A stretch of 64,000 bases of DNA from an uncultured candidatus Porisulfidus sp. (GTDB taxonomy: Bacteria > Pseudomonadota > Gammaproteobacteria > Poriferisulfidales > Poriferisulfidaceae): assembly GCA_965199755.1 (NCBI GenBank), contig CBDASZ010000001.1, positions 832,001 through 896,000 of the forward strand, in the 5' to 3' direction. The notes under the pieces are model-generated. The model was not told the DNA's origin and made no database searches. It was given only the letters and a program-made list of their open reading frames with translations. Numbering within the stretch: the first letter of the stretch is position 1; each line of letters opens with the position of its first letter. A program made the position numbers and the translations under genes. This document shows, in pieces, positions 1 to 64,000 of the stretch.

Positions 1-237
1 CCGATCCCAATATTCCGCCGCGAAATTCACCGTGTGCAGGGGTATGTCGAGACGGGCGCATACCGCCTGCGCGTCTTCCAGATCTGTCGCCGCCGCGCAG
101 TAGGACTCGGTGTCGTCTTCCTCCCAATTTTTCATGAACAGTGCTTCGACCGCATGGCCGTCTTCCAACAACTGCCATGCCGCGATGGCGGAATCCACGC
201 CGCCGGAGAGGCCAACCAGAACCGGGCCGCTTGCCAT
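1..237 (-). CDS. mnmA: tRNA 2-thiouridine(34) synthase MnmA, 5' part (runs off window start)
   Basis: Not in ORF track; manual translation from ATG at 237 gives [20 protein letters not shown]...[10 protein letters not shown]...[10 protein letters not shown] (SGGVDS PP-loop, MKNWEEDD). Confidence 0.95.
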
Positions 238-686
238 CACCAGTTCCAATGTAACAGCGACAAGGGATGTCGAAGGCCCGCCAAGTAGTCATCGATGCAC
301 TGCCGCACCAGCGGACTGCGTTGCTGCTGCGCGCTGAGTGCCGCAACTTCATCTCGGCGCATCCACACCGCACGAATGATGTCGTCATCTAGCGCGGCAT
401 CAGGATATTCCCGCACCAGTTGGCCGCAGAAAGCAAAGCGCAGGTAGGTCTCGCCACTGTCTGGCGGAACGTAGCGATAGATTCCGATCAAGGCTTCAGG
501 GGCGAACTCCCAACCGGCTTCCTCGCGCGTCTCGCGAGCGCAGGCTTCGATTAACGACTCGCCGTCTTCAAGGTGGCCGGCGGGCTGGTTGAATACCACC
601 AGACCGTCGACTCGTTCTTCGACCAGCAGAAACTGGTCATCACGTTGCGCCACAGCGGCGACTGTGACATGAGGCTGAAAGTTCAT
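237..686 (-). CDS. nudJ: NUDIX hydrolase (NudJ-like)
   Basis: PHVTVAAV start, Nudix box [22 protein letters not shown]; stop overlaps mnmA start; start moved to ATG 686. Confidence 0.85.
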
Positions 687-784
687 AGACAAAAGCAGAG
701 CAAAAGGTTTATGATAAATTCTAATAGAGACCAGCAAGTCACTGACGCACCTATGGGCATGCACGACCAAAAGAGAATCCGTCT

Positions 785-3049
785 ATGAGCAGTTCGTTCA
801 GCGATTCTTTTGAACGCGCCCTGCAGAAAGTGCGGCAGATGGCACAGACGCGCGGGCATGGTTACGTCACCCTGGAGCATGTCATGCTGGCGGTGCTGGA
901 AGAGCCCACAGCGCAGGAGTTATTCCGCAAGCACGAAATCTCACCGGCACTGCTGCAGGACGAATTGCTGGAGCACATCGAACGCTACAAACCGCAGACC
1001 GAAGGCGCTTCACAAAAAGTGGAAGAGACGCGCAGCGTCAGCCGCGTGCAAACGCGCGCGCAAATGATCTTTGATATTCCCACCGGCATTCACGTACTGG
1101 AAATGCTGCTGGAAGAGCGTCAGGCGCATATCGTCAAACTGCTGCAGAAGTACGGCATCCGACGCGCCCAGGTGTCACACTTTCGCGAACAACTTGATCG
1201 CAGCCGTTTCGGTGACACCGCGGAAAAGGAAGCCCCTCCAACACACCGCCACGAACGAGAGGCCCCGAACTTTTCACGCAAGGAAGCTTCAATACAGCGC
1301 TATGTGACGAACCTGAACGATTTGGCGAACAAGGGCGAGATTGACGCTCTGATCGGACGAGGCGGTGAGATGAACCGGATCATGCAGACGCTGGGACGGC
1401 GGCGTAAAAACAATGTCGTGCTGGTCGGGGAGGCAGGAGTCGGCAAGACGGCGTTGGCGCAGGGACTGGCCTGGAGGGTCGTGCGCGAGGAGGTGCCAGC
1501 TCCTTTGATTGGCACCAAGGTGCTGTCGCTGAACATGGGCGGGCTGGTTGCTGGTACGCGATTTCGCGGAGACTTTGAAGAACGCATGAAGAACCTGCTG
1601 CAATATCTGCGCAAGCGCCAGAACGTGGTGCTCTTTATTGACGAGATTCATACCCTGATCGGTGCAGGCTCCGCGTCTGGCATGGTTATGGACGCGGCGG
1701 ATCTGCTCAAGCCCTTGCTGGCCAGTGGCGAGTTGCGCTGTATCGGTGCGACCACCTACCGGGAGTTTCGCCAGTCTTTTGAGCGGGACTCCGCCTTGGC
1801 GCGCCGCTTTCAGAAAATCGACGTGCTGGAGCCTTCGACTGAGGTGACTTATCAGATTCTGGACGAGCTCAAATGCAAATACGAACAGCATCATCAGGTT
1901 CACTACCCGGATGACACAGTACGCGCCATGGTGCGCCTCTCCGGCAAGTACCTGCATGATCGCCGTCAGCCGGACAAGGCGCTGGATCTGATGGACGAAA
2001 GCGGTTCGTTCTGCCGCCTGCAGCGGATGGACACTGCTGCCACCGAGGTGACGGTGGAGGATGTGGAGCAGGTGGTCTCCATAATGGCGCGTGTGCCTAA
2101 GCGCGAAGTGAGCTCAAACCATGCCCGCGCGCTGCTTAATCTGGACCAGCGACTCAAGTCCGCTATCTTCGGGCAGGACGAAGCCATTGAACAGCTGACA
2201 CGGGCACTCAAGATGGCTTATGCCGATCTGAAGCCTGAGCGTCGTCCGATGGGCAGTTTCCTGTTCAGTGGCCCGACCGGTGTGGGCAAGACTGAAGTAT
2301 GCAGACAACTGGCTGAGGCCATGGGCGTCAAGTTGTTGCGCTTTGACATGTCCGAATATATGGAGCGCCACTCGGTGGCACGTCTGGTCGGTTCACCACC
2401 CGGTTACGTCGGCCACGACGAAGGAGGCCTGCTGACCGAATCGGTGGTCAAACACCCGCACGCCGTGCTGCTGCTGGATGAGGCGGAGAAGGCACATCCT
2501 GATGTCATGGATGTATTGCTGCAAGTCATGGACTACGGCAAGTTGACTGACAGCAACGGCAGGGAAGTGGACTTCCGCAATCTGATTCTGGTGCTGACCT
2601 GCAATGTCGGTGCCGCCGAATTTGCGCGCGAGCAGATTGGTTTCACGCAACAGCCATCTGATGCGGATGTGTTGCGCGCCGTTGAGACGGCATTCGCACC
2701 TGAGTTCCGCAACCGGTTGGATGCGATTGTGGCGTTTCAGCCGCTGGACAATGACAGCGTGTTGGCCGTGATTGAGCGTCTGATCAGCGAATTGCAGCAA
2801 TCACTGGATGCGCGTGGCATCCAGTTGAAAGTCAACAAGCGGGCACGCCATTGGCTGGCGAAGCAGGGCTTTGATCCGGCGATGGGCGCACGGCCCATGG
2901 AGCGGGTCTTGCGTGAATACATTCGTACACCGCTGGCCGAGGCGATCCTCGCGGAAACGCTGGGTTCAGGAGGTGTGGTGCGGGTGTCTGCTAACCGCTT
3001 TGGCCTGCACTTTGAGGTGCAGGGCGAGCCGGCTGCAGTGTTGCACTAG
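785..3049 (+). CDS. clpA: ATP-dependent Clp protease ATP-binding subunit ClpA
   Basis: Two AAA+ modules ([16 protein letters not shown]), [14 protein letters not shown] ClpP-docking loop, 754 aa without ClpB middle domain; convergent with infA. Confidence 0.9.
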
Positions 3050-3264
3050 CGGCTGCGGTAGGTGATGCGGCCTTTACTGATATCGTAAGGTGTCAATTCC
3101 ACCGTCACTCTGTCACCGGTCAGAATCCGAATATAATGCCGCCGCATCCGTCCGGAGATATGTGCTGTGACCAGATGTCCGTTATCCAACTCTACGCGAA
3201 ACATAGTATTGGGCAGGGTTTCGGTGACAACCCCTTCCATCTCAATGTGCTCTTCCTTTGCCAT
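3046..3264 (-). CDS. infA: Translation initiation factor IF-1
   Basis: [30 protein letters not shown]...[16 protein letters not shown]; start at ATG 3264. Confidence 0.97.
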
Positions 3265-3337
3265 AGGCAGTGCCAAGTTTTGACGCGCGCCATTATTCTC
3301 TAAATTTCCCCAAATATCAAGGACGGAACGCGGAACC

Positions 3338-4273
3338 ATGAGCATCGCATGCCTGTTCCCTGGACAAGGTTCGCAGCGCGTGGGCATGCTGTGCGAGATG
3401 GCGGAGGCCCACTCAAGCGTGGGTAACACCTTTGCAGAAGCCAGTGAATTGCTCGGTGAGGATCTGTGGCAACTGGCGCAGGAAGGACCCCCGGAAGTCC
3501 TGAATCAAACCCGCAATGCGCAGTTGACTTTGCTGGCGACAGAAATTTCAGTATGGCGGCTTTACTGCGCGCAAGGCGGGGCGCGACCGGATTATGTCGC
3601 CGGGCACAGTTTCGGGGAATATGCCGCATTGGTGGCGGCCGAAGCACTGACTTTCTCGGATGCCGTGCATCTGGTGCGCCAGCGCGGTGAATTGATGCAG
3701 CAGGCGGCCGCGGAGTGTGACGGCGGCATGGCCGCCATCCTCAAACTTGAAGCCTCGCGCGTCATTGAGATTTGCGCCCAGGTGGCTTCCGATACGCTGG
3801 TTGAAGCCGTCAATTTCAATGCGCCCGGACAAGTGGTGATCTCCGGCCTCAAGGATGGCGTGGCGAAAGCCTGCGAACTCTGCCAGGAAGAAGGCGGGCG
3901 AAGCATCATGCTGGAGGTGACAGTGCCGGCACACTCGAAAGTGATGCGCGCGGTGGACGAGGTGTTCACACAAGCTTTGCAAGAGATTGAATTTCACTCT
4001 CCCCAAATCCCGCTGGTCAATAATGTGGACGTGCGCGTTGAGACGGGGCCGCAACAGTTGCGCGAAGCATTGCGGCGGCAATTGCATTCCGCCGTGCGCT
4101 GGGAGGAGGGTATACTGACGATGATCAAGCACGGCGTTGATCGGTTCCTGGAAATGGGTCCCGGCAAAGTCCTGAGCGGTCTCAATCGAAGAATTGATCG
4201 CGAGGCGGTCAGCCTGTGCATTGAAAACCCGCAAACACTGCAACAAGCACTGGAGGAACAGTCAGATGCGTAA
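3338..4273 (+). CDS. fabD: Malonyl-CoA:ACP transacylase
   Basis: FPGQGSQ, GHSFGEY active site, [13 protein letters not shown]. Confidence 0.95.
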
Positions 4274-5000
4274 CGAACATGCGCTGGTGACAGGTGCCAG
4301 TCGCGGCATTGGCCGCGCCATCGCCATGGCATTGGCGGACGAAGGTGCCATTGTGACCGGCACCGCGACTACCGAAGAAGGGGCGCAGGGCATCACTGAT
4401 ATGCTCCAGCAAAAAGAGTCGCCCGGCACTGGCGAAGTGCTGCAACTGCAAGACCCAGAATCCGTAGCGGCGCTACTGGAACGTCTGGAGTCAGCCGAGC
4501 GGCTGCCTGCGATCCTGGTCAACAATGCCGGCATCGCACGCGACAATCTGATGATGCGCATGAAAGATGAGGAGTGGGATGCGGTATTTGCCGCGAACCT
4601 AACCGGCGCATTCCAGTTAACCCGAGGCTGTCTGCGTTCCATGCTGCGTGCCCGCAGTGGATGCATTATCAATTTGTCCTCAGTAGTCGGCTTCACCGGC
4701 AATCCCGGACAGGCCAACTATGCGTCGACCAAAGCAGGATTGGTGGGGTTCACACGCTCGCTCGCACAAGAAGTCGGCTCGCGAGGAATCACCGTCAATT
4801 GCGTGGCTCCAGGATTCATTGAAACGGATATGACCGAAGCGCTCGGTGATCGGCGCGACGAATTGCTGCGTGCTATCCCGCTGCAACGCATTGGATCCCC
4901 GGAAGACATCGCCGCGGCCGTGTTGTATCTGGCCGGGGAGGGCGGTAGCTACATCACCGGTGAGACACTGCATGTCAATGGCGGCATGTACATGGGCTAA
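4266..5000 (+). CDS. fabG: 3-oxoacyl-ACP reductase
   Basis: TGASRGIG, NNAGI, GNPGQANYASTK, LHVNGGMYM; start at ATG 4266 overlapping fabD end. Confidence 0.95.
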   Translation: MRNEHALVTGASRGIGRAIAMALADEGAIVTGTATTEEGAQGITDMLQQKESPGTGEVLQLQDPESVAALLERLESAERLPAILVNNAGIARDNLMMRMKDEEWDAVFAANLTGAFQLTRGCLRSMLRARSGCIINLSSVVGFTGNPGQANYASTKAGLVGFTRSLAQEVGSRGITVNCVAPGFIETDMTEALGDRRDELLRAIPLQRIGSPEDIAAAVLYLAGEGGSYITGETLHVNGGMYMG

Positions 5001-5035
5001 TCTGTTTGCGTCGCAGCCTGAGGGGTGTCTGCACA

Positions 5036-6490
5036 ATGCCTGATCCCACGCACAGCACCATCATTCCCGTCATCCTCTCTGGCGGGACCGGCAGTCGCCT
5101 GTGGCCGCTATCCCGCGCCATTCACCCCAAGCAGTTCTTTCCTCTGGTTGGAGAGATGACTTTGCTGCAATCCACGGCGAAGCGGCTGGCGCACATTGAC
5201 GGTGTCGTCGCACCCATGGTGGTGTGTAATGAGGCGCACCGGTTTGTGGTGGGAGAGCAACTCAAGGAGATTGGCGTGGAGCCGACTGCCATTCTGCTGG
5301 AGCCAATTGGCCGAAACTCCGCCCCGGCAATCACCGCCGCGGCTCTGGAAGCACTGGCGCACTGCGCTGATGGAGATTCTCCTGTTCTGCTGATCTTTCC
5401 AATCGATCATGTCATTCAGGACACGGACCGCTTCGCTGAGGCGGTGGAGGCGGCGATTGATGAGGCCCATCATGCGCATTTGGTGACCTTCGGCATACAG
5501 CCGACAGAGCCGAAGACCGGCTATGGTTATATCAATGCTGGTGCTGCGGCGAAGAGCGATACCGGAGCGCGTCAGGTTGAACGTTTTGTCGAAAAGCCGG
5601 ACGAGGAGACGGCCAGCGCATATCTGGAGGATGGGAATTACTACTGGAACAGCGGTATGTTTGTGTTTAGCGCCCGCCAGTATCTCGGCGAGGTCCAGCG
5701 ATACGTCCCTGAAATATTCGATGCGGTCACTCGCGCGCATCAAAAGGCCGCGAAGGATCTTGATTTTCTGCGCCTTGAGGGAGCGGCCTTTTCTGAGTCA
5801 CCGGCCATTTCCGTAGACCATGCGGTCATGGAACGGACCTCTGATGCGGTTATGATTCCGCTGGATGCCGGCTGGTGCGATATTGGCTCCTGGGCGGCGC
5901 TGGCACAAATCAGTGACGCGGATGAAGACGGCAATATCGCCAAGGGCGACGTGATTTTGGAGCACACGCAAAACACCTACGTTTATGGCGGTGATCGATT
6001 GATTGCCGTTGTTGGAGCCGAAGATCTGGTGATTGCGGACACCTCTGATGCGTTGCTTGTCGCTCACAAAGACACGGTGGAAGATGTCAAGACTGTCGTC
6101 GCGAGTCTGGAAGCTTCCGGGCGTGCAGAGCACCATACACACCGGGTGGTGCATCGTCCCTGGGGACTGTTCGAAGTCTTGCTGGACGGGAACGGATTCA
6201 AGATCAAGCGTATTGTCGTCAAACCCAGCCAAAGTCTGTCACTGCAATCCCATCAACATCGCGCGGAGCATTGGGTGGTGGTGCGCGGTGTCGCATTGGT
6301 GACCCGCGGGGAGGAGACTTTCAGAGTCAGCCAAAATGAATCCACCTACATTCCTCCCGAGACGAAACACCGGCTGGAAAATTCCGAAGCGGAATCGTTG
6401 GAACTCGTCGAGGTGCAAACGGGTGACTATCTCGGTGAGGATGACATCACACGCCACGAAGATATTTACGGACGCGACTCGTGCGACTGA
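5036..6490 (+). CDS. manC: Mannose-1-phosphate guanylyltransferase / mannose-6-phosphate isomerase
   Basis: PVILSGGTGSRLWPLSR..PKQF, FVEKPD, WNSGMF, C-terminal cupin RPWG...SLQSHQHRAEHW. Confidence 0.93.
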   Translation: MPDPTHSTIIPVILSGGTGSRLWPLSRAIHPKQFFPLVGEMTLLQSTAKRLAHIDGVVAPMVVCNEAHRFVVGEQLKEIGVEPTAILLEPIGRNSAPAITAAALEALAHCADGDSPVLLIFPIDHVIQDTDRFAEAVEAAIDEAHHAHLVTFGIQPTEPKTGYGYINAGAAAKSDTGARQVERFVEKPDEETASAYLEDGNYYWNSGMFVFSARQYLGEVQRYVPEIFDAVTRAHQKAAKDLDFLRLEGAAFSESPAISVDHAVMERTSDAVMIPLDAGWCDIGSWAALAQISDADEDGNIAKGDVILEHTQNTYVYGGDRLIAVVGAEDLVIADTSDALLVAHKDTVEDVKTVVASLEASGRAEHHTHRVVHRPWGLFEVLLDGNGFKIKRIVVKPSQSLSLQSHQHRAEHWVVVRGVALVTRGEETFRVSQNESTYIPPETKHRLENSEAESLELVEVQTGDYLGEDDITRHEDIYGRDSCD

Positions 6491-6700
6491 GCGGAGTTCA
6501 GCCCCAGCAGGTTCTGGGCTTGCCTAGGCAGACTGATGCACGGCACTAGCCCATAACTTATCATGCCATTATTTTATTGCCCGTCACCGCCTGAAAGCAT
6601 CCTTGTGAGTGCGCAGCGATGGTGCATTCAAAAGTGGCGGCATGAACGCATTGGCGTGGCGCAGAACCTGATGGGTTCACATTGGGCAGATGGCGTAGCT

Positions 6701-6709
6701 TGGTATAAT
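6701..6709 (+). promoter_or_regulatory. Extended -10 promoter element upstream of acpP
   Basis: TGGTATAAT (TGn + TATAAT) about 100 nt before acpP; no strong -35. Confidence 0.5.
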
Positions 6710-6807
6710 CATGCCGCCGAGATTAACAGGACTGGACGCACGTCTACATCGTGTCCGGTTTTCAGAATCGGTAAATTTTCACCACCACCCGAGGATGCGG
6801 GATCACA

Positions 6808-7050
6808 ATGGACAACATAGCAGATAAAGTTGTAGAAATCATCGTTGAAAACGGGAGAGACCTCAAGCCGGAAGACGTCACCATGGAGTCACGGTTCGTG
6901 GAAGATTTGGGTATGGACTCACTGGATATCGTCGAATTAAATATGGAGCTGGAAACAGAACTCGGCGTAACAATATCCGATGAAGTCTACGAAAACATGC
7001 AGACCGTTCAACACGTCGTTGATTTCATTACCGAGAATCAGGGCAGCTAG
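6808..7050 (+). CDS. acpP: Acyl carrier protein
   Basis: [13 protein letters not shown] phosphopantetheine site; precedes fabF. Confidence 0.93.
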
Positions 7051-7120
7051 GAGCACGCACACACTTGCGCGCAAGCAAGCCACACATTACACCCAGCAAA
7101 TTGATTCAGGAAGCGGACCC

Positions 7121-8362
7121 ATGTCCCGACGCAGGGTGGTAGTCACAGGGCTTGGCGTGGTCTCGCCAGTCGGATCTAAACTCACACCCGCATGGGACAA
7201 TCTGGTTGCTGGCAAAAGTGGCATCCGCCCCATCGACCGATTTGACACCACCGACTTCACGGTGCGTATCTGCGGTGCGGTCACCGACTTCAACGCAGAT
7301 GACTACATAGACTCCAGAGAGCAAAGAAAGATGGATGTGTTCATCCAGTTCGGCATCGGTGCCGCGCTGGAAGCCATCCAGGACGCCAGTCTGGAAGTCA
7401 GCGAAGAAGAGGCCCCGCGTGTCGGTGTCTCGATCGGTTCCGGCATCGGCGGGCTGCCTTACATTGAAAACAGTTATCAGGTCTACATGGAGAAGGGACC
7501 ACGGCGCATCTCTCCGTTCTTCGTGCCTGCCAGCATCATCAACATGGTCGCGGGCGACCTGTCGATACAGTGCAACTTCAAGGGGCCCAACATTTCGATT
7601 GTCTCCGCTTGCGCCACCGGCACGCACAGCATTGGACTGGCAGCGCGCGCCATTTCATACGGCGATGCCGATGTGATGATCGCCGGCGGTGCGGAAATGG
7701 CCACCAGCATTTTGGGCGTCGGCGGTTTTGCCGCTGCACGCGCACTGTCAGCCTCGCACAATGACGACCCCGAAAGCGCCTCCCGGCCTTGGGATGCAGA
7801 ACGGGACGGTTTCGTACTGGGTGAGGGTGCTGGCGTCGTGGTGCTGGAGGAATATGACCGCGCGCGGGCGCGCGGGGCGCGCATCTACTGCGAACTCGCT
7901 GGCTTCGCCATGAACAGCGATGCCTTTCACATGACCAAGCCTGGCGAGGGCGGAGAAGGCGCGGCGCGCTGCATGCACATGGCGCTGAATGATGCTCAAC
8001 TGGATTCGGACACGATTCAGTACATCAATGCGCACGGCACCTCAACGCCTGCCGGCGACAAGGCCGAGACCGAGGCCATTAAAAGTGTGTTCGGCGATCG
8101 CGCGATGCAAGTGCCCGTCAGCTCTAACAAGTCGATGATTGGACATCTGCTCGGAGCCGCGGGCGGCGTGGAAGCCGTCTTCACCGTGTTGAGTCTGGAG
8201 CATCAGACACTGCCGCCGACCATCAACTACGAAAACCCGGATCCTGAGTGTGATCTGGATTACGTGCCGAACACTGCGCGCGATGCTTCTGTGGAAGTGG
8301 CCATGTCCAACTCATTCGGTTTCGGTGGCACCAACGGCACACTTATCTTCAAGCGCCTCTAA
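7121..8362 (+). CDS. fabF: Beta-ketoacyl-ACP synthase II
   Basis: [18 protein letters not shown] catalytic Cys, [17 protein letters not shown]. Confidence 0.96.
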
Positions 8363-8385
8363 AAGCATCTCACGAGGAGGCGGCC

Positions 8386-9195
8386 ATGATTCTGATCGAT
8401 GGCACCGCGCAATCCGTCATCAGCGCCAAAAATCGTGGCCTGCACTACGGTGACGGCGTCTTCGAGACGCTGGCCGTCATCGACAATCGCATCCGCAATC
8501 AGACGCGCCACTGGGCGCGCTTGACCGAAGGCTGCGCGCGGCTGGGACTACAGGCCCCCGATATGACTGTGCTCGAGCAGGAAGTTCACCAGCTGTGCGC
8601 GAAACAGGCACGCGCGGTGGTCAAAATCATGATCGTGCGCGACGGCGGCGAGAAGCGCGGCTATCGCTGCGATGCGCAAGCGCCTATCCACCGCCTGATC
8701 TTCCGTGAAGACTGGCCTGAACATCTGCCGCACTGGCAGCAGGATGGTGTGCGAGTGCGCTGGTGCGCCACCCGTATGAGCCATAATCGCGCACTGGCTG
8801 GCATCAAACACTGCAATCGTCTGGAGCAAGTGCTGGCGCGACAGGAATGGGATGACGAATACGAAGAGGGCTTAATGCAGGATGAGGCAGGTCACGTCAT
8901 TGAGGGAACCATGAGCAACGTATTTCTGCTACAGGAGACACGCCTCAGCACGCCAAGTCTGGACGATTGTGGCGTGGACGGGGTCACGCGCCAGCGCATC
9001 ATCGCCGAGGCACCGGAACTGGGACTGGATGTTGATATCCGAAACATCACGCGAGAAGATTTCAACACGGCGGAGAGCGTGTTTTTGTGCAATGCCATCA
9101 TCGGCGTGTGGGGAGTGCGGCAGATAGAAGATCAGGAATATGCGCTGCCCGCAATCCTTCTGCAACTGCAACAGCGCATTGAAGCGGTGGATTGA
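8386..9195 (+). CDS. pabC: Aminodeoxychorismate lyase
   Basis: RGLHYGDGVFET, LAGIKHCNRLEQVLAR, IEGTMSN; conserved position after fabF. Confidence 0.92.
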   Translation: MILIDGTAQSVISAKNRGLHYGDGVFETLAVIDNRIRNQTRHWARLTEGCARLGLQAPDMTVLEQEVHQLCAKQARAVVKIMIVRDGGEKRGYRCDAQAPIHRLIFREDWPEHLPHWQQDGVRVRWCATRMSHNRALAGIKHCNRLEQVLARQEWDDEYEEGLMQDEAGHVIEGTMSNVFLLQETRLSTPSLDDCGVDGVTRQRIIAEAPELGLDVDIRNITREDFNTAESVFLCNAIIGVWGVRQIEDQEYALPAILLQLQQRIEAVD

Positions 9196-9196
9196 G

Positions 9197-10189
9197 ATGA
9201 AGAAGAGGATGCGTCTGGGGGTGCTGGTGCTGTTCGTGGCCGTGACCGCGAGCACCACTTATCTGGCGCGGGCGTTAACAGAACCCATCATTGAGCCCGG
9301 CACGGTGCAGCAGATCCTGATTGAGAAAGGAGCCAGCTTCCAGGAGGTTTCCGACAAACTGGTAGTGCTCGGTGTCACCCACAGCCACACTTACAACTGG
9401 CTCGCCGCAAAACTGCTGCGCGCGGAAGGGCGAATCAAGGCCGGTGAATATCATCTGTCCGGCCCGCTGGGCATGCTGGATATTATGATGCTCCTGATCG
9501 AGGGTCGCAGCGTCTTTCATCGTACGACTTTGTTCGAAGGCTGGACGATTGAAGAGATGCTTGACGCCATGCGCAAAAACCCCACGCTGCAATCAAGTGA
9601 GGATCCGTTGCAGTTCTTTGGCTTCAATTCGCCCAGAGACGCAGAGGGACACTGTCTCCCGAATACCTACAAGCATTATCGGGGGGATACGGACGTGCAG
9701 ATTCTGGCACTGTGCATTCGGGCCATGCAGGAGCTACTCGATGAGTTGTGGGCGAATCGCAGTGAAGATCTTCCTTACAAGACCCCTCAGGAAGCGGTGA
9801 CACTGGCCTCCATCATTGAAGCCGAGACCAGTCAGGATGACGAACGCTCCATCATTGCCGGCGTGCTGTTATCGCGTCTGGAGCAGGGCATGCGCCTGCA
9901 AGTCGACCCGTCTGTGATTTATGGACTCGGTCCGGATTTTGACAATAACCTGACACGCAAGCATTTGCGCCAGTCGGCTGAAATCAATCCGTACAACACC
10001 TACCGCATCTACGGCTTGCCGCCAGGACCGATTGGCAACCCGGGACGAAAATCGCTTGAGGCAGCCTTCAACCCGGACTTTTCTACCGGCGCCCTGTATT
10101 ATGTGTCGAAGGGAGACGGGCGGCATCACTTCTCGAAAACCTACAAGGAACACCGCGCGTCGGTCCGAAAATACCAACTGGGGAAATAA
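9197..10189 (+). CDS. mltG: Endolytic transglycosylase MltG
   Basis: N-terminal TM, LASIIEAET, GMRLQVDPSVIYG, PYNTY..GLPPGPIGNPG. Confidence 0.92.
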   Translation: MKKRMRLGVLVLFVAVTASTTYLARALTEPIIEPGTVQQILIEKGASFQEVSDKLVVLGVTHSHTYNWLAAKLLRAEGRIKAGEYHLSGPLGMLDIMMLLIEGRSVFHRTTLFEGWTIEEMLDAMRKNPTLQSSEDPLQFFGFNSPRDAEGHCLPNTYKHYRGDTDVQILALCIRAMQELLDELWANRSEDLPYKTPQEAVTLASIIEAETSQDDERSIIAGVLLSRLEQGMRLQVDPSVIYGLGPDFDNNLTRKHLRQSAEINPYNTYRIYGLPPGPIGNPGRKSLEAAFNPDFSTGALYYVSKGDGRHHFSKTYKEHRASVRKYQLGK

Positions 10190-10191
10190 GC

Positions 10192-10818
10192 ATGAGCGCA
10201 CTTGGCAAATTCATCACGCTTGAAGGCATTGAAGGTGCCGGCAAGTCCACGCATGTGTCAGCCTTGGCGGATATGCTTGAGTCGCACGGCATCTCTTGCA
10301 TCTGCACTCGCGAAACCGGCGGCACGGCAGTCGGTGAGAAAATCCTGCAGACCTTGCTCGATGAATCCCTCCGGCCCATGCACATTGATGCTGAATTGCT
10401 GCTGCACTTCGCCGCACGCGCCGAGCATGTCTCCGAATTAATCCGTCCCACTCTGGAGCAGGGCACCTGGGTCATCTCCGATCGGTTTGTAGACAGCAGT
10501 TTCGCGTATCAGGGTGCCGGCATGGAATTGGGGGAGGCGCGAATTGAAGCGCTCGTGCAATGGACTTTGGGAGACTTCACGCCGGATCGCGTGATCGTGC
10601 TGGACGTGGATGAGCAGACCGGCTTTGACCGTGTTCAGGATCGCGGTCATCTTGACTGGTATGAGAAACTCCCAGCCGCGTTCTTTTCACGAGCACGACA
10701 GTGCTATCTTGATCGCGCGGCCGCGCAGCCGCAGCACTATCGCGTCATTGATGCAACACGCAGCGTGGCTGTCGTTCGTCAAGACGTACAGGACGCGGTG
10801 CTGGAACTGCTCAAGTGA
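10192..10818 (+). CDS. tmk: Thymidylate kinase
   Basis: FITLEGIEGAGKST, VISDRFVDSSFAYQG. Confidence 0.95.
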   Translation: MSALGKFITLEGIEGAGKSTHVSALADMLESHGISCICTRETGGTAVGEKILQTLLDESLRPMHIDAELLLHFAARAEHVSELIRPTLEQGTWVISDRFVDSSFAYQGAGMELGEARIEALVQWTLGDFTPDRVIVLDVDEQTGFDRVQDRGHLDWYEKLPAAFFSRARQCYLDRAAAQPQHYRVIDATRSVAVVRQDVQDAVLELLK

Positions 10819-11846
10819 GCTGGGCGCACATCCCGCCATGGGTTGAGCCACTGTGGCAGCAGTGGCAGAGCGCCTACCGCGAAGATCGTCTGCCGCACGC
10901 GATTGTGCTAACCGGGCCTGCTGGGAACGGCAAGCGGGAGATAGTCGAAGCATTTGTGCGTGGTGCTCAGTGCCGCAATCCTGATAAACAGGGTTTGCCG
11001 TGCGAGCACTGTCCCTCCTGCATACAGTTCCCATCCTGTCACCGGATTGAAGAAAGTGCGCACCCGGATATTGCTTGGCTCCGTGTAGCCCGCTATTCCA
11101 TTGGCATTGATGATATTCGGGAGCACATCATCGGGCGGCTTTTGAAAAAAGCGAACTACGACGGCAACAAAATGCTGGTGATTGAGGCGGCTGAGCGCAT
11201 GACTCCGGCAGCCATGAATGCGCTATTGAAGAATCTCGAAGAGCCGCCGCCGAAGACGCATTTCTTCCTCATCACGCCGCAAACGCATCGCTTGTTGCCG
11301 ACCATCCGCAGTCGCTGTCAGTGCTATGTGCTGCCTAAAGCGTCATCCGAGCAAGCGCTCGCGTGGTTGTGTGAGCAGTCTTTAAGAGAGGAAGAGGCCC
11401 GACAAGCTTTGGATGCGGCTGACGGCATGCCTGTGCAGGCGCTGCACATGAGAGAAAGCGGGCAGATGCAGTTTCGGCAAGACTTCGATCGCGATCTGCT
11501 TCAGGTGCTGAGCGGCAAGCAACTGGAGACTCATTTCGCGCAAAACTGGAATACCACCGCCGCAAAGAAACGCAGCAAGAAAGATACCGGCACCGACATG
11601 GCGGAAGAGATTCCTATGGACTTGCGTCTGAACTGGATGATCCAGTTCGGCATTCAGATTATTCAGCGGTTGATCGCGAAACAGATTCCGGCCCCAGAAC
11701 TCCAGCGCGCCATGAAGGCGTATCGGGAGCTTCTGATGGTACGCGAGTATGAAGCGGCCACGCCTGCGCCGCAGTTGAATCTTGAGGCCGCCTGCCTTGC
11801 CTTGATGAAAATCCCCGGGATTCGCGAAGAGGCGGCTAGTCAATAA
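10815..11846 (+). CDS. holB: DNA polymerase III subunit delta'
   Basis: RLPHA, Zn cluster C..PCEHCPSC, HPD, NALLKNLEEPP, LLPTIRSRC; follows tmk. Confidence 0.88.
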   Translation: MSWAHIPPWVEPLWQQWQSAYREDRLPHAIVLTGPAGNGKREIVEAFVRGAQCRNPDKQGLPCEHCPSCIQFPSCHRIEESAHPDIAWLRVARYSIGIDDIREHIIGRLLKKANYDGNKMLVIEAAERMTPAAMNALLKNLEEPPPKTHFFLITPQTHRLLPTIRSRCQCYVLPKASSEQALAWLCEQSLREEEARQALDAADGMPVQALHMRESGQMQFRQDFDRDLLQVLSGKQLETHFAQNWNTTAAKKRSKKDTGTDMAEEIPMDLRLNWMIQFGIQIIQRLIAKQIPAPELQRAMKAYRELLMVREYEAATPAPQLNLEAACLALMKIPGIREEAASQ

Positions 11847-12969
11847 TCTGCTGGAGCTCCTCCAGCGCACGCTGCAGCACGTCTGCGGGCGTGTAGAAAT
11901 GCGGCGAGAAGCGAATGCCTCCCCCGCGCAGCGCACACAAGACATTACGACGCGTTAATGCCTCAAAGACAGCAGTGCTGTCCTTCGCTGGTGGCGTAAA
12001 GGTCAGTATGCCGGCGCGTCGTGATGCCTCCGGCGGTGTGAGGATCGTGCATCCCAAAGTCTGCAACGCCTGATCCAGTTGCTGCACACGATCCGCGATC
12101 CGGTCTTCGATTTCAATCATACCTATCTTACGCAGCATACTCAGGCTGGCGTGCAGCGCATAGATGCCAGTCGTATTTGGGCTACCGCACTCAAAGCGTC
12201 GTGCCGAGGAAGCCTCAGTCCACTCGATATCGTCATACTGCCCAAGACGTTCCGTCATGTGCCAGCCGTACTGCGACAATTGAAGGCGCTCATAGAGTTC
12301 CGGGCGAACCCAGAACAGGGCGATGCCTTCCGGACCCAGCATCCATTTGTGGCCGTCGGCAGCCAGAAAGTCAATGTGGCATTCGCGCACAGAAAGCGCA
12401 TGCGCGCCAAGGCTCTGAATCGCATCCACACACAGCAGAGTAGGGGTGTCGCGCAAGGCCTCTCCCAAAACTTTCATGTCCAGTTTCAGACCGCGCGCGT
12501 ACTGCACAGAGCTCACTGAAAGTACACGGGTCTTTGCATCCACATGCTCCAAGAGCGCATGTTCCGGTGTCGATGTGTCGGTTACGCTGACCCAGCGAAT
12601 CGCAACATCAAATCGCGCGGCTGCCGCCTCCCATGGGATGCGATTGGAAGGGAATTCCTCGCGCACCAGCACCATGTTGTCTCCCGCCTGCCAATCTAGA
12701 CCGAAGGCGACCATCGACAGGGCCTCGGAGGTGTTTTTCAGCAGGGCGATCTCATCCTTCGACTCCGCATCAATCAACCATCGCGCAAGTTCGCGCAGTT
12801 CGTCCTCATGCTGTAGCCACATGGCGTAGTGCTGGGTGCCCCATCGCGCGTTCTCGCATGCAAAGCGTGTGATTGCCTGCACTGTGTCGCGCGGCCATGG
12901 TGCCACTCCCGCGTGGTTCAGGTGAATCAGCCGGGAATCAAGATCAAAATGGTCGCTGAAAAAGGACAT
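11836..12969 (-). CDS. Class V PLP-dependent aminotransferase-fold enzyme (C-S lyase-like)
   Basis: HLNHAGVAP, VDAIQSLG, ADGHKW PLP lysine, IRFSPHFY. Confidence 0.85.
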   Translation of the reverse strand: MSFFSDHFDLDSRLIHLNHAGVAPWPRDTVQAITRFACENARWGTQHYAMWLQHEDELRELARWLIDAESKDEIALLKNTSEALSMVAFGLDWQAGDNMVLVREEFPSNRIPWEAAAARFDVAIRWVSVTDTSTPEHALLEHVDAKTRVLSVSSVQYARGLKLDMKVLGEALRDTPTLLCVDAIQSLGAHALSVRECHIDFLAADGHKWMLGPEGIALFWVRPELYERLQLSQYGWHMTERLGQYDDIEWTEASSARRFECGSPNTTGIYALHASLSMLRKIGMIEIEDRIADRVQQLDQALQTLGCTILTPPEASRRAGILTFTPPAKDSTAVFEALTRRNVLCALRGGGIRFSPHFYTPADVLQRALEELQQIID

Positions 12970-12995
12970 GGGACTATACTACTCGCTTCAAACGA

Positions 12996-14042
12996 ATGAT
13001 GCTCATGTTCAACTATCGCGCATTGCCCCCGCAGGTCTTCATGGCGGTGCTCCTTGGCATCTCCGCACTCCCCGTGCGCGGAGAAATTCTGGAACTTCCC
13101 AAAGAGGGGAATTCCGTCGTCGGAGCCATGTACCAGATTACCACGGCATACGGTGAGACGACGCCCGTACTGGCGCAAGCGCACGAAGTAGGGTACCACG
13201 AGCTGCTCTGGGCCAACCCCAACGTCCACTCATGGATGCCCGGAGAGGGCGCGCAGTTGCGCATTCCACGCCAGTACATCCTGCCCGGCGATGCCCGGGA
13301 AGGGATTGTTTTGAACATCGCTGAATTGCGACTTTACTTTTACGATCAGCCTGAAGACGGCCCCGCCCAAGTGCGAAGTTATCCGGTCAGCATTGGTCGC
13401 ATCGACTGGGTCACGCCGCTAGGCCAGACAAAAATCGTGGATCGTCTGGAGAACCCGAACTGGTATCCGCCCGCTTCGGTGCGGCTGGAACATCAGCAGC
13501 GCGGCGATGAACTGCCGCGCATAGTCGGGCCCGGCCCGGATAACCCGCTCGGTCAGTATGCGCTGATGCTGGAGACACCGGGTTACTTCATTCATGGCAC
13601 GAACCGGGAAGAGGGAATAGGGATGCGGGTGACGCACGGGTGCATTCGCATGCGCAGTCAGGATATTTTGGAGTTGATTTATAAAGTCAATGTAGGCACA
13701 CCGGTGCAGATCCTGTCCATGCCGATTAAGGTCGGAATCTTGGACGGCGTGGTGTACTTGGAGGTGCATACAAAACCGCTGGAAGAATTTCCCGTAGCAG
13801 TCGCGGAACCGGTGATGAGCGAGGCCGACATCTCGGCACCACTAGCGGCATTGGAAGAGCAGTTGCCGGCAGGGGACTATGTGATTTATTGGGACCGTGT
13901 GATGGAAGTTGCGCGCCGCAAGCATGGAGTGCCAGAGGCCATTGGTTGGAGTCAGACTGTTTCTCCAGCCCCACCGGATCAACCGGAGTTGCTGTGGCGT
14001 GTAGAGGCACCGCCTGCACCTGAGCCGGAGCCTGAAGCTTAA
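12996..14042 (+). CDS. L,D-transpeptidase (ErfK/YcfS/YnhG family)
   Basis: Signal peptide, LysM-like region, GPDNPLG, YFIHGTN...THGCIRM catalytic motif. Confidence 0.92.
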   Translation: MMLMFNYRALPPQVFMAVLLGISALPVRGEILELPKEGNSVVGAMYQITTAYGETTPVLAQAHEVGYHELLWANPNVHSWMPGEGAQLRIPRQYILPGDAREGIVLNIAELRLYFYDQPEDGPAQVRSYPVSIGRIDWVTPLGQTKIVDRLENPNWYPPASVRLEHQQRGDELPRIVGPGPDNPLGQYALMLETPGYFIHGTNREEGIGMRVTHGCIRMRSQDILELIYKVNVGTPVQILSMPIKVGILDGVVYLEVHTKPLEEFPVAVAEPVMSEADISAPLAALEEQLPAGDYVIYWDRVMEVARRKHGVPEAIGWSQTVSPAPPDQPELLWRVEAPPAPEPEPEA

Positions 14043-14045
14043 AAG

Positions 14046-14071
14046 AAAAGAGCCCGACCTGCGGGCTCTTT
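14046..14071. terminator. Bidirectional rho-independent terminator
   Basis: AAAAGAGCCCG-ACCTG-CGGGCTCTTT hairpin with A/T tails between convergent LDT and Lpp genes. Confidence 0.85.
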
Positions 14072-14099
14072 CCAGATGTACCGTTCGGTACGAGAAGAA

Positions 14100-14399
14100 T
14101 TACTTCTTCTGCATGTCGTGGAACATCGTGTTGAGGCGATGGGAATTCGCATCGCAGCAAGAAATTGCCATACGCGCCAGCTCGTCAGCCGTAGAAGCCG
14201 CTTGGCTGCCTTGATAGGCAATATGATCCGCTGCTTTCGCCATGCGCAGTGCTTCATCCGCCGTCGACTGTGCTGCAGCAACTTGCGAATCAAGCGCAGC
14301 GAGATGGTCCATGACTTCTTGCGGAACACCGCAACCGGTCAGAACAGCTGCACCTAGTACGGCGCTCAAGGCCAAGGCCTTTGCTTTGGTATTCTTCAT
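14100..14399 (-). CDS. Lpp/OprI-family alanine-zipper outer-membrane lipoprotein
   Basis: Lipobox LTGC, Ala-rich heptads (AQSTADEALRMA / AASTADELARMA), C-terminal ..RLNTMFHDMQKK. Confidence 0.85.
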   Translation of the reverse strand: MKNTKAKALALSAVLGAAVLTGCGVPQEVMDHLAALDSQVAAAQSTADEALRMAKAADHIAYQGSQAASTADELARMAISCCDANSHRLNTMFHDMQKK

Positions 14400-14724
14400 A
14401 TCAACTCCAGAAGTTGTTTTAGTTTAGTTTTAAGTGCACTTTTTACGGCGCACCCGCTAGCAACAATTACTAGAGTTGAGCACCGCAGGGCTGAATTGTA
14501 ATAGTTTTCTCATCATAATTCAACTGCGTTGAACTGTCACTGCAAATTATTAAGGTGCCGATACGTCGCGATGGCGTATGTTGGAGACTTTCTGACAGCC
14601 GCAGTTCGCGTCATGTTGATTGAACGATGAGGGTGAAATCTTCTCCAAGACTCGTTGAAACCTAATCGAGATTCAGGGTAGCCCTACTGGGGCTGTATTT
14701 TGCTACTGGCTAAATATCCATAAT

Positions 14725-14752
14725 ACTTCGCATAATGAATATTATGTAAAGT
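14725..14752. other. dif: dif-like XerC/XerD chromosome dimer resolution site
   Basis: ACTTCGCATAA-TGAATA-TTATGTAAAGT, an 11-6-11 match to E. coli dif GGTGCGCATAA-TGTATA-TTATGTTAAAT, in an AT-rich intergenic region. Confidence 0.85.
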
Positions 14753-14811
14753 TATTAAAACGCCGTACCGTACACTAATCTGTAACCACACCACGTGCCT
14801 AGCCTTCAACC

Positions 14812-15654
14812 ATGAGACTCGCCCTGCATTCAGACACGCATCACAACTTCGGCCACACCAGTGGCTGGCCGTACTCGCTGCCTGAACATGACGTCCTCAT
14901 TTTGGCTGGCGACATCTCCGAGTTCCACGGCAACACCAGTGACCTCAATTGCGTGCTGGAGCATTTCCGCAGCCGTACGCAAGCGCCGATCCTGTACTTA
15001 CCCGGCAACCATGAGTTCTACCACCAGGAATACCATCAGGTCATCGAACGTCTCGATGAACTTTGTGCGGAACTTGATATTGATTTCCTACACCGCCGCG
15101 GCATCCGCTACGGCGATGTCGCATTCCACGGTTGCACGTTATGGTCGGATTTCCGACTGCACGCGCCATACGCGGACCCAGATCTGGATCTCGACAGAAA
15201 CCGCGAACTGTGGGAAGGCGCGATGAGCAACTCCGGCATTCGACTTAACGATTTCTACCACATTCGCCACGGAGACGGGACACTGACACCTGAGCGCTGC
15301 GCCGCACTGCATGGCGAAGAACGCGCGTGGTTGACACAGGCTCTGTCTGAGTCAGAAGCATCGCACAACGTCGTGATCACTCATTTTGCGCCGTGTTTTC
15401 GCTGCGTTGAAAACACACCCGACAAGCAAGGCCTAATGCGCGCGTACTATGTCGCGGACTGCGATGATCTGGTCGAACAATACCAGCCTGACTTATGGCT
15501 GTACGGTCACGTGCACTACGCCGCTGACTTCACCCATCACGGCACGCGCTTTGTCAATAACGCCCACGGTTATCCCGGATCCGGCCAAGTAACAGGCTTT
15601 GCGCCTGAAATGACTTTGGAGATTGGCTCGGAACTAACGGTACCGATTGCGTAG
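14812..15654 (+). CDS. Calcineurin-like metallophosphoesterase
   Basis: SDTH, LAGDI, PGNHEFY, VITHFAP, YGHVH motifs. Confidence 0.9.
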   Translation: MRLALHSDTHHNFGHTSGWPYSLPEHDVLILAGDISEFHGNTSDLNCVLEHFRSRTQAPILYLPGNHEFYHQEYHQVIERLDELCAELDIDFLHRRGIRYGDVAFHGCTLWSDFRLHAPYADPDLDLDRNRELWEGAMSNSGIRLNDFYHIRHGDGTLTPERCAALHGEERAWLTQALSESEASHNVVITHFAPCFRCVENTPDKQGLMRAYYVADCDDLVEQYQPDLWLYGHVHYAADFTHHGTRFVNNAHGYPGSGQVTGFAPEMTLEIGSELTVPIA

Positions 15655-16401
15655 CACGCCGATCCCTTCGATCTCGACTTCCACCGTGCAGCCGCGCGGC
15701 ATCGGCCCTAGTCCGCAAGACGTGCCGCAGCAAATCACATCACCCGGTAACAGACTCATGTTGCGCGACAAATACGACACAATCTCCGGCGGGCCCATCA
15801 TCATGTCGCTGGCCGGATAGCGCTGGCGCTCCTCACCATCAACGCGCGTCACAATCTCCAGATCCCGATAGTCCAGATCCGTCGCCACCACAGGACCGAA
15901 TACGCCGAACGTGTCAAATCCCTTCGAGCGCGTCCACTGATCAAAACCCTCATAGTCCTTAAGAATACTGAATGCAGTCACGTCATTGATGCAGGTGTAG
16001 CCGAAGATCGCGTCCGCAGCCTTTTCCACGTCCACTTCCTTTACGCGCCGGCCAATAACGATCCCCAGTTCCCCCTCATAAAACACGTCTTCTTCAATTG
16101 AGGCGGGATGCTCAATGACTTCTTCCGTCGCCAGAAATGAGGACGTCGCCTTGAACAGATACAGCGGGGTTTGCGGAAAGTTCAGGCCCTTCTCTTGCGC
16201 CAGTGCCTTGTAGTTGTTCCACAGAGCCGGCATCTTGCTTGGCTGCGTCGGTGTCAACAGGCGCACCTCTGATGAATCCACGGTTTCTCCTGCGGATTGC
16301 GGCGAATCAAACATGTCGCCCTCGCAAACCTCGATAGTGTTCCCATTTAACCGCCCAAAACCCATGCGATTGCCCTGTGTAAATCGTACCCAGTGTGTCA
16401 T
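15634..16401 (-). CDS. Fumarylacetoacetate hydrolase family protein
   Basis: YEGELGIVIG, GYTCINDVTA, RSKGFDTF, LLPGDVICCGT. Confidence 0.92.
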   Translation of the reverse strand: MTHWVRFTQGNRMGFGRLNGNTIEVCEGDMFDSPQSAGETVDSSEVRLLTPTQPSKMPALWNNYKALAQEKGLNFPQTPLYLFKATSSFLATEEVIEHPASIEEDVFYEGELGIVIGRRVKEVDVEKAADAIFGYTCINDVTAFSILKDYEGFDQWTRSKGFDTFGVFGPVVATDLDYRDLEIVTRVDGEERQRYPASDMMMGPPEIVSYLSRNMSLLPGDVICCGTSCGLGPMPRGCTVEVEIEGIGVLRNRYR

Positions 16402-17360
16402 GTTGCCAATTCCTTAGAAAGATTTTTCAAATAATTGATTCTGCTGTTATTTAATGATGCAGCATTGGTCGCTTTGCGCCAGTCTCGCGCACCCGGCCGG
16501 TTGCGAAACAGGCCAGACAGGTGTCGCGTTATTCGAACCAGCGGAACACCCCGACTCTCCTGCTCTAGCAAGTAAGAGAAATAAGCATCCAGTACGGCAA
16601 GCGGCATCGGCAAGACGCTGCCTTCAGGAAACAGATGGCGCTCAATATGCCGGACCTGTGCAGGGTTCTCATACGCCAAACGTCCGACCATTACTCCGTC
16701 GACGCACCCCAGATGCTCCTGAACTTCCCTCACATCCCGTATCCCGCCATTCAAAATGATTTCGCAAGAGGGAAACTGTTGCTTCAATCGATAAACGCGT
16801 GCGTAATTCAGTGGCGGAATGGTGCGATTCTGCCTGGGACTGAGCCCGCGCGACAGAAGCGCCTTGCGTGCATGCACGTAAAAAACCCAACAACCCGCCG
16901 CCGAAACGGTCTGAACAAACTCAAGCAAAGATTCCTCTGCATCCTGATCATCCACCCCGATTCGGCACTTGACCGTAACCGGGACAGTAACCTTCGCCTG
17001 CATGGCTGCAACACACTGTGCAACCTGTGTCGGCTCGCGCATCAGACACGCGCCAAACCGCCCTTGCTGTACCTTGCCGCTAGGGCAGCCCACATTCAAG
17101 TTGATCTCATCATAGCCACGGGCTTCTGCAATAACTGCGGCATGCGCCAATTCTTCCGGATCGCTGCCGCCAAGTTGCAGCACCAGCGGGTGTTCGCTGG
17201 GATCGAATTCCAGCAGTTGAGGGTCGCCATGCAAGACCGCGCCTGAGGTTATCATTTCTGTAAACAACCGGGCATGAGGCGCCAGTAACCGCATGAGATA
17301 GCGGAAATGACGGTCCGTATAGTCCATCATCGGCGCAATGCAAAAAAGACGGTCAATCAC
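16398..17360 (-). CDS. dusA: tRNA-dihydrouridine(20/20a) synthase
   Basis: APMMDYTDRHFRY, QLGGSDP, NLNVGCPS, HARKA..GLSPRQNRTIPPL. Confidence 0.93.
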   Translation of the reverse strand: MIDRLFCIAPMMDYTDRHFRYLMRLLAPHARLFTEMITSGAVLHGDPQLLEFDPSEHPLVLQLGGSDPEELAHAAVIAEARGYDEINLNVGCPSGKVQQGRFGACLMREPTQVAQCVAAMQAKVTVPVTVKCRIGVDDQDAEESLLEFVQTVSAAGCWVFYVHARKALLSRGLSPRQNRTIPPLNYARVYRLKQQFPSCEIILNGGIRDVREVQEHLGCVDGVMVGRLAYENPAQVRHIERHLFPEGSVLPMPLAVLDAYFSYLLEQESRGVPLVRITRHLSGLFRNRPGARDWRKATNAASLNNSRINYLKNLSKELAT

Positions 17361-17504
17361 AGTGAGAGCACATAATAGGAACTGGAGGGAGAGATGGGAC
17401 TTATTTATATTGCCTGCAAGAATAATGTGCCAGAAAAAATTCGCAACTTGCTCAATCGTTTCTGCACACCTGTATTTTGCAGCATACTAAAAACGCCAAT
17501 ATCT

Positions 17505-18191
17505 TCAACTGACGGATTCAAGGAATTTCTCTGGCGCAATCACCGCCTCGCGATTCAATTTAGTCGCCCACGCTCTAACCTGTCTCTCATCCGCACTTGC
17601 GATGGCTTCACATACTGCCCGATCCCATTCTTGTCTCACTTCGGTGTATCCCTCCCGATATTGAGGCACATCAATGTCTTTTGTGTTCTCCCAAGCCTCT
17701 ACCAAACGATTAATCACCTTGGTCTTTTTCGGACAGGGCACAATTACTTGAGATAGTCCTTTGGGATTCCAGTTCGGCCATCCTAGCCCTTTTCCACCTC
17801 TGTGTTTGAACAGTTCTATTCTTCCGAGAGTACTGTTGAGCCACACGGCCCATGCCTTTGCTAGTTCCATGTCTACGCCTTGGACCGGCTTCCATACCAT
17901 TCCAATGGTTCGCTTCGTACAGACAACTGCCCCCACCCGTGCAGATTCCAGATTTTGCCCCGTGCACAGCATAAGATGTGCTGCATACTCGCTAGTCCAC
18001 TTTTTCCATAGCCGTTTTTCGCGCTCAGCATAACTTGCGTCGCTTTCTCCTTTTTTGCGCTTCAACTGCATCACTGAATCAGTTTTTCCGGCTAGCCGTG
18101 TCTGTCCAGATTCAGCTTTGCTATTCATGATCATACGTCGTATTCCGGTTCCGTCAAATTGCACTAGTGCGCCATCACCTGAGGCACGCAT
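17505..18191 (-). CDS. Putative C-terminal target-recognition portion of the RM enzyme (out of frame with upstream ORF)
   Basis: 228 aa; AWAVWLNSTLG...WPNWNPKGLSQVIVP resembles specificity-domain LNS motifs; joins upstream ORF if the G tract is 11 or 14 nt. Confidence 0.65.
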   Translation of the reverse strand: MRASGDGALVQFDGTGIRRMIMNSKAESGQTRLAGKTDSVMQLKRKKGESDASYAEREKRLWKKWTSEYAAHLMLCTGQNLESARVGAVVCTKRTIGMVWKPVQGVDMELAKAWAVWLNSTLGRIELFKHRGGKGLGWPNWNPKGLSQVIVPCPKKTKVINRLVEAWENTKDIDVPQYREGYTEVRQEWDRAVCEAIASADERQVRAWATKLNREAVIAPEKFLESVS

Positions 18192-21100
18192 CCGTACCCC
18201 CCCCCCCCCTTAATTTCAACTTCGCCGATGGCAATAAGTTCGTCCCACGACTCCATCATCTCAACAGCTTCATCCAGAGTTGGGTCAGACCATCCTGCTG
18301 CACTCCAGTCACCTTGCTGGAGACGCATATTACTGACTTGCCATGTCTTCACCCCAAGGACGTGTGCACCGCCTCGAATCGCTTCAACAATCTCAAGCAC
18401 CTCGTCTGTAGTTTCAGGCATACGTCCAATGCTCACAAATGTAGTTGATCGATTTGTTCCCCGTTCATCACGTGTCCCAATGACTAAGCTTTCGTTTGCG
18501 GCCGTGTTTTGACTCATATTAGGCTGTTTAGGATCGTGGGCCGTTACCACATATTGAATGTGCAATTCTCTCGCGAGGATTTTGCGTTGTTGCAATCCGG
18601 TTGGCGCTAGTAATCCGATAGTCGGAAGTACCATGCCTAATACTCCGCTATCCTGATCAATACACCTGAGACCTAATCCAACATATAGCGGTTGGGTTGT
18701 GTTTTTGTCAGTTATGTCTTTAAGGTCTGCACATCGTGTATCCATGACCGCTTGTCCGGCATCGATTCGGCGCCGTATTGCTTTTTGCTCTTCAGGTTTA
18801 AACTTCATGCCAAGTTTTTTACGTGTCACGAATGGAGGATTGGTCAAAACCACCCGTCTTCCAACAACTGTGTCCACCACATCCTCGACTTTTCCTTTCT
18901 GCTCTGTTGGCTCGTCATCTTTCAAGCCAATCTGCTGACCCTTAGCAGCCGTTTTGTACGGCAGTAGAGTCTCCGGGAACAAGTCATCTTCATCTGTTTC
19001 ACCAACTACACGCTCGTCTACAAGCAACTCCAAAGACCCCGCTTTTGCTGGCTCGTTATGGTTGTCTCCTTGCTGCCCATAAGGCATCTTCCAAAGGTTC
19101 ATGCTCTTATAACGAGCATCAATGTCTCCAATGATGAGTTGTGCTCCTGCAAGCTGAAGGGACACAGGATTTATGTCTAACCCAACCACACCGTGTTCTA
19201 CAGCATATTTGTGGAGTTTTTTCAAGGTTTTCTCGTCAGCACCTTGCTCACGTGCACGCCGTTTCATCGCGGTTATATATGCGATCAACAACGTTCCGCT
19301 ACCGCAGGTTGGATCAAACGCGCGGGCATCTCTCCAAGTCTCCTTCTTTTTCCAGTCGACCTCTCCAATACTTTCCGTCACCAGTTCCGCAAGTAGCATG
19401 GCCGCCATTGGCTTAGTGAAATAGGCGCCATCCGAAGCTTGATTACCCATAACCTTGTTAAATAGTTCTCCGGCGAAATCCATACCCATCGCTGCGTAGG
19501 TTTCAGCAATGTTTGCCGCATCCTTTGCAATGCCTCTAAGTGCTGCATCAAGTGCTACCGTTTTGCGAACTTCGCGTGTCAGATGGAAAAGCAGATTCCG
19601 GCTTAAAGTAAATACTGGCTGATAATCGATTTCAAGAATCTGATTCCAGATCGATATGAGGTCTTCCGCTGGCGCCCCAGAAGTTTGTACATCGATTAGT
19701 CTTTGAATCTTGCGACCTTCCATGACTTTGCCTTGCTCCAACCGCGCTTGCACAATGCAAGCCATCATCATCATCAGTGCTGTGACAGTACATGCATCAG
19801 CACTCTTCTCTGTCTGTTGGATTCTGTCCATTCCAAGCTGGCCTCGGAGTTCACGCTCAAGACCATCTTCGCGTAATTGATGTGAGGAACGTTCAACTGT
19901 CTCACGTAAAATATTGAAATCTCGCTCAGCCCCACTTAATAGCCCTGATCGTTTTAGCAAGTTAACACGTATGGCATCTGCCTGTGGACCAAGTTTGTCG
20001 AGTAGAGATAGTTCACCTTGGAACGCTTTCTCTTTGTTTGCATTATTGATTCCTTTTTGCGGGTCACGTAGTTTGATGGCCTCTTTGTCTCGTCTGGCAC
20101 AAGCGACTGTTAGTAATTCTCGTGCCTGTGCCGCTGCCGGACCTACCGGATAACCTTTATTCTCCCTTGGGTAATTGACTTCTGCACAAACTCCTGCAAC
20201 TTTTGGCTTCTCGCGGTGCGTGTCGTCTACGATGATAGTATCGTATGGTCTCTGCTGAATGATCGTGTCGCCATCGACATCCTTGACTTCTCCATTATTC
20301 TGAAGCCGCTCAATAACACTCGACTGATCTCCTACATCTGCAATGAGAGGTTGAATGCTATCAGCGAGACCAACCCAGAGCAAACTTTTGATGCGACCAT
20401 CATCTGACTTCACTGTGATGAGATGCGGCACGTGCTCTTTGGAAGGCTTCGGCACTACCAACGTGAGTTGATCTGTTAATGCACTTTCGATTCGATCATC
20501 ATGTGCACGCAGCGCATTTAGCACTTGCCCGAGTTCCTTCCATCCTTCATCATTTGTCTGTGACTCGAGCCAGCTTTCTGCACACTGTCCGGCCGGAATT
20601 ACCAGTGGCACAATTATCAGTCCAATCTCTTTTTTGCTACTCCGGCGCATTACACGCCCCACGGCTTGGATTACATCTACTGGACTTTTTCTTGGCTCAA
20701 TGAAGGCGACTGCACTCAGATCTGGCGTATCGATCCCTTCTCCGAATATTCCGACGTTGCATACTGCATATGGCTTTTCGTTTGTGGCAGTGCGCAATTT
20801 CTCCAGTGCCAACTCGCGATTGACTGCACCATCACTGGAATCGCGATGCTCAAGACTGTATTCGATCTTCTCAGCGTGCCCTACACTTGCCTTCTCTTTC
20901 ACCCATACACGAACATTTTCTTTGCTGAGATCAGTGACTAATTCTTTCGAGCGGCTTATTCGATTACAAAAAGCAATGCTAGAGCGTATGGAGAGATGAC
21001 CATTCGCATTTAAAGCTGGCACCCCGCCTCCCAATGCCAAACTGTATGCCAGTTTACGCACTGCCAGACTCGTGTTGTGTCCTCGTGGGTCAGCTTTGTG

Positions 21101-22585
21101 TCCGGCTGCCTCTGCAGCTCGGATATTTTCGGATGCAATTTCATTCCCCAAGTCATAAGCATCGCCGGGAACGCCCACAGCAACAATACGGTAGTCCGTC
21201 AAATATTTCTTTTCGACCGCTTCTCGATAAGATAATCTGTAACAAACGGGCCCAAATAGCGCTTCATCATCCATCGTGCTAACTTCCCAGTTCTTGGCAG
21301 CATAATCACCTTTTTTCGCTTCTCCCATCGCGAAATTTCGTGGAGTAGCAGTCATGTATATCCGCGTACGTGCAGGCATGTCTTTGCTACGATGGCAGGT
21401 AGTAAAGGATCTAACTCCTTCCTTCTTTTTCGCAGATTTCATTGGACGTATGCCAGCAGTTCGATGCGCTTCATCGCAGATCAACACTGCGGCACGTGTC
21501 TTCGTATCGCGAAGTGCCCGCGCTGTCTGGTGGCTGGATTGATAAGTAGAGAAAATGACGCTTCGTGTGCCCTTGCGCTTTGATCCCTCTAGCCACTGAG
21601 CTATGCCGGTAGCTTCCCCACGAACCTCCCCTGCCAGCTCACCTGCTTGCATCAAGCTGCGGTCTGCAGTCGGATCGTCTATAGCGTTTTCTGCATGGCG
21701 TTCCTCCTGATTTTTTAGGTCTTTAGGACTGGCTACGTGTCTGTCAGAGCATACAGAGAGTGTCTCGATCTGTTCACCATGCCGTTCAGCACAGTCAAGC
21801 CATGCTAGGCGCAATTGCCTCACTAGCCCAATACTCGGCGCCAGCACTACGACCAAGTTATTGCCTCGCTTGCCCCCTGGTAGATTTTCAATTAGTCCTC
21901 GGGCGGCATCATATCCAACCCGGGTTTTCCCTGTACCACAGGGCATGATGATTTGGCCTCGTGATTCATCATTTGCCCACTCTGCATGCTTTGTTTTTGC
22001 TTCACGGATATGCTCCAGTTTTTCTAATGCTTTCTTAACTGCTTGCTGTTGCATGGATGACCTTGGATCTTCCCGATGACTTGTGGCTTCCTCACACCGG
22101 GTTACTTCTCTCCGTATTGCAGCGCTGATGTTAATCACCTTGATTTTAGACTCCTCATCTGGGAGAATTTGCGCTTTCTGATACAAATGCTCACCTGGTT
22201 GAGCAACCGTTACAAGCCATCGCTCGCCCCAATTTTTGTTCTGCGTCGCAGACGAAAACTCAGTAATATCCTCCTTTCTCAATGATAATGGCTTTCCTTT
22301 TTTGCTAAACCTGCGTGCTTTGCACTGGATTGCAATCAATCGCCCGTCCTTTCTCTCTGCAACAAGGTCAATACCATCATCTTTGCGACGTGCGGCAGAG
22401 CCAAAGTTATCCTCTAAACCTGGCCAGTCTTTCCACTTCCATATTTGGCTGATATCCCATTCGAGAATACATGCCCCAAAATTCTCCGTTAGATCCTCAA
22501 GCCATTGACCATCTCCTGCGTCATCCTTGTGGTCAGCAATGATCTGCAATGCTCTTTTCAGATTCTGTATATGAGGGTTTCCCAT
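18164..22585 (-). CDS. Single-polypeptide restriction-modification-like enzyme: Mrr-type nuclease + SF2 helicase + N6-adenine methyltransferase (Type ISP-like), truncated by frameshift
   Basis: DDGIDLVA..IAIQCK nuclease; MPCGTGKT, DEAHR, MTATP, GEGIDTP, QAVGRVMR helicase motifs; GAYFTKP, FDPTCGSGT, TNPPF methyltransferase motifs; ends 10 sense codons after poly-G. Confidence 0.88.
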   Translation of the reverse strand: MGNPHIQNLKRALQIIADHKDDAGDGQWLEDLTENFGACILEWDISQIWKWKDWPGLEDNFGSAARRKDDGIDLVAERKDGRLIAIQCKARRFSKKGKPLSLRKEDITEFSSATQNKNWGERWLVTVAQPGEHLYQKAQILPDEESKIKVINISAAIRREVTRCEEATSHREDPRSSMQQQAVKKALEKLEHIREAKTKHAEWANDESRGQIIMPCGTGKTRVGYDAARGLIENLPGGKRGNNLVVVLAPSIGLVRQLRLAWLDCAERHGEQIETLSVCSDRHVASPKDLKNQEERHAENAIDDPTADRSLMQAGELAGEVRGEATGIAQWLEGSKRKGTRSVIFSTYQSSHQTARALRDTKTRAAVLICDEAHRTAGIRPMKSAKKKEGVRSFTTCHRSKDMPARTRIYMTATPRNFAMGEAKKGDYAAKNWEVSTMDDEALFGPVCYRLSYREAVEKKYLTDYRIVAVGVPGDAYDLGNEIASENIRAAEAAGHKADPRGHNTSLAVRKLAYSLALGGGVPALNANGHLSIRSSIAFCNRISRSKELVTDLSKENVRVWVKEKASVGHAEKIEYSLEHRDSSDGAVNRELALEKLRTATNEKPYAVCNVGIFGEGIDTPDLSAVAFIEPRKSPVDVIQAVGRVMRRSSKKEIGLIIVPLVIPAGQCAESWLESQTNDEGWKELGQVLNALRAHDDRIESALTDQLTLVVPKPSKEHVPHLITVKSDDGRIKSLLWVGLADSIQPLIADVGDQSSVIERLQNNGEVKDVDGDTIIQQRPYDTIIVDDTHREKPKVAGVCAEVNYPRENKGYPVGPAAAQARELLTVACARRDKEAIKLRDPQKGINNANKEKAFQGELSLLDKLGPQADAIRVNLLKRSGLLSGAERDFNILRETVERSSHQLREDGLERELRGQLGMDRIQQTEKSADACTVTALMMMMACIVQARLEQGKVMEGRKIQRLIDVQTSGAPAEDLISIWNQILEIDYQPVFTLSRNLLFHLTREVRKTVALDAALRGIAKDAANIAETYAAMGMDFAGELFNKVMGNQASDGAYFTKPMAAMLLAELVTESIGEVDWKKKETWRDARAFDPTCGSGTLLIAYITAMKRRAREQGADEKTLKKLHKYAVEHGVVGLDINPVSLQLAGAQLIIGDIDARYKSMNLWKMPYGQQGDNHNEPAKAGSLELLVDERVVGETDEDDLFPETLLPYKTAAKGQQIGLKDDEPTEQKGKVEDVVDTVVGRRVVLTNPPFVTRKKLGMKFKPEEQKAIRRRIDAGQAVMDTRCADLKDITDKNTTQPLYVGLGLRCIDQDSGVLGMVLPTIGLLAPTGLQQRKILARELHIQYVVTAHDPKQPNMSQNTAANESLVIGTRDERGTNRSTTFVSIGRMPETTDEVLEIVEAIRGGAHVLGVKTWQVSNMRLQQGDWSAAGWSDPTLDEAVEMMESWDELIAIGEVEIKGGGGYGCVPQVMAH
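18197..18209 (-). repeat. G13 homopolymer (C13 on + strand), candidate phase-variation tract
   Basis: + strand tccgta-C13-ttaatttc; the only long homopolymer noticed in the window; lies exactly at the frame break. Confidence 0.9.
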
Positions 22586-22868
22586 AGTGCTCCTTCCGAA
22601 TTATCATTCTATTTCTAGAATTTTGTGATCTTTTTCGACATTTCTCTTGCTGACAATGCGAAGCGAATTCCTACCAGATGTTCATGCTCAATTGGAGATT
22701 ATTCTAGCAAAACGCTCCCGACTCAGAAGCGGGGAAAATCCAATGGCGGCAATCACCATGCCCCAATAGCGCCTTTAATTCCGGCAAGTATCAAGAAACT
22801 AAGCGCATTTTTCGTAATCACCATCGCACTGTTGGTGCGGCTTATGCCAGTTCATGCCTAGTTCTCCT

Positions 22869-23057
22869 TTATTCTAACATCAGCATGTCATAGGCCACGC
22901 CCGCCTCGATCCGATCAATGTCGTGTAGGGCGGCTATACCAAATACCAAGCTGTCGTCATCCAACCCGCTAGTAACCAGCGCGTAGGCGGCCTCAAAATT
23001 CTGTAATTGGATCAATTTGATGAGCGTCATCAATCGGATGGTTAGTTCCTTATTCAT
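22869..23057 (-). CDS. Hypothetical protein (62 aa)
   Basis: MNKELTIRLMTLIKL...; ATG overlaps the stop of the upstream ORF. Confidence 0.5.
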   Translation of the reverse strand: MNKELTIRLMTLIKLIQLQNFEAAYALVTSGLDDDSLVFGIAALHDIDRIEAGVAYDMLMLE

Positions 23058-23409
23058 GGTGCTTTGCCCCCATCCCACCCGTCAACAAGCGAAATACACG
23101 CGTGCTAAATCGAATCGCCAACTCGGGCGGCTCCTCGCCACGCTTCTTCATCTCTCTTGCCATGTGATGCCGTGCCTTGCCGTACAGGATGGCGTCATCG
23201 CCATTCATAAACGTGGCACCATCAATTTCTTTGATGCACCGGCGCAACTCATCAATCGCCATAGTGTTGATAACTGGCCACACGCAATACCAATCGTGGT
23301 TACGTATGTCATATACGATGCCCTCGGTTTTAGCGTCAAGGCCATGCCCCTTTCTCAACTCGCGATCGGCGAGCCTATCTTCAAGCATCTCACACAGGGT
23401 GGCGTGCAC
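23050..23409 (-). CDS. Hypothetical protein (119 aa), phage/MGE-like
   Basis: ORF in a co-oriented chain of small genes; no family recognised. Confidence 0.55.
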   Translation of the reverse strand: MHATLCEMLEDRLADRELRKGHGLDAKTEGIVYDIRNHDWYCVWPVINTMAIDELRRCIKEIDGATFMNGDDAILYGKARHHMAREMKKRGEEPPELAIRFSTRVFRLLTGGMGAKHHE

Positions 23410-23424
23410 AGTAATCTTATCGAG

Positions 23425-23589
23425 TTAGTGGGGCGTCAAATCGTCGATGTCATCGGGCACGCCTGATGCCAATTGCGCCATCGCCTCGCGCATATCGTCA
23501 TCCGTCATTGCCGACGTCATCTCATACCATTTGTCGTCGTCATCATCGTCAAATGCGGCTACCAGCGCCTTGATGTTGGGGATAGTCAT
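23425..23589 (-). CDS. Small highly acidic hypothetical protein (54 aa)
   Basis: Below ORF-track cutoff; MTIPNIKALVAAFDDDDDDKWYEMTSAMTDDDMREAMAQLASGVPDDIDDLTPH; GGAGGT RBS; ATGA overlap with upstream ORF. Confidence 0.6.
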   Translation of the reverse strand: MTIPNIKALVAAFDDDDDDKWYEMTSAMTDDDMREAMAQLASGVPDDIDDLTPH

Positions 23590-23705
23590 CGGGCACCTCC
23601 ATCGTTATCAAAATCGGCACTGTTGATTGTGAATCGGGCAAATTGGCGTGGCGGCTTTATGCTACCTAACGGCACGGGTGCCGCACACCGTTTCTCAAGT
23701 TCCAT
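23586..23705 (-). CDS. Hypothetical peptide (39 aa)
   Basis: MELEKRCAAPVPLGSIKPPRQF...DNDGGAR; stop overlaps next ATG. Confidence 0.35.
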   Translation of the reverse strand: MELEKRCAAPVPLGSIKPPRQFARFTINSADFDNDGGAR

Positions 23706-23755
23706 ATAGCCATTCACTTTACTTTGAAGTTCGTTGGTACGGAAGGCAATTATAT

Positions 23756-24454
23756 CTATCCATTCTGCAACCAATTGAAGAGCAGCGACTCCAGTATATC
23801 GCGTGTTCTTGCCTGATAAGCCAGAGTTTCCGTTCGCAGGATTGTCGGTGACTGCACAAAGTGATCTTCTTCAAGCTGATGGGTAAATACGCGCACCATC
23901 GTCTCGACCTCTGCCGGTCCCATCTCCAAATGGAATTGCAGGGCGAGTACTCGCGCATCAAACAAGAATCCCTGATTGCGACAACCTTCACTCGCCGCCA
24001 TTGGCAAGGCCATTTCCGGGATGTTAAACGTATCTCCGTGCCAGTGCAGGACCGGAAATTCCGCGGGCAAGCCCTGCCCTATCGGGGTGCATAAGAACTC
24101 ATCAGCAAGTTGTATCGGATACCAGCCGATTTCTGCAACCGGATTTGCTCGAACTTCTGCACCTAGGGCATGTGCGATCAACTGCGCTCCCAGACAGACA
24201 CCCAGAACATGTTTACCTGCGTCGATCGCTTGTTGGATAAAGATCGTCTCGGGAGACAGCCAGTGATATTCGGCATGGTCTGAAACGCCCATCGGCCCGC
24301 CCATGATGACCAGAGCATCAAAACTGTCCGCCTCGGGAAGGGGGTGCGCTTCGTACATCCGGTGCCGCTTCATTTCACCGGCGTGCGCCTGAATGAAATC
24401 TGCTATGCGTCCAGGGCCTTCTGCAGGCACATGCTCCAGTATCAGAAAGCGCAT
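23756..24454 (-). CDS. Type 1 glutamine amidotransferase-like protein
   Basis: IMGGPMGV, LGVCLGAQL, HWHGDTF, LQFHLE (Cys-His-Glu triad). Confidence 0.92.
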   Translation of the reverse strand: MRFLILEHVPAEGPGRIADFIQAHAGEMKRHRMYEAHPLPEADSFDALVIMGGPMGVSDHAEYHWLSPETIFIQQAIDAGKHVLGVCLGAQLIAHALGAEVRANPVAEIGWYPIQLADEFLCTPIGQGLPAEFPVLHWHGDTFNIPEMALPMAASEGCRNQGFLFDARVLALQFHLEMGPAEVETMVRVFTHQLEEDHFVQSPTILRTETLAYQARTRDILESLLFNWLQNG

Positions 24455-24488
24455 AGTGTCGTGATTATCGCTTAAAATCCAAACCGCT

Positions 24489-25421
24489 ATGACCGCCTCT
24501 CACCCCCTCGCGCTTCAGGTTCAGAACCTCAAGAAAACCTATGCCAACGGCACGGAAGCCCTGCAAGGGATCGACCTGGAGGTAGAGCAAGGCGATTTCT
24601 ACGCTCTGCTCGGCCCCAACGGTGCCGGAAAATCCACGGCGATCGGCATCATCACGTCACTGGTGACCTATTCCGAAGGCTCGGTTTCGATTTTCGGACA
24701 TGACATCCAGAAGGAATATTCAGCTGCTCGATCCTGTCTCGGCCTGGTACCGCAGGAATTCAATTTCAATCAATTTGAGCCTGCCGCCGAGATCGTGATT
24801 TGTCAGGCCGGCTTCTACGGTGTTAGGCGCAAAGAAGCCATACGGCGCACCCAGCAACTACTGGAGCAACTGGAGCTATGGGACAAGCGCTCTGTAATGG
24901 CGCGTGAATTGTCCGGTGGGATGAAGCGCCGATTGATGATTGCTCGCGCCATGGTGCATCATCCGAAATTGCTGATTCTGGACGAACCGACGGCCGGTGT
25001 GGACCTGCAGATCCGCCATAACCTGTGGCGCTATCTGCGGCAAATCAACGAGCAAGGAACCACTATCATTCTGACCACGCACTACCTTGAGGAAGCAGAG
25101 CAGATGTGTCGGAATGTGGGGATCATCTCGCACGGGCGTATTCGCGCCAACACCTCAATCCGCGAATTGCTCGATCAACTGGATTCCGAACACTTTGTGC
25201 TGTACTTGAAATCTCCCGTCTCCACGTGTCCTGCTATTGACGGCTATTCCCTGCTATGCACGGATGATCGCACTTTGGAAGTGACTGTTAGCAAGCAAAC
25301 CGACCTGAATCATCTCTTTGCAGAACTCAACACTCGTGGAATCGAAGTATTGAGCATGAAAAGCAAGACCAACCGGCTGGAGCGCCTGTTTTTGCAGATC
25401 GTTGGCCATAAATTTGAATAA
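24489..25421 (+). CDS. ABC transporter ATP-binding protein (YadG-like)
   Basis: GPNGAGKST, LSGGMKRR, LILDEPTAGVD. Confidence 0.92.
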   Translation: MTASHPLALQVQNLKKTYANGTEALQGIDLEVEQGDFYALLGPNGAGKSTAIGIITSLVTYSEGSVSIFGHDIQKEYSAARSCLGLVPQEFNFNQFEPAAEIVICQAGFYGVRRKEAIRRTQQLLEQLELWDKRSVMARELSGGMKRRLMIARAMVHHPKLLILDEPTAGVDLQIRHNLWRYLRQINEQGTTIILTTHYLEEAEQMCRNVGIISHGRIRANTSIRELLDQLDSEHFVLYLKSPVSTCPAIDGYSLLCTDDRTLEVTVSKQTDLNHLFAELNTRGIEVLSMKSKTNRLERLFLQIVGHKFE

Positions 25422-25423
25422 CT

Positions 25424-26197
25424 ATGAATTTTCGCGTACAACTAATTGCTTTTCAAACGATTTTGATTCGCGAATACTTGCGTTTCATGCGTATCTGGAT
25501 TCAGACTTTACTGCCTCCCGCCATCACCACCGGGTTGTATTTCATCATTTTCGGTGAATTGATCGGCTCGCAATTGTCCGATATTTCCGGCTATCGCTAT
25601 ATGGACTACATCGCGCCCGGCCTGATTCTTATGTCCGTGATCACGAATGCGTATGCCAATGTTGTCTCTTCCTTCTACAGTTCCAAGTTCCAGCGCCACA
25701 TTGAGGAGTTGATGATCTCACCTGTTTCAAATGGCGTGATTCTGGCTGGATATGTGGCCGGCGGCGTAATGCGCGGCATGGTGGTTGGACTGGTGGTGAC
25801 GCTGGTGACCGCCCTGTTCGCAAAAATCCCTCTCTATAACCTGGGATTGATCCTGGGCGTCTCCCTGCTGACCTGCATCCTATTCTCGCTGGCCGGCTTC
25901 ATCAATGCGATCTACGCGAAAAGTTTCGATGATATTTCCATCATCCCAACCTTTGTCCTCACACCATTGACTTATCTGGGCGGGATTTTCTACTCGCTGG
26001 ATATGCTTCCATCGTTTTGGCAGCAAGTCTCTCTGATTAACCCGATCCTGCACATGATCGGTCTGTTCCGCTACGGCTGGATGGGTATTCAGGAGGTCAG
26101 TCTGGTGAACTCTATCGCGCTGATTGTAGGTATGACCATCGTGCTAGCCTACATTTGTCTGCTTCTGTTGCGCCGTGGCACAGGCATTCGCAGTTGA
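25424..26197 (+). CDS. ABC-2 type permease (YadH-like)
   Basis: RIWIQTLLPP, YANVVSSF, AKSFDDISIIPTFVLTPLTYLGG. Confidence 0.92.
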   Translation: MNFRVQLIAFQTILIREYLRFMRIWIQTLLPPAITTGLYFIIFGELIGSQLSDISGYRYMDYIAPGLILMSVITNAYANVVSSFYSSKFQRHIEELMISPVSNGVILAGYVAGGVMRGMVVGLVVTLVTALFAKIPLYNLGLILGVSLLTCILFSLAGFINAIYAKSFDDISIIPTFVLTPLTYLGGIFYSLDMLPSFWQQVSLINPILHMIGLFRYGWMGIQEVSLVNSIALIVGMTIVLAYICLLLLRRGTGIRS

Positions 26198-26200
26198 AAA

Positions 26201-26276
26201 TGGCGTCCCCAAGGGGATTCGAACCCCTGTTGCCGCCGTGAAAGGGCAGTGTCCTAGGCCTCTAGACGATGGGGAC
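26201..26276 (-). tRNA. tRNA-Glu (anticodon TTC)
   Basis: GTCCCCATCGTCTAGAGGCCTAGGACACTGCCCTTTCACGGCGGCAACAGGGGTTCGAATCCCCTTGGGGACGCCA; cloverleaf with CCA end. Confidence 0.97.
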
Positions 26277-26401
26277 GCGACGATTCGCGGCATTGATCTG
26301 CCGCAATAATGTAGCCGCTACAGGATTTTTCCGTCTAAAGCCCTATTTTACACAATAAGCGTAATCCCCCTGCTCTCACCTGCTTTGCTCGATACTCTCT
26401 A

Positions 26402-27109
26402 ATGCTTGAATACGACCCGTACAGAACGATAGACAGTGTCCAAATTTACTATGTGGACCTGACAGAAGATACTGCTCGCGAACAATATGCAATCCACTTG
26501 CTCAATGCCACAGAGCAGGCGCGTATGCAGGAATATCGAGTCACTGAGGTGCGGCGTCGCTTCGTGCTGATGCGCGCAACCCTGCGCACACTGTTATGCG
26601 ACAGACTCGACTGTGATAACGCACAACTGGACTTTGAGAAGCTCTCACACGGAAAGCCCTACGCATGCATCGAAGGTGCCTCTGCCACCATCAGCTTCAA
26701 TATCACGCACAGCGACACGCATGGCCTGATTGCCATAGCACCCGATCGAGATATAGGCGTGGATCTGGAGATCTATTCCAGCAGTCGAGATATTTCCGGC
26801 ATCACCAAGGCCGTGTTCAGCCCAGAAGAGCAAGCCGTGCTGACAGCGGCATCTGAAGAACAGCGAGTACGTCTGTTTTATCGACTTTGGACTCTAAAGG
26901 AAGCACTGCTCAAGGCTTGGGGAACGGGCCTCTCTTTAGCGCCCGCCAGCTTCCAGATCCCAGACTCAATGCTCGCGTATGGCAATGACTCCGGGATCAT
27001 CTCTCCTCCACAAGACCCTGAAAGCATCTGGAGACTTGAAAGCATTGGCAATGAACGCTTCGCGGCCGCGGCCGCCTGGAAATCAGACCCCCTTGACGAT
27101 ACTGATTAA
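26402..27109 (+). CDS. 4'-phosphopantetheinyl transferase (Sfp/HetI type)
   Basis: HGKP, FNITHS, IGVDLE, FYRLWTLKEALLKAWGTGL. Confidence 0.9.
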   Translation: MLEYDPYRTIDSVQIYYVDLTEDTAREQYAIHLLNATEQARMQEYRVTEVRRRFVLMRATLRTLLCDRLDCDNAQLDFEKLSHGKPYACIEGASATISFNITHSDTHGLIAIAPDRDIGVDLEIYSSSRDISGITKAVFSPEEQAVLTAASEEQRVRLFYRLWTLKEALLKAWGTGLSLAPASFQIPDSMLAYGNDSGIISPPQDPESIWRLESIGNERFAAAAAWKSDPLDDTD

Positions 27110-28494
27110 GCGCCGATCGCCTGCCGGATACGCCCCAGTGTCTGCTCGCGCCCCAACAGCAGCAATGTGTCTTCAATCGACGGTGAGATTGAGCCTCCAG
27201 TCACAGCCACACGGATAGGTTGCGCAACAACACCCGCCTTAACCCCGCGTGTCTCAATAATCCCCTGAAGCCACGAATGAATCGCTTCGTGCGTCCAGTC
27301 GATTGACTCCAGTTGCGGAATGAACTCACCGAGCATGCTGCGCGCCTCATCAGTCATAAACTTGTCCCATGCTTTCGAATCTCGCTCAGGCTGTTCCTGC
27401 ATGAGCCACTGACTTTGCGTCGCAACATCACGCATGGTGCGACATCGCGCACGCTGCACTTCCAGCAAGCCTGTACGACTCCCTGCTTCCATGGGTTCGT
27501 ATGGCAATTCCAGACGCTCGCAATGCCAGTCAAATTCTGTATCCAGTTCTTCTTGCGACACTCGACTCATCTGTTGCTGATTGACCCACAGCATCTTTTT
27601 CGGATCAATCCGGCTGGCTGCTGGGTTGAGTCCCTCCAAATCAAACAATCTCACCAAATCATCAACCGAGAACAATTCCTCATCGCCATGCGCCCAGCCT
27701 AATCGCGCTAGCACATTGAGTACTGCCGTCGGTAAAAAGCCTTCCTCGCGATAATTCAGAACATCCGCAGCTTGCGCACGCTTTGACATCTTGCGTCCCT
27801 GCTCGTCGAGGATCATCGGCAGGTGTGTGTAGGTCGGTGCTTCGGCTCCCAGCGCTTCCAAAATGTGAACCTGACGCGGTGTGTTATTGAGGTGGTCATC
27901 GCCACGAATAACATGAGTCACTCCGGCATCCAGATCATCCACGACCACAGCCAAATGATAGGTCGCGACATCACCGCGACGCGCGATAACCAGATCGTCC
28001 AGTTCGCTGTTGCCGAAACGCACCTCGCCTTTTAAGGTGTCGGAGATCACTACCTCACCTTCTACAGGTGTTCGAAAGCGCACTACCGTATCTGCGGAAG
28101 GATCTAGTCCTCGGTCCCGGCAATGGCGGTCGTAGCGCGGTTTCTCGCCGGCTGCCTGCTGTTGCGCGCGCATCTGTTCCAGTCGTTCTGGTGAGCAATC
28201 ACAGTAATACGCATGGCCTGAGTCGACCAGTTGCTGTATCACTTCCCGGTGCCGTGCCTCCCGCTGCGACTGGAGGACAATCTCGCCGTCCCAGTCCAGT
28301 CCCAGCCAATACAGTGCGGACATGATCTGCGCGGCATATTGCTCTTGTGAGCGCTTGCGGTCCGTATCTTCGAGGCGCAGCACGAAACGACCTTCGTGGT
28401 GCCGCGCAAATAACCAGTTGAACAAGGCCGTACGCGCACCTCCCAGGTGCAATGCTCCGGTCGGGCTGGGTGCAAAGCGGGTACAGACAGTCAT
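27106..28494 (-). CDS. gltX: Glutamate--tRNA ligase
   Basis: RFAPSPTG.LHLGG (HIGH), RGDDHLNNT, KMSKR. Confidence 0.96.
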   Translation of the reverse strand: MTVCTRFAPSPTGALHLGGARTALFNWLFARHHEGRFVLRLEDTDRKRSQEQYAAQIMSALYWLGLDWDGEIVLQSQREARHREVIQQLVDSGHAYYCDCSPERLEQMRAQQQAAGEKPRYDRHCRDRGLDPSADTVVRFRTPVEGEVVISDTLKGEVRFGNSELDDLVIARRGDVATYHLAVVVDDLDAGVTHVIRGDDHLNNTPRQVHILEALGAEAPTYTHLPMILDEQGRKMSKRAQAADVLNYREEGFLPTAVLNVLARLGWAHGDEELFSVDDLVRLFDLEGLNPAASRIDPKKMLWVNQQQMSRVSQEELDTEFDWHCERLELPYEPMEAGSRTGLLEVQRARCRTMRDVATQSQWLMQEQPERDSKAWDKFMTDEARSMLGEFIPQLESIDWTHEAIHSWLQGIIETRGVKAGVVAQPIRVAVTGGSISPSIEDTLLLLGREQTLGRIRQAIGA

Positions 28495-28639
28495 GGTGTG
28501 AAATTATGCAGCCCGAAGGTGGTCTTTCTTCGGTAGCGTCATCTTACTCTGTGCCCTGCGGTAGGCCGTCATCTGTAAAATTACAATACCTTGCCAATCG
28601 AATAATGACCATTCTTTAAGTCTGCTCTTCCCTTCGCTC

Positions 28640-29737
28640 ATGTTTCTTGAGACTTATCAAACGCAACTTGATCAGCGACAGTTTTCTTTCGATCCCGCAC
28701 AGCAGGATGCGGCGCAAGAACTCCAGCGCATCTACGATGGGCTGACCCAATCCTCCCGCGGGCGAGCACTTATCCGAAAGCGCCTCAACAAACTCACACG
28801 CTCCAAAAATTCCAGCGACACCATGGGCCTCTGGCTGTGGGGTTCGGTCGGCAGTGGCAAGACCTACATGATGGACTTGTTCTTCAATTCTCTGCCGATG
28901 AAGCAAAAGCGCCGTATGCACTTTCATCGTTTCATGCGCCACATACACCACAAACTCAAAGCCATCTCTGACAAACAAAACCCTCTCGACCTGATCACTG
29001 CGCACTTTGCAAAGCGCTATCGCGTGCTGTGCCTGGATGAGTTTTTTGTATTGGACGTAGCGGACGCAATGCTGCTCGCCGGACTTCTGGAGGGTCTGTT
29101 CAAGCATGGGATCATCGTGGTCGCCACCTCCAACTCACACCCGGACGACCTGTACAAAGACGGTTTGCAGCGACAGCGATTCCTGCCGGCGATTGATCTG
29201 ATTAAGGAGCACATGACTCCGTTTGAGTTGAGTGCCGCCTGCGACTATCGACTGCATCATTTGGAGCGCACACAGACCTACTGCCTGAGCGACCAGCCTG
29301 ATGCTGAACAAAATCTGGCGCAGTACTTCGATCATCTGGCGTCCAGCGTCGTTGAGGAGGATACTACCGTTGAAGTGGAAGGCCGCCAGATTCCGGTGCG
29401 ACGCCTGTCGCACGATGCTATCTGGTTTGATTTCGACGCCTTGTGCGAATCCCCACGCTGTGCCAACGACTACATTGCTATCTCGCGCTGCTTTCATACT
29501 GTGCTGCTCTCCAACATTCCTGTCTTTGGTCAGGAACAGGAAGACAGCGCCCGGCGCTTTATCGAAATGATCGATGAGTTCTATGATCACGGCGTCAAGC
29601 TGATTGTTTCCGCCGCCGCTGAACCGGACGCGCTGTATCAGGGCAAGCGTCTGCAGCGCGAGTTCGAGCGTACCAGCAGTCGGCTCTATGAGATGCGCAC
29701 CTCTGAGTACCTCCAACTCCAACACCAGCTTCACTAA
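28640..29737 (+). CDS. zapE: Cell division ATPase ZapE (AFG1 family)
   Basis: GSVGSGKTYMMD, HFHRFM, DEFFV.DVADAM, ATSN, RRFIEMIDEFYD. Confidence 0.92.
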   Translation: MFLETYQTQLDQRQFSFDPAQQDAAQELQRIYDGLTQSSRGRALIRKRLNKLTRSKNSSDTMGLWLWGSVGSGKTYMMDLFFNSLPMKQKRRMHFHRFMRHIHHKLKAISDKQNPLDLITAHFAKRYRVLCLDEFFVLDVADAMLLAGLLEGLFKHGIIVVATSNSHPDDLYKDGLQRQRFLPAIDLIKEHMTPFELSAACDYRLHHLERTQTYCLSDQPDAEQNLAQYFDHLASSVVEEDTTVEVEGRQIPVRRLSHDAIWFDFDALCESPRCANDYIAISRCFHTVLLSNIPVFGQEQEDSARRFIEMIDEFYDHGVKLIVSAAAEPDALYQGKRLQREFERTSSRLYEMRTSEYLQLQHQLH

Positions 29738-29766
29738 AATAGGACTTATTACCACCGGACACTCTG

Positions 29767-30750
29767 ATGCAGACACAACCCAAACGCATAGCCATCACTG
29801 GCGCTGCCGGCAACATCGCCTATCAGGCCATGTTTCGCATCGCTGCCGGAGAACTTCTGGGCGCACAGCAAACCGTGGCCCTCAATCTGGTCGATATTCC
29901 TCCCGCCATGCCCTCTTTAGGCGGCACTGCTATGGAGCTGGAAGACTGCGCCTTCCCGCTGTTGCGCGACGTGGTGCTGGCGGACAATCCCGAAGAGGGT
30001 TTCGCTAATGCCGACTATGTGTTCATGTTCGGTGCGCGCCCGCGTGGCAAAGGCATGGAGCGCAGTGACCTGCTGCAGGAAAACGGCAAGATTTTCGGCC
30101 CACAAGGCCGCGCCCTGAATGATGTCGCCAATCCCGATGTGCATGTACTGGTCATCGGCAACCCAGCCAACACCAATGCCTTGATCGCCGCCCACCATGC
30201 GCCCGATCTGAACCCAAGCCAGTTCTCCGCCATGACACGGCTTGACCACGAGCGCGCACGCTCGCAGCTGGCCATCAAGACAGGAGAGACCGTGGCGGAA
30301 GTCGCCCGCATGACTATCTGGGGCAATCACTCACCACAAATGCACCCGGACATCGGTTACTGCACGATCGCCGGCACGCCGGCACGAGATCTAGTCGACA
30401 ACGAGTGGTACAGCGACACCTTCATTTCTGCCATCCAGCAGCGCGGGGCTCGTGTGATTGAGGCACGCGGCGCATCCTCCGCAGCCTCTGCAGCCAATGC
30501 CGCAATCCTGCATATGCGCGACTGGGTGAGCGGCACTCCCAAAAACAACTGGACCAGCATGAGCGTTTTGTCGGATGGCGCGTACGGTATTGCCGAAGGC
30601 CTGATCTTCTCATTCCCCTGCCGCTGTGAAGAATCCGGTTATACCATCATCCGTGACCTGGAACTGGACGACTTCGGGCGTGAGCGGCTCAAAGCTAACG
30701 AAGAAGAACTGCTCGCAGAGCGCGACGCCGTGCGCGATCTGCTCCAGTAG
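29767..30750 (+). CDS. mdh: Malate dehydrogenase
   Basis: [49 protein letters not shown]. Confidence 0.95.
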
Positions 30751-30877
30751 TTTCTCCGGCTCGAGTTTGATGATTGAACCTCACCAAACCCGCCGTTTTG
30801 CTAAAAACATGGTGTAGAATAAAACTGGCACTATCAAATTTAGCATAATGCTGATATCGCTCAATGAGGTTATCCAC

Positions 30878-32050
30878 ATGCAAATTCCAACCGACTACCT
30901 TCCCGGTTATGAAAAAGCCAAACTGCTAGATAAAGATTTGGCGGATGCGTTCGTTGCCCATACGATGATCGGCGACCCTGTTGCCGATGCGGCAATGGAA
31001 GCTCTCGAAGAATATGAAACCGAAGAGCAACACGAACTCATCCAAGCCGGACTTGAAAACGACGAAGATAAGTTTCGGGATGCGCCAGACGCCTTGAAAG
31101 AATTTCTGGAAGTCGTCTCCAACCCGCCGCCGCATATCGTTTTCGACCCCGACAAGGCGCTGCCTGGCACCCTCGCCTTCTATCGCGATTCCGACATGTT
31201 TCTGGTCGGCCTGGCGCTGGAGTCGCTGACCGGCCTGTCAGAAGGACTGGCCAAGGCGTTCTATGTAACGGAGCGCGCGCTCAACAACCTGCGCCGCTTC
31301 AAGCAGAACACGCGCCACATTATTGAGATCACCTTGCCCGGCGGCATGGACCGCTTCGGCGATGGCTGGAAACTGTCCGTTCGCATTCGGTTGGTGCACT
31401 CCCGCGTGAGACGCCTGCTGTACAACTCCGAACATTGGGACATTCCGGCTGAGGGAATCCCGCTGCACATGGCGCACATGGGCATGGCGTCCACCGGATT
31501 CTCAATGCTGAATCTGCAGTCCGCGCGAAAGTTGGGCGTCAAACTAACTGAAGAGGAAAGCGAAGGATTCATGCACATCTGGCACTACGTGGCCTGGCTA
31601 TTTGGAGTTCCGGACAGATTGCTCCAGTATATGGAATCCGAAGCCTCCGCCAGGTATTTCAGAAATATCGCCCTCACTTGCGAATGCCCTCCGGGACCGA
31701 TGGCAACGGCTGTCGCGAAAGGATACATTGGCGCGGTGCCCGACATCCTGCAAGTCGAGGACGAAGAGCGTGAGAAACTGATGCGCACCCTCTTTCGCGT
31801 GGCTCGCGCGCTGGTCGGCGACAAGGATGCTGATGCGCTGAACTTCCCGAAGATGATGACCGTGGGAACCTTGCCACTTGTCAAAATGCAGCGGAAAATG
31901 CGGAAGAAATATGCGAACTACCTGGGTGACGAGCAGTCATTCGCGTTCAAGAATTTCTTTGCCCTGCTGCAGCAGTCGGTCTATGACGATACTGGAATCA
32001 GTTATCGCATGCCGGATGCCGTGAAGGAGTCCGCCACCGTCGAGTGGTAA
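30878..32050 (+). CDS. Oxygenase MpaB / rubber oxygenase (Lcp)-like protein, paralog 1
   Basis: GDPVADA, RRFKQN...PGGM...GWKLSVRIRLVHSRVR (putative heme His), WHYVAWLFGV; GAGG RBS before ATG 30878. Confidence 0.8.
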   Translation: MQIPTDYLPGYEKAKLLDKDLADAFVAHTMIGDPVADAAMEALEEYETEEQHELIQAGLENDEDKFRDAPDALKEFLEVVSNPPPHIVFDPDKALPGTLAFYRDSDMFLVGLALESLTGLSEGLAKAFYVTERALNNLRRFKQNTRHIIEITLPGGMDRFGDGWKLSVRIRLVHSRVRRLLYNSEHWDIPAEGIPLHMAHMGMASTGFSMLNLQSARKLGVKLTEEESEGFMHIWHYVAWLFGVPDRLLQYMESEASARYFRNIALTCECPPGPMATAVAKGYIGAVPDILQVEDEEREKLMRTLFRVARALVGDKDADALNFPKMMTVGTLPLVKMQRKMRKKYANYLGDEQSFAFKNFFALLQQSVYDDTGISYRMPDAVKESATVEW

Positions 32051-32094
32051 GCGATCGCGGCTGAACCGCGACCCATCGCAATCAAAAACAATTC

Positions 32095-32115
32095 GCCGCC
32101 CCGTCTCGGGGCGGC
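32095..32115. terminator. Hairpin terminator between convergent genes
   Basis: GCCGCCCCG-TCT-CGGGGCGGC followed by ACTTTT. Confidence 0.7.
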
Positions 32116-32119
32116 ACTT

Positions 32120-34429
32120 TTAGGTGCTGCTCGGCTGCGGGCTGGCCGATGAGGCTTTTCTTCGGTCGAGGAAGGACAACAAGCCTGGAAGGAGCAGAAA
32201 ATCAGTAAACAGGGCGAAGACCACTGTCATCGCCACCATCGAGCCGAGCACCCAACTCGCGGCAAACCCGGACAAGGTGAGTACCAGAAAGCCCGCGGTC
32301 AAAACCGCTGTGGTGGTCCATAGTGCCTGACCCACGGTGGTGAAAGCGTAGCGTACGGATTCGGATGGCGTCTCCCCCTTGCGTCGGCCCCTGTCGTACT
32401 TGCTGAGAAAATGAATCGTGTCATCCACGATGAGGCCAAACACAACGGCCACCACCACCGACGCGGTCAGCCCGATATTTCCGAATGCGTAGCCCCACAG
32501 GCCAAACGCCATGAGCGCCGGGAGCAAGTTAGGGATCAGACTGATGGCTCCTAACAGCAGGCTGCGGAAAATGCCGACCAGAATGAGAGAAATTAGCACC
32601 ATGCCCAACGCCGCAGAACCGAGCATGCTACTCATATTGCGCTCTGCGATATGCGCCATTATCACACTCACCCCAGTGGCGTCTCCGGCCAAATCAGGCA
32701 TATTCACCTGCAGCCAATCCTGTGCCCGCTGTTCCAACTCCTGAAGCTCCCGGGACGAGATATTCTTGACCGTCACTGTCATTCGACTTGAGGTCTTGCC
32801 AATATCAATGCGGTCATTGAGATCCGCTCCCAGCGGGAGGGACAATTCATAAAGTAACAGGTATTGCGCGGCCAGTTCCCGGTCCTCCGGCAAGCGGTGG
32901 TAATCGGGATCATCTCCGTGCATGTTTTTGTTCAGCCGCTTCATGGTGTCCGGCAAGCCCTTCACGTGAAGTACTTCAGGCTGCTCGCGGAACCAGTTCG
33001 CGAATATGTCTGCTTTGCGCAGATATTCCGGCTCGACCACGCCGCTCTCTTCCCCGGAATGCAAAGAATACTCCAGAGTGTCGAGCCCGGTCAGGTTGGC
33101 CAGAATGTAATCCGAGTCTCGCCTGACTTCGTAGCTCTCATCAAAAGACTCTACCAGTTTGTTGCCCAGATCAATGTGCCAGATTCCCGATACCAGAACC
33201 AATGTCAATACTCCGGTCGAAAGCAGCAACAAAGAGCGTCGCGCGATCACGAAATCAGAAAACCATACGAAGAACTCGGTTTTGCCTTCACGCACACGAG
33301 GCGGTCGCAATGGCAGGATCGACAACAGCGCCGGCAGCAATGTCATGCTGTAGACGAAGGCGCAGAGAATACCAAATGCGACAAAGTTTCCCAACACCTG
33401 AAACGGCGGAGACTCTGAAGCGTTCAATGCGAGGAACCCTATCGCGGTTGTCACCGACGTGTAGAACACGGGCTGTGCATTCAGGCACACGGAGTCCATG
33501 ATCGCTTCCTGACGGCTCCGCCCTCGTCTCATACCGCGAAGCGCCCCGGAAATAATATGGATGGAATCCGCGATGGCAATTACCATAATGATGATCGGAA
33601 TCGCCGCATTGGTGGGACTGAACACGGTGCCGTACCAGCCGCCGCTTCCCATCGCTGTCATCAATACGAACAAGAGCACCGCCACCAGTGAAAACGCGCC
33701 GAAGAAAGAACGCAAAATCACCATGGCCATGACAATAATGAGTAACAGGGTCATTGGCACCAGCACGCTGAAGTTCTCTTCCGTAGCTGAACCAAACGCG
33801 CGGTTGAGGATGATCGAGCCTGTCATGTAGAAATTGATGTTCGGATATTTCTCGCGGGCCTGCGCCAGCATGTCATCGGCGTAGCCGCCCACCTCGATGA
33901 CAGCGGTGTCCTGGACTTCCGGCAAGATGAAACTGATGATCATGCCGAGCGTACGCCCGTCTTTGGCCACCAGATGCCCGACCAACTCCTCTTCATTGAG
34001 CGCGATGTTCTGGATGCGCGACAGATCCTCTGGTGTCAGCGAATCCACATCGCCAACCAGCGGAGCCACATTGAGTTCATCCCCAAAGGCCTCGCTGTGC
34101 ATGTGATTAGTGAGAGAACTCACGCGGGTGGAATACGGCACTTGCCAGCCGGCCTCGGTCATCTCATCAAGAGCACTGAGCACCTCTGGTGTGAATGCGG
34201 ATCCCTCATTCGGAGTCATCGCGATCACCACGGTGTCAGAGGAGGCATAGGTCTCCTTCAATGCCTGGTATGCCAGATACTGCTGATTGTTCGGGCCGAA
34301 CAGAATGCGGTAGTCATTGGCCACCGTCAGGTATTGAGCGCCGCCCCCCGCCGCAAACGTGGTGATGGCAACTAGCGCGATGACTGGCCATCGGTATTGA
34401 AGAATGGTATTGATATAGCGTTCAAGCAT
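32120..34429 (-). CDS. MMPL/RND-superfamily lipid transporter
   Basis: Duplicated architecture of 1 TM + periplasmic loop + 5 TM; IAIADSIHI and GLIVDDTIHF proton-relay motifs; 769 aa. Confidence 0.88.
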   Translation of the reverse strand: MLERYINTILQYRWPVIALVAITTFAAGGGAQYLTVANDYRILFGPNNQQYLAYQALKETYASSDTVVIAMTPNEGSAFTPEVLSALDEMTEAGWQVPYSTRVSSLTNHMHSEAFGDELNVAPLVGDVDSLTPEDLSRIQNIALNEEELVGHLVAKDGRTLGMIISFILPEVQDTAVIEVGGYADDMLAQAREKYPNINFYMTGSIILNRAFGSATEENFSVLVPMTLLLIIVMAMVILRSFFGAFSLVAVLLFVLMTAMGSGGWYGTVFSPTNAAIPIIIMVIAIADSIHIISGALRGMRRGRSRQEAIMDSVCLNAQPVFYTSVTTAIGFLALNASESPPFQVLGNFVAFGILCAFVYSMTLLPALLSILPLRPPRVREGKTEFFVWFSDFVIARRSLLLLSTGVLTLVLVSGIWHIDLGNKLVESFDESYEVRRDSDYILANLTGLDTLEYSLHSGEESGVVEPEYLRKADIFANWFREQPEVLHVKGLPDTMKRLNKNMHGDDPDYHRLPEDRELAAQYLLLYELSLPLGADLNDRIDIGKTSSRMTVTVKNISSRELQELEQRAQDWLQVNMPDLAGDATGVSVIMAHIAERNMSSMLGSAALGMVLISLILVGIFRSLLLGAISLIPNLLPALMAFGLWGYAFGNIGLTASVVVAVVFGLIVDDTIHFLSKYDRGRRKGETPSESVRYAFTTVGQALWTTTAVLTAGFLVLTLSGFAASWVLGSMVAMTVVFALFTDFLLLPGLLSFLDRRKASSASPQPSST

Positions 34430-34564
34430 TAGGGGGTCGCCTGCTGTTTTTACTCGGCTGCGGTTAAAAATGCGTCAGTTCGCAATATATCACGTCGCCG
34501 TTATCGCCTGATTCCGATGTTTCAGTGTCAGGGAGTGCGGCACACTAATGCTCTGACGGATCAC

Positions 34565-35743
34565 TCACCAGTCACGTGATTCGGAAGCGCGCACCTTGTC
34601 CGGCATCCGATAACTGATGCCACCCTCGTCGTACAGGGAAATCTGAAACATCTGCAGAAAATTGCCTGCGCGAACAACCTGCTGGTTTTTGAGCAGGAAG
34701 CCAATATACTGCTTGAGCCTGAACAGTAGAATGGTGTTCTTGATGGTTCTTCGGCTTGTTTTAGGGTACTCGAGGGCATCCGCGAGCTCATCCCCAATCA
34801 AAGCGCGCGATAGGCGGTAGGCCAAAGTGATGATTTTCTTGTGCATCTTGGGACTCTCAAAACCAGCCACCTTAGGAATCGAATTGATCAGCAGATTCGC
34901 CATGACGACGGAGTTCTCATCCGGTGGTGGCTCCAGTGTATGCCCCACCTGATAAATTTGTTCCGCATCAGCACGGGTTTCGTATAGGATCGAATCTGGA
35001 ATCCCCATCAAATGGCCGGCGTAGCGCCAAGTCGCAATGACGCTGTCTTCTTGCTCTTCGGTCATGCGCGCTCCTACCATCTTGGCGTTGTCAACCAGAC
35101 GCTTTGAAAAGACCGAAATGGATAAACCCATATTCGCCGCGCTCAGCGGGGTTCCCCACGCCTCTTGGTCCCAGTCAGGAAAGTGCGACAGAAGGTTGCG
35201 AACACGCGCATGCACAAAGCGAACGCGAACGGACAGCTTCCAGCCATCATTCTTGCGCTGCAATCCACCCGGGTAAAAGATTTCCATCACCTGACGGTTG
35301 TTCTGCATCAGGCGTCGGGAAGTGGCTCCCACGCGGCCAGTCATGTTGAAAGACTTGGCAATAGTCGTGGCAAAGCCTTCAACCAGCACGCCGGTCACAA
35401 ACGCCACCAGCATGGTTTCAACATACATGCTGAACACGCGGGCACCTGGCTCGAAGGCCTTGTAATCCAGCCACTCCGGTGGTTCGTTGGCGACTTCAAA
35501 GAAATCGCGGATGTATTGCGGTGCTTCCCTCATTACCTGTTCCTCCCCTTCAATCCCAGCTCGAATGAAGCGATCGACATCATCAGGAGCCAGCTCCTGG
35601 TGCATCTGCTCCATGACAGGGTCCAGTTGGGGATCACCGAAGGTTGTGTGCCGCAGATAATTATCCGCGCATTCCTTGTCAATGGCATGCGCCTTGCCCG
35701 CTTCTGCTTGCGGGCGATAGATGGTCGGAATAACGATGCTCAT
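34565..35743 (-). CDS. Oxygenase MpaB / rubber oxygenase (Lcp)-like protein, paralog 2
   Basis: GDPQLD, PPEWLD, RRLMQN...PGGL...GWKLSVRVRFVHARVR, WGTPLS, WRYAGHLMGI. Confidence 0.82.
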   Translation of the reverse strand: MSIVIPTIYRPQAEAGKAHAIDKECADNYLRHTTFGDPQLDPVMEQMHQELAPDDVDRFIRAGIEGEEQVMREAPQYIRDFFEVANEPPEWLDYKAFEPGARVFSMYVETMLVAFVTGVLVEGFATTIAKSFNMTGRVGATSRRLMQNNRQVMEIFYPGGLQRKNDGWKLSVRVRFVHARVRNLLSHFPDWDQEAWGTPLSAANMGLSISVFSKRLVDNAKMVGARMTEEQEDSVIATWRYAGHLMGIPDSILYETRADAEQIYQVGHTLEPPPDENSVVMANLLINSIPKVAGFESPKMHKKIITLAYRLSRALIGDELADALEYPKTSRRTIKNTILLFRLKQYIGFLLKNQQVVRAGNFLQMFQISLYDEGGISYRMPDKVRASESRDW

Positions 35744-35946
35744 TTTTACTTCAGGCGGTCAACAGTTTGCCGAAAGTCCCTTCAGAACACAGGGCTTCAA
35801 GTAGCACACGCACGGAGTTACACAAGGCGCTTCACCCGCGCTGCAGGAAGGGTTCTGCCTGTGCGTACCAACGGTATGTATCATTCTTCCCTCAACGTGT
35901 TGGTTACCCGTCAAGAGGCCCGAAAGCCTGCTGCCTTGTTCTTTTT

Positions 35947-35955
35947 AGTATAGCA
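35947..35955 (-). promoter_or_regulatory. Extended -10 promoter for mpaB paralog 2
   Basis: Minus strand TGCTATACT; a TTGACA lies upstream but at a short 14-nt spacing. Confidence 0.45.
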
Positions 35956-36075
35956 CCAGATGGCTCTGTCAAGCACACATTGCACCTCCTTTGATGCCAC
36001 ATCATCTCAGGGGGAGGCAGAATGAAAGCCCGGAGCCTGCAGCAATATACGCAATATCAGGTTCCAGTGCTGTGC

Positions 36076-36939
36076 TTACAGATTGACGCCTTCCCACTCG
36101 GTGACGAAATCGTGAATCAGTTCCGCGACTGCATCCGGGCGATCTTCCAGCACATAATGGCCGGCGCGTTCTATTTTCTCGAAACGGCACGGGCCGGCAA
36201 TGGCGGCTTTCAGCCGCTCGCCGGACTCCACTGGCATCCAGGCATCATGCACTGCCCAGCACACCATGGTCGGACAAGTAATCTGACTGTGATCCACGCC
36301 CATGGTCTCCTCATTGCTCGGCTGCGAGCAAACCTTGACCAGTGACTTGAAGCCGGTCAGGCCCGGTCCGCGCGCCCAGAAGGACAGATAGTTCTCTTTG
36401 ACATTCTTGTCGCTGAAGGCGGTCTTCTCATGGCTGCCCATCAGTAGCAGCGCATGGAACCCTGCGGCGGCCTGCCCCATCGCCATTTGCAGCACCTCAT
36501 CCGATGCGCCGACCAAAGCGTTGAAGGCTTCGACTTCCAGCACCGGCCAGTAATCCCAGGCTACCGGGTTGATCAGTACCAGTCGGGTGATGTGATCAGC
36601 ATATTTGGAGGCGAAGATTTGCGCCGCACCGCCACCATGATCGTGCGCGACCAGAATCACATTGCCCTTGAGCCCAAGCCCTTCGATGACTTCCCGAATA
36701 GCCTCGGCCTGATTCGTCAGCGTATGCTCGAAGTCATCCAACGGCATTGAGGATTGTCCGTAGCCGACCATGTCCATGGCGTAGGTTTGATAGCGGTCGG
36801 ACAGCATGCCCTGAACGTGTCGCCATAGGCGAGCATTGGTCGGAATTCCGTGCACCATCAATAGTGCTGGCCCTTCGGAGCCCTGTTGTTCGATGTTAAT
36901 CTCAAGGTCGAGACCTGAGACATTAATATTCTGTTTCAT
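36076..36939 (-). CDS. Alpha/beta hydrolase, epoxide hydrolase/haloalkane dehalogenase-like
   Basis: HGIPT oxyanion motif, DMVGYGQS, AHDHGG (Asp nucleophile), RAGHY; GGAGG RBS before ATG 36939. Confidence 0.85.
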   Translation of the reverse strand: MKQNINVSGLDLEINIEQQGSEGPALLMVHGIPTNARLWRHVQGMLSDRYQTYAMDMVGYGQSSMPLDDFEHTLTNQAEAIREVIEGLGLKGNVILVAHDHGGGAAQIFASKYADHITRLVLINPVAWDYWPVLEVEAFNALVGASDEVLQMAMGQAAAGFHALLLMGSHEKTAFSDKNVKENYLSFWARGPGLTGFKSLVKVCSQPSNEETMGVDHSQITCPTMVCWAVHDAWMPVESGERLKAAIAGPCRFEKIERAGHYVLEDRPDAVAELIHDFVTEWEGVNL

Positions 36940-37036
36940 TGCTTCCTCCTGTTTATCAATGATGAAGGTTAAAAACGCTATGCCATTATCATACACGCTT
37001 GCAGCCTAAGTCCTGCTCTCTGCCCTTGCCTGCTCC

Positions 37037-37732
37037 ATGCGTTTCCTGATCATCGCGCTGCTTCTAGCCGGAGCATACTTCATTCTGCGCAGCCTGTACC
37101 GACAATCTCCGCAACTGATGTACCGCTGGCTTGGCATCATCGCCGGTGCCGGTCTGATCGCATTGGTGATCACCGGGCGCGCCCATTGGCTGGCCGCAGT
37201 GGCAGGCGCGATCCTGCCGTTTCTTGGCAAGGCGATGCTGGTGCTGCGCTGGCTGCCGTTCCTTCCTCTGCTTCGGCGCGTTCTAGGCGGCAACACCATG
37301 CGACTGAAAACCGCATGGCTTAAGGTCACCATGGATCGGGCCACCGGCGCACTTGACGGTGCTGTACTTCAAGGTGAGTTCAAAGGTCGCCAGCTCGGAC
37401 AACTCAGCATCCCGGAATTACAACAACTGCTGCAAGCATGCAGTTCGGACCCACAATCGGTCTCTCTGCTCCGCGCCTATCTGCAACGTTGCCGATCCGA
37501 CTGGCAGGAATCCTCCAGCACCGGAAGCCGCGCAAGCGATGACGACGGCTTCGCGTCAGGCACAATGTCGGTTGACACCGCGGCGCGCATTCTCGGCATC
37601 CCTCCTCATGCAAGCAATGATGACATTCGCGACGCGCATCGCCGGCTGATGCAAAAACTGCACCCAGATCGCGGCGGCAACGACTACCTCACGCAGAAAA
37701 TCAATCAGGCCCGCGATACCCTGTTGCACTGA
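37037..37732 (+). CDS. Membrane-anchored C-terminal J-domain protein
   Basis: N-terminal hydrophobic helices; AARILG...AHRRLMQKLHPDRGG..INQARD. Confidence 0.85.
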   Translation: MRFLIIALLLAGAYFILRSLYRQSPQLMYRWLGIIAGAGLIALVITGRAHWLAAVAGAILPFLGKAMLVLRWLPFLPLLRRVLGGNTMRLKTAWLKVTMDRATGALDGAVLQGEFKGRQLGQLSIPELQQLLQACSSDPQSVSLLRAYLQRCRSDWQESSSTGSRASDDDGFASGTMSVDTAARILGIPPHASNDDIRDAHRRLMQKLHPDRGGNDYLTQKINQARDTLLH

Positions 37733-38315
37733 CCGTATGAGCGCGGCGCCACCGCGCCAGCATCAGCAGCACAAATACCCCCGCGTAAATGGTCGGCTCC
37801 AGAAAGTCTGCGCGCGTCAGCCAGAAATAATGCAGCAGTCCGGCCACCGTGGCAACATAAACCAATCGATGCAACCGTTGCCAAGCACGTCCCATGGCGC
37901 GCTGTGCGCGGCGACTTGAGGTGAGTGCCAGCGGTACCAGCAAGGCAAACGCGGTCATTCCCGCGGTGATGAACGGACGCTCCAAAATGTCGAACCCGAT
38001 CTCTGTCCAGTCAAAGAATTGATCGAACCACAGGTAGGTCAGCAGATGCGCACTGCCGTAGGTAAACGCCGTCAGCCCGAACAGACGTCGATAGCGCAAC
38101 AGAATTTGCCATTGAAAGAAGCGCACCATCGGTGAGATGGCCAGCGTAATCAGCAGCAGCCGCAGAGTCCAGAGTCCGGTTGCGCGCGTGAGTGTCTCCA
38201 GTGGGTTGGGGCCCAGAGCCTCGATGTAAAAGCCTACGGCCAATTCTAGTGCCGGTGCCAGACACAGCAGGAACAGCGCAGGCCCGATCCAGGACAGCGG
38301 GCGATGCGCTGGCAT
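37701..38315 (-). CDS. msrQ: Methionine sulfoxide reductase heme-binding subunit
   Basis: TGLWTLR, RRLFGL..F.Y...H, RPFITAG, LALTS, WQRLHRLVY. Confidence 0.92.
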   Translation of the reverse strand: MPAHRPLSWIGPALFLLCLAPALELAVGFYIEALGPNPLETLTRATGLWTLRLLLITLAISPMVRFFQWQILLRYRRLFGLTAFTYGSAHLLTYLWFDQFFDWTEIGFDILERPFITAGMTAFALLVPLALTSSRRAQRAMGRAWQRLHRLVYVATVAGLLHYFWLTRADFLEPTIYAGVFVLLMLARWRRAHTVSATGYRGPD

Positions 38316-38316
38316 C

Positions 38317-39270
38317 TTAGAAATGTTTGCTCAGATCCATTCCCGCGTACAGGGAAGCGACCTCTTCCTCATAGCCGTTGAACATCAGCGTCGCACGTTT
38401 GCCAAATTCGCCGATGCGCCGTTCGCGGCGCTGGCTCCAGCGCGGATGCCGCACGGTCGGATTGACGTTGGAGTAAAACCCGTATTCGTGAGGGGTGGCC
38501 TTGTTCCATGCGGTCGGCGGCTGCTGTTCCACAAAGCGGATGCGGACAATCGACTTGATGCTCTTGAAGCCGTACTTCCATGGCACCACCAGTCGGATCG
38601 GCGCACCATTCTGATTCGGCAACTCCTCGCCATACATGCCAACTGTCAGCAAGGCCAACGGGTGCATCGCCTCATCAATGCGCAAGCCTTCGACATATGG
38701 CCACTCAATCACATCGCGGCGTTGCCCCGGCAGGTTGTCAGGATCCATGATGGTCTGGAAGGCCACGTAGCGCGCTTGTGACGTGGGCTTGAAACGCCGC
38801 AGCACTGAGGCCAATGGCACGCCCAGCCACGGGATAACCATCGACCAAGCCTCCACACAGCGCAGTCGATAAATGCGCTCCTCGGCCTCGTCACTGCGAA
38901 TCAGATCCTCAAAGGCATAAGTGCCGGGCGCTTCACAGTGTCCTTCCACCTCAACGCTCCAGGGTTCGGTGATCAGAAGTTCGGCATTGCGCGACGGATC
39001 GGTCTTGCCATAGCCTAGTTCATAGAAATTGTTGTAGTGCGTCGCGGCGCGCTTATCAGTCCACTCCTCATCTGTCGAGTAGGAACTGCGTCTGGGAGAT
39101 TCGGGGATCAAACTTGCGGATGCGGTATCCGGCAACAACCATCCACCGGCTGCCAGCGTCGCACCGGCTGCAGCGCACTGCTGCAGAAATTGCCGCCGCT
39201 GACGATACAGCTGTTGAGGCGTGACCGCGGATTCCTTTTCATCCGAGCGCCGCGCACTGCGAATCAGCAT
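38317..39270 (-). CDS. msrP: Methionine sulfoxide reductase catalytic molybdo-subunit
   Basis: Tat signal [46 protein letters not shown]. Confidence 0.96.
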
Positions 39271-39282
39271 GATGGTATTTCT

Positions 39283-40386
39283 CTATGTGCGAATGGGCCT
39301 GCATATAGGACATTCAGGATCCGGCGTAAGTTCAATGGTCTGCCATTGCGCGGCCGGGGCATCGAACAGTAACAACCGGTTGTACAAGGGTGAGCCAATA
39401 TCCAGCAGGCACTTGATCGCCTCGGTGGCTTGCACGCAGCCGACCGTTCCCGCGACCGGACCAAGTACACCCAACTCCGAGCAGCGTTCTTCCACGACCG
39501 GGTCATCGCCAAACAGACACTGGTAGCACACGTCATCAGGCTGCTGATTGCGAAACACCGTCACTTGCCCTTCCATGCGAATGACGGCCGCGGAGACCAA
39601 TGGCGTGGATTCCTCCACGCAGGCTTTGTTGATGTGCAAGCGGCTCTCGAAATTATCCGTCGCATCCAGCACCACGTCGGCCTGCCCCACCATCTCATGC
39701 AATCGTGAATTGTCGAGACGCTCAGGGATCGCGGTCACTTTAATATCCGGGTTCAGATCCGAAGCAACTTGCTTGGCGGCCTCGGCCTTTTCCCGTCCCA
39801 GGTCCTCACTGCGGTAGAGAATCTGCCGCTGCAAGTTCAGCAACTCCACCTTATCGCCATCTACAACCGTGAGATTGCCAACCCCGCAGGCGGCCAGATA
39901 CATGGCAACTGGTGAGCCCAGTCCTCCGAGGCCAATCAGTAGTACATGCGCGTCAAGCAAACGTGCCTGTCCTTCAAGACCCAAAGACGGCAGCATGATT
40001 TGACGGCTGTAGCGCAACAACTGCGGATCTCCAAAATCAGTACCTGACGCATCGCCAGCGGCCTCCCCGGTTGAGTCTGACTTCTTGCCTGCATCGAAAG
40101 CGGCCTTCTGCTCCGAGGTCGCCTCGGTCTGGTAGCGTTCTTTCCATTCCCCGTAAGGCATGCCGTAGACTGCTCTTCGCGCCTGCTCGTAGTCCAGTTC
40201 CACATCACGCTGTGACGCTTCAGCCATCAGCCACTTGGATAAGCAGTTGCGACAGAAGTCGGCCAGATTCATCAACTCGATGTTTTGTATTCCTGGCTTG
40301 TCGCGCAAGTGTTGCACCAGATGTCGAAATGTCGCTGCCTGAATCGCGTCGCGCTGCTGTTCAGACAACTCGTCAAACTGAGTCAT
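39283..40386 (-). CDS. moeB: Fusion of DUF1244 domain and molybdopterin-synthase adenylyltransferase MoeB
   Basis: N-terminal AATFRHLVQHL..IQNIELMNLADFCRNCLSKW..VYGMPYGEWK..YQ (DUF1244); C-terminal LLRYSRQI, GLGGLG, NLQRQ, CYQC, RCSELGVLG, CPIC. Confidence 0.85.
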   Translation of the reverse strand: MTQFDELSEQQRDAIQAATFRHLVQHLRDKPGIQNIELMNLADFCRNCLSKWLMAEASQRDVELDYEQARRAVYGMPYGEWKERYQTEATSEQKAAFDAGKKSDSTGEAAGDASGTDFGDPQLLRYSRQIMLPSLGLEGQARLLDAHVLLIGLGGLGSPVAMYLAACGVGNLTVVDGDKVELLNLQRQILYRSEDLGREKAEAAKQVASDLNPDIKVTAIPERLDNSRLHEMVGQADVVLDATDNFESRLHINKACVEESTPLVSAAVIRMEGQVTVFRNQQPDDVCYQCLFGDDPVVEERCSELGVLGPVAGTVGCVQATEAIKCLLDIGSPLYNRLLLFDAPAAQWQTIELTPDPECPICRPIRT

Positions 40387-40479
40387 CTTGCTACCCCTGT
40401 TTTTTAGGCAGTAGGGATTATAAAATATTATGCGCAGCAGGCAGAGATGCCGCCCAACTGACTACTCCCGGATTTCTCG

Positions 40480-41070
40480 ATGTCTTCACGTATTCTCAAA
40501 TCTGCGATTACCGCCGTGGTTCTGGCTGGCGGTCGTGCACGCCGCATGGGCGGAGAAGACAAGGGCCTGCTTGTCCATGATGGCAAGCCACTTATCCGGC
40601 ATGTGCTCGACAGTCTGGTGAAACAGGCGGATGAGCTCATGATCAATGCCAACCGCAATAAAGATCAGTACGGGCAGTTCGGCTATGACGTGATTGCTGA
40701 TGAACACAAGGATTATTCGGGGCCTCTGGCTGGCATGCTGGCTGGATTGAAAGCCGCGAAAACATCGCGCGTGGTGTTCGTTCCGTGCGACAGCCCGCAA
40801 CTCCCATCCGATCTGATCGAGCGGTTAACTGTCCCCTGGACGCGCGATCCCAGAACCAAAATTAAAATCACAGTTGCCTCCTGCGACAGACGTCTGCAGC
40901 CGGTGTTCGCGCTGCTGCATACCGACCTGGTCGAGGAACTTGAGACCTTTCTCGATGATGGCGGGCGCAAGATTGACCAGTTCTACTGGGATCAGGGCTT
41001 CGCGGAAATCCCGTTCCTAGACGAGCGGGAGTTTGTCAATATCAACACACCGGAAGAGTTGCAGTGCTGA
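40480..41070 (+). CDS. mobA: Molybdenum cofactor guanylyltransferase
   Basis: VLAGGRARRMGGEDKG, GPLAG, PCDSP, NINTPEEL. Confidence 0.93.
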   Translation: MSSRILKSAITAVVLAGGRARRMGGEDKGLLVHDGKPLIRHVLDSLVKQADELMINANRNKDQYGQFGYDVIADEHKDYSGPLAGMLAGLKAAKTSRVVFVPCDSPQLPSDLIERLTVPWTRDPRTKIKITVASCDRRLQPVFALLHTDLVEELETFLDDGGRKIDQFYWDQGFAEIPFLDEREFVNINTPEELQC

Positions 41071-41603
41071 GTGATACCGACTCAGCTCCGCTGCTCGGTT
41101 TCGCCGCGTTCAGCGGCACTGGCAAGACTGAACTGCTGACGCAACTGATCCCGATTCTGGTCGACGGCGGCCTATGCGTCGGCATCATCAAGCACGCACA
41201 CCATGAATTTGATGTCGATCAACCGGGCAAGGACAGTTATCGCCTGCGGCACGCGGGTGCAAGCGAGACCCTGATCTCCTCAAGCCGACGCTTTGCCCTG
41301 ATGCACGAACTGGCGCAAGACGAGCCAGAACCTACACTGGCGCAACTGGTCGCACGCATTGACCAACAACATCTCGACCTCATTTTGGTCGAAGGTTTCA
41401 AGCGCGAATCCTTTGCCAAAATTGAATTGAGCCGCCCTGCTCTGGGACATCCTTATCTGTATCCTGACGATGACAATATTCTGGCACTGGCTTCCGATGC
41501 CGCACCGCCCGAAGGGCTGGCCTTGCCGCACCTGGACTTGAACGATCCTGCGGCGATTGCTGCCTATATCCGAGAGTTACTGCCTTCAAGCGCGGCAAAT
41601 TGA
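41064..41603 (+). CDS. mobB: Molybdopterin-guanine dinucleotide biosynthesis protein B
   Basis: AAFSGTGKT, IKHAHH.FDVD.PGKDS, DLILVEGFK. Confidence 0.92.
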   Translation: MLSDTDSAPLLGFAAFSGTGKTELLTQLIPILVDGGLCVGIIKHAHHEFDVDQPGKDSYRLRHAGASETLISSSRRFALMHELAQDEPEPTLAQLVARIDQQHLDLILVEGFKRESFAKIELSRPALGHPYLYPDDDNILALASDAAPPEGLALPHLDLNDPAAIAAYIRELLPSSAAN

Positions 41604-41715
41604 ACCCGTTTCAGGTGGTGAAGCTCCATCATCGTGTAAAATAAGGGTTTTACTCAATATTACTGGCGGAAAGCCCTCAACGGCGGAACTTTCAAGCGTT
41701 CCGCACAACCTCGGC

Positions 41716-43002
41716 ATGACTGAACACACTATCCGACTGGTCGCGGGCGACAAAGAAGTGGAACTGGATGTGGCGGATGCCACCGAAGGCCCTTCCGCAG
41801 TCAGTATCAGCACGCTATACAAGAAATTCGGGCATTTCTCACTGGATCCGGGGTTTGTCTCCACCGCCAGCTGCAACAGCAAAATCACCTATATTGATGG
41901 GACCAAGGGACTGCTGCGCTATCGCGGCTATCCGATTGAGCAGCTGGCCGAATCCAGCCACCATATTGAAAGCGCCTATCTGCTCCTCCACGGTGAACTT
42001 CCAACAGCCAGGGAACTCGAAGATTTCTCAAGTAAAATCAACAAGGAAAAGAATCTTCCTGATAACATAGCAAAGGTCTTTCAAGCGTTTGGTGACGATG
42101 CCCACCCAATGGCCATGCTGATGGGCGGCCTGGCTTACCTAGCGGCTATTTATCAGCCGGAGATCAACATTGCCGATGCGGCGTATCGCCAGCGCATGGC
42201 GCGACGCCTGATTGCGCAAGTCCCGGCCATGGCCGCAATGGGCTACCGCTGCCGCATGAACCAGGAGATACTGGCTCCCCGCCCGGACCTTGATTACACC
42301 GCCAATTTCATCTACATGATGTTCGGCGAGGAGCCGTCTGATACGCTCACACGCGCGCTCGACCTGATCTTCCTGCTGCACGCCGACCACGAACAGAACG
42401 CTTCTACCTCAACCGTGCGTCTTTCTGGCAGTTCCGAGACCAGTCCGGTCGCAGCGATTGCCGCCGGTGTCGCCACCCTCTGGGGCCCCTCACACGGCGG
42501 TGCCAATGAAGCCGTGATCCGAATGCTGGAGAATATCCATGATTCGGACCTTTCGGTCGAAGACTATATTGAGAAAGCGAAAGACAAGAAATCGCATGCC
42601 CGACTGATGGGCTTTGGACACCGAATCTACAAGCACTACGACCCGCGCGCGAAACTGATTCGCGAGATCTGTCACAAGGTGCTGGAAGAACACAGCAGCA
42701 GCAACCCCAATCGCCCGTTACTGGAAACCGCCATGGCGCTGGAACAGGCGGCTTTGGAAGATGAGTACTTCGTAAAGCGGAAACTGTATCCCAATGTGGA
42801 CTTCTACTCCGGCATTATTCTGAAGACCATGGGCATTCCTTTGGATATGTTCACCGTGATCTTCGCCATTGCCCGAACGGTCGGCTGGGTCGCGCACTGG
42901 CTGGAAATGCTGGAGGACGATCAGTTCCGCATTGGCCGCCCTCGCCAACTCTATCTTGGTGAGACGAAACGCGACTACGTTACTTTGGATCAGCGCAGCT
43001 GA
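41716..43002 (+). CDS. gltA: Citrate synthase
   Basis: DPGFVSTASC, LHADHEQNASTS, LWGPSHGGANE, LMGFGHR, YPNVDFYSG; start at ATG 41716. Confidence 0.96.
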   Translation: MTEHTIRLVAGDKEVELDVADATEGPSAVSISTLYKKFGHFSLDPGFVSTASCNSKITYIDGTKGLLRYRGYPIEQLAESSHHIESAYLLLHGELPTARELEDFSSKINKEKNLPDNIAKVFQAFGDDAHPMAMLMGGLAYLAAIYQPEINIADAAYRQRMARRLIAQVPAMAAMGYRCRMNQEILAPRPDLDYTANFIYMMFGEEPSDTLTRALDLIFLLHADHEQNASTSTVRLSGSSETSPVAAIAAGVATLWGPSHGGANEAVIRMLENIHDSDLSVEDYIEKAKDKKSHARLMGFGHRIYKHYDPRAKLIREICHKVLEEHSSSNPNRPLLETAMALEQAALEDEYFVKRKLYPNVDFYSGIILKTMGIPLDMFTVIFAIARTVGWVAHWLEMLEDDQFRIGRPRQLYLGETKRDYVTLDQRS

Positions 43003-43023
43003 CCCTTGTGAGACCAGTACCGC

Positions 43024-44160
43024 TCAGAGCTGGCTCAAAAAATCCTGCACAACCGGGGAGAAACTCCCCGCGTCGACCAAAAAGGAGTCGTGCCCTTGCA
43101 GGCAGTCAAGTTCCACCAGTGCCACGTCGCGGCCTGCCTTGCGCAGACCATCAACAATCTCCTCCTGTTGATCGAACGGAAACAGAATATCGGAGGTCAC
43201 TCCGATCACCAGCGTTTTCTTGGCCTGGATGCGCGCCAGACCAGCATTCACCGTGCCGCCATGATCGGCCACATCAAACAAATCCATGGCGCGAGTCAGA
43301 TACAGATAACTGTTGGCATCGAAGTTTTTGGCAAACTTTGATGCGTTGTGCTCCAGATAGGATTCGATCTCAAACTCCATGCCAAAAGGTTCTTTGCCGG
43401 CGCGTTCCGGCGGAACCCGCGCGCGGTTGAAACGCTGACGCCATTCTCGCGCGGCGCGATAAGACAGCAGCCCCAGTTTGCGGGCAAGGCGCACCCCAGA
43501 TAAATCGGAACTGTCCTGATAATTGCCATCCTGCCAGCCCGGATCACAGCGCACAATCTCGCGCTGCAGGGAGCGCATCCCGGTCGTAAATGGTAGCGCG
43601 CGGCAGGCCGCGGAAATCACAATCAGATAGTCCAGTTCATTCGGGTATTGCAGCGCATAGGCCAGCGCCGACATGCCGCCCATGGAAGGTCCAATGACTG
43701 CATGGACGCGATCAATACCTAACTCCTGCATGGCGTGATGCCCCGCCTTGGCAATGTCTTCAATGGAGAGCTCCGGAAAACTGATGCCGTAGGCTTTGCC
43801 AGTTTCAGAGTTGATCGATGAGGGGCCTGTTGAGCCGAAGCAACTGCCGAGCGAATTGACGCACACCACATAAAAGCGATCGGTGTCAATCGGCTTGCCC
43901 GGACCGATCATGTATTCCCACCAGCCGGGAGTGTCGTCTTGCTCACTCGAGGCGGCATGCGCTGAGGCCGATAGCCCGGTGAGAATCAAAATAGCGTTGT
44001 CCTGATTGAGCGACAGCGTCCCCCAGGTTTCATAGCCAACCTGCACTTGCGGCAGGCGTTCGCCTCGCCGCATCACGAAATCGGCCTGCCCATAGTCCCC
44101 CGGCAGCGTCAGGATCTGCGTCGCTGGCGGCGTGCGTGTCTGGGGTGGAGAGTCGAGCAT
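43024..44160 (-). CDS. MetX-family O-acyltransferase, probably the serine O-succinyl/acetyltransferase subgroup
   Basis: LTGLSASAHAAS, GWWEYMIGPGK.IDTDRF, GPSMGGM, FDANSYLY, GHDSFL. Confidence 0.8.
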   Translation of the reverse strand: MLDSPPQTRTPPATQILTLPGDYGQADFVMRRGERLPQVQVGYETWGTLSLNQDNAILILTGLSASAHAASSEQDDTPGWWEYMIGPGKPIDTDRFYVVCVNSLGSCFGSTGPSSINSETGKAYGISFPELSIEDIAKAGHHAMQELGIDRVHAVIGPSMGGMSALAYALQYPNELDYLIVISAACRALPFTTGMRSLQREIVRCDPGWQDGNYQDSSDLSGVRLARKLGLLSYRAAREWRQRFNRARVPPERAGKEPFGMEFEIESYLEHNASKFAKNFDANSYLYLTRAMDLFDVADHGGTVNAGLARIQAKKTLVIGVTSDILFPFDQQEEIVDGLRKAGRDVALVELDCLQGHDSFLVDAGSFSPVVQDFLSQL

Positions 44161-44170
44161 GTCTAAGCGT

Positions 44171-44419
44171 TTAGCTTGTGTCGGGCCGCACTTGACGCAT
44201 GCGACGAATCAACTGCCGGGTCTCCGCGTCGCTCGCCTCACCCTCACCCAAAAGCAGATGCTGCAATTCAGGGTCAGGCAGTTCCAGCAGCCGCTCAAAG
44301 CTCGCCTGCTGCTCAACATCCGAATGCGGATAACTTTCTTCGAGATAGCGCATCAGCATCAGGTCCAGTTCCCGTGTTCCACGTCGGCAACGCCAGTACA
44401 GTTGCTCCTGTTGTGGCAT
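44171..44419 (-). CDS. sdhE: Succinate dehydrogenase assembly factor (FAD insertion)
   Basis: LYWRCRRGTRELD...FERLLELPDPEL. Confidence 0.9.
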   Translation of the reverse strand: MPQQEQLYWRCRRGTRELDLMLMRYLEESYPHSDVEQQASFERLLELPDPELQHLLLGEGEASDAETRQLIRRMRQVRPDTS

Positions 44420-44420
44420 C

Positions 44421-45203
44421 TTAGAAGTTGGCGGTCGCTATTTTCTTCTTAATTTCAGCGATGGCCTTGGCTGGGTTCAAACCCTTGGGGCAGGTTTGCG
44501 TGCAATTCATGATGGTGTGGCAGCGGTACAACTTGAAGGCATCGCTCAAATCACGCAGACGCTCTTCATCGGCGTCATCTCGACTGTCCGCAAGCCAGCG
44601 CCAGGCATTCAGCAGAGCCGCAGGTCCCAGATACTTCTCCGGGTTCCACCAGTAACTGGGGCAACTGGTGGAGCAGCATGCACACAGGATGCACTCTTCC
44701 AGTCCTTCCAGTTTGGCGCGCTCTTCCTTCGCCTGAGCACGTTCGCGCTGGGGCGCTTCGGAATCGGATTTCAGCCACGGCTCAACCGCGGCATACTGCT
44801 TGTAGAAGTTCGACAAGTCCGTCACCAGATCGCGCACCACATCCATGTGCGGCAGTGGATACACCCGAATCTCTCCTGAGTATTCGTCGATCGCGTTGGT
44901 GCAGGCCAGAGTATTGCAGCCATTGATGTTCATTGAGCAGGAGCCGCAGATCCCCTCGCGGCAAGAGCGGCGAAATGACAGCGTCGGGTCCAGTTCGTTC
45001 TTGATCTTGATGAGGGCATCGAGCACCATCGGGCCGCACTGATCCATATCCACTTCATAGTGATCCATTCGCGGGTTCTCACCATCGCTCGGATCGTAGC
45101 GATAAACGACAAAGGTGCGTGTCCGAGAAGCGCCATCAGGCGCAGCGTATTGTCGGCCCCGCTTGCGGACTACTGAATTTGCGGGAAGAGTAAATTCTGC
45201 CAT
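44421..45203 (-). CDS. sdhB: Succinate dehydrogenase iron-sulfur subunit
   Basis: [37 protein letters not shown]...CPKGLNP. Confidence 0.97.
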
Positions 45204-45221
45204 TAGATCAATTCCGAATCA

Positions 45222-47015
45222 TCAGTACACGCGCGCTTGTGGTGGAACCACTTCCACTTCATCATCCAGTGTGTACATGTGAACACTGCGATAGTCGATG
45301 CGGCATTGGCCCTGTTTGTCAATCCAGCATACCGTATGCTTCATCCAATCCGCGTCATCCCGTTCGGGGTAGTCCTCGCGCGCATGAGCGCCGCGACTCT
45401 CCAGACGATTCAGCGCGCCTTCCAAAGTGACCACGCTCTGCGACAGAAGATTGCGCAACTCCAGCGTCTCCACCAGGTCAGTATTCCACACCAGAGAGCG
45501 ATCCGACACCTGAATGTCGCGAAACGCCTGATGCGCGTCGCGAATTTGCTGCAGCCCCTCCTCCAGAGTCTCGCCCGTACGGAACACGGCCGCGTGCTTT
45601 TGCATGATGCGTTGCATCTGCAAGCGCAAATCAGCGGTCGGTGTTGATCCGCTGGCATGACGCATGCCATCGAACTGATCCACAATGCGCTCCAGCGCAC
45701 TGTCGGGTGCCGTCGCGTGCGTCGCGCCAGACTGCACCAGTTCCGCCGCGCGAATAGCTGCGGCGCGTCCGAACACCACCAGGTCCAGCAACGAGTTCGA
45801 GCCGAGACGGTTGGCACCATGTACTGATACGCACGCCGCCTCACCGATCGCCATCAAGCCCGGCACCACCGAGTCATGATCATCGCCGCGAACGGTGACC
45901 ACCTCTCCGTGATGGTTGGTGGGAATGCCTCCCATGGTGTAATGCACCGTGGGCAGCACCGGGATCGGCTCGCGTGTCACATCCACCCCGGCGAAGATAC
46001 GCGCTGATTCGGCAATGCCGGGCAGACGCTCCTGAATCACGTCCGCTCCCAAGTGTTCCAAATGCAGGAATATGTGATCCTGCTCGCTGCCGCAGCCGCG
46101 CCCTTCGTTGATTTCGATCGTCATCGAGCGGCTGACCACATCACGCGACGCCAGATCTTTGGCGTTCGGCGCGTAGCGCTGCATGAAACGCTCGCCTTCG
46201 GAATTGGTGAGATAGCCCCCTTCACCGCGTGACCCTTCTGTAATCAAGCAGCCCGACCCGTAGATCCCGGTGGGATGAAATTGCACGAACTCCATATCCT
46301 GCAATGGCAGTCCCGCCCGTTGCACCATGGCGTTGCCATCACCCGTGCAGGTGTGCGCTGATGTGCAGGAGAAGTAAGCGCGACCGTAACCGCCGGTCGC
46401 CATCAAAACCATGTGCGCTTCAAAGTGATGCAATTGACCGGTCGCCAGATCCCACGTCAGAACGCCGCAACAGCGCCCCTCGTCATTCATGATCAGGTCA
46501 ATCGCAAAGTATTCAATAAAGAACTGCGCGTTGTGTTTGAGCGACTGCTGGTAAAGCGTGTGCAAAATGGCATGGCCGGTGCGGTCGGCCGCGGCACAGG
46601 TACGTTGCGCGATACCTTCCCCAAAGTGGGTGGTCATCCCGCCGAAGGGCCGCTGGTAGATCTTGCCTTCCTCGGTGCGCGAAAACGGCACGCCGTAATG
46701 TTCCAGTTCGATGATGGCCGGTGCCGCTTCCCGGCACATGTACTGAATCGCATCCTGATCGCCGAGCCAGTCCGAGCCCTTGACCGTGTCGTACATGTGC
46801 CAGCGCCAGTCGTCATCGCCCATGTTGGCAAGCGCGGCTGACACGCCGCCTTGCGCGGCAACCGTGTGACTGCGTGTCGGAAAGACCTTGGTGATGCAGG
46901 CCGTAGACAGGCCACTCGCCGCCATTCCCAGTGTGGCACGCAACCCTGCGCCGCCCGCGCCGATGATCACCACATCGTACTGGTGCTTTTGTATGTCGTA
47001 GGCTTTGCTGTTCAT
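45222..47015 (-). CDS. sdhA: Succinate dehydrogenase flavoprotein subunit
   Basis: [41 protein letters not shown]. Confidence 0.97.
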
Positions 47016-47018
47016 CTC

Positions 47019-47357
47019 TTACATCAGGAAATGAGCGAAGCCCGCGAGCGCGGCCAACCAGGCCAGCAGCAACATAAGCTTGCATAAAGTGTGAGCGAGC
47101 GCATTCCAGCGCCTCTCATTGAGATAATCGTCCACGATCACTTCGAGACCGAGTTTGGAGTGGTACAGCGCCACGGTGATAAACAGAACCAGCAACAGAG
47201 CATTACCTATCTCCTGCAGCCACTGGGCCAGCACAGCGATGTCGCTCAGGCCGGCGGTCGCCATTGCATGCACCCACCATACGGACAGAGGCACCAACGC
47301 CGCAGAACTCATCCGCTCCAGCCACCAGTGGCGACGCGCGTTCATGGCGGTGCTCAT
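47019..47357 (-). CDS. sdhD: Succinate dehydrogenase hydrophobic anchor subunit
   Basis: HWWLERMSS, HSKLGLEVIVDDY; ATGA overlap with sdhC stop. Confidence 0.88.
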   Translation of the reverse strand: MSTAMNARRHWWLERMSSAALVPLSVWWVHAMATAGLSDIAVLAQWLQEIGNALLLVLFITVALYHSKLGLEVIVDDYLNERRWNALAHTLCKLMLLLAWLAALAGFAHFLM

Positions 47358-47731
47358 AGAGCGATCCAAAGCCACAGGGCGGCTGTCAATCCGGTCGCGC
47401 CTGCCAACACCAGCCAGTTACTGGCGCGCACTGCCGCCATCTCCAGACCAGTCGCCGTATCCCACACCAGATGTCGGATGCCGGTGCACAGGTGAAAGGC
47501 CAGAGCGAAACTCAACAGGATCAGAAACACAGTGCCGAGCGGATGCTGCAACAGCGCCATCGCGCAATTCCAGACATCGGGGACATAGGCGGCTGTAGCG
47601 AATAGAAAGGCAAAGCCTACCGCGGCACCTGACAGCGCCGTGCCAGTGATGCGGTGGCTGATCGACAACACCGCTGCCATCGGCAGGCGGTAGATTTGCA
47701 AATGCGGGGAGACAGGATGTTCCGAAGACAT
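47354..47731 (-). CDS. sdhC: Succinate dehydrogenase cytochrome b556 subunit
   Basis: PVSPHLQIY, SISHRITG, HLCTGIRHLVWD. Confidence 0.9.
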   Translation of the reverse strand: MSSEHPVSPHLQIYRLPMAAVLSISHRITGTALSGAAVGFAFLFATAAYVPDVWNCAMALLQHPLGTVFLILLSFALAFHLCTGIRHLVWDTATGLEMAAVRASNWLVLAGATGLTAALWLWIAL

Positions 47732-47935
47732 AAACTCGCAGGCATCACACAAGCACGTGCCTGACCGGGCAAGTCATTATGCCAAAATCATGAATGGCTT
47801 GGCTTGCGCACAGGCTAATCCGCCTGAAAAGCATCAGTTCCTTCAAGTCGGTTGAGCGAAAAAACGCGACTGCCTTGGATGGAAGTTTATAGTGGGAAAA
47901 TTCCATTGCACATCTGGCATTCAGCAATACCAGAT

Positions 47936-48011
<76 letters not shown>

Positions 48012-48114
48012 ACAAACTGAAAGACCTATTGTGCGAATTCACACAGATGTGTCAATAGATACCCGAACACGCACCCTCCCCAGACAACCCGATTCATCGG
48101 CTAGAATGAGTCGC

Positions 48115-48642
48115 ATGAGGCCATTGCAATTTCCCCAGGCCGCAGGGATCGCCTTTGGCCTGATCGCCCTGATTCTGATCGCGCGGCTGATTCCACATCC
48201 CCCGAACTTCACACCGGTGCTAGCGGTCGCGCTATTTTGCGGCGCGCTCGCGCCGCACTTCTCTGTAGCGATGCTGATTCCCCTAACAGCGATGGTGCTG
48301 GGCGATTGGGTGCTAGGATGGCATGCCAGTGCCTGGGCTGTCTATCTGGCTATCTTTCTGTGCGCAGGACTGGGTCGCTGGATACTGACACCGCCAAAAT
48401 TGACTACCACGCTCGCAAGCGGCGTTTGTGCTTCGGTGCTGTTCTTCGTATTAAGCAACTTCGCGGTATGGCTGGCTGGAGGCCTGTACCCTCTCACCGG
48501 GGCCGGCCTGCTGGCCTGCTATCTCGCGGCGATCCCATTCTTTCATAATACGCTGGTTGCTACCTTGCTGTTCGGGCTCGGACTGCTAGCGTGCTGGAAA
48601 TACCTCCAGCGTCATGCCAGTCCATCCACCCCAACGTTCTGA
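48115..48642 (+). CDS. Small membrane protein, DUF6580 / solitary ECF S-component-like transporter
   Basis: RLIPHPPNFTPVLAVALFCGA, FFVLSNFAVW, CYLAAIPFFHNTL; about six TM helices; start uncertain (48106 or 48115). Confidence 0.7.
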   Translation: MRPLQFPQAAGIAFGLIALILIARLIPHPPNFTPVLAVALFCGALAPHFSVAMLIPLTAMVLGDWVLGWHASAWAVYLAIFLCAGLGRWILTPPKLTTTLASGVCASVLFFVLSNFAVWLAGGLYPLTGAGLLACYLAAIPFFHNTLVATLLFGLGLLACWKYLQRHASPSTPTF

Positions 48643-48649
48643 GGCTCTG

Positions 48650-49369
48650 ATGTTTTTACGCACATTTATCTGCTGCTGCGTCCTGCTGGGCACCCCTCTA
48701 CCCATCGCCGCCGCCGAATCACATCCGCTAGACGGTCTGTGGAACGGACGCTTCGACATCAACGGCCAAGGCGATTATGGCTTCCAGTCCCTGTACGTAG
48801 GCGGTCGTGTCGCGGCCTGGAGCGTCGACACCAATGTGGTATATCGCGGTAGCGTCAGTGGAGATGAAACAACCTATCATTCACAGATGGACATCTACCT
48901 CCGCGACGGCTCTAAAATCAGTACTGTAGAACTCAACGGCACGGTTACGGATAATGCGACCTCCATTCTCGCGAGCTATGCGACCAGCGGCGAAGATACC
49001 GGCACGCTTCGACTCGCTTACGATCCCCTGTTTGAGCAACCTACCGCGTTGCAAACTCTGGAAGGACTGTGGGAATTTTTCGGCAAAAAAGTCAGCGTCA
49101 GCATCAATATCGATGACAGTGGAAATATTCAGGGCACTGACAACCTTGACTGCAACTACTACGGCAAACTGCGTGAAATCCGCTCTGGCATCAATGCGCT
49201 GGATGTGCAAATCGAACTCGCTTCCTGCTCCACCGCTGACGGACATTACGAAGGCATGGCGTACATCGCCCCTGCAGCTGAAGGCACCAGCGAGACTTTT
49301 CATCTGAATCTGATCGGCGATTACTTCGGCATGTACTTCCCGCTGCAGCGAACGCTCTCGAAACCCTAG
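48650..49369 (+). CDS. Exported hypothetical protein with two related beta-rich halves
   Basis: Signal peptide ..PIAAA/ES; LDGLWNG and LEGLWEF repeats; Cys pair in second half. Confidence 0.7.
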   Translation: MFLRTFICCCVLLGTPLPIAAAESHPLDGLWNGRFDINGQGDYGFQSLYVGGRVAAWSVDTNVVYRGSVSGDETTYHSQMDIYLRDGSKISTVELNGTVTDNATSILASYATSGEDTGTLRLAYDPLFEQPTALQTLEGLWEFFGKKVSVSINIDDSGNIQGTDNLDCNYYGKLREIRSGINALDVQIELASCSTADGHYEGMAYIAPAAEGTSETFHLNLIGDYFGMYFPLQRTLSKP

Positions 49370-50139
49370 CGCTGCCGAATAAATTCCTGCACTCGACGCA
49401 TCGCATCTTCCGCCGCACGCGCGTCATAGCGAACCCGATACCCTTGGACCAGAAGGTCCGCGCCGGGCTCATCGAATCCATGATGTGCCTCTTCATATAC
49501 GATCAACTCCATACGCTCAGGCTGCGTCACTGACATGATCTCGCATCGTTGCGCCGGAGTCCATTGATCCTGCTCACCAATCAAAATCAGCAGATCTGTG
49601 TGCGCGTTGTGCAGTGAATCCAGACACCACGGGCCGACCGCCACAGCGCCCGCAAATGGCTGCGTGGCATTAAGTTCATCATTCAGCGCCAGCAACACGG
49701 TCGTCGCGCCATGAGAATATCCGCTCACAAAAATACGCCCACGATCCACCCATAACTGTTGCTGCAACCACTGCTTGGCCGCATGCGCATCAAGTGCCCG
49801 TTGCCAAGTAGGTACAGCAAACACACTGCCGCAAATATTGTCGAACCCACGCGACCCGAAACTGTCCACCAACAGCACTGCAACACCGTCATCAAGATGT
49901 TGGCGAATCCAGGGTCGGGAGCGATCCATCCAGATCCCGTTACAACCATGCAGGTCGACAATCACCGGATGCGGCCCGTCTCCTTCAGGCCGGTACAGAA
50001 TCGCGGGAATTTCAATGCACTGGTCCGTCTGATAGACCGGTGCATCAAAGCGAATGTCCTCACCTTCCGGCAAGCCTGCAGCCACACCAGTCGAGGCGGT
50101 CGCCGCACACAACCAGCCCGAAAAGCTAATCCACCGCAT
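49366..50139 (-). CDS. Dienelactone hydrolase family protein (exported)
   Basis: LHGCNG, VDSFGSRG, GYSHGA, LIGEQDQWTPA, AHHGFD. Confidence 0.85.
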   Translation of the reverse strand: MRWISFSGWLCAATASTGVAAGLPEGEDIRFDAPVYQTDQCIEIPAILYRPEGDGPHPVIVDLHGCNGIWMDRSRPWIRQHLDDGVAVLLVDSFGSRGFDNICGSVFAVPTWQRALDAHAAKQWLQQQLWVDRGRIFVSGYSHGATTVLLALNDELNATQPFAGAVAVGPWCLDSLHNAHTDLLILIGEQDQWTPAQRCEIMSVTQPERMELIVYEEAHHGFDEPGADLLVQGYRVRYDARAAEDAMRRVQEFIRQR

Positions 50140-50662
50140 ATCGTGCAAACTCCTGATACTGGTGCTGAATATCTGCCAGCGACCACGCTGCGTTGGCTGG
50201 GCTGGGATTCGGTGTGACGAACACGCGAGTGTTCGAGATACGTATCGGCTGTTCGCCCCAAGTAATCTGTCGAGGTGTCTCGCGTAAAGCGTACTTCAGA
50301 AAGTTTCGATAAGCCACTTTGCCATGAACCCATGCCCATTGCGGTTGATAGTTCTCCAGTTTCTGCAACAGCTGTGGTGCCCCCTCCGCATAATCCGCGC
50401 CGCGCAACTCATGCCCCTGACGACTGGGACGTTTGACAACATCGGTGAAGCCAATCCCTTCGTGTTCCAGCAGACTGCGGTGAAAGTGCGTTGATGGCTC
50501 CTCGCACAGTTGCACCAACCCACTTGTCTGAAAGGCCGGCCAAAACCGATTGCGCGGATTCGCAAAATAAAACCCCGCACGCACTGAAGGCAGTGACGGG
50601 TTTAGGCCAATTGACAGCACGCGCAAATCAGCAGCCATATAGTCGGGCAGAGTTGCCTCCAC
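50126..50662 (-). CDS. mug: Mismatch-specific uracil/thymine DNA glycosylase
   Basis: IGLNPS, FANPRNRFW, GIGFTDVVKR, PNPSPANA. Confidence 0.88.
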   Translation of the reverse strand: MEATLPDYMAADLRVLSIGLNPSLPSVRAGFYFANPRNRFWPAFQTSGLVQLCEEPSTHFHRSLLEHEGIGFTDVVKRPSRQGHELRGADYAEGAPQLLQKLENYQPQWAWVHGKVAYRNFLKYALRETPRQITWGEQPIRISNTRVFVTPNPSPANAAWSLADIQHQYQEFARYAVD

Positions 50663-50665
50663 AGT

Positions 50666-51757
50666 TCATACCTCTTGAGAAAACAATTCATGTTGCTCGC
50701 GCCGTGGATGAAAGCGATCACAATGCAATTCTCCCCGGGAGCGATCCAGTTGCAGACGTCGCGCCATCAAGCGAAAACGCTGGGCGAGAAGTTCTCCAAA
50801 GTTTCCTTGCCCACGCAAGCGCTGTCCGAATTCGGGGTCGTAATCCGCCCCACCATGCAACTCACGCACTCCCTGCATCACCCGTTCAGCACGCTCCGGA
50901 TAGTGATGCGCCAGCCATTCGCGAAACAGCTGCTTCAATTCATGCGGCAATCGCAACACCACATAGCCGGCGCAATAAGCACCCGCTGCCGCGGCTCGCT
51001 CCACAATGCGCTCTAGTTCCCCATCGTTTAGAAACGGAATGACCGGAGCGACTAGCACACTAACGGGGACGCCCGCGTCCGCCATACATGCGACCAAATC
51101 CAAACGACTCTGTGGTGCGCTGGCGCGTGGCTCCAGCACTCGACTCAAGCTCGCATCCAAAGTGGTCACCGAAACCACCACTTCAGCCAGACCGTCCTGC
51201 GCCATCGGCCGCAGAATGTCCAGATCGCGCTGAGCCAAACCGGACTTGGTGATGACCGACACCGGGTGCTGAAAATCCCGCAACACCTCCAGAATCGAGC
51301 GCGTAATCTTCAACTGCCGCTCAATTGGCTGATAAGCGTCCGTGTTGTATCCGAGCCCAATCGTTCGACAGCGATAACCCGGATCCTGAAGCTCCCGACT
51401 CAAGACCTCCGCGGCATTGGTCTTGCAAAATATCTGGCTTTCAAAGTCGAGACCCGGCGATAATCCCAGGTAGGCATGATTCGGACGCGCGAAGCAATAC
51501 ACGCAGCCATGTTCGCAGCCGCGATATGGATTGATTGAACGATCCAGAGCAATGTCTGGGGACGTGTTGTAACTGATTAAACTTTTGGCAGGCTGGTTGA
51601 AGTAGCGCGTCCGCAGATCCTGCTCCTCCCAGTCTTCACTGTCCCGACCATCATGCTGACATTCAATCTCTTCTGATTCATAACGCGCGGGCGGATTGCT
51701 GATTGCACCGCGACCTCGGCGTGGTTGCCAGTGTACCGGGCTTGTACTCGGATCCAT
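50666..51757 (-). CDS. Radical SAM protein, PA0069 / spore photoproduct lyase-like family
   Basis: RGRGAISNP, NTSPDI..DRSINPYRGCEHGCVYCFAR, TDAYQPIE, LEPRAS. Confidence 0.9.
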   Translation of the reverse strand: MDPSTSPVHWQPRRGRGAISNPPARYESEEIECQHDGRDSEDWEEQDLRTRYFNQPAKSLISYNTSPDIALDRSINPYRGCEHGCVYCFARPNHAYLGLSPGLDFESQIFCKTNAAEVLSRELQDPGYRCRTIGLGYNTDAYQPIERQLKITRSILEVLRDFQHPVSVITKSGLAQRDLDILRPMAQDGLAEVVVSVTTLDASLSRVLEPRASAPQSRLDLVACMADAGVPVSVLVAPVIPFLNDGELERIVERAAAAGAYCAGYVVLRLPHELKQLFREWLAHHYPERAERVMQGVRELHGGADYDPEFGQRLRGQGNFGELLAQRFRLMARRLQLDRSRGELHCDRFHPRREQHELFSQEV

Positions 51758-51778
51758 ATCACAGATCTCTCGTCGCAA

Positions 51779-52264
51779 CTATCCCCAGAATTGCATCAAT
51801 CCCCAAGTCGCCTGTAACACAACGAACGCCATAAAACCAGCAAACGCATCATCCATCATAATCCCGACGCCACCACGGAAATGCCGCTCGGCCCAGCCAA
51901 CAGGCCCCGGCTTGAGAATATCGAACAGGCGAAACAGCACAAACCCCGCCACTAACCAGCCCCAACCTTCAGGCGCGACAGTCATCGCAATCAGAAAACC
52001 CACGATCTCATCCCAGACGATAGAACCTGGGTCGGGATCATCCAGAATCTTCGCGCCCAACTCGCACAACCAGATTCCACTGAGAAACAAAATCCCCACC
52101 ATCAGTACATAACTCGCCCACGACAGTTCCGCCAAAGCCAGATACAACAACACACCCAGCACAGTCCCTGCCGTGCCTGGAATGCGCGGGCACTTCCCGA
52201 CTCCGAATCCTGTCGCCAAGGCCAGAATCAGTGTACGTGTGCGCGGGCGCAATTCATCCATCAT
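51779..52264 (-). CDS. pgpA: Phosphatidylglycerophosphatase A
   Basis: GFGVG..PGTAGT, DPGSIVWDEIVG, FRLFDILKP, GIMMDD. Confidence 0.93.
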   Translation of the reverse strand: MMDELRPRTRTLILALATGFGVGKCPRIPGTAGTVLGVLLYLALAELSWASYVLMVGILFLSGIWLCELGAKILDDPDPGSIVWDEIVGFLIAMTVAPEGWGWLVAGFVLFRLFDILKPGPVGWAERHFRGGVGIMMDDAFAGFMAFVVLQATWGLMQFWG

Positions 52265-53204
52265 GACGAAAATGGTCAAATCCCAACTGTTCCGGGAGAT
52301 CGACAGGATGCCCGGCGCAATGCAAACGCAAGCCTTCTTGTGCTTCTATCTCACCCACAGTTGTCACAGCTAAATCCTGTTTTGCCGCCTCGGCCTGAAT
52401 GTGCGCCATAGCCGACTCCGGCGCGGTGAAGATCAACTCGTAGTCCTCCCCGCCACCGAGTATCTCAAACCCGTTCTTCGTATGCTTGAATTCATCCGCC
52501 ATAGCCGGTGACAACGGCACCTTCGACAGATCGATAGTTCCGCCCAGATCGCTTTGCCGCAACAATCGGCTCAAATCCAGCAATACACCGTCAGAAATAT
52601 CAATCGCCGCATGCGCATGACCTCGTAGCGCTTGACCAAATTCCACGCGAGGCTGCGGTCGATGTAACCGCCTCTGACAGGACTCCAGACCTGCTTTTTC
52701 GGGATATTTCCTCGCCAGCGTTGCATCTCCCACCGTGCCCGTCACCGCAATAACATCACCCGCGCATGCCGCATCGCGCCGCAAAGCGGGAGCTTCCCCA
52801 TCCAAACTGCCAATAATACTGATGCACACTGCCAGTTCTCCACGTGATAAGTCGCCCCCTATCAGTGGAATATCATATTCTTGTGCCAATGTTCTCATTC
52901 CTGCACTGAATCCAGCAATCCATTCTTCATCAATCTGTGGCATGACCAGCGCCATGCTGAAACAGAACGGAGTCGCACCCATCGCGGCGAGATCGCTCAA
53001 ATTGACCGCCAGTGCCTTGTATCCAGCGTCTTCAGGTGCTGTATCCGGGTCAAAATGCGCTCCCTGCAAGAACAGGTCCGTGCTGATAACGCAAGGCTTT
53101 GAGGGGAATTTCAGGATGGCGGCATCATCGCCGATACCATGGAGGAGATGCGGGGAATCAATGTCAAATTGAAAATACTTCTCGATCAGCGTATCTTCAT
53201 TCAT
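52254..53204 (-). CDS. thiL: Thiamine-monophosphate kinase
   Basis: GIGDDAA, AVNLSDLAAMGA, LIGGD, AIDISDG, GGEDYEL. Confidence 0.94.
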   Translation of the reverse strand: MNEDTLIEKYFQFDIDSPHLLHGIGDDAAILKFPSKPCVISTDLFLQGAHFDPDTAPEDAGYKALAVNLSDLAAMGATPFCFSMALVMPQIDEEWIAGFSAGMRTLAQEYDIPLIGGDLSRGELAVCISIIGSLDGEAPALRRDAACAGDVIAVTGTVGDATLARKYPEKAGLESCQRRLHRPQPRVEFGQALRGHAHAAIDISDGVLLDLSRLLRQSDLGGTIDLSKVPLSPAMADEFKHTKNGFEILGGGEDYELIFTAPESAMAHIQAEAAKQDLAVTTVGEIEAQEGLRLHCAGHPVDLPEQLGFDHFRHDG

Positions 53205-53658
53205 CAGCGCCGCTCTCCTGATGGGTCTGACCCACACGCCATTCATGCGCTCCCCGATCCAGCACCGCATTCACATATTTGCTGCCTTTCTCGGTGCCAA
53301 ACTTCGCCGCCAACCGCACGGCTTCAGACAATACTACTGCAATCGGAATCTGCGGACAATGCAATAACTCAAAGCAAGCGAATCGCAAAATACTGCGCTC
53401 CACCGGGTCCAGCCGGTCCAGCGATCGATCCAGCAGTGGCGTCAACTGCTGGGTCAATTCGGCATCACGTTCCAGCACTCCGCGCAACAGGAGTTCGAAA
53501 TAAGCGGCATCCGCTCGCTCGATACCTTCCGTTCCGGAGAACTGTTCAAGCAGTGTCTCCGCATCCGTCCCCGACAGATCCCATTGATACAAGGCTTGCA
53601 ATGTCAGTCGACGTGCCCAGTGGTGTTCACGATTCTCGCGATGCTGCGGCGAGTTCAT
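53197..53658 (-). CDS. nusB: Transcription antitermination factor NusB
   Basis: ARRLTLQALYQW, LDPVERSILR, EAVRLAAKFG...YVNAVLD. Confidence 0.92.
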   Translation of the reverse strand: MNSPQHRENREHHWARRLTLQALYQWDLSGTDAETLLEQFSGTEGIERADAAYFELLLRGVLERDAELTQQLTPLLDRSLDRLDPVERSILRFACFELLHCPQIPIAVVLSEAVRLAAKFGTEKGSKYVNAVLDRGAHEWRVGQTHQESGADE

Positions 53659-54161
53659 CGCCATTCACCATCATCATTCGGATGCGACGGCTCACCAAAC
53701 TTTCTAAAGGCTGCCATCTGCAGTGCGGCAAGCGCCGCCTCGGAGCCTTTGTTGGATTCCTCACCATGACTTAGTTCCGGGTTGCCCCAGTCTGACAGCA
53801 TTGCCGAGCGTTGGTCAGCCTGCTCCTGAGTGTCCGCAGTGATTAGCCCAAACAGTACCGGAGCCTTGCCGTTGCGCGCCAATTTGCCGAGACCTCGTGT
53901 GCATTCGGCGCTGATGTATTCAAAATGCGGCGTCTCACCACGAATGACGCAGCCTAGCGCAATCAACGCATCGTAGCGCTCCAGGTCCTGGCATGTCTGA
54001 ACTGCCGCTGGCAACTCCCAGGCACCCGGCACCCGATAGATGTCAATGTGATCCTCCGAAACGCTGCGCGCCATCAGTGTCTTGACTGCGCCATCGATCA
54101 GACGCTCCACCACCCCGGCATTGAATCGTGAGGCAATGATTGCGAATGCGCTGTCATTCAT
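53655..54161 (-). CDS. ribH: 6,7-dimethyl-8-ribityllumazine synthase
   Basis: SRFN, VPGAWELP, LGCVIRGETPHFEYI, NKGSEAALAA. Confidence 0.93.
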   Translation of the reverse strand: MNDSAFAIIASRFNAGVVERLIDGAVKTLMARSVSEDHIDIYRVPGAWELPAAVQTCQDLERYDALIALGCVIRGETPHFEYISAECTRGLGKLARNGKAPVLFGLITADTQEQADQRSAMLSDWGNPELSHGEESNKGSEAALAALQMAAFRKFGEPSHPNDDGEWR

Positions 54162-55258
54162 GGCTCTATGTACTCCGTGACTTCCAAGCCAAACCCGCCC
54201 AGACCATGGAAGATTTGCGGCGCGCTCATCAGCCGCATGCGCCGAACCCGCAAGTCGCGCAGAATCTGCGCGCCTGAACCGAGCATACGACGATCAGTAG
54301 GTATGTCGCGCGGGCGCGTCAGTGTGCCGCTGCGCACCATGCGAATTCGTTCCGCCAGCCGTGCGGCGGACTCCGGCCAGCGCAAAATCACCACCACGCC
54401 ACTGCCTTCCGCCTCAATACGTGCCATCGCATCTCGCAGCGGCCAGTTCATCTCCGTCAATGTGGATTGCGCAACATCATTCAGGATATTTTGCACATGC
54501 ACCCGCACCAGTACTGGCTCCTCTGGTCGCCATTCTCCCTTGACCAGCGCCAAATGCAGCGTGTCCATGGTCTGATCCTCAAACGCAATCAACTCAAACT
54601 CACCGTAATCAGTCGGCAAGGTGCAGCGTGCGGTGCGATTCACCGTCGGCTCGCGCTCCACTCGGTAGCGAATCAGGCTTTCAATCGTGCCTATTTTCAG
54701 CCCATGCTCTTGTGCCAGCGCCTCCAGTTGCGGACGCCGCGCCATCGTGCCGTCCTCATTCAGAATTTCAATAATGACTGCGGCCGGCTCCAGCCCGGCC
54801 AATCGCGCCAGATCACAGCCGCCTTCAGTATGGCCGGCGCGCGCCAGAACACCACCGGGCTGCTGCATTAAACACTGCAGGTGTCCCGGTTGCAGAATAT
54901 CCGCCGCACGGGCATTACTCGCAACTGCCGCCTCAATCGTCACCGCTCGGTCCTGTGCGGACACCCCGGTTGTAATGCCTTCACGCGCATCAATCGTGAA
55001 TGTGAAATTGGTCTGTTGCGCCTCATCCGTCGCCGGATCCATCAGCGGCAAGTCCAGTTGCTGACAGCGCTCCCGGGTCAGCGCCAGACACAGCAGACCG
55101 CGACCATGGCGCATCATAAAATTAATGTGATCCGCGGTCACCAGTGAGGCAGCCACCACCAGATCGCCTTCATTCTCGCGCGCCTCATCATCGGCCAGAA
55201 TAATCATCCGACCGCCGCGCAGATCCTGAATCAATTCTTCGGTGCTGTTGAATTTCAT
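54158..55258 (-). CDS. ribB: DHBP synthase fused to a degenerate GTP cyclohydrolase II-like domain (RibBX)
   Basis: DDEARENEGD, RAGHTE; C-terminal domain has VRVHVQN without Zn-binding Cys; start at ATG 55258. Confidence 0.88.
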   Translation of the reverse strand: MKFNSTEELIQDLRGGRMIILADDEARENEGDLVVAASLVTADHINFMMRHGRGLLCLALTRERCQQLDLPLMDPATDEAQQTNFTFTIDAREGITTGVSAQDRAVTIEAAVASNARAADILQPGHLQCLMQQPGGVLARAGHTEGGCDLARLAGLEPAAVIIEILNEDGTMARRPQLEALAQEHGLKIGTIESLIRYRVEREPTVNRTARCTLPTDYGEFELIAFEDQTMDTLHLALVKGEWRPEEPVLVRVHVQNILNDVAQSTLTEMNWPLRDAMARIEAEGSGVVVILRWPESAARLAERIRMVRSGTLTRPRDIPTDRRMLGSGAQILRDLRVRRMRLMSAPQIFHGLGGFGLEVTEYIEP

Positions 55259-55860
55259 TCGTTCCCCCGTGCTTCCAGTAAGCGCTCCAGATAACGCGCC
55301 AGCATATCCACTTCCAGGTTGACCGCATCGCCGATCTGATAGTCCACTGCAATCGTATGTGCAAGCGTGTGTGGGATGAGCGTCACCCCAAACTCCGTGC
55401 CCTGCACTCCGGTCACCGTCAGACTCACACCATCGACGCAAACCGAACCGCGCGGCGCGAAATACGGCATCAATTCCTCCGGGCTCACAATGCGCAATTG
55501 CGTCTGTCCTTCGGTCGCTTCCAGCTCGGCAATTCGACCAACCCCGTCAACATGACCGCTGACCCAATGCCCGCCCAGAGCATCCCCCATGCACAGCGCC
55601 GGCTCCAGATTGACCTGTGCGCCCACACGTACATCGCGCAAGGTGGTATGCGCTTGAGTCGTCTCGCTCACATCCACCGCAAATGAGTCTGCCGTCGGCT
55701 GCAGCACCGTCAGACACACTCCGTCCACGGCCACACTTTCACCGGTGCGTACTTTCTGCATACGGCCCTTCGGCGCGTAACTCAACTCAAGCCGACACGA
55801 TTCATCGGTCGCATGCACTGCTGCCACCGTGCCGCGGGCTTCAACAATCCCCGTGAACAT
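55255..55860 (-). CDS. ribE: Riboflavin synthase (alpha chain)
   Basis: MFTGIVE, SVAVDGVCLTV, GGHWVSGHVDG, VNLEVD. Confidence 0.95.
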   Translation of the reverse strand: MFTGIVEARGTVAAVHATDESCRLELSYAPKGRMQKVRTGESVAVDGVCLTVLQPTADSFAVDVSETTQAHTTLRDVRVGAQVNLEPALCMGDALGGHWVSGHVDGVGRIAELEATEGQTQLRIVSPEELMPYFAPRGSVCVDGVSLTVTGVQGTEFGVTLIPHTLAHTIAVDYQIGDAVNLEVDMLARYLERLLEARGNE

Positions 55861-56966
55861 TACTGTCTTCGTCGGTATGTGGCGCGAATATCAGAATCCA
55901 GGACTTCCGTCTCGCACAAGGCCCACTCGGAAACTTCTGGCAATTCCATTGCCGGCGGCAGATCCGCCAGCGGCATAGCATCCCGCCCCAGCAGGCGCGG
56001 CGCGATATAGACGATCAACTCATTGACTCTGCCTTGACGCAGCAGCGCGCCGGCAAAACGAGCGCCTGCTTCGACCAGCACCTCATTGACCCCATGGTTT
56101 GCTGCCAAACTCTCCAGTATCTGCCCCAAATGCAAGCCCCGCTCTTCTTCCTCCACCACTTCGATGGACAGTTTCGGGAATTTCTTGCGCAGAGATTCTT
56201 CCTTCGCGGATGAGGTATACACCAGCACCGGCGCATCCTCGTCCCAAAACTTCAAGTCCGGGCTCAGGTCCGCTCCCCGATCCACCACTACCCGCAAAGG
56301 CTGGCGCACGGTATCCACTCCCAATTCCAGCGATCTCAAACGCACATTCAGCCGCGCCTCATCACGCGCAATGGTTTTCGCGGTAGACAACACCGCTCCG
56401 GCACGGGCGCGCAGGTACTGCACATCGTCACGCGCATCACGGCCGGTGATCCATTGACTGCGGCCATCCGCCAGCGCGCTTCCCCCATCTAGACTGACCG
56501 CCTGCTTCAGGCGTACCCAGGGCGTCCCGGTCAGCATCCGGTGAAAGAACGTGAAATTAAGCTCCCATGCCTCTTCTTTCTGCACGCCCACATCACAATC
56601 GATCCCGGCAGCTTCCAATTCCTTGCGTCCGCGCCCGCTGACTTGCGGGTTCGGGTCCTGCACAGCCATCACGACCCGGCTGATGCCAGCTACAATAATA
56701 TTTGAAACGCACGGTGGTGTGCGCCCCTGATGCGCACACGGCTCCAGCGTGACGTACAGCGTCGCGTCGCGCGCCGCCAGACCCGCTTCCTGCAGGGCCA
56801 TAACTTCTGCATGCGCCTCTCCGGCATACTGGTGAAACCCGCGCCCCACCACTTTGTCTTGCGACACAATCACGCAACCGACGCAAGGATTCGGCGGCGT
56901 GGTATACCTCCCCCGACGCGCCAGGTCCAGCGCTTCGCGCATATATGCGGCATCGTCTTGCATCAT
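55860..56966 (-). CDS. ribD: Riboflavin biosynthesis deaminase/reductase
   Basis: PNPCVGCV, HAE, TLEPCAHQGRTPPC, SQWITG, VLVEAG. Confidence 0.95.
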   Translation of the reverse strand: MMQDDAAYMREALDLARRGRYTTPPNPCVGCVIVSQDKVVGRGFHQYAGEAHAEVMALQEAGLAARDATLYVTLEPCAHQGRTPPCVSNIIVAGISRVVMAVQDPNPQVSGRGRKELEAAGIDCDVGVQKEEAWELNFTFFHRMLTGTPWVRLKQAVSLDGGSALADGRSQWITGRDARDDVQYLRARAGAVLSTAKTIARDEARLNVRLRSLELGVDTVRQPLRVVVDRGADLSPDLKFWDEDAPVLVYTSSAKEESLRKKFPKLSIEVVEEEERGLHLGQILESLAANHGVNEVLVEAGARFAGALLRQGRVNELIVYIAPRLLGRDAMPLADLPPAMELPEVSEWALCETEVLDSDIRATYRRRQ

Positions 56967-57517
56967 GGTGTCTCTTCCTCAGCCGTCTCCAGAGTGAAAT
57001 CCAACTCCTCATTGTCGAGCAGATTCATCTGCCGTTTGCGGGCCGCGACCGGAAGCGCATTCCGCTCTCGGTTAATCAATTCCTGCCACTGCGCGAAACT
57101 ACGCACTTTCTCATTCACGGAAGCGTACAGGATGCAAGCAGTCGGGTCATGCTGACGCAAGGCGTCTTTCACCCACTGTGCGATGGCCTCGGTCTCTATA
57201 GTATTGCCCGGATGCAAGGATATCCGACTCAACACCTGCTCGGTCAGACTATCCTGCTTGAGCCTCTCCTCACTGTTGTCGCTACGGTTGCGCCAAGCCA
57301 ATCGCATACTTCGCAGCAATTTTTCACGATCAAATGGCTCACAGCGCTCATCCCGTTTGATGACTTCTTTAGGCAATCGCGGAAAGACGCTCTCGTAAGT
57401 CGTGAACCGCCACTTGCAGCGAGCGCACTCACGGCGTCGCCGAACCCGGTTTTCTGACTCTTTACTGCGAGAATCAATAACCCGGGTATCGAAATGATTG
57501 CATTTCGGGCATCGCAC
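56963..57517 (-). CDS. nrdR: Transcriptional repressor NrdR
   Basis: MRCPKC..TRVIDSR..VRRRRECARCKWRFTTYE zinc ribbon plus divergent ATP cone. Confidence 0.9.
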   Translation of the reverse strand: MRCPKCNHFDTRVIDSRSKESENRVRRRRECARCKWRFTTYESVFPRLPKEVIKRDERCEPFDREKLLRSMRLAWRNRSDNSEERLKQDSLTEQVLSRISLHPGNTIETEAIAQWVKDALRQHDPTACILYASVNEKVRSFAQWQELINRERNALPVAARKRQMNLLDNEELDFTLETAEEETP

Positions 57518-57551
57518 GAAGCACCTCTAGGCGCACTACGCGGAAATCCGC

Positions 57552-58811
57552 TCAGGCATCTCCGTAGACCGGATAGCGCACACACAGATCGCTGACTTTG
57601 GCTCGCGTGGCGTCAATCACAGACACATCTTCCATGTTGTCGATGACATCACACATCCAGCCAGCCAGATCAACGCACTCCGCTTCAGCCAGACCGCGGG
57701 TGGTCACCGCCGGCGTACCCACGCGGATGCCGCTGGTGACGAAAGGACTGTTGGGATCATTCGGCACGGTGTTCTTGTTGACCGTAATATGCGCCTGACC
57801 CAGCGCCGCGTCCACTTCCTTGCCAGTGTAACCCTGTGCGATGAAGTCAACCAGAAACAGATGATCGTCAGTACCGCCGGAGACAATCTTGTACTGCCGC
57901 TCCATGAAGGTGCGCACCATTGCCTGCGCGTTACCGAGTACCTGGCGCTGATATTCGGCGAAGTCTGGCTCCGCAGCTTCCTTGAAGGCGACCGCCTTGG
58001 CCGCAATGACATGCATCAAAGGCCCGCCCTGCATGCCGGGGAAGACCATGGAATTGATCTTTTTGGTGACCTCCTCGTTCTCCCGCGCGATGATAAAGCC
58101 GCTGCGCGGGCCGCGCAGAGTCTTGTGCGTGGTCGAGGTCACAATATCGGCGACGGGCACCGGGTTCGGATACAGACCGGCCGCAATCAGCCCGGAGACG
58201 TGCGCCATATCCACCATCAGCAAGGCACCGACTGAATCACAAATATCGCGAAAACGCTGCCAATCCATGACTCGTGAATAGGCGGAAAATCCGGCCACAA
58301 TCAGTTTGGGTCGATGCTCTTCAGCCAGTTGCGCGACCTGCTCGTAATCCACTTCACCGGATTCCGGCTCCAGTCCGTACTGCACCGCGTTGTAGTTCTT
58401 GCCGGAGAAATTCACCGGCGAGCCGTGCGTCAAATGCCCGCCATGCGCCAGACTCATGCCCATGATGGTGTCGCCCGGCTGCAGCAAGGCGGTATAAACC
58501 GCGGCGTTAGCCTGCGAGCCGGAGTGCGGCTGCACATTGGCGTAATCCGCACCATACAAGGCGCAAGCGCGCTCGATCGCCAGTTGCTCGACCACGTCCA
58601 CATGCTCACAACCGCCATAGTAACGGCGCGCCGGGTAGCCTTCCGCGTATTTATTGGTCAGTACTGATCCCTGGGCCTCCAGCACTCGCGGGCTGGTGTA
58701 GTTCTCTGAGGCGATCAGTTCGATGTGATCTTCCTGTCGCTGGCGTTCGGCGTCAATCGCCGCCGACACTTCCGGGTCGAACCCGGCAATGTTCATGTCC
58801 TGTGAAAACAT
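57552..58811 (-). CDS. glyA: Serine hydroxymethyltransferase
   Basis: [33 protein letters not shown]. Confidence 0.97.
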
Positions 58812-58951
58812 CTCATCCAAAACAGTAATAAAAAGCGAATTATAGGGGATTTATGTGCTATCACTCGCAAGTTACGGCATTGGCCGCATCAGAATTGCAA
58901 ACTCGCCGTGCCATGAAGTACAATGACGACACCAGATTTCGATATCCAGTC

Positions 58952-59344
58952 ATGAACAGAGACGACTCCTATACCACCACGGATAGGCTGAGCGATCACT
59001 TTTTTGATCTGAGCTCAGAACAGGAAGGTCACATTCTTATTGTTCGCGTCAATGGCCGTGTCGATGGCGTGAACTCGGAAGAGTTTCACACGCGCGTCAA
59101 GGAGATTATGGATGAGATCAGTCCGCCCCCTCCCCTGATCCTGAACCTTTCTGGTCTCACGTACGCCAGCAGCGCAGCCCTGCGAATTCTGCTGCAAATC
59201 GCCCAGGACATGAAGAAGAAAAATCTGTATTTTGCGCTCTGCGCTCCGTTGCCAGAGGTTCAAAACATCATTGAGTGCACCGGTTTCGACAAAATCATTA
59301 AGACCCACAAGGATCTCCCGACCGCTATTCGGGATATTACTTGA
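58952..59344 (+). CDS. STAS-domain anti-sigma factor antagonist
   Basis: VNGRVD, LNLSGLTYASSAALR (phosphorylatable Ser), TGFDKII; start uncertain (58913 or 58952). Confidence 0.82.
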   Translation: MNRDDSYTTTDRLSDHFFDLSSEQEGHILIVRVNGRVDGVNSEEFHTRVKEIMDEISPPPPLILNLSGLTYASSAALRILLQIAQDMKKKNLYFALCAPLPEVQNIIECTGFDKIIKTHKDLPTAIRDIT

Positions 59345-59403
59345 CGCGCCTCAAGCAAGGCGGCACTCTGACACTGCACTCACGCAAGCGCGAGGAATCC
59401 TGC

Positions 59404-60324
59404 CTATGGACGCTCGTCCGTCTCCTCGGAGGCAGGCATCAGATCATGTCCGCTGACACCCAGTTTCAGCAATGAACTGCCAGCCACATAAATAGACGAA
59501 TACGTGCCTACTATCACGCCCACAATCAAAGCGATTGAAAAGGCGTGGATCACCTCCCCGCCAAAGAAGAACAGTGCGACCAGCACCAGCAGTGTGGTCA
59601 GCGAGGTCATTAAGGTCCGCGACAGCGTCTGGCTGATAGAAATGTTCAGCACTTCCTCGCTACTGTGACGTCGCAGCTGGCGGAAATTCTCCCGAATCCG
59701 GTCGAACACCACGATGGTGTCGTTCAGGGAATAACCGATCACCGCCAGGATCGCGGCCAATACGGTCAGGTCAAACTCAATTTGCATGATTGAGAAAAAC
59801 CCGATGGTCAGAATCACGTCATGCACCAGTGCAATGATGGCACCAAAAGAAAACCGGTACTCAAAACGCAACGCCACATAGATCAAAATCAGCACCAGCG
59901 CGTACAGCATGGCCAGCCCGCCATCGTCGCGCAACTCCTCACCCACCTGAGGCCCGACAAATTCCACGCGCCGCAGCTCCAGCGGCTGTTCTCCGCGTAG
60001 CGCGTCCAGCACCTCGTTGCTCAATTCACTGCGTGGGCGATCATCTGGCTTCAGACGTACCAGCACGTCTTGCGCGGCACCGAAATGCTGCACCATAGCC
60101 CGCTCAAATCCGTGCGCCTCCAGACGCGCCCGGATGGGTTCGAGTTCCACCGCTTCAGGATAACCAACCTCAATCAGAGTGCCCCCCTCAAAGTCCACGC
60201 CCAGATTCAGTCCCTGTATCGCCAGTGAACCGATAGAAGCAAGCAACAGCACACCTGACAGGAGCGCCGCCATGCGCGCCTTGCCCATGAAGTCAATCTG
60301 AATCTGGCGGGGGAGCAAGCGCAT
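59404..60324 (-). CDS. secF: Protein translocase subunit SecF
   Basis: LGVDFEGG, VGPQVG, IGYSLNDTIVVFDRIRE, GTYSSIY. Confidence 0.96.
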   Translation of the reverse strand: MRLLPRQIQIDFMGKARMAALLSGVLLLASIGSLAIQGLNLGVDFEGGTLIEVGYPEAVELEPIRARLEAHGFERAMVQHFGAAQDVLVRLKPDDRPRSELSNEVLDALRGEQPLELRRVEFVGPQVGEELRDDGGLAMLYALVLILIYVALRFEYRFSFGAIIALVHDVILTIGFFSIMQIEFDLTVLAAILAVIGYSLNDTIVVFDRIRENFRQLRRHSSEEVLNISISQTLSRTLMTSLTTLLVLVALFFFGGEVIHAFSIALIVGVIVGTYSSIYVAGSSLLKLGVSGHDLMPASEETDERP

Positions 60325-60327
60325 GGT

Positions 60328-62187
60328 TCAGACCTGCAACGCCGTCACGCGACGGCGGCCATAAATCAGATTCACCACCGCGCGCGTTCCCATCACCGCG
60401 GTGAACATGGAGGCCACAATGCCAATCGACAGCGTGACCGCAAATCCCTTTATCGGCCCGGTCCCAAACGCGAACAGCACAATGGCGGCAATCAGGGTGG
60501 TGATGTTGGCATCCGCGATGGTCGACAGCGCCTTGCTGTAACCGGCCTGAATACTGGCCTGAGGCGAATTGCCACTATCCATTTCCTCGCGAATGCGCTC
60601 GAAAATCAGGACATTCGCGTCCACCGCCATACCCACTGTCAGTACAATTCCGGCAATCCCCGGCAGCGTCAGCGTCGCGCCTGGGATCATCGACATGACC
60701 GCAACGATCAACACCAGGTTGACCATCAGCGCGACATTGGCAATCAGCCCGAACAGGCGATAGTAAATCATCATAAATACAATAACCAGCAAAAAACCGA
60801 TCATCACAGACAGCGCGCCAAGTTCGATGTTCTGCTGTCCCAGACTGGGCCCGACGGTGCGCTCCTCAACGATGTGCATCGGCGTCGCCAGCGAACCGGC
60901 CCGCAACAGCAGCGCCAGATTGCGGGATTCCCGCGTGGTGTCAAGGCCGGTGATCTGAAAGCGTTTCGACAACTGATCCTGAATGCGGGCTACATTGATG
61001 ACTTCGCGCGATTCCCGCATCACCGTTTTTGCCTCACCGTCCGTCACCACCGTATCACTGCGCTGCTCAATAAACACCACACCCATCAGACGCTTGATAT
61101 TTTCTCCAGTCACTTTGGCGAACTGCCGCGCGCCCTCACCGTCGAGCGTGATGTGCACCGCCGGCTGGCCGCGTTCATCAAAACCCGAAGACGCATCAAT
61201 GATGTGTTCGCCAGTAAGCATGACCTGTCGTTTCAGCAATACCGGCGTGTTGTCGCGCTCGTAGTACAACTCATCCGCAAGCGGCACTTCCCCGCTTTCC
61301 GCCGCCAGAAACGGATCAGCCTGTTCATCCACCAGTCGGAACTCCAGCGTCGCAGTCGCCCCCAGAATCTCTTTCGCGCGTGCGGTGTCCTGAACGCCGG
61401 GCAGTTGCACGGCGATGCGTGTGCGGCCCTGCTGCTGAATGACCGGTTCGGCCACTCCCAGTTCATTGACGCGCTTGCGCAAGGTGATCAGGTTCTGGCT
61501 GATGGCGTTGCGTCGAATCTCCGAGCGCGCTGCTGGTTTTAGTTTCATGCTCACAAACGGCGTGGCACCCCCGCTTGTAGCGAAATCAAAACTGTCGAAA
61601 TATTCCTCATCCAGCAGTTCTTCAATGCTCTCGGCCATTGCTGCTGTGCGTCCGTAAATACGCAACTCCTCACCCAACTCTTCTACCTTACGATAGCGAA
61701 TGCGCTCCTCGCGCAACAGCCGGCGAATATCCGAGGCGTGCCGCGTGTACGCTTTGCTGATGGAATCATCCAGATTAACTTCGAGCAGAAAATGCACCCC
61801 GCCGCGCAAATCCAGCCCCAGATTCATCGGGTGTGCGCCGAACGCAGTCAGCCACTCTGGTGTGGCCGGCGCCAGATGCAAGGCGACCGAATAGCGATCG
61901 GCCAAAGCCTCGCGCAAAATATCCGCACCGCGGATCTGATCTTCCGGGTTGGCAAAGCGAATCAGTAATGAGTCTTCCTGCAACTCCAGTTGCTGGTACG
62001 ACTGTTTTTTCAGCTCCAGAATTTGCTGAATTTGCTTTTGTTCTTTCTCACCCAACTCCAGACGGGTCGAGGAAATCTGTACGGACGGATCCGAAGGATA
62101 CAGATTGGGGAGCGCATACAGCACCGCGATTCCCAGCACACTGACAATCAGCAGGTTCTTCCACCACGGATAGTGATTCGCTTTCAT
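60328..62187 (-). CDS. secD: Protein translocase subunit SecD
   Basis: LGLDLRGG, RVNELGVAEP, VGPSLG, GMAVDANVLIFERIREE. Confidence 0.96.
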   Translation of the reverse strand: MKANHYPWWKNLLIVSVLGIAVLYALPNLYPSDPSVQISSTRLELGEKEQKQIQQILELKKQSYQQLELQEDSLLIRFANPEDQIRGADILREALADRYSVALHLAPATPEWLTAFGAHPMNLGLDLRGGVHFLLEVNLDDSISKAYTRHASDIRRLLREERIRYRKVEELGEELRIYGRTAAMAESIEELLDEEYFDSFDFATSGGATPFVSMKLKPAARSEIRRNAISQNLITLRKRVNELGVAEPVIQQQGRTRIAVQLPGVQDTARAKEILGATATLEFRLVDEQADPFLAAESGEVPLADELYYERDNTPVLLKRQVMLTGEHIIDASSGFDERGQPAVHITLDGEGARQFAKVTGENIKRLMGVVFIEQRSDTVVTDGEAKTVMRESREVINVARIQDQLSKRFQITGLDTTRESRNLALLLRAGSLATPMHIVEERTVGPSLGQQNIELGALSVMIGFLLVIVFMMIYYRLFGLIANVALMVNLVLIVAVMSMIPGATLTLPGIAGIVLTVGMAVDANVLIFERIREEMDSGNSPQASIQAGYSKALSTIADANITTLIAAIVLFAFGTGPIKGFAVTLSIGIVASMFTAVMGTRAVVNLIYGRRRVTALQV

Positions 62188-62224
62188 TTCTTACACTCGG
62201 CGGCTACTTGCGAGGCCCGCACAC

Positions 62225-62554
62225 CTAGTCACTCTTTGCAAGAGACCCTTTTGGCAAAATGTCACTGATCGCCGCTTTGCGAATGCGTATCTCCACGCCC
62301 TCCGCTATTGTCAGACGCACCGAACTCTCCCCCACGTGTGTCACCTTGCCCAGCATCCCGCCATTGGTGGCGATCTCATCGCCTTTCTCCAGCGAATTGA
62401 TCAGCGACTGGTGCTCCTTGGTTCTCTTGTTTTGCGGGCGAATAATCATGAAATACATGATCAGGAAGAAAATCCCGATCATAATGAACATGGATGTCCC
62501 GCTCATGGCCCCACCCGCAGCGTCTTGAGCCAGAGCGTCACTGATAAAAATCAC
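62225..62554 (-). CDS. yajC: Preprotein translocase subunit YajC
   Basis: YFMIIRPQNKR, LEKGDEIATNGG, ILPKGS. Confidence 0.93.
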   Translation of the reverse strand: MIFISDALAQDAAGGAMSGTSMFIMIGIFFLIMYFMIIRPQNKRTKEHQSLINSLEKGDEIATNGGMLGKVTHVGESSVRLTIAEGVEIRIRKAAISDILPKGSLAKSD

Positions 62555-62655
62555 AACTAGAAATTACGGGAAATCGGACGGGCGCATTATGCCATAGACG
62601 GCAATACGGCAGGTGCGCTAATATGCCTGCCGTGTCCTCAAAGCTCACTCGCACA

Positions 62656-64000
<1,345 letters not shown>

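Follow-up and report, generated by a model that had tools for sequence, protein, structure and literature searches.

We propose that the window analysed here, a 64,000-nucleotide stretch from the genome of an uncultured sulfur-oxidising gammaproteobacterial sponge symbiont, probably carries a slippage-driven, reversible, phase-variable restriction-modification (RM) gene of Type ISP-like organisation, caught in its ‘OFF’ state. At 18197-18209 the coding (minus) strand holds an uninterrupted run of thirteen guanines (C13 on the plus strand), with codons reading ...ATT AAG GGG GGG GGG GGG TAC GGA TGC..., and this G13 run cuts a single gene into an upstream ORF of 1473 aa (P0001) and a downstream ORF of 228 aa (P0002; Table 1). 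The upstream product ends in ...EIKGGGGYGCVPQVMAH*, with the stop reached 10 sense codons past the run. When run length was varied in silico, the stop-to-stop frames came to 1697 aa for G11, 1474 for G12, 1478 for G13, 1698 for G14 and 1475 for G15, such that either G11 or G14 yields one fused protein of about 1693 aa; homologues of 1660-1810 aa are collinear with both ORFs. An earlier note on this DNA had claimed both the split at G13 and its repair at G11 or G14, and each is borne out here.

Table 1. Features of the Type ISP-like RM gene and its immediate flanks, in window coordinates.
Feature	Position	Strand	Remarks
Whole Type ISP-like RM gene	17505..22585	-	~1693 codons with frame restored; reading frame broken by the G run in the assembly
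Upstream ORF, P0001, 1473 aa	18164..22585	-	native as far as Gly1463; TAG is reached after 10 codons out of frame
Mrr-type PD-(D/E)xK nuclease domain	22130..22456	-	residues ~44-152, including ...GIDLVAE...IAIQCK...; Pfam Mrr_cat_2, E 1.5e-12
SF2 helicase-like ATPase motor	20615..22057	-	residues ~177-657; Pfam ResIII E 1e-17, Helicase_C E 6e-8
N-terminal helical domain and gamma-class N6-adenine methyltransferase domain	18275..19957	-	residues ~877-1437; Pfam N6_Mtase E 5e-5; boundaries approximate, transferred from homologue P0006 with an offset of +550
G13 homopolymer, frameshift point	18197..18209	-	encodes Lys-Gly4; G11/G14 putatively ON, G12/G13/G15 putatively OFF
Downstream ORF, P0002, 228 aa	17505..18191	-	frame open from 18197
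Promoter-like site	22600..22629	-	15 nt upstream of ATG; consensus match only, 9/12 positions
Terminator-like hairpin and T run	17494..17514	-	consensus match only; overlaps the P0002 stop codon

The gene encodes a single-chain enzyme of a divergent, Type ISP-like kind, in which an Mrr nuclease, an SF2 ATPase, an N6-adenine methyltransferase and a C-terminal recognition domain follow one another. Pfam matches, together with alignments to the Type ISP enzymes LlaBIII and LlaGI, uphold the nuclease-helicase-methyltransferase fusion put forward in the earlier note, and add the Type ISP-like class, which that note had not named. P0001 aligns to LlaBIII (PDB 4xqk) over residues 65-716 with an E-value of 9.8e-56, nuclease domain included, and to LlaGI (5ffj) over residues 183-716 with an E-value of 4.1e-49. 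Three hallmarks of the class are found in one polypeptide: an N-terminal Mrr/PD-(D/E)xK nuclease, an SF2 ATPase motor behind it (motifs GTGKT, DEAH, TATP and QAVGRVMR can be read in the sequence), and a gamma-class N6-adenine methyltransferase with motif I as DPTCGSG near residue 1091, motif IV as NPPF at 1249-1252, and fold matches of Z 20-26. Of the other Pfam families of Type ISP enzymes, ISP_coupler found no match in P0001 and Type_ISP_C none in P0001 or P0002, although each matches the second of the genome's Type ISP genes; nor has P0002 any similarity to the Type_ISP_C fragment that this genome carries. Assignment to Type IIG was considered and rejected, since a complete SF2 ATPase stands between nuclease and methyltransferase; the best PADLOC profile for P0001 is REase_MTase_IIG (E 2.7e-89), covering residues 44-710 only.

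The position of the tract within the enzyme can be read from an AlphaFold model of the homologue P0006 (pLDDT 80.1, pTM 0.70). In this model the junction corresponds to residues 908/909, which are predicted to sit in a loop some 20 residues past the end of the methyltransferase domain. Type I HsdM chains, which lack a target-recognition domain (TRD), align only to model residues 324 to 884-887, whereas the TRD-bearing CamA (Z 26.5), M.TaqI, LlaGI, LlaBIII, MmeI and BrxX reach as far as 1065-1129; the model in turn matches LlaGI and LlaBIII right to their ends (1569 and 1573), and CamA and M.TaqI over their full length. On the predicted fold, the tract therefore falls after the methyltransferase domain and ahead of the recognition domain, as the earlier note had placed it, and P0002, together with P0001 residues ~1438-1463, is predicted to make up the C-terminal, TRD-like DNA-recognition domain. 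With the tract so close behind the methyltransferase, the OFF product would be left without almost the entire recognition domain. The location also suggests where such tracts may be tolerated, namely in a loop at the methyltransferase/recognition domain boundary; for BrxX, a flexible hinge between the MTD and TRD is described (PMC11842806).

Comparison with homologues indicates that the two ORFs are one gene, not two. The earlier note had suggested checking whether homologues run at full length over the junction; among the 120 homologues listed, 112 are continuous there, with the match to P0002 following directly on that to the tail of P0001. In P0003, the nearest of those listed (84% identical), the P0001 tail match ends at 1361 and the P0002 match begins at 1364. 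Just 12 short proteins (125-399 aa) resemble P0002, one of them being that of the window itself, whereas long forms of 810-2578 aa number 1294. The downstream ORF is also undecayed when set against its relatives: of the columns that are at least 95% conserved, it keeps 23 of 25 and the upstream ORF 204 of 217, with 9 of the 13 upstream misses being N-terminal columns left gapped by the add-fragments alignment (IAIQCK is visibly there).

At the junction itself, most homologues read GVTM, and 55 of the 56 aligned at this point have just ‘GV’; P0003, the closest, reads D-GGGG-V there with its frame intact, an insertion known at the protein level. Its presence in P0003 alone of the 56 suggests that the insertion is young and shared with the symbiont gene, and that P0003 holds the other phase. 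Runs of at least four Gly or Pro residues occur in 11 of the 120 homologues listed (P0029, P0038, P0064 and P0066 among them), some family members carrying G6 or P7 runs at other positions, and two truncated ORFs start right at such runs. Beyond the protein matches, five of 60 related genomes carry distant homologues (31-42% identity to P0002), and no G/C run of 7 or more was found in the loci fetched from these five. Searches of genome contigs for P0002-related loci returned 77 pattern matches, none confirmed, and the motif C10 + gap + GDWSAxGW returned 0 matches, with no other species representative bearing C10 or longer at the junction; a looser C8 pattern gave eight loci in metagenome contigs, which were set aside as unrelated (0/8 homologous by tblastn).

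The tract belongs to a genome-wide set. In the 1.39-Mb genome, G/C runs of 6, 7, 8, 9 and 10 nt number 115, 14, 2, 0 and 0, and a further nine measure 11-16 nt; no A/T run is longer than 8. A run of 11 was reached in none of five third-order Markov simulations, and extrapolation of the empirical decay predicts ~0.008 runs of at least 11 nt (a cruder zero-order model predicts 2.5, and 0.2 for at least 13 nt). The G13 run is not a chance feature. Genes for defence, methylases, adhesins and glycosyltransferases contain the nine long runs or have them alongside, with one site intergenic. Besides the gene described here, the second Type ISP gene, a Dam-like methylase gene (in frame), an HATPase_c_3 gene (out of frame; -1 or +2 would restore it) and a GT9 glycosyltransferase fragment have runs within them, and runs also adjoin a TRD fragment and precede a giant Calx-beta adhesin gene. 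Runs of at least 11 G also occur in all 15 other genomes of the genus and in 17 of 19 genomes of a sister family. Loss of mismatch repair was considered as a cause of the tracts and rejected, as both mutS and mutL are found in the genome, so that slippage would not be raised by this route.

As for its setting, the RM gene adjoins dusA and lies on a segment of low G+C (47-50% in the gene itself), which suggests that the segment was acquired; no notable repeats, adjacent tRNA or Pfam matches in the flanking small ORFs were found around it as signs of a mobile element. Promoter-like sites are fewer in the region than in its shuffles, which makes the site upstream of the ATG a weak one.

Synthesising these observations, we suggest the following model. 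Slipped-strand mispairing during replication would alter the length of the poly-G tract. At G11, G14 or G17 (‘ON’), a full enzyme of ~1693 aa would be made, with a linker of three to five glycines in the loop that opens the recognition domain; at other lengths, G13 included (‘OFF’), translation would stop 10 codons on, leaving a product that keeps nuclease, motor and methyltransferase and almost wholly lacks the recognition domain. The ATPase of LlaBIII is described as being switched on by target recognition via the MTase and TRD (PMC7049714), and since ATPase and methylation in Type ISP enzymes need target recognition, the OFF form should lose restriction and methylation together, which would make it a safe null state. 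ON and OFF cells might then coexist in a population, which would hedge phage defence or methylation-dependent expression against the cost of the enzyme or the risk of self-restriction. The locus has several of the features expected of a contingency locus, in that a long, uninterrupted repeat lies within an ORF, a unit change in its length toggles the predicted product, and a genome-wide set of such tracts sits in or beside defence and surface genes. Variation in tract length within the population, activity of the ON form and any adaptive role are inferred.

One question to put to this model is whether the assembly has simply miscounted the homopolymer, the true genome having G14 or G11 and an intact gene. 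Runs of 13 nt are error-prone on every platform, yet an independent Logan contig from run X5 (depth 8.9; X5 may be the source run itself) likewise gives G13, with 0 differences over 1201 bases, which departs from the outcome, all reads at G11 or G14, that the earlier note had named as fatal to its proposal. Moreover, the RM gene needs +1 where the HATPase_c_3 gene needs -1, which argues against a one-directional bias in length calling, and one tract-bearing gene is in frame; we therefore consider a miscount very unlikely, and the tract would in any case still be a slippage-prone site. In sample X6, two contigs end at 18189 and 18198, that is, at the tract, a break that may have other causes. 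Raw Illumina runs X8 and X9, which carry the same host label, yielded 13 and 2 reads respectively, none at 99% identity or above and none across the tract; they contained just a 95-99% relative at no more than 3x depth, and so are not evidence for a fixed tract length. A different objection accepts the frameshift and takes it as final: slippage would have inactivated a horizontally acquired RM gene, whose OFF allele is now decaying in a genome-reducing symbiont, without adaptive, reversible switching. The genome is small, its second Type ISP gene appears to have been rearranged and inactivated at its poly-G tracts, which tells us that tracts in this genome can mark decay too, the HATPase_c_3 and GT9 genes are likewise broken at theirs, and length variation was not seen in the contigs and the few raw reads. 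Against this, the 1693 codons show no second lesion, and on either side of the tract the conserved columns are retained, contrary to the simple pseudogene that the earlier note had allowed for; the same insertion stands in frame in the nearest relative, one tract-bearing methylase gene is in frame as well, and a tract so long and uninterrupted should keep reversion frequent. We judge such a fixed loss unlikely.

It might also be that G13 is not truly OFF, with slippage of RNA polymerase or a -1 ribosomal slip giving full-length protein, or with the 228-aa part being made from the ATG at 18191 and acting in trans as a specificity subunit. Separate specificity subunits are a feature of Type I and IIB systems. 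On paper, a shift of -1 leaves pairing on a G run as good as before, and the ATG lies 5 nt after the run, in which AAGGGGG resembles a Shine-Dalgarno sequence. There is a precedent in HP0669, the methyltransferase-plus-specificity part of an H. pylori Type ISP gene, which is reported to be active alone (PMC3936762). A programmed frameshift or RNA element was nevertheless rejected, as no stable, stimulatory structure was found 3' of the run (z = +1.6; 193 of 200 shuffles gave folds as stable or more so) and no Rfam element was matched. The trans-acting subunit, which the earlier note had offered as an alternative, fares poorly, given that the Met at 18191 is an inherited in-frame residue (that of GVTM) and that free-standing homologues are as rare as the counts above indicate. 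We regard this family of explanations as highly improbable, and return to reversible phase variation as the reading we prefer.

If variation in tract length were to be confirmed, sponge symbionts would share with pathogens a form of bet-hedging against phages, and possibly epigenetic heterogeneity. Slippage switches in RM genes are textbook features of host-adapted pathogens such as Campylobacter, Helicobacter, Neisseria and Haemophilus; in the literature searched, we found no description of such switches in RM genes of sponge symbionts, nor of a simple-repeat switch in Type ISP enzymes. We would go further only tentatively, to what we see as a possible but not a likely extension: that poly-G contingency loci are a lineage-wide strategy of these sulfur-oxidising gammaproteobacteria, sponge symbionts among them, and that homopolymer switches have arisen repeatedly in the divergent Type ISP-like family, in this case as a glycine linker where methyltransferase and TRD adjoin; the switch would toggle genome-wide m6A and phage defence and would render the symbiont population within one sponge an epigenetic mosaic, in effect a phasevarion in a non-pathogenic marine symbiont. 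There is a practical side for metagenome-assembled genomes, where annotation routinely calls such genes pseudogenes or splits each of them in two.

Among known systems, LlaGI and LlaBIII share with this enzyme an identical domain order in one chain, and their nuclease and motor halves are clearly homologous to its own. Biochemically, Type ISP enzymes are characterised by ATP-driven translocation from an asymmetric site and by cleavage where converging enzymes collide. The C-terminal half, as modelled in P0006, superposes on LlaGI 715-1569 (Z 23.1) and LlaBIII 726-1573 (Z 22.0), the alignments starting only at LlaGI 715 and LlaBIII 726 (model residues 328 and 346), whereas by sequence the methyltransferase/TRD half cannot be aligned to theirs. 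Frameshifts are on record in H. pylori Type ISP genes; the paper concerned (PMC3936762) describes them as ‘not due to sequence repeats’.

The precedent invoked in the earlier note, Cj0031 (cj0031/cj0032) of Campylobacter jejuni NCTC11168, is a genuine one: this is a poly-G phase-variable Type IIG enzyme, with its tract set within one large fused R-M gene, about two-thirds of the way along or further, as is the case here (PMC4889913). In both, off-lengths produce two annotated ORFs with conserved domains on either side, most homologous alleles lack the tract, and other poly-G/C contingency loci are found elsewhere in the genome. Cj0031 differs in being a Type IIG enzyme of 1243 aa without an ATPase motor, in having a shorter, G9 tract, and in belonging to a cultured pathogen with measured switching, methylation site and phenotypes, whereas the sponge-symbiont gene is known from sequence alone. 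A broader parallel is with the phasevarions of Type III mod and Type I hsd genes, where, as reviewed in PMC12707154, slipped-strand mispairing at repeats toggles a methyltransferase and with it the methylome; those systems are multi-subunit, with the switch usually in mod or in hsdS/hsdM, whereas here a single tract would switch the targeting of nuclease and motor, and methylation, within one polypeptide.

On the minus strand the sequence around the tract reads ...GAA ATT AAG GGG GGG GGG GGG TAC GGA TGC..., its 13 guanines marking the frame break between the upstream ORF, P0001, and the downstream ORF, P0002, of a Type ISP-like restriction-modification (R-M) gene (see table). When the run is set to different lengths in silico, the stop-to-stop frame spans 1697 aa for G11, 1474 for G12, 1478 for G13, 1698 for G14 and 1475 for G15, with the G14 product amounting to about 1693 aa when counted from the ATG at 22585; the description in the earlier note, of G13, the two ORFs and their fusion at G11 or G14, was thus exact. 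Both halves of the gene are intact, with alignment columns at least 95% conserved being kept at 23 of 25 positions downstream and 204 of 217 upstream, where nine of the 13 columns missed lie at the N terminus and were gapped by the add-fragments step, the IAIQCK motif being visible nevertheless. The P0002 match follows directly on that of the P0001 tail in 112 of the 120 homologs listed; in P0003, the nearest homolog, the match to the P0001 tail runs to residue 1361 and that to P0002 starts at 1364.

Features of the R-M gene, its surroundings and the other long G/C tracts of the genome (bare coordinates are window positions; L008 to L013 are loci fetched around the other tracts; C1 and C2 are contigs of the window's genome, G000)
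Feature	Coordinates	Strand	Remarks
dusA	16398-17360		
Low-G+C segment	17400-23700		directly upstream of dusA
P0002, downstream ORF	17505-18191	-	228 codons, -1 frame
P0001, upstream ORF	18164-22585	-	1473 codons; stop 10 codons past G13
G13 tract	18197-18209	-	
Mrr_cat_2	P0001 residues 44-152		Pfam
ResIII + Helicase_C	P0001 residues 177-648		Pfam
N6_Mtase	P0001 residues 1048-1158		Pfam
Glutamine amidotransferase gene	23756-24454		
Canonical Type ISP gene	within L008:3820-9494 (G000:C1:136819-142493)		ORF of 1640 aa
C14 and C12 tracts			3' part of canonical Type ISP gene; two of the eight other tracts
G15 tract			directly upstream of 225-aa ORF, equivalent to the C-terminal portion of Type_ISP_C
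Relatives' proteins, first aligned part	L008:5862-4474		stops just before G12 tract
Relatives' proteins, second aligned part	L008:9469-8810		5 kb upstream of gene, just after G15 tract
Direct repeat, 231 nt	L008:3426-3656 and L008:9530-9760		74% identity
folD, intact	L008:9515-10375		3' end is one repeat copy
folD 3' fragment (ORF)	L008:3411-3842		other repeat copy, far side of Type ISP gene
G16 tract	within L010:3441-5566 (G000:C2:131440-133565)		in frame, codons about 40-45 of D12-class Dam-like adenine methylase (287 aa)
C13 tract	within L011:3166-5095 (G000:C2:164165-166095)		splits HATPase_c_3-related gene into 402 + 299 aa
G11 tract	within L009:3-5398 (G000:C2:5002-10397)		33 nt before ATG of giant Calx-beta/fn3/He_PIG surface protein
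C12 tract	within L013:3824-4569		end of 102-aa GT9 heptosyltransferase fragment, adjoining GT1 gene
C14 tract	L012:3867-3880		intergenic, truB to molybdopterin-binding-domain ORF

The nuclease, helicase and methyltransferase motifs are all legible in P0001, which over its first 716 residues shares homology with LlaBIII (E 9.8e-56) and LlaGI (E 4.1e-49), both Type ISP enzymes. The top PADLOC profile of P0001, a 1646-position model labelled Type IIG, matches within residues 44-710 only, and the C-terminal half aligns in sequence neither to LlaBIII nor to the canonical Type ISP gene of the same genome, and matches neither ISP_coupler nor Type_ISP_C in Pfam. Residues 1000-1473, used as query, retrieved 1294 of the 8000 candidates scored; of the 120 homologs listed from that set, most are 1660-1810 aa long. 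We call the gene Type ISP-like because it has the Type ISP architecture and a homologous nuclease-motor half, but a divergent methyltransferase-recognition half.

The earlier note had also placed the tract between the methyltransferase and recognition parts, and this is borne out by a fold model of the homolog P0006 (1140 aa, built with 64 relatives; around the junction its residue n is equivalent to about residue n+550 of the window protein), which has a mean pLDDT of 80.1, rising to 85-98 over the last 450 residues, and a pTM of 0.70. Type I HsdM chains, which carry no recognition domain (7vru_B, 3khk, 2okc, 3lkd, 3ufb, 2ar0, 2y7c and 7bst), align from about residue 324-330 (2ar0: 493) to 884-887 of the model, whereas for enzymes that do carry one, at the C terminus, the alignment extends to residues 1065-1129; these include CamA (chain 3-577, Z 26.5), LlaGI (chain 715-1569, Z 23.1), LlaBIII (chain 726-1573, Z 22.0), M.TaqI (chain 21-413), BrxX (chain 1-918), M.BseCI, MmeI, DrdV and BpuSI. 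As the junction maps to model residues 908/909, where a loop of two residues has a short helix on one side and a strand on the other, the tract lies some 20 residues beyond the end of the methyltransferase domain, where the recognition domain starts, and nearly all of the latter is missing from the ‘OFF’ product. A flexible hinge joins the two domains in BrxX, according to PMC11842806, and we infer that a glycine run would be tolerated at this boundary.

Of the homologs aligned at the junction, one alone shares a glycine insertion with the window gene. Among the 56 in that alignment, 55 show only ‘GV’ in place of the window's K-GGGG-(V), and P0003 alone has D-GGGG-V, in frame; it is also the closest relative among the homologs listed (84% identity over the query region, 76% over P0002). 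This confinement to the window gene and P0003, the latter known as protein only, points to a recent insertion common to the two closest genomes, in opposite phases. As called, P0003 lacks its first 100 or so residues (it starts at about window residue 100), and with them the nuclease motif, which is either a second lesion at the 5' end or a gene-calling artefact. Runs of at least four Gly or Pro occur in 11 of the 120 homologs listed, with Gly6 (G6) in P0029 and P0038 and Pro7 (P7) in P0064 and P0066, at differing positions, and in two N-terminally truncated ORFs of the enzyme family the reading frame opens exactly at such a run. Homopolymer switches may thus have arisen independently elsewhere in the family.

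The R-M gene stands alone between dusA and the glutamine amidotransferase gene; together with the 1.17 kb upstream of it, its G+C content is 46-51%, against 58% for the genome. This low G+C, and the presence of homologs, distant at best, in only five of 60 related genomes, argue that the gene is accessory and was probably acquired horizontally. No integrase, repeats or tRNA were found at the edges of the low-G+C segment, nor any Pfam family in the small ORFs of the spacer upstream of the gene.

Could the tract be an error of assembly, or be bypassed during expression? Ten sequencing runs were considered: seven cover the stretch wholly or in part (four labelled sponge metagenome, in agreement with a sponge-symbiont source, and three organism A), and three are raw-read runs chosen by species label. 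Four were compared over 17600-18800. In X5, which may itself be the source of the window's DNA, a single contig crosses the interval with 0 differences, so a second assembler reproduces G13, and the G11 or G14 that would betray a homopolymer error did not emerge there. Two contigs of X6 end at the tract, at 18189 and 18198, a break that fits mixed lengths, short of proof; the raw Illumina runs X8 and X9 yielded 13 and 2 reads, none reaching 99% identity, at a depth of at most 3 and about 0.05 over the tract. Frame state also differs among the genome's tract-bearing genes, one being in frame, one needing +1 and one -1, and a one-directional bias in homopolymer calling does not explain this pattern. 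As to expression, low-level slippage by RNA polymerase or ribosome on the G13 run may occur; a programmed frameshift or RNA element at the tract found no support. The suggestion of a free specificity subunit started separately at ATG 18191 looks unlikely, as in the homolog alignment this codon is an inherited in-frame Met and proteins of P0002 size number only 12, the window's own included, several on contigs under 4 kb.

The genome at large (1,389,004 bases in 4 contigs, 98.9% complete) favours maintained tracts over chance. Its G/C runs of 6 to 10 nt number 115, 14, 2, 0 and 0, followed by nine of 11-16 nt, where extrapolation of the empirical decay expects about 0.008 of at least 11; none of five third-order Markov simulations produced such a run, and a cruder zero-order model expects 2.5 of at least 11 and 0.2 of at least 13. 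The longest A/T runs are of 8, and the R-M gene's own G+C is only 47-50%. A bimodal distribution of this kind is characteristic of hypermutable tracts that are being maintained. Across the related genomes, runs of at least 11 G occur in 15 of 15 others of the genus, 17 of 19 of a sister family, none of 17 from a family whose genomes measure about 1 Mb and one of nine in the other families sampled, counts in which matches overlap and some, at contig ends, may be artefacts; poly-G richness thus looks like a lineage trait, lost in the most reduced relatives.

Elsewhere in this genome, C12 or C15 in the HATPase_c_3-related gene would open a frame of 648/649 aa. The G11 tract falls within the 3' end of an ORF of 184 aa without family, before a surface protein that exceeds 1615 aa and extends off the locus. 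A 421-aa DUF6996/DUF6997/DUF7226 protein comes after the D12 methylase and may be its restriction partner. The canonical Type ISP gene looks permuted: about 56 residues are absent between the two parts to which relatives' proteins align, the ORF continues past G12 through unrelated hydrophilic sequence and the G14 tract, and both breakpoints fall at poly-G tracts; the gene may be dead or have been rearranged, or the assembly may have gone wrong at the tracts. With the folD 3' repeat on either side, the block of roughly 6.1 kb has the look of an insertion that entered the end of folD and carried a folD end of its own; no integrase was seen.

We propose that G13 holds the R-M gene in its ‘OFF’ state. 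The LlaBIII ATPase is activated by target recognition via methyltransferase and target recognition domain (TRD), according to PMC7049714, and by analogy a TRD-less protein would be expected neither to methylate, nor to translocate, nor to cut. One slippage event would then turn off restriction and modification together, avoiding the lethal state of restriction without protection, and, since mutS and mutL are present in the genome, switching would depend on tract length alone.

Our literature search never paired ‘Type ISP’ with ‘phase-variable’ in title or abstract, and, judging from the search listing, the matches listed include no such switch in sponge symbionts. H. pylori Type ISP frameshifts are stated, in PMC3936762, not to be due to repeats, and the excerpted text of a review (PMC12707154) mentions phase variation only in connection with Types I and III. 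That a fused R-M enzyme can be switched by poly-G is already established for Cj0031, the Type IIG precedent named in the earlier note and confirmed in PMC4889913: there a G9 tract, at base 2573 of 3732, divides the gene into cj0031 and cj0032, and most alleles are without it. The same paper assigns Campylobacter tracts to defence, methylation and surface or LPS genes, classes that recur among the tract-bearing genes here.
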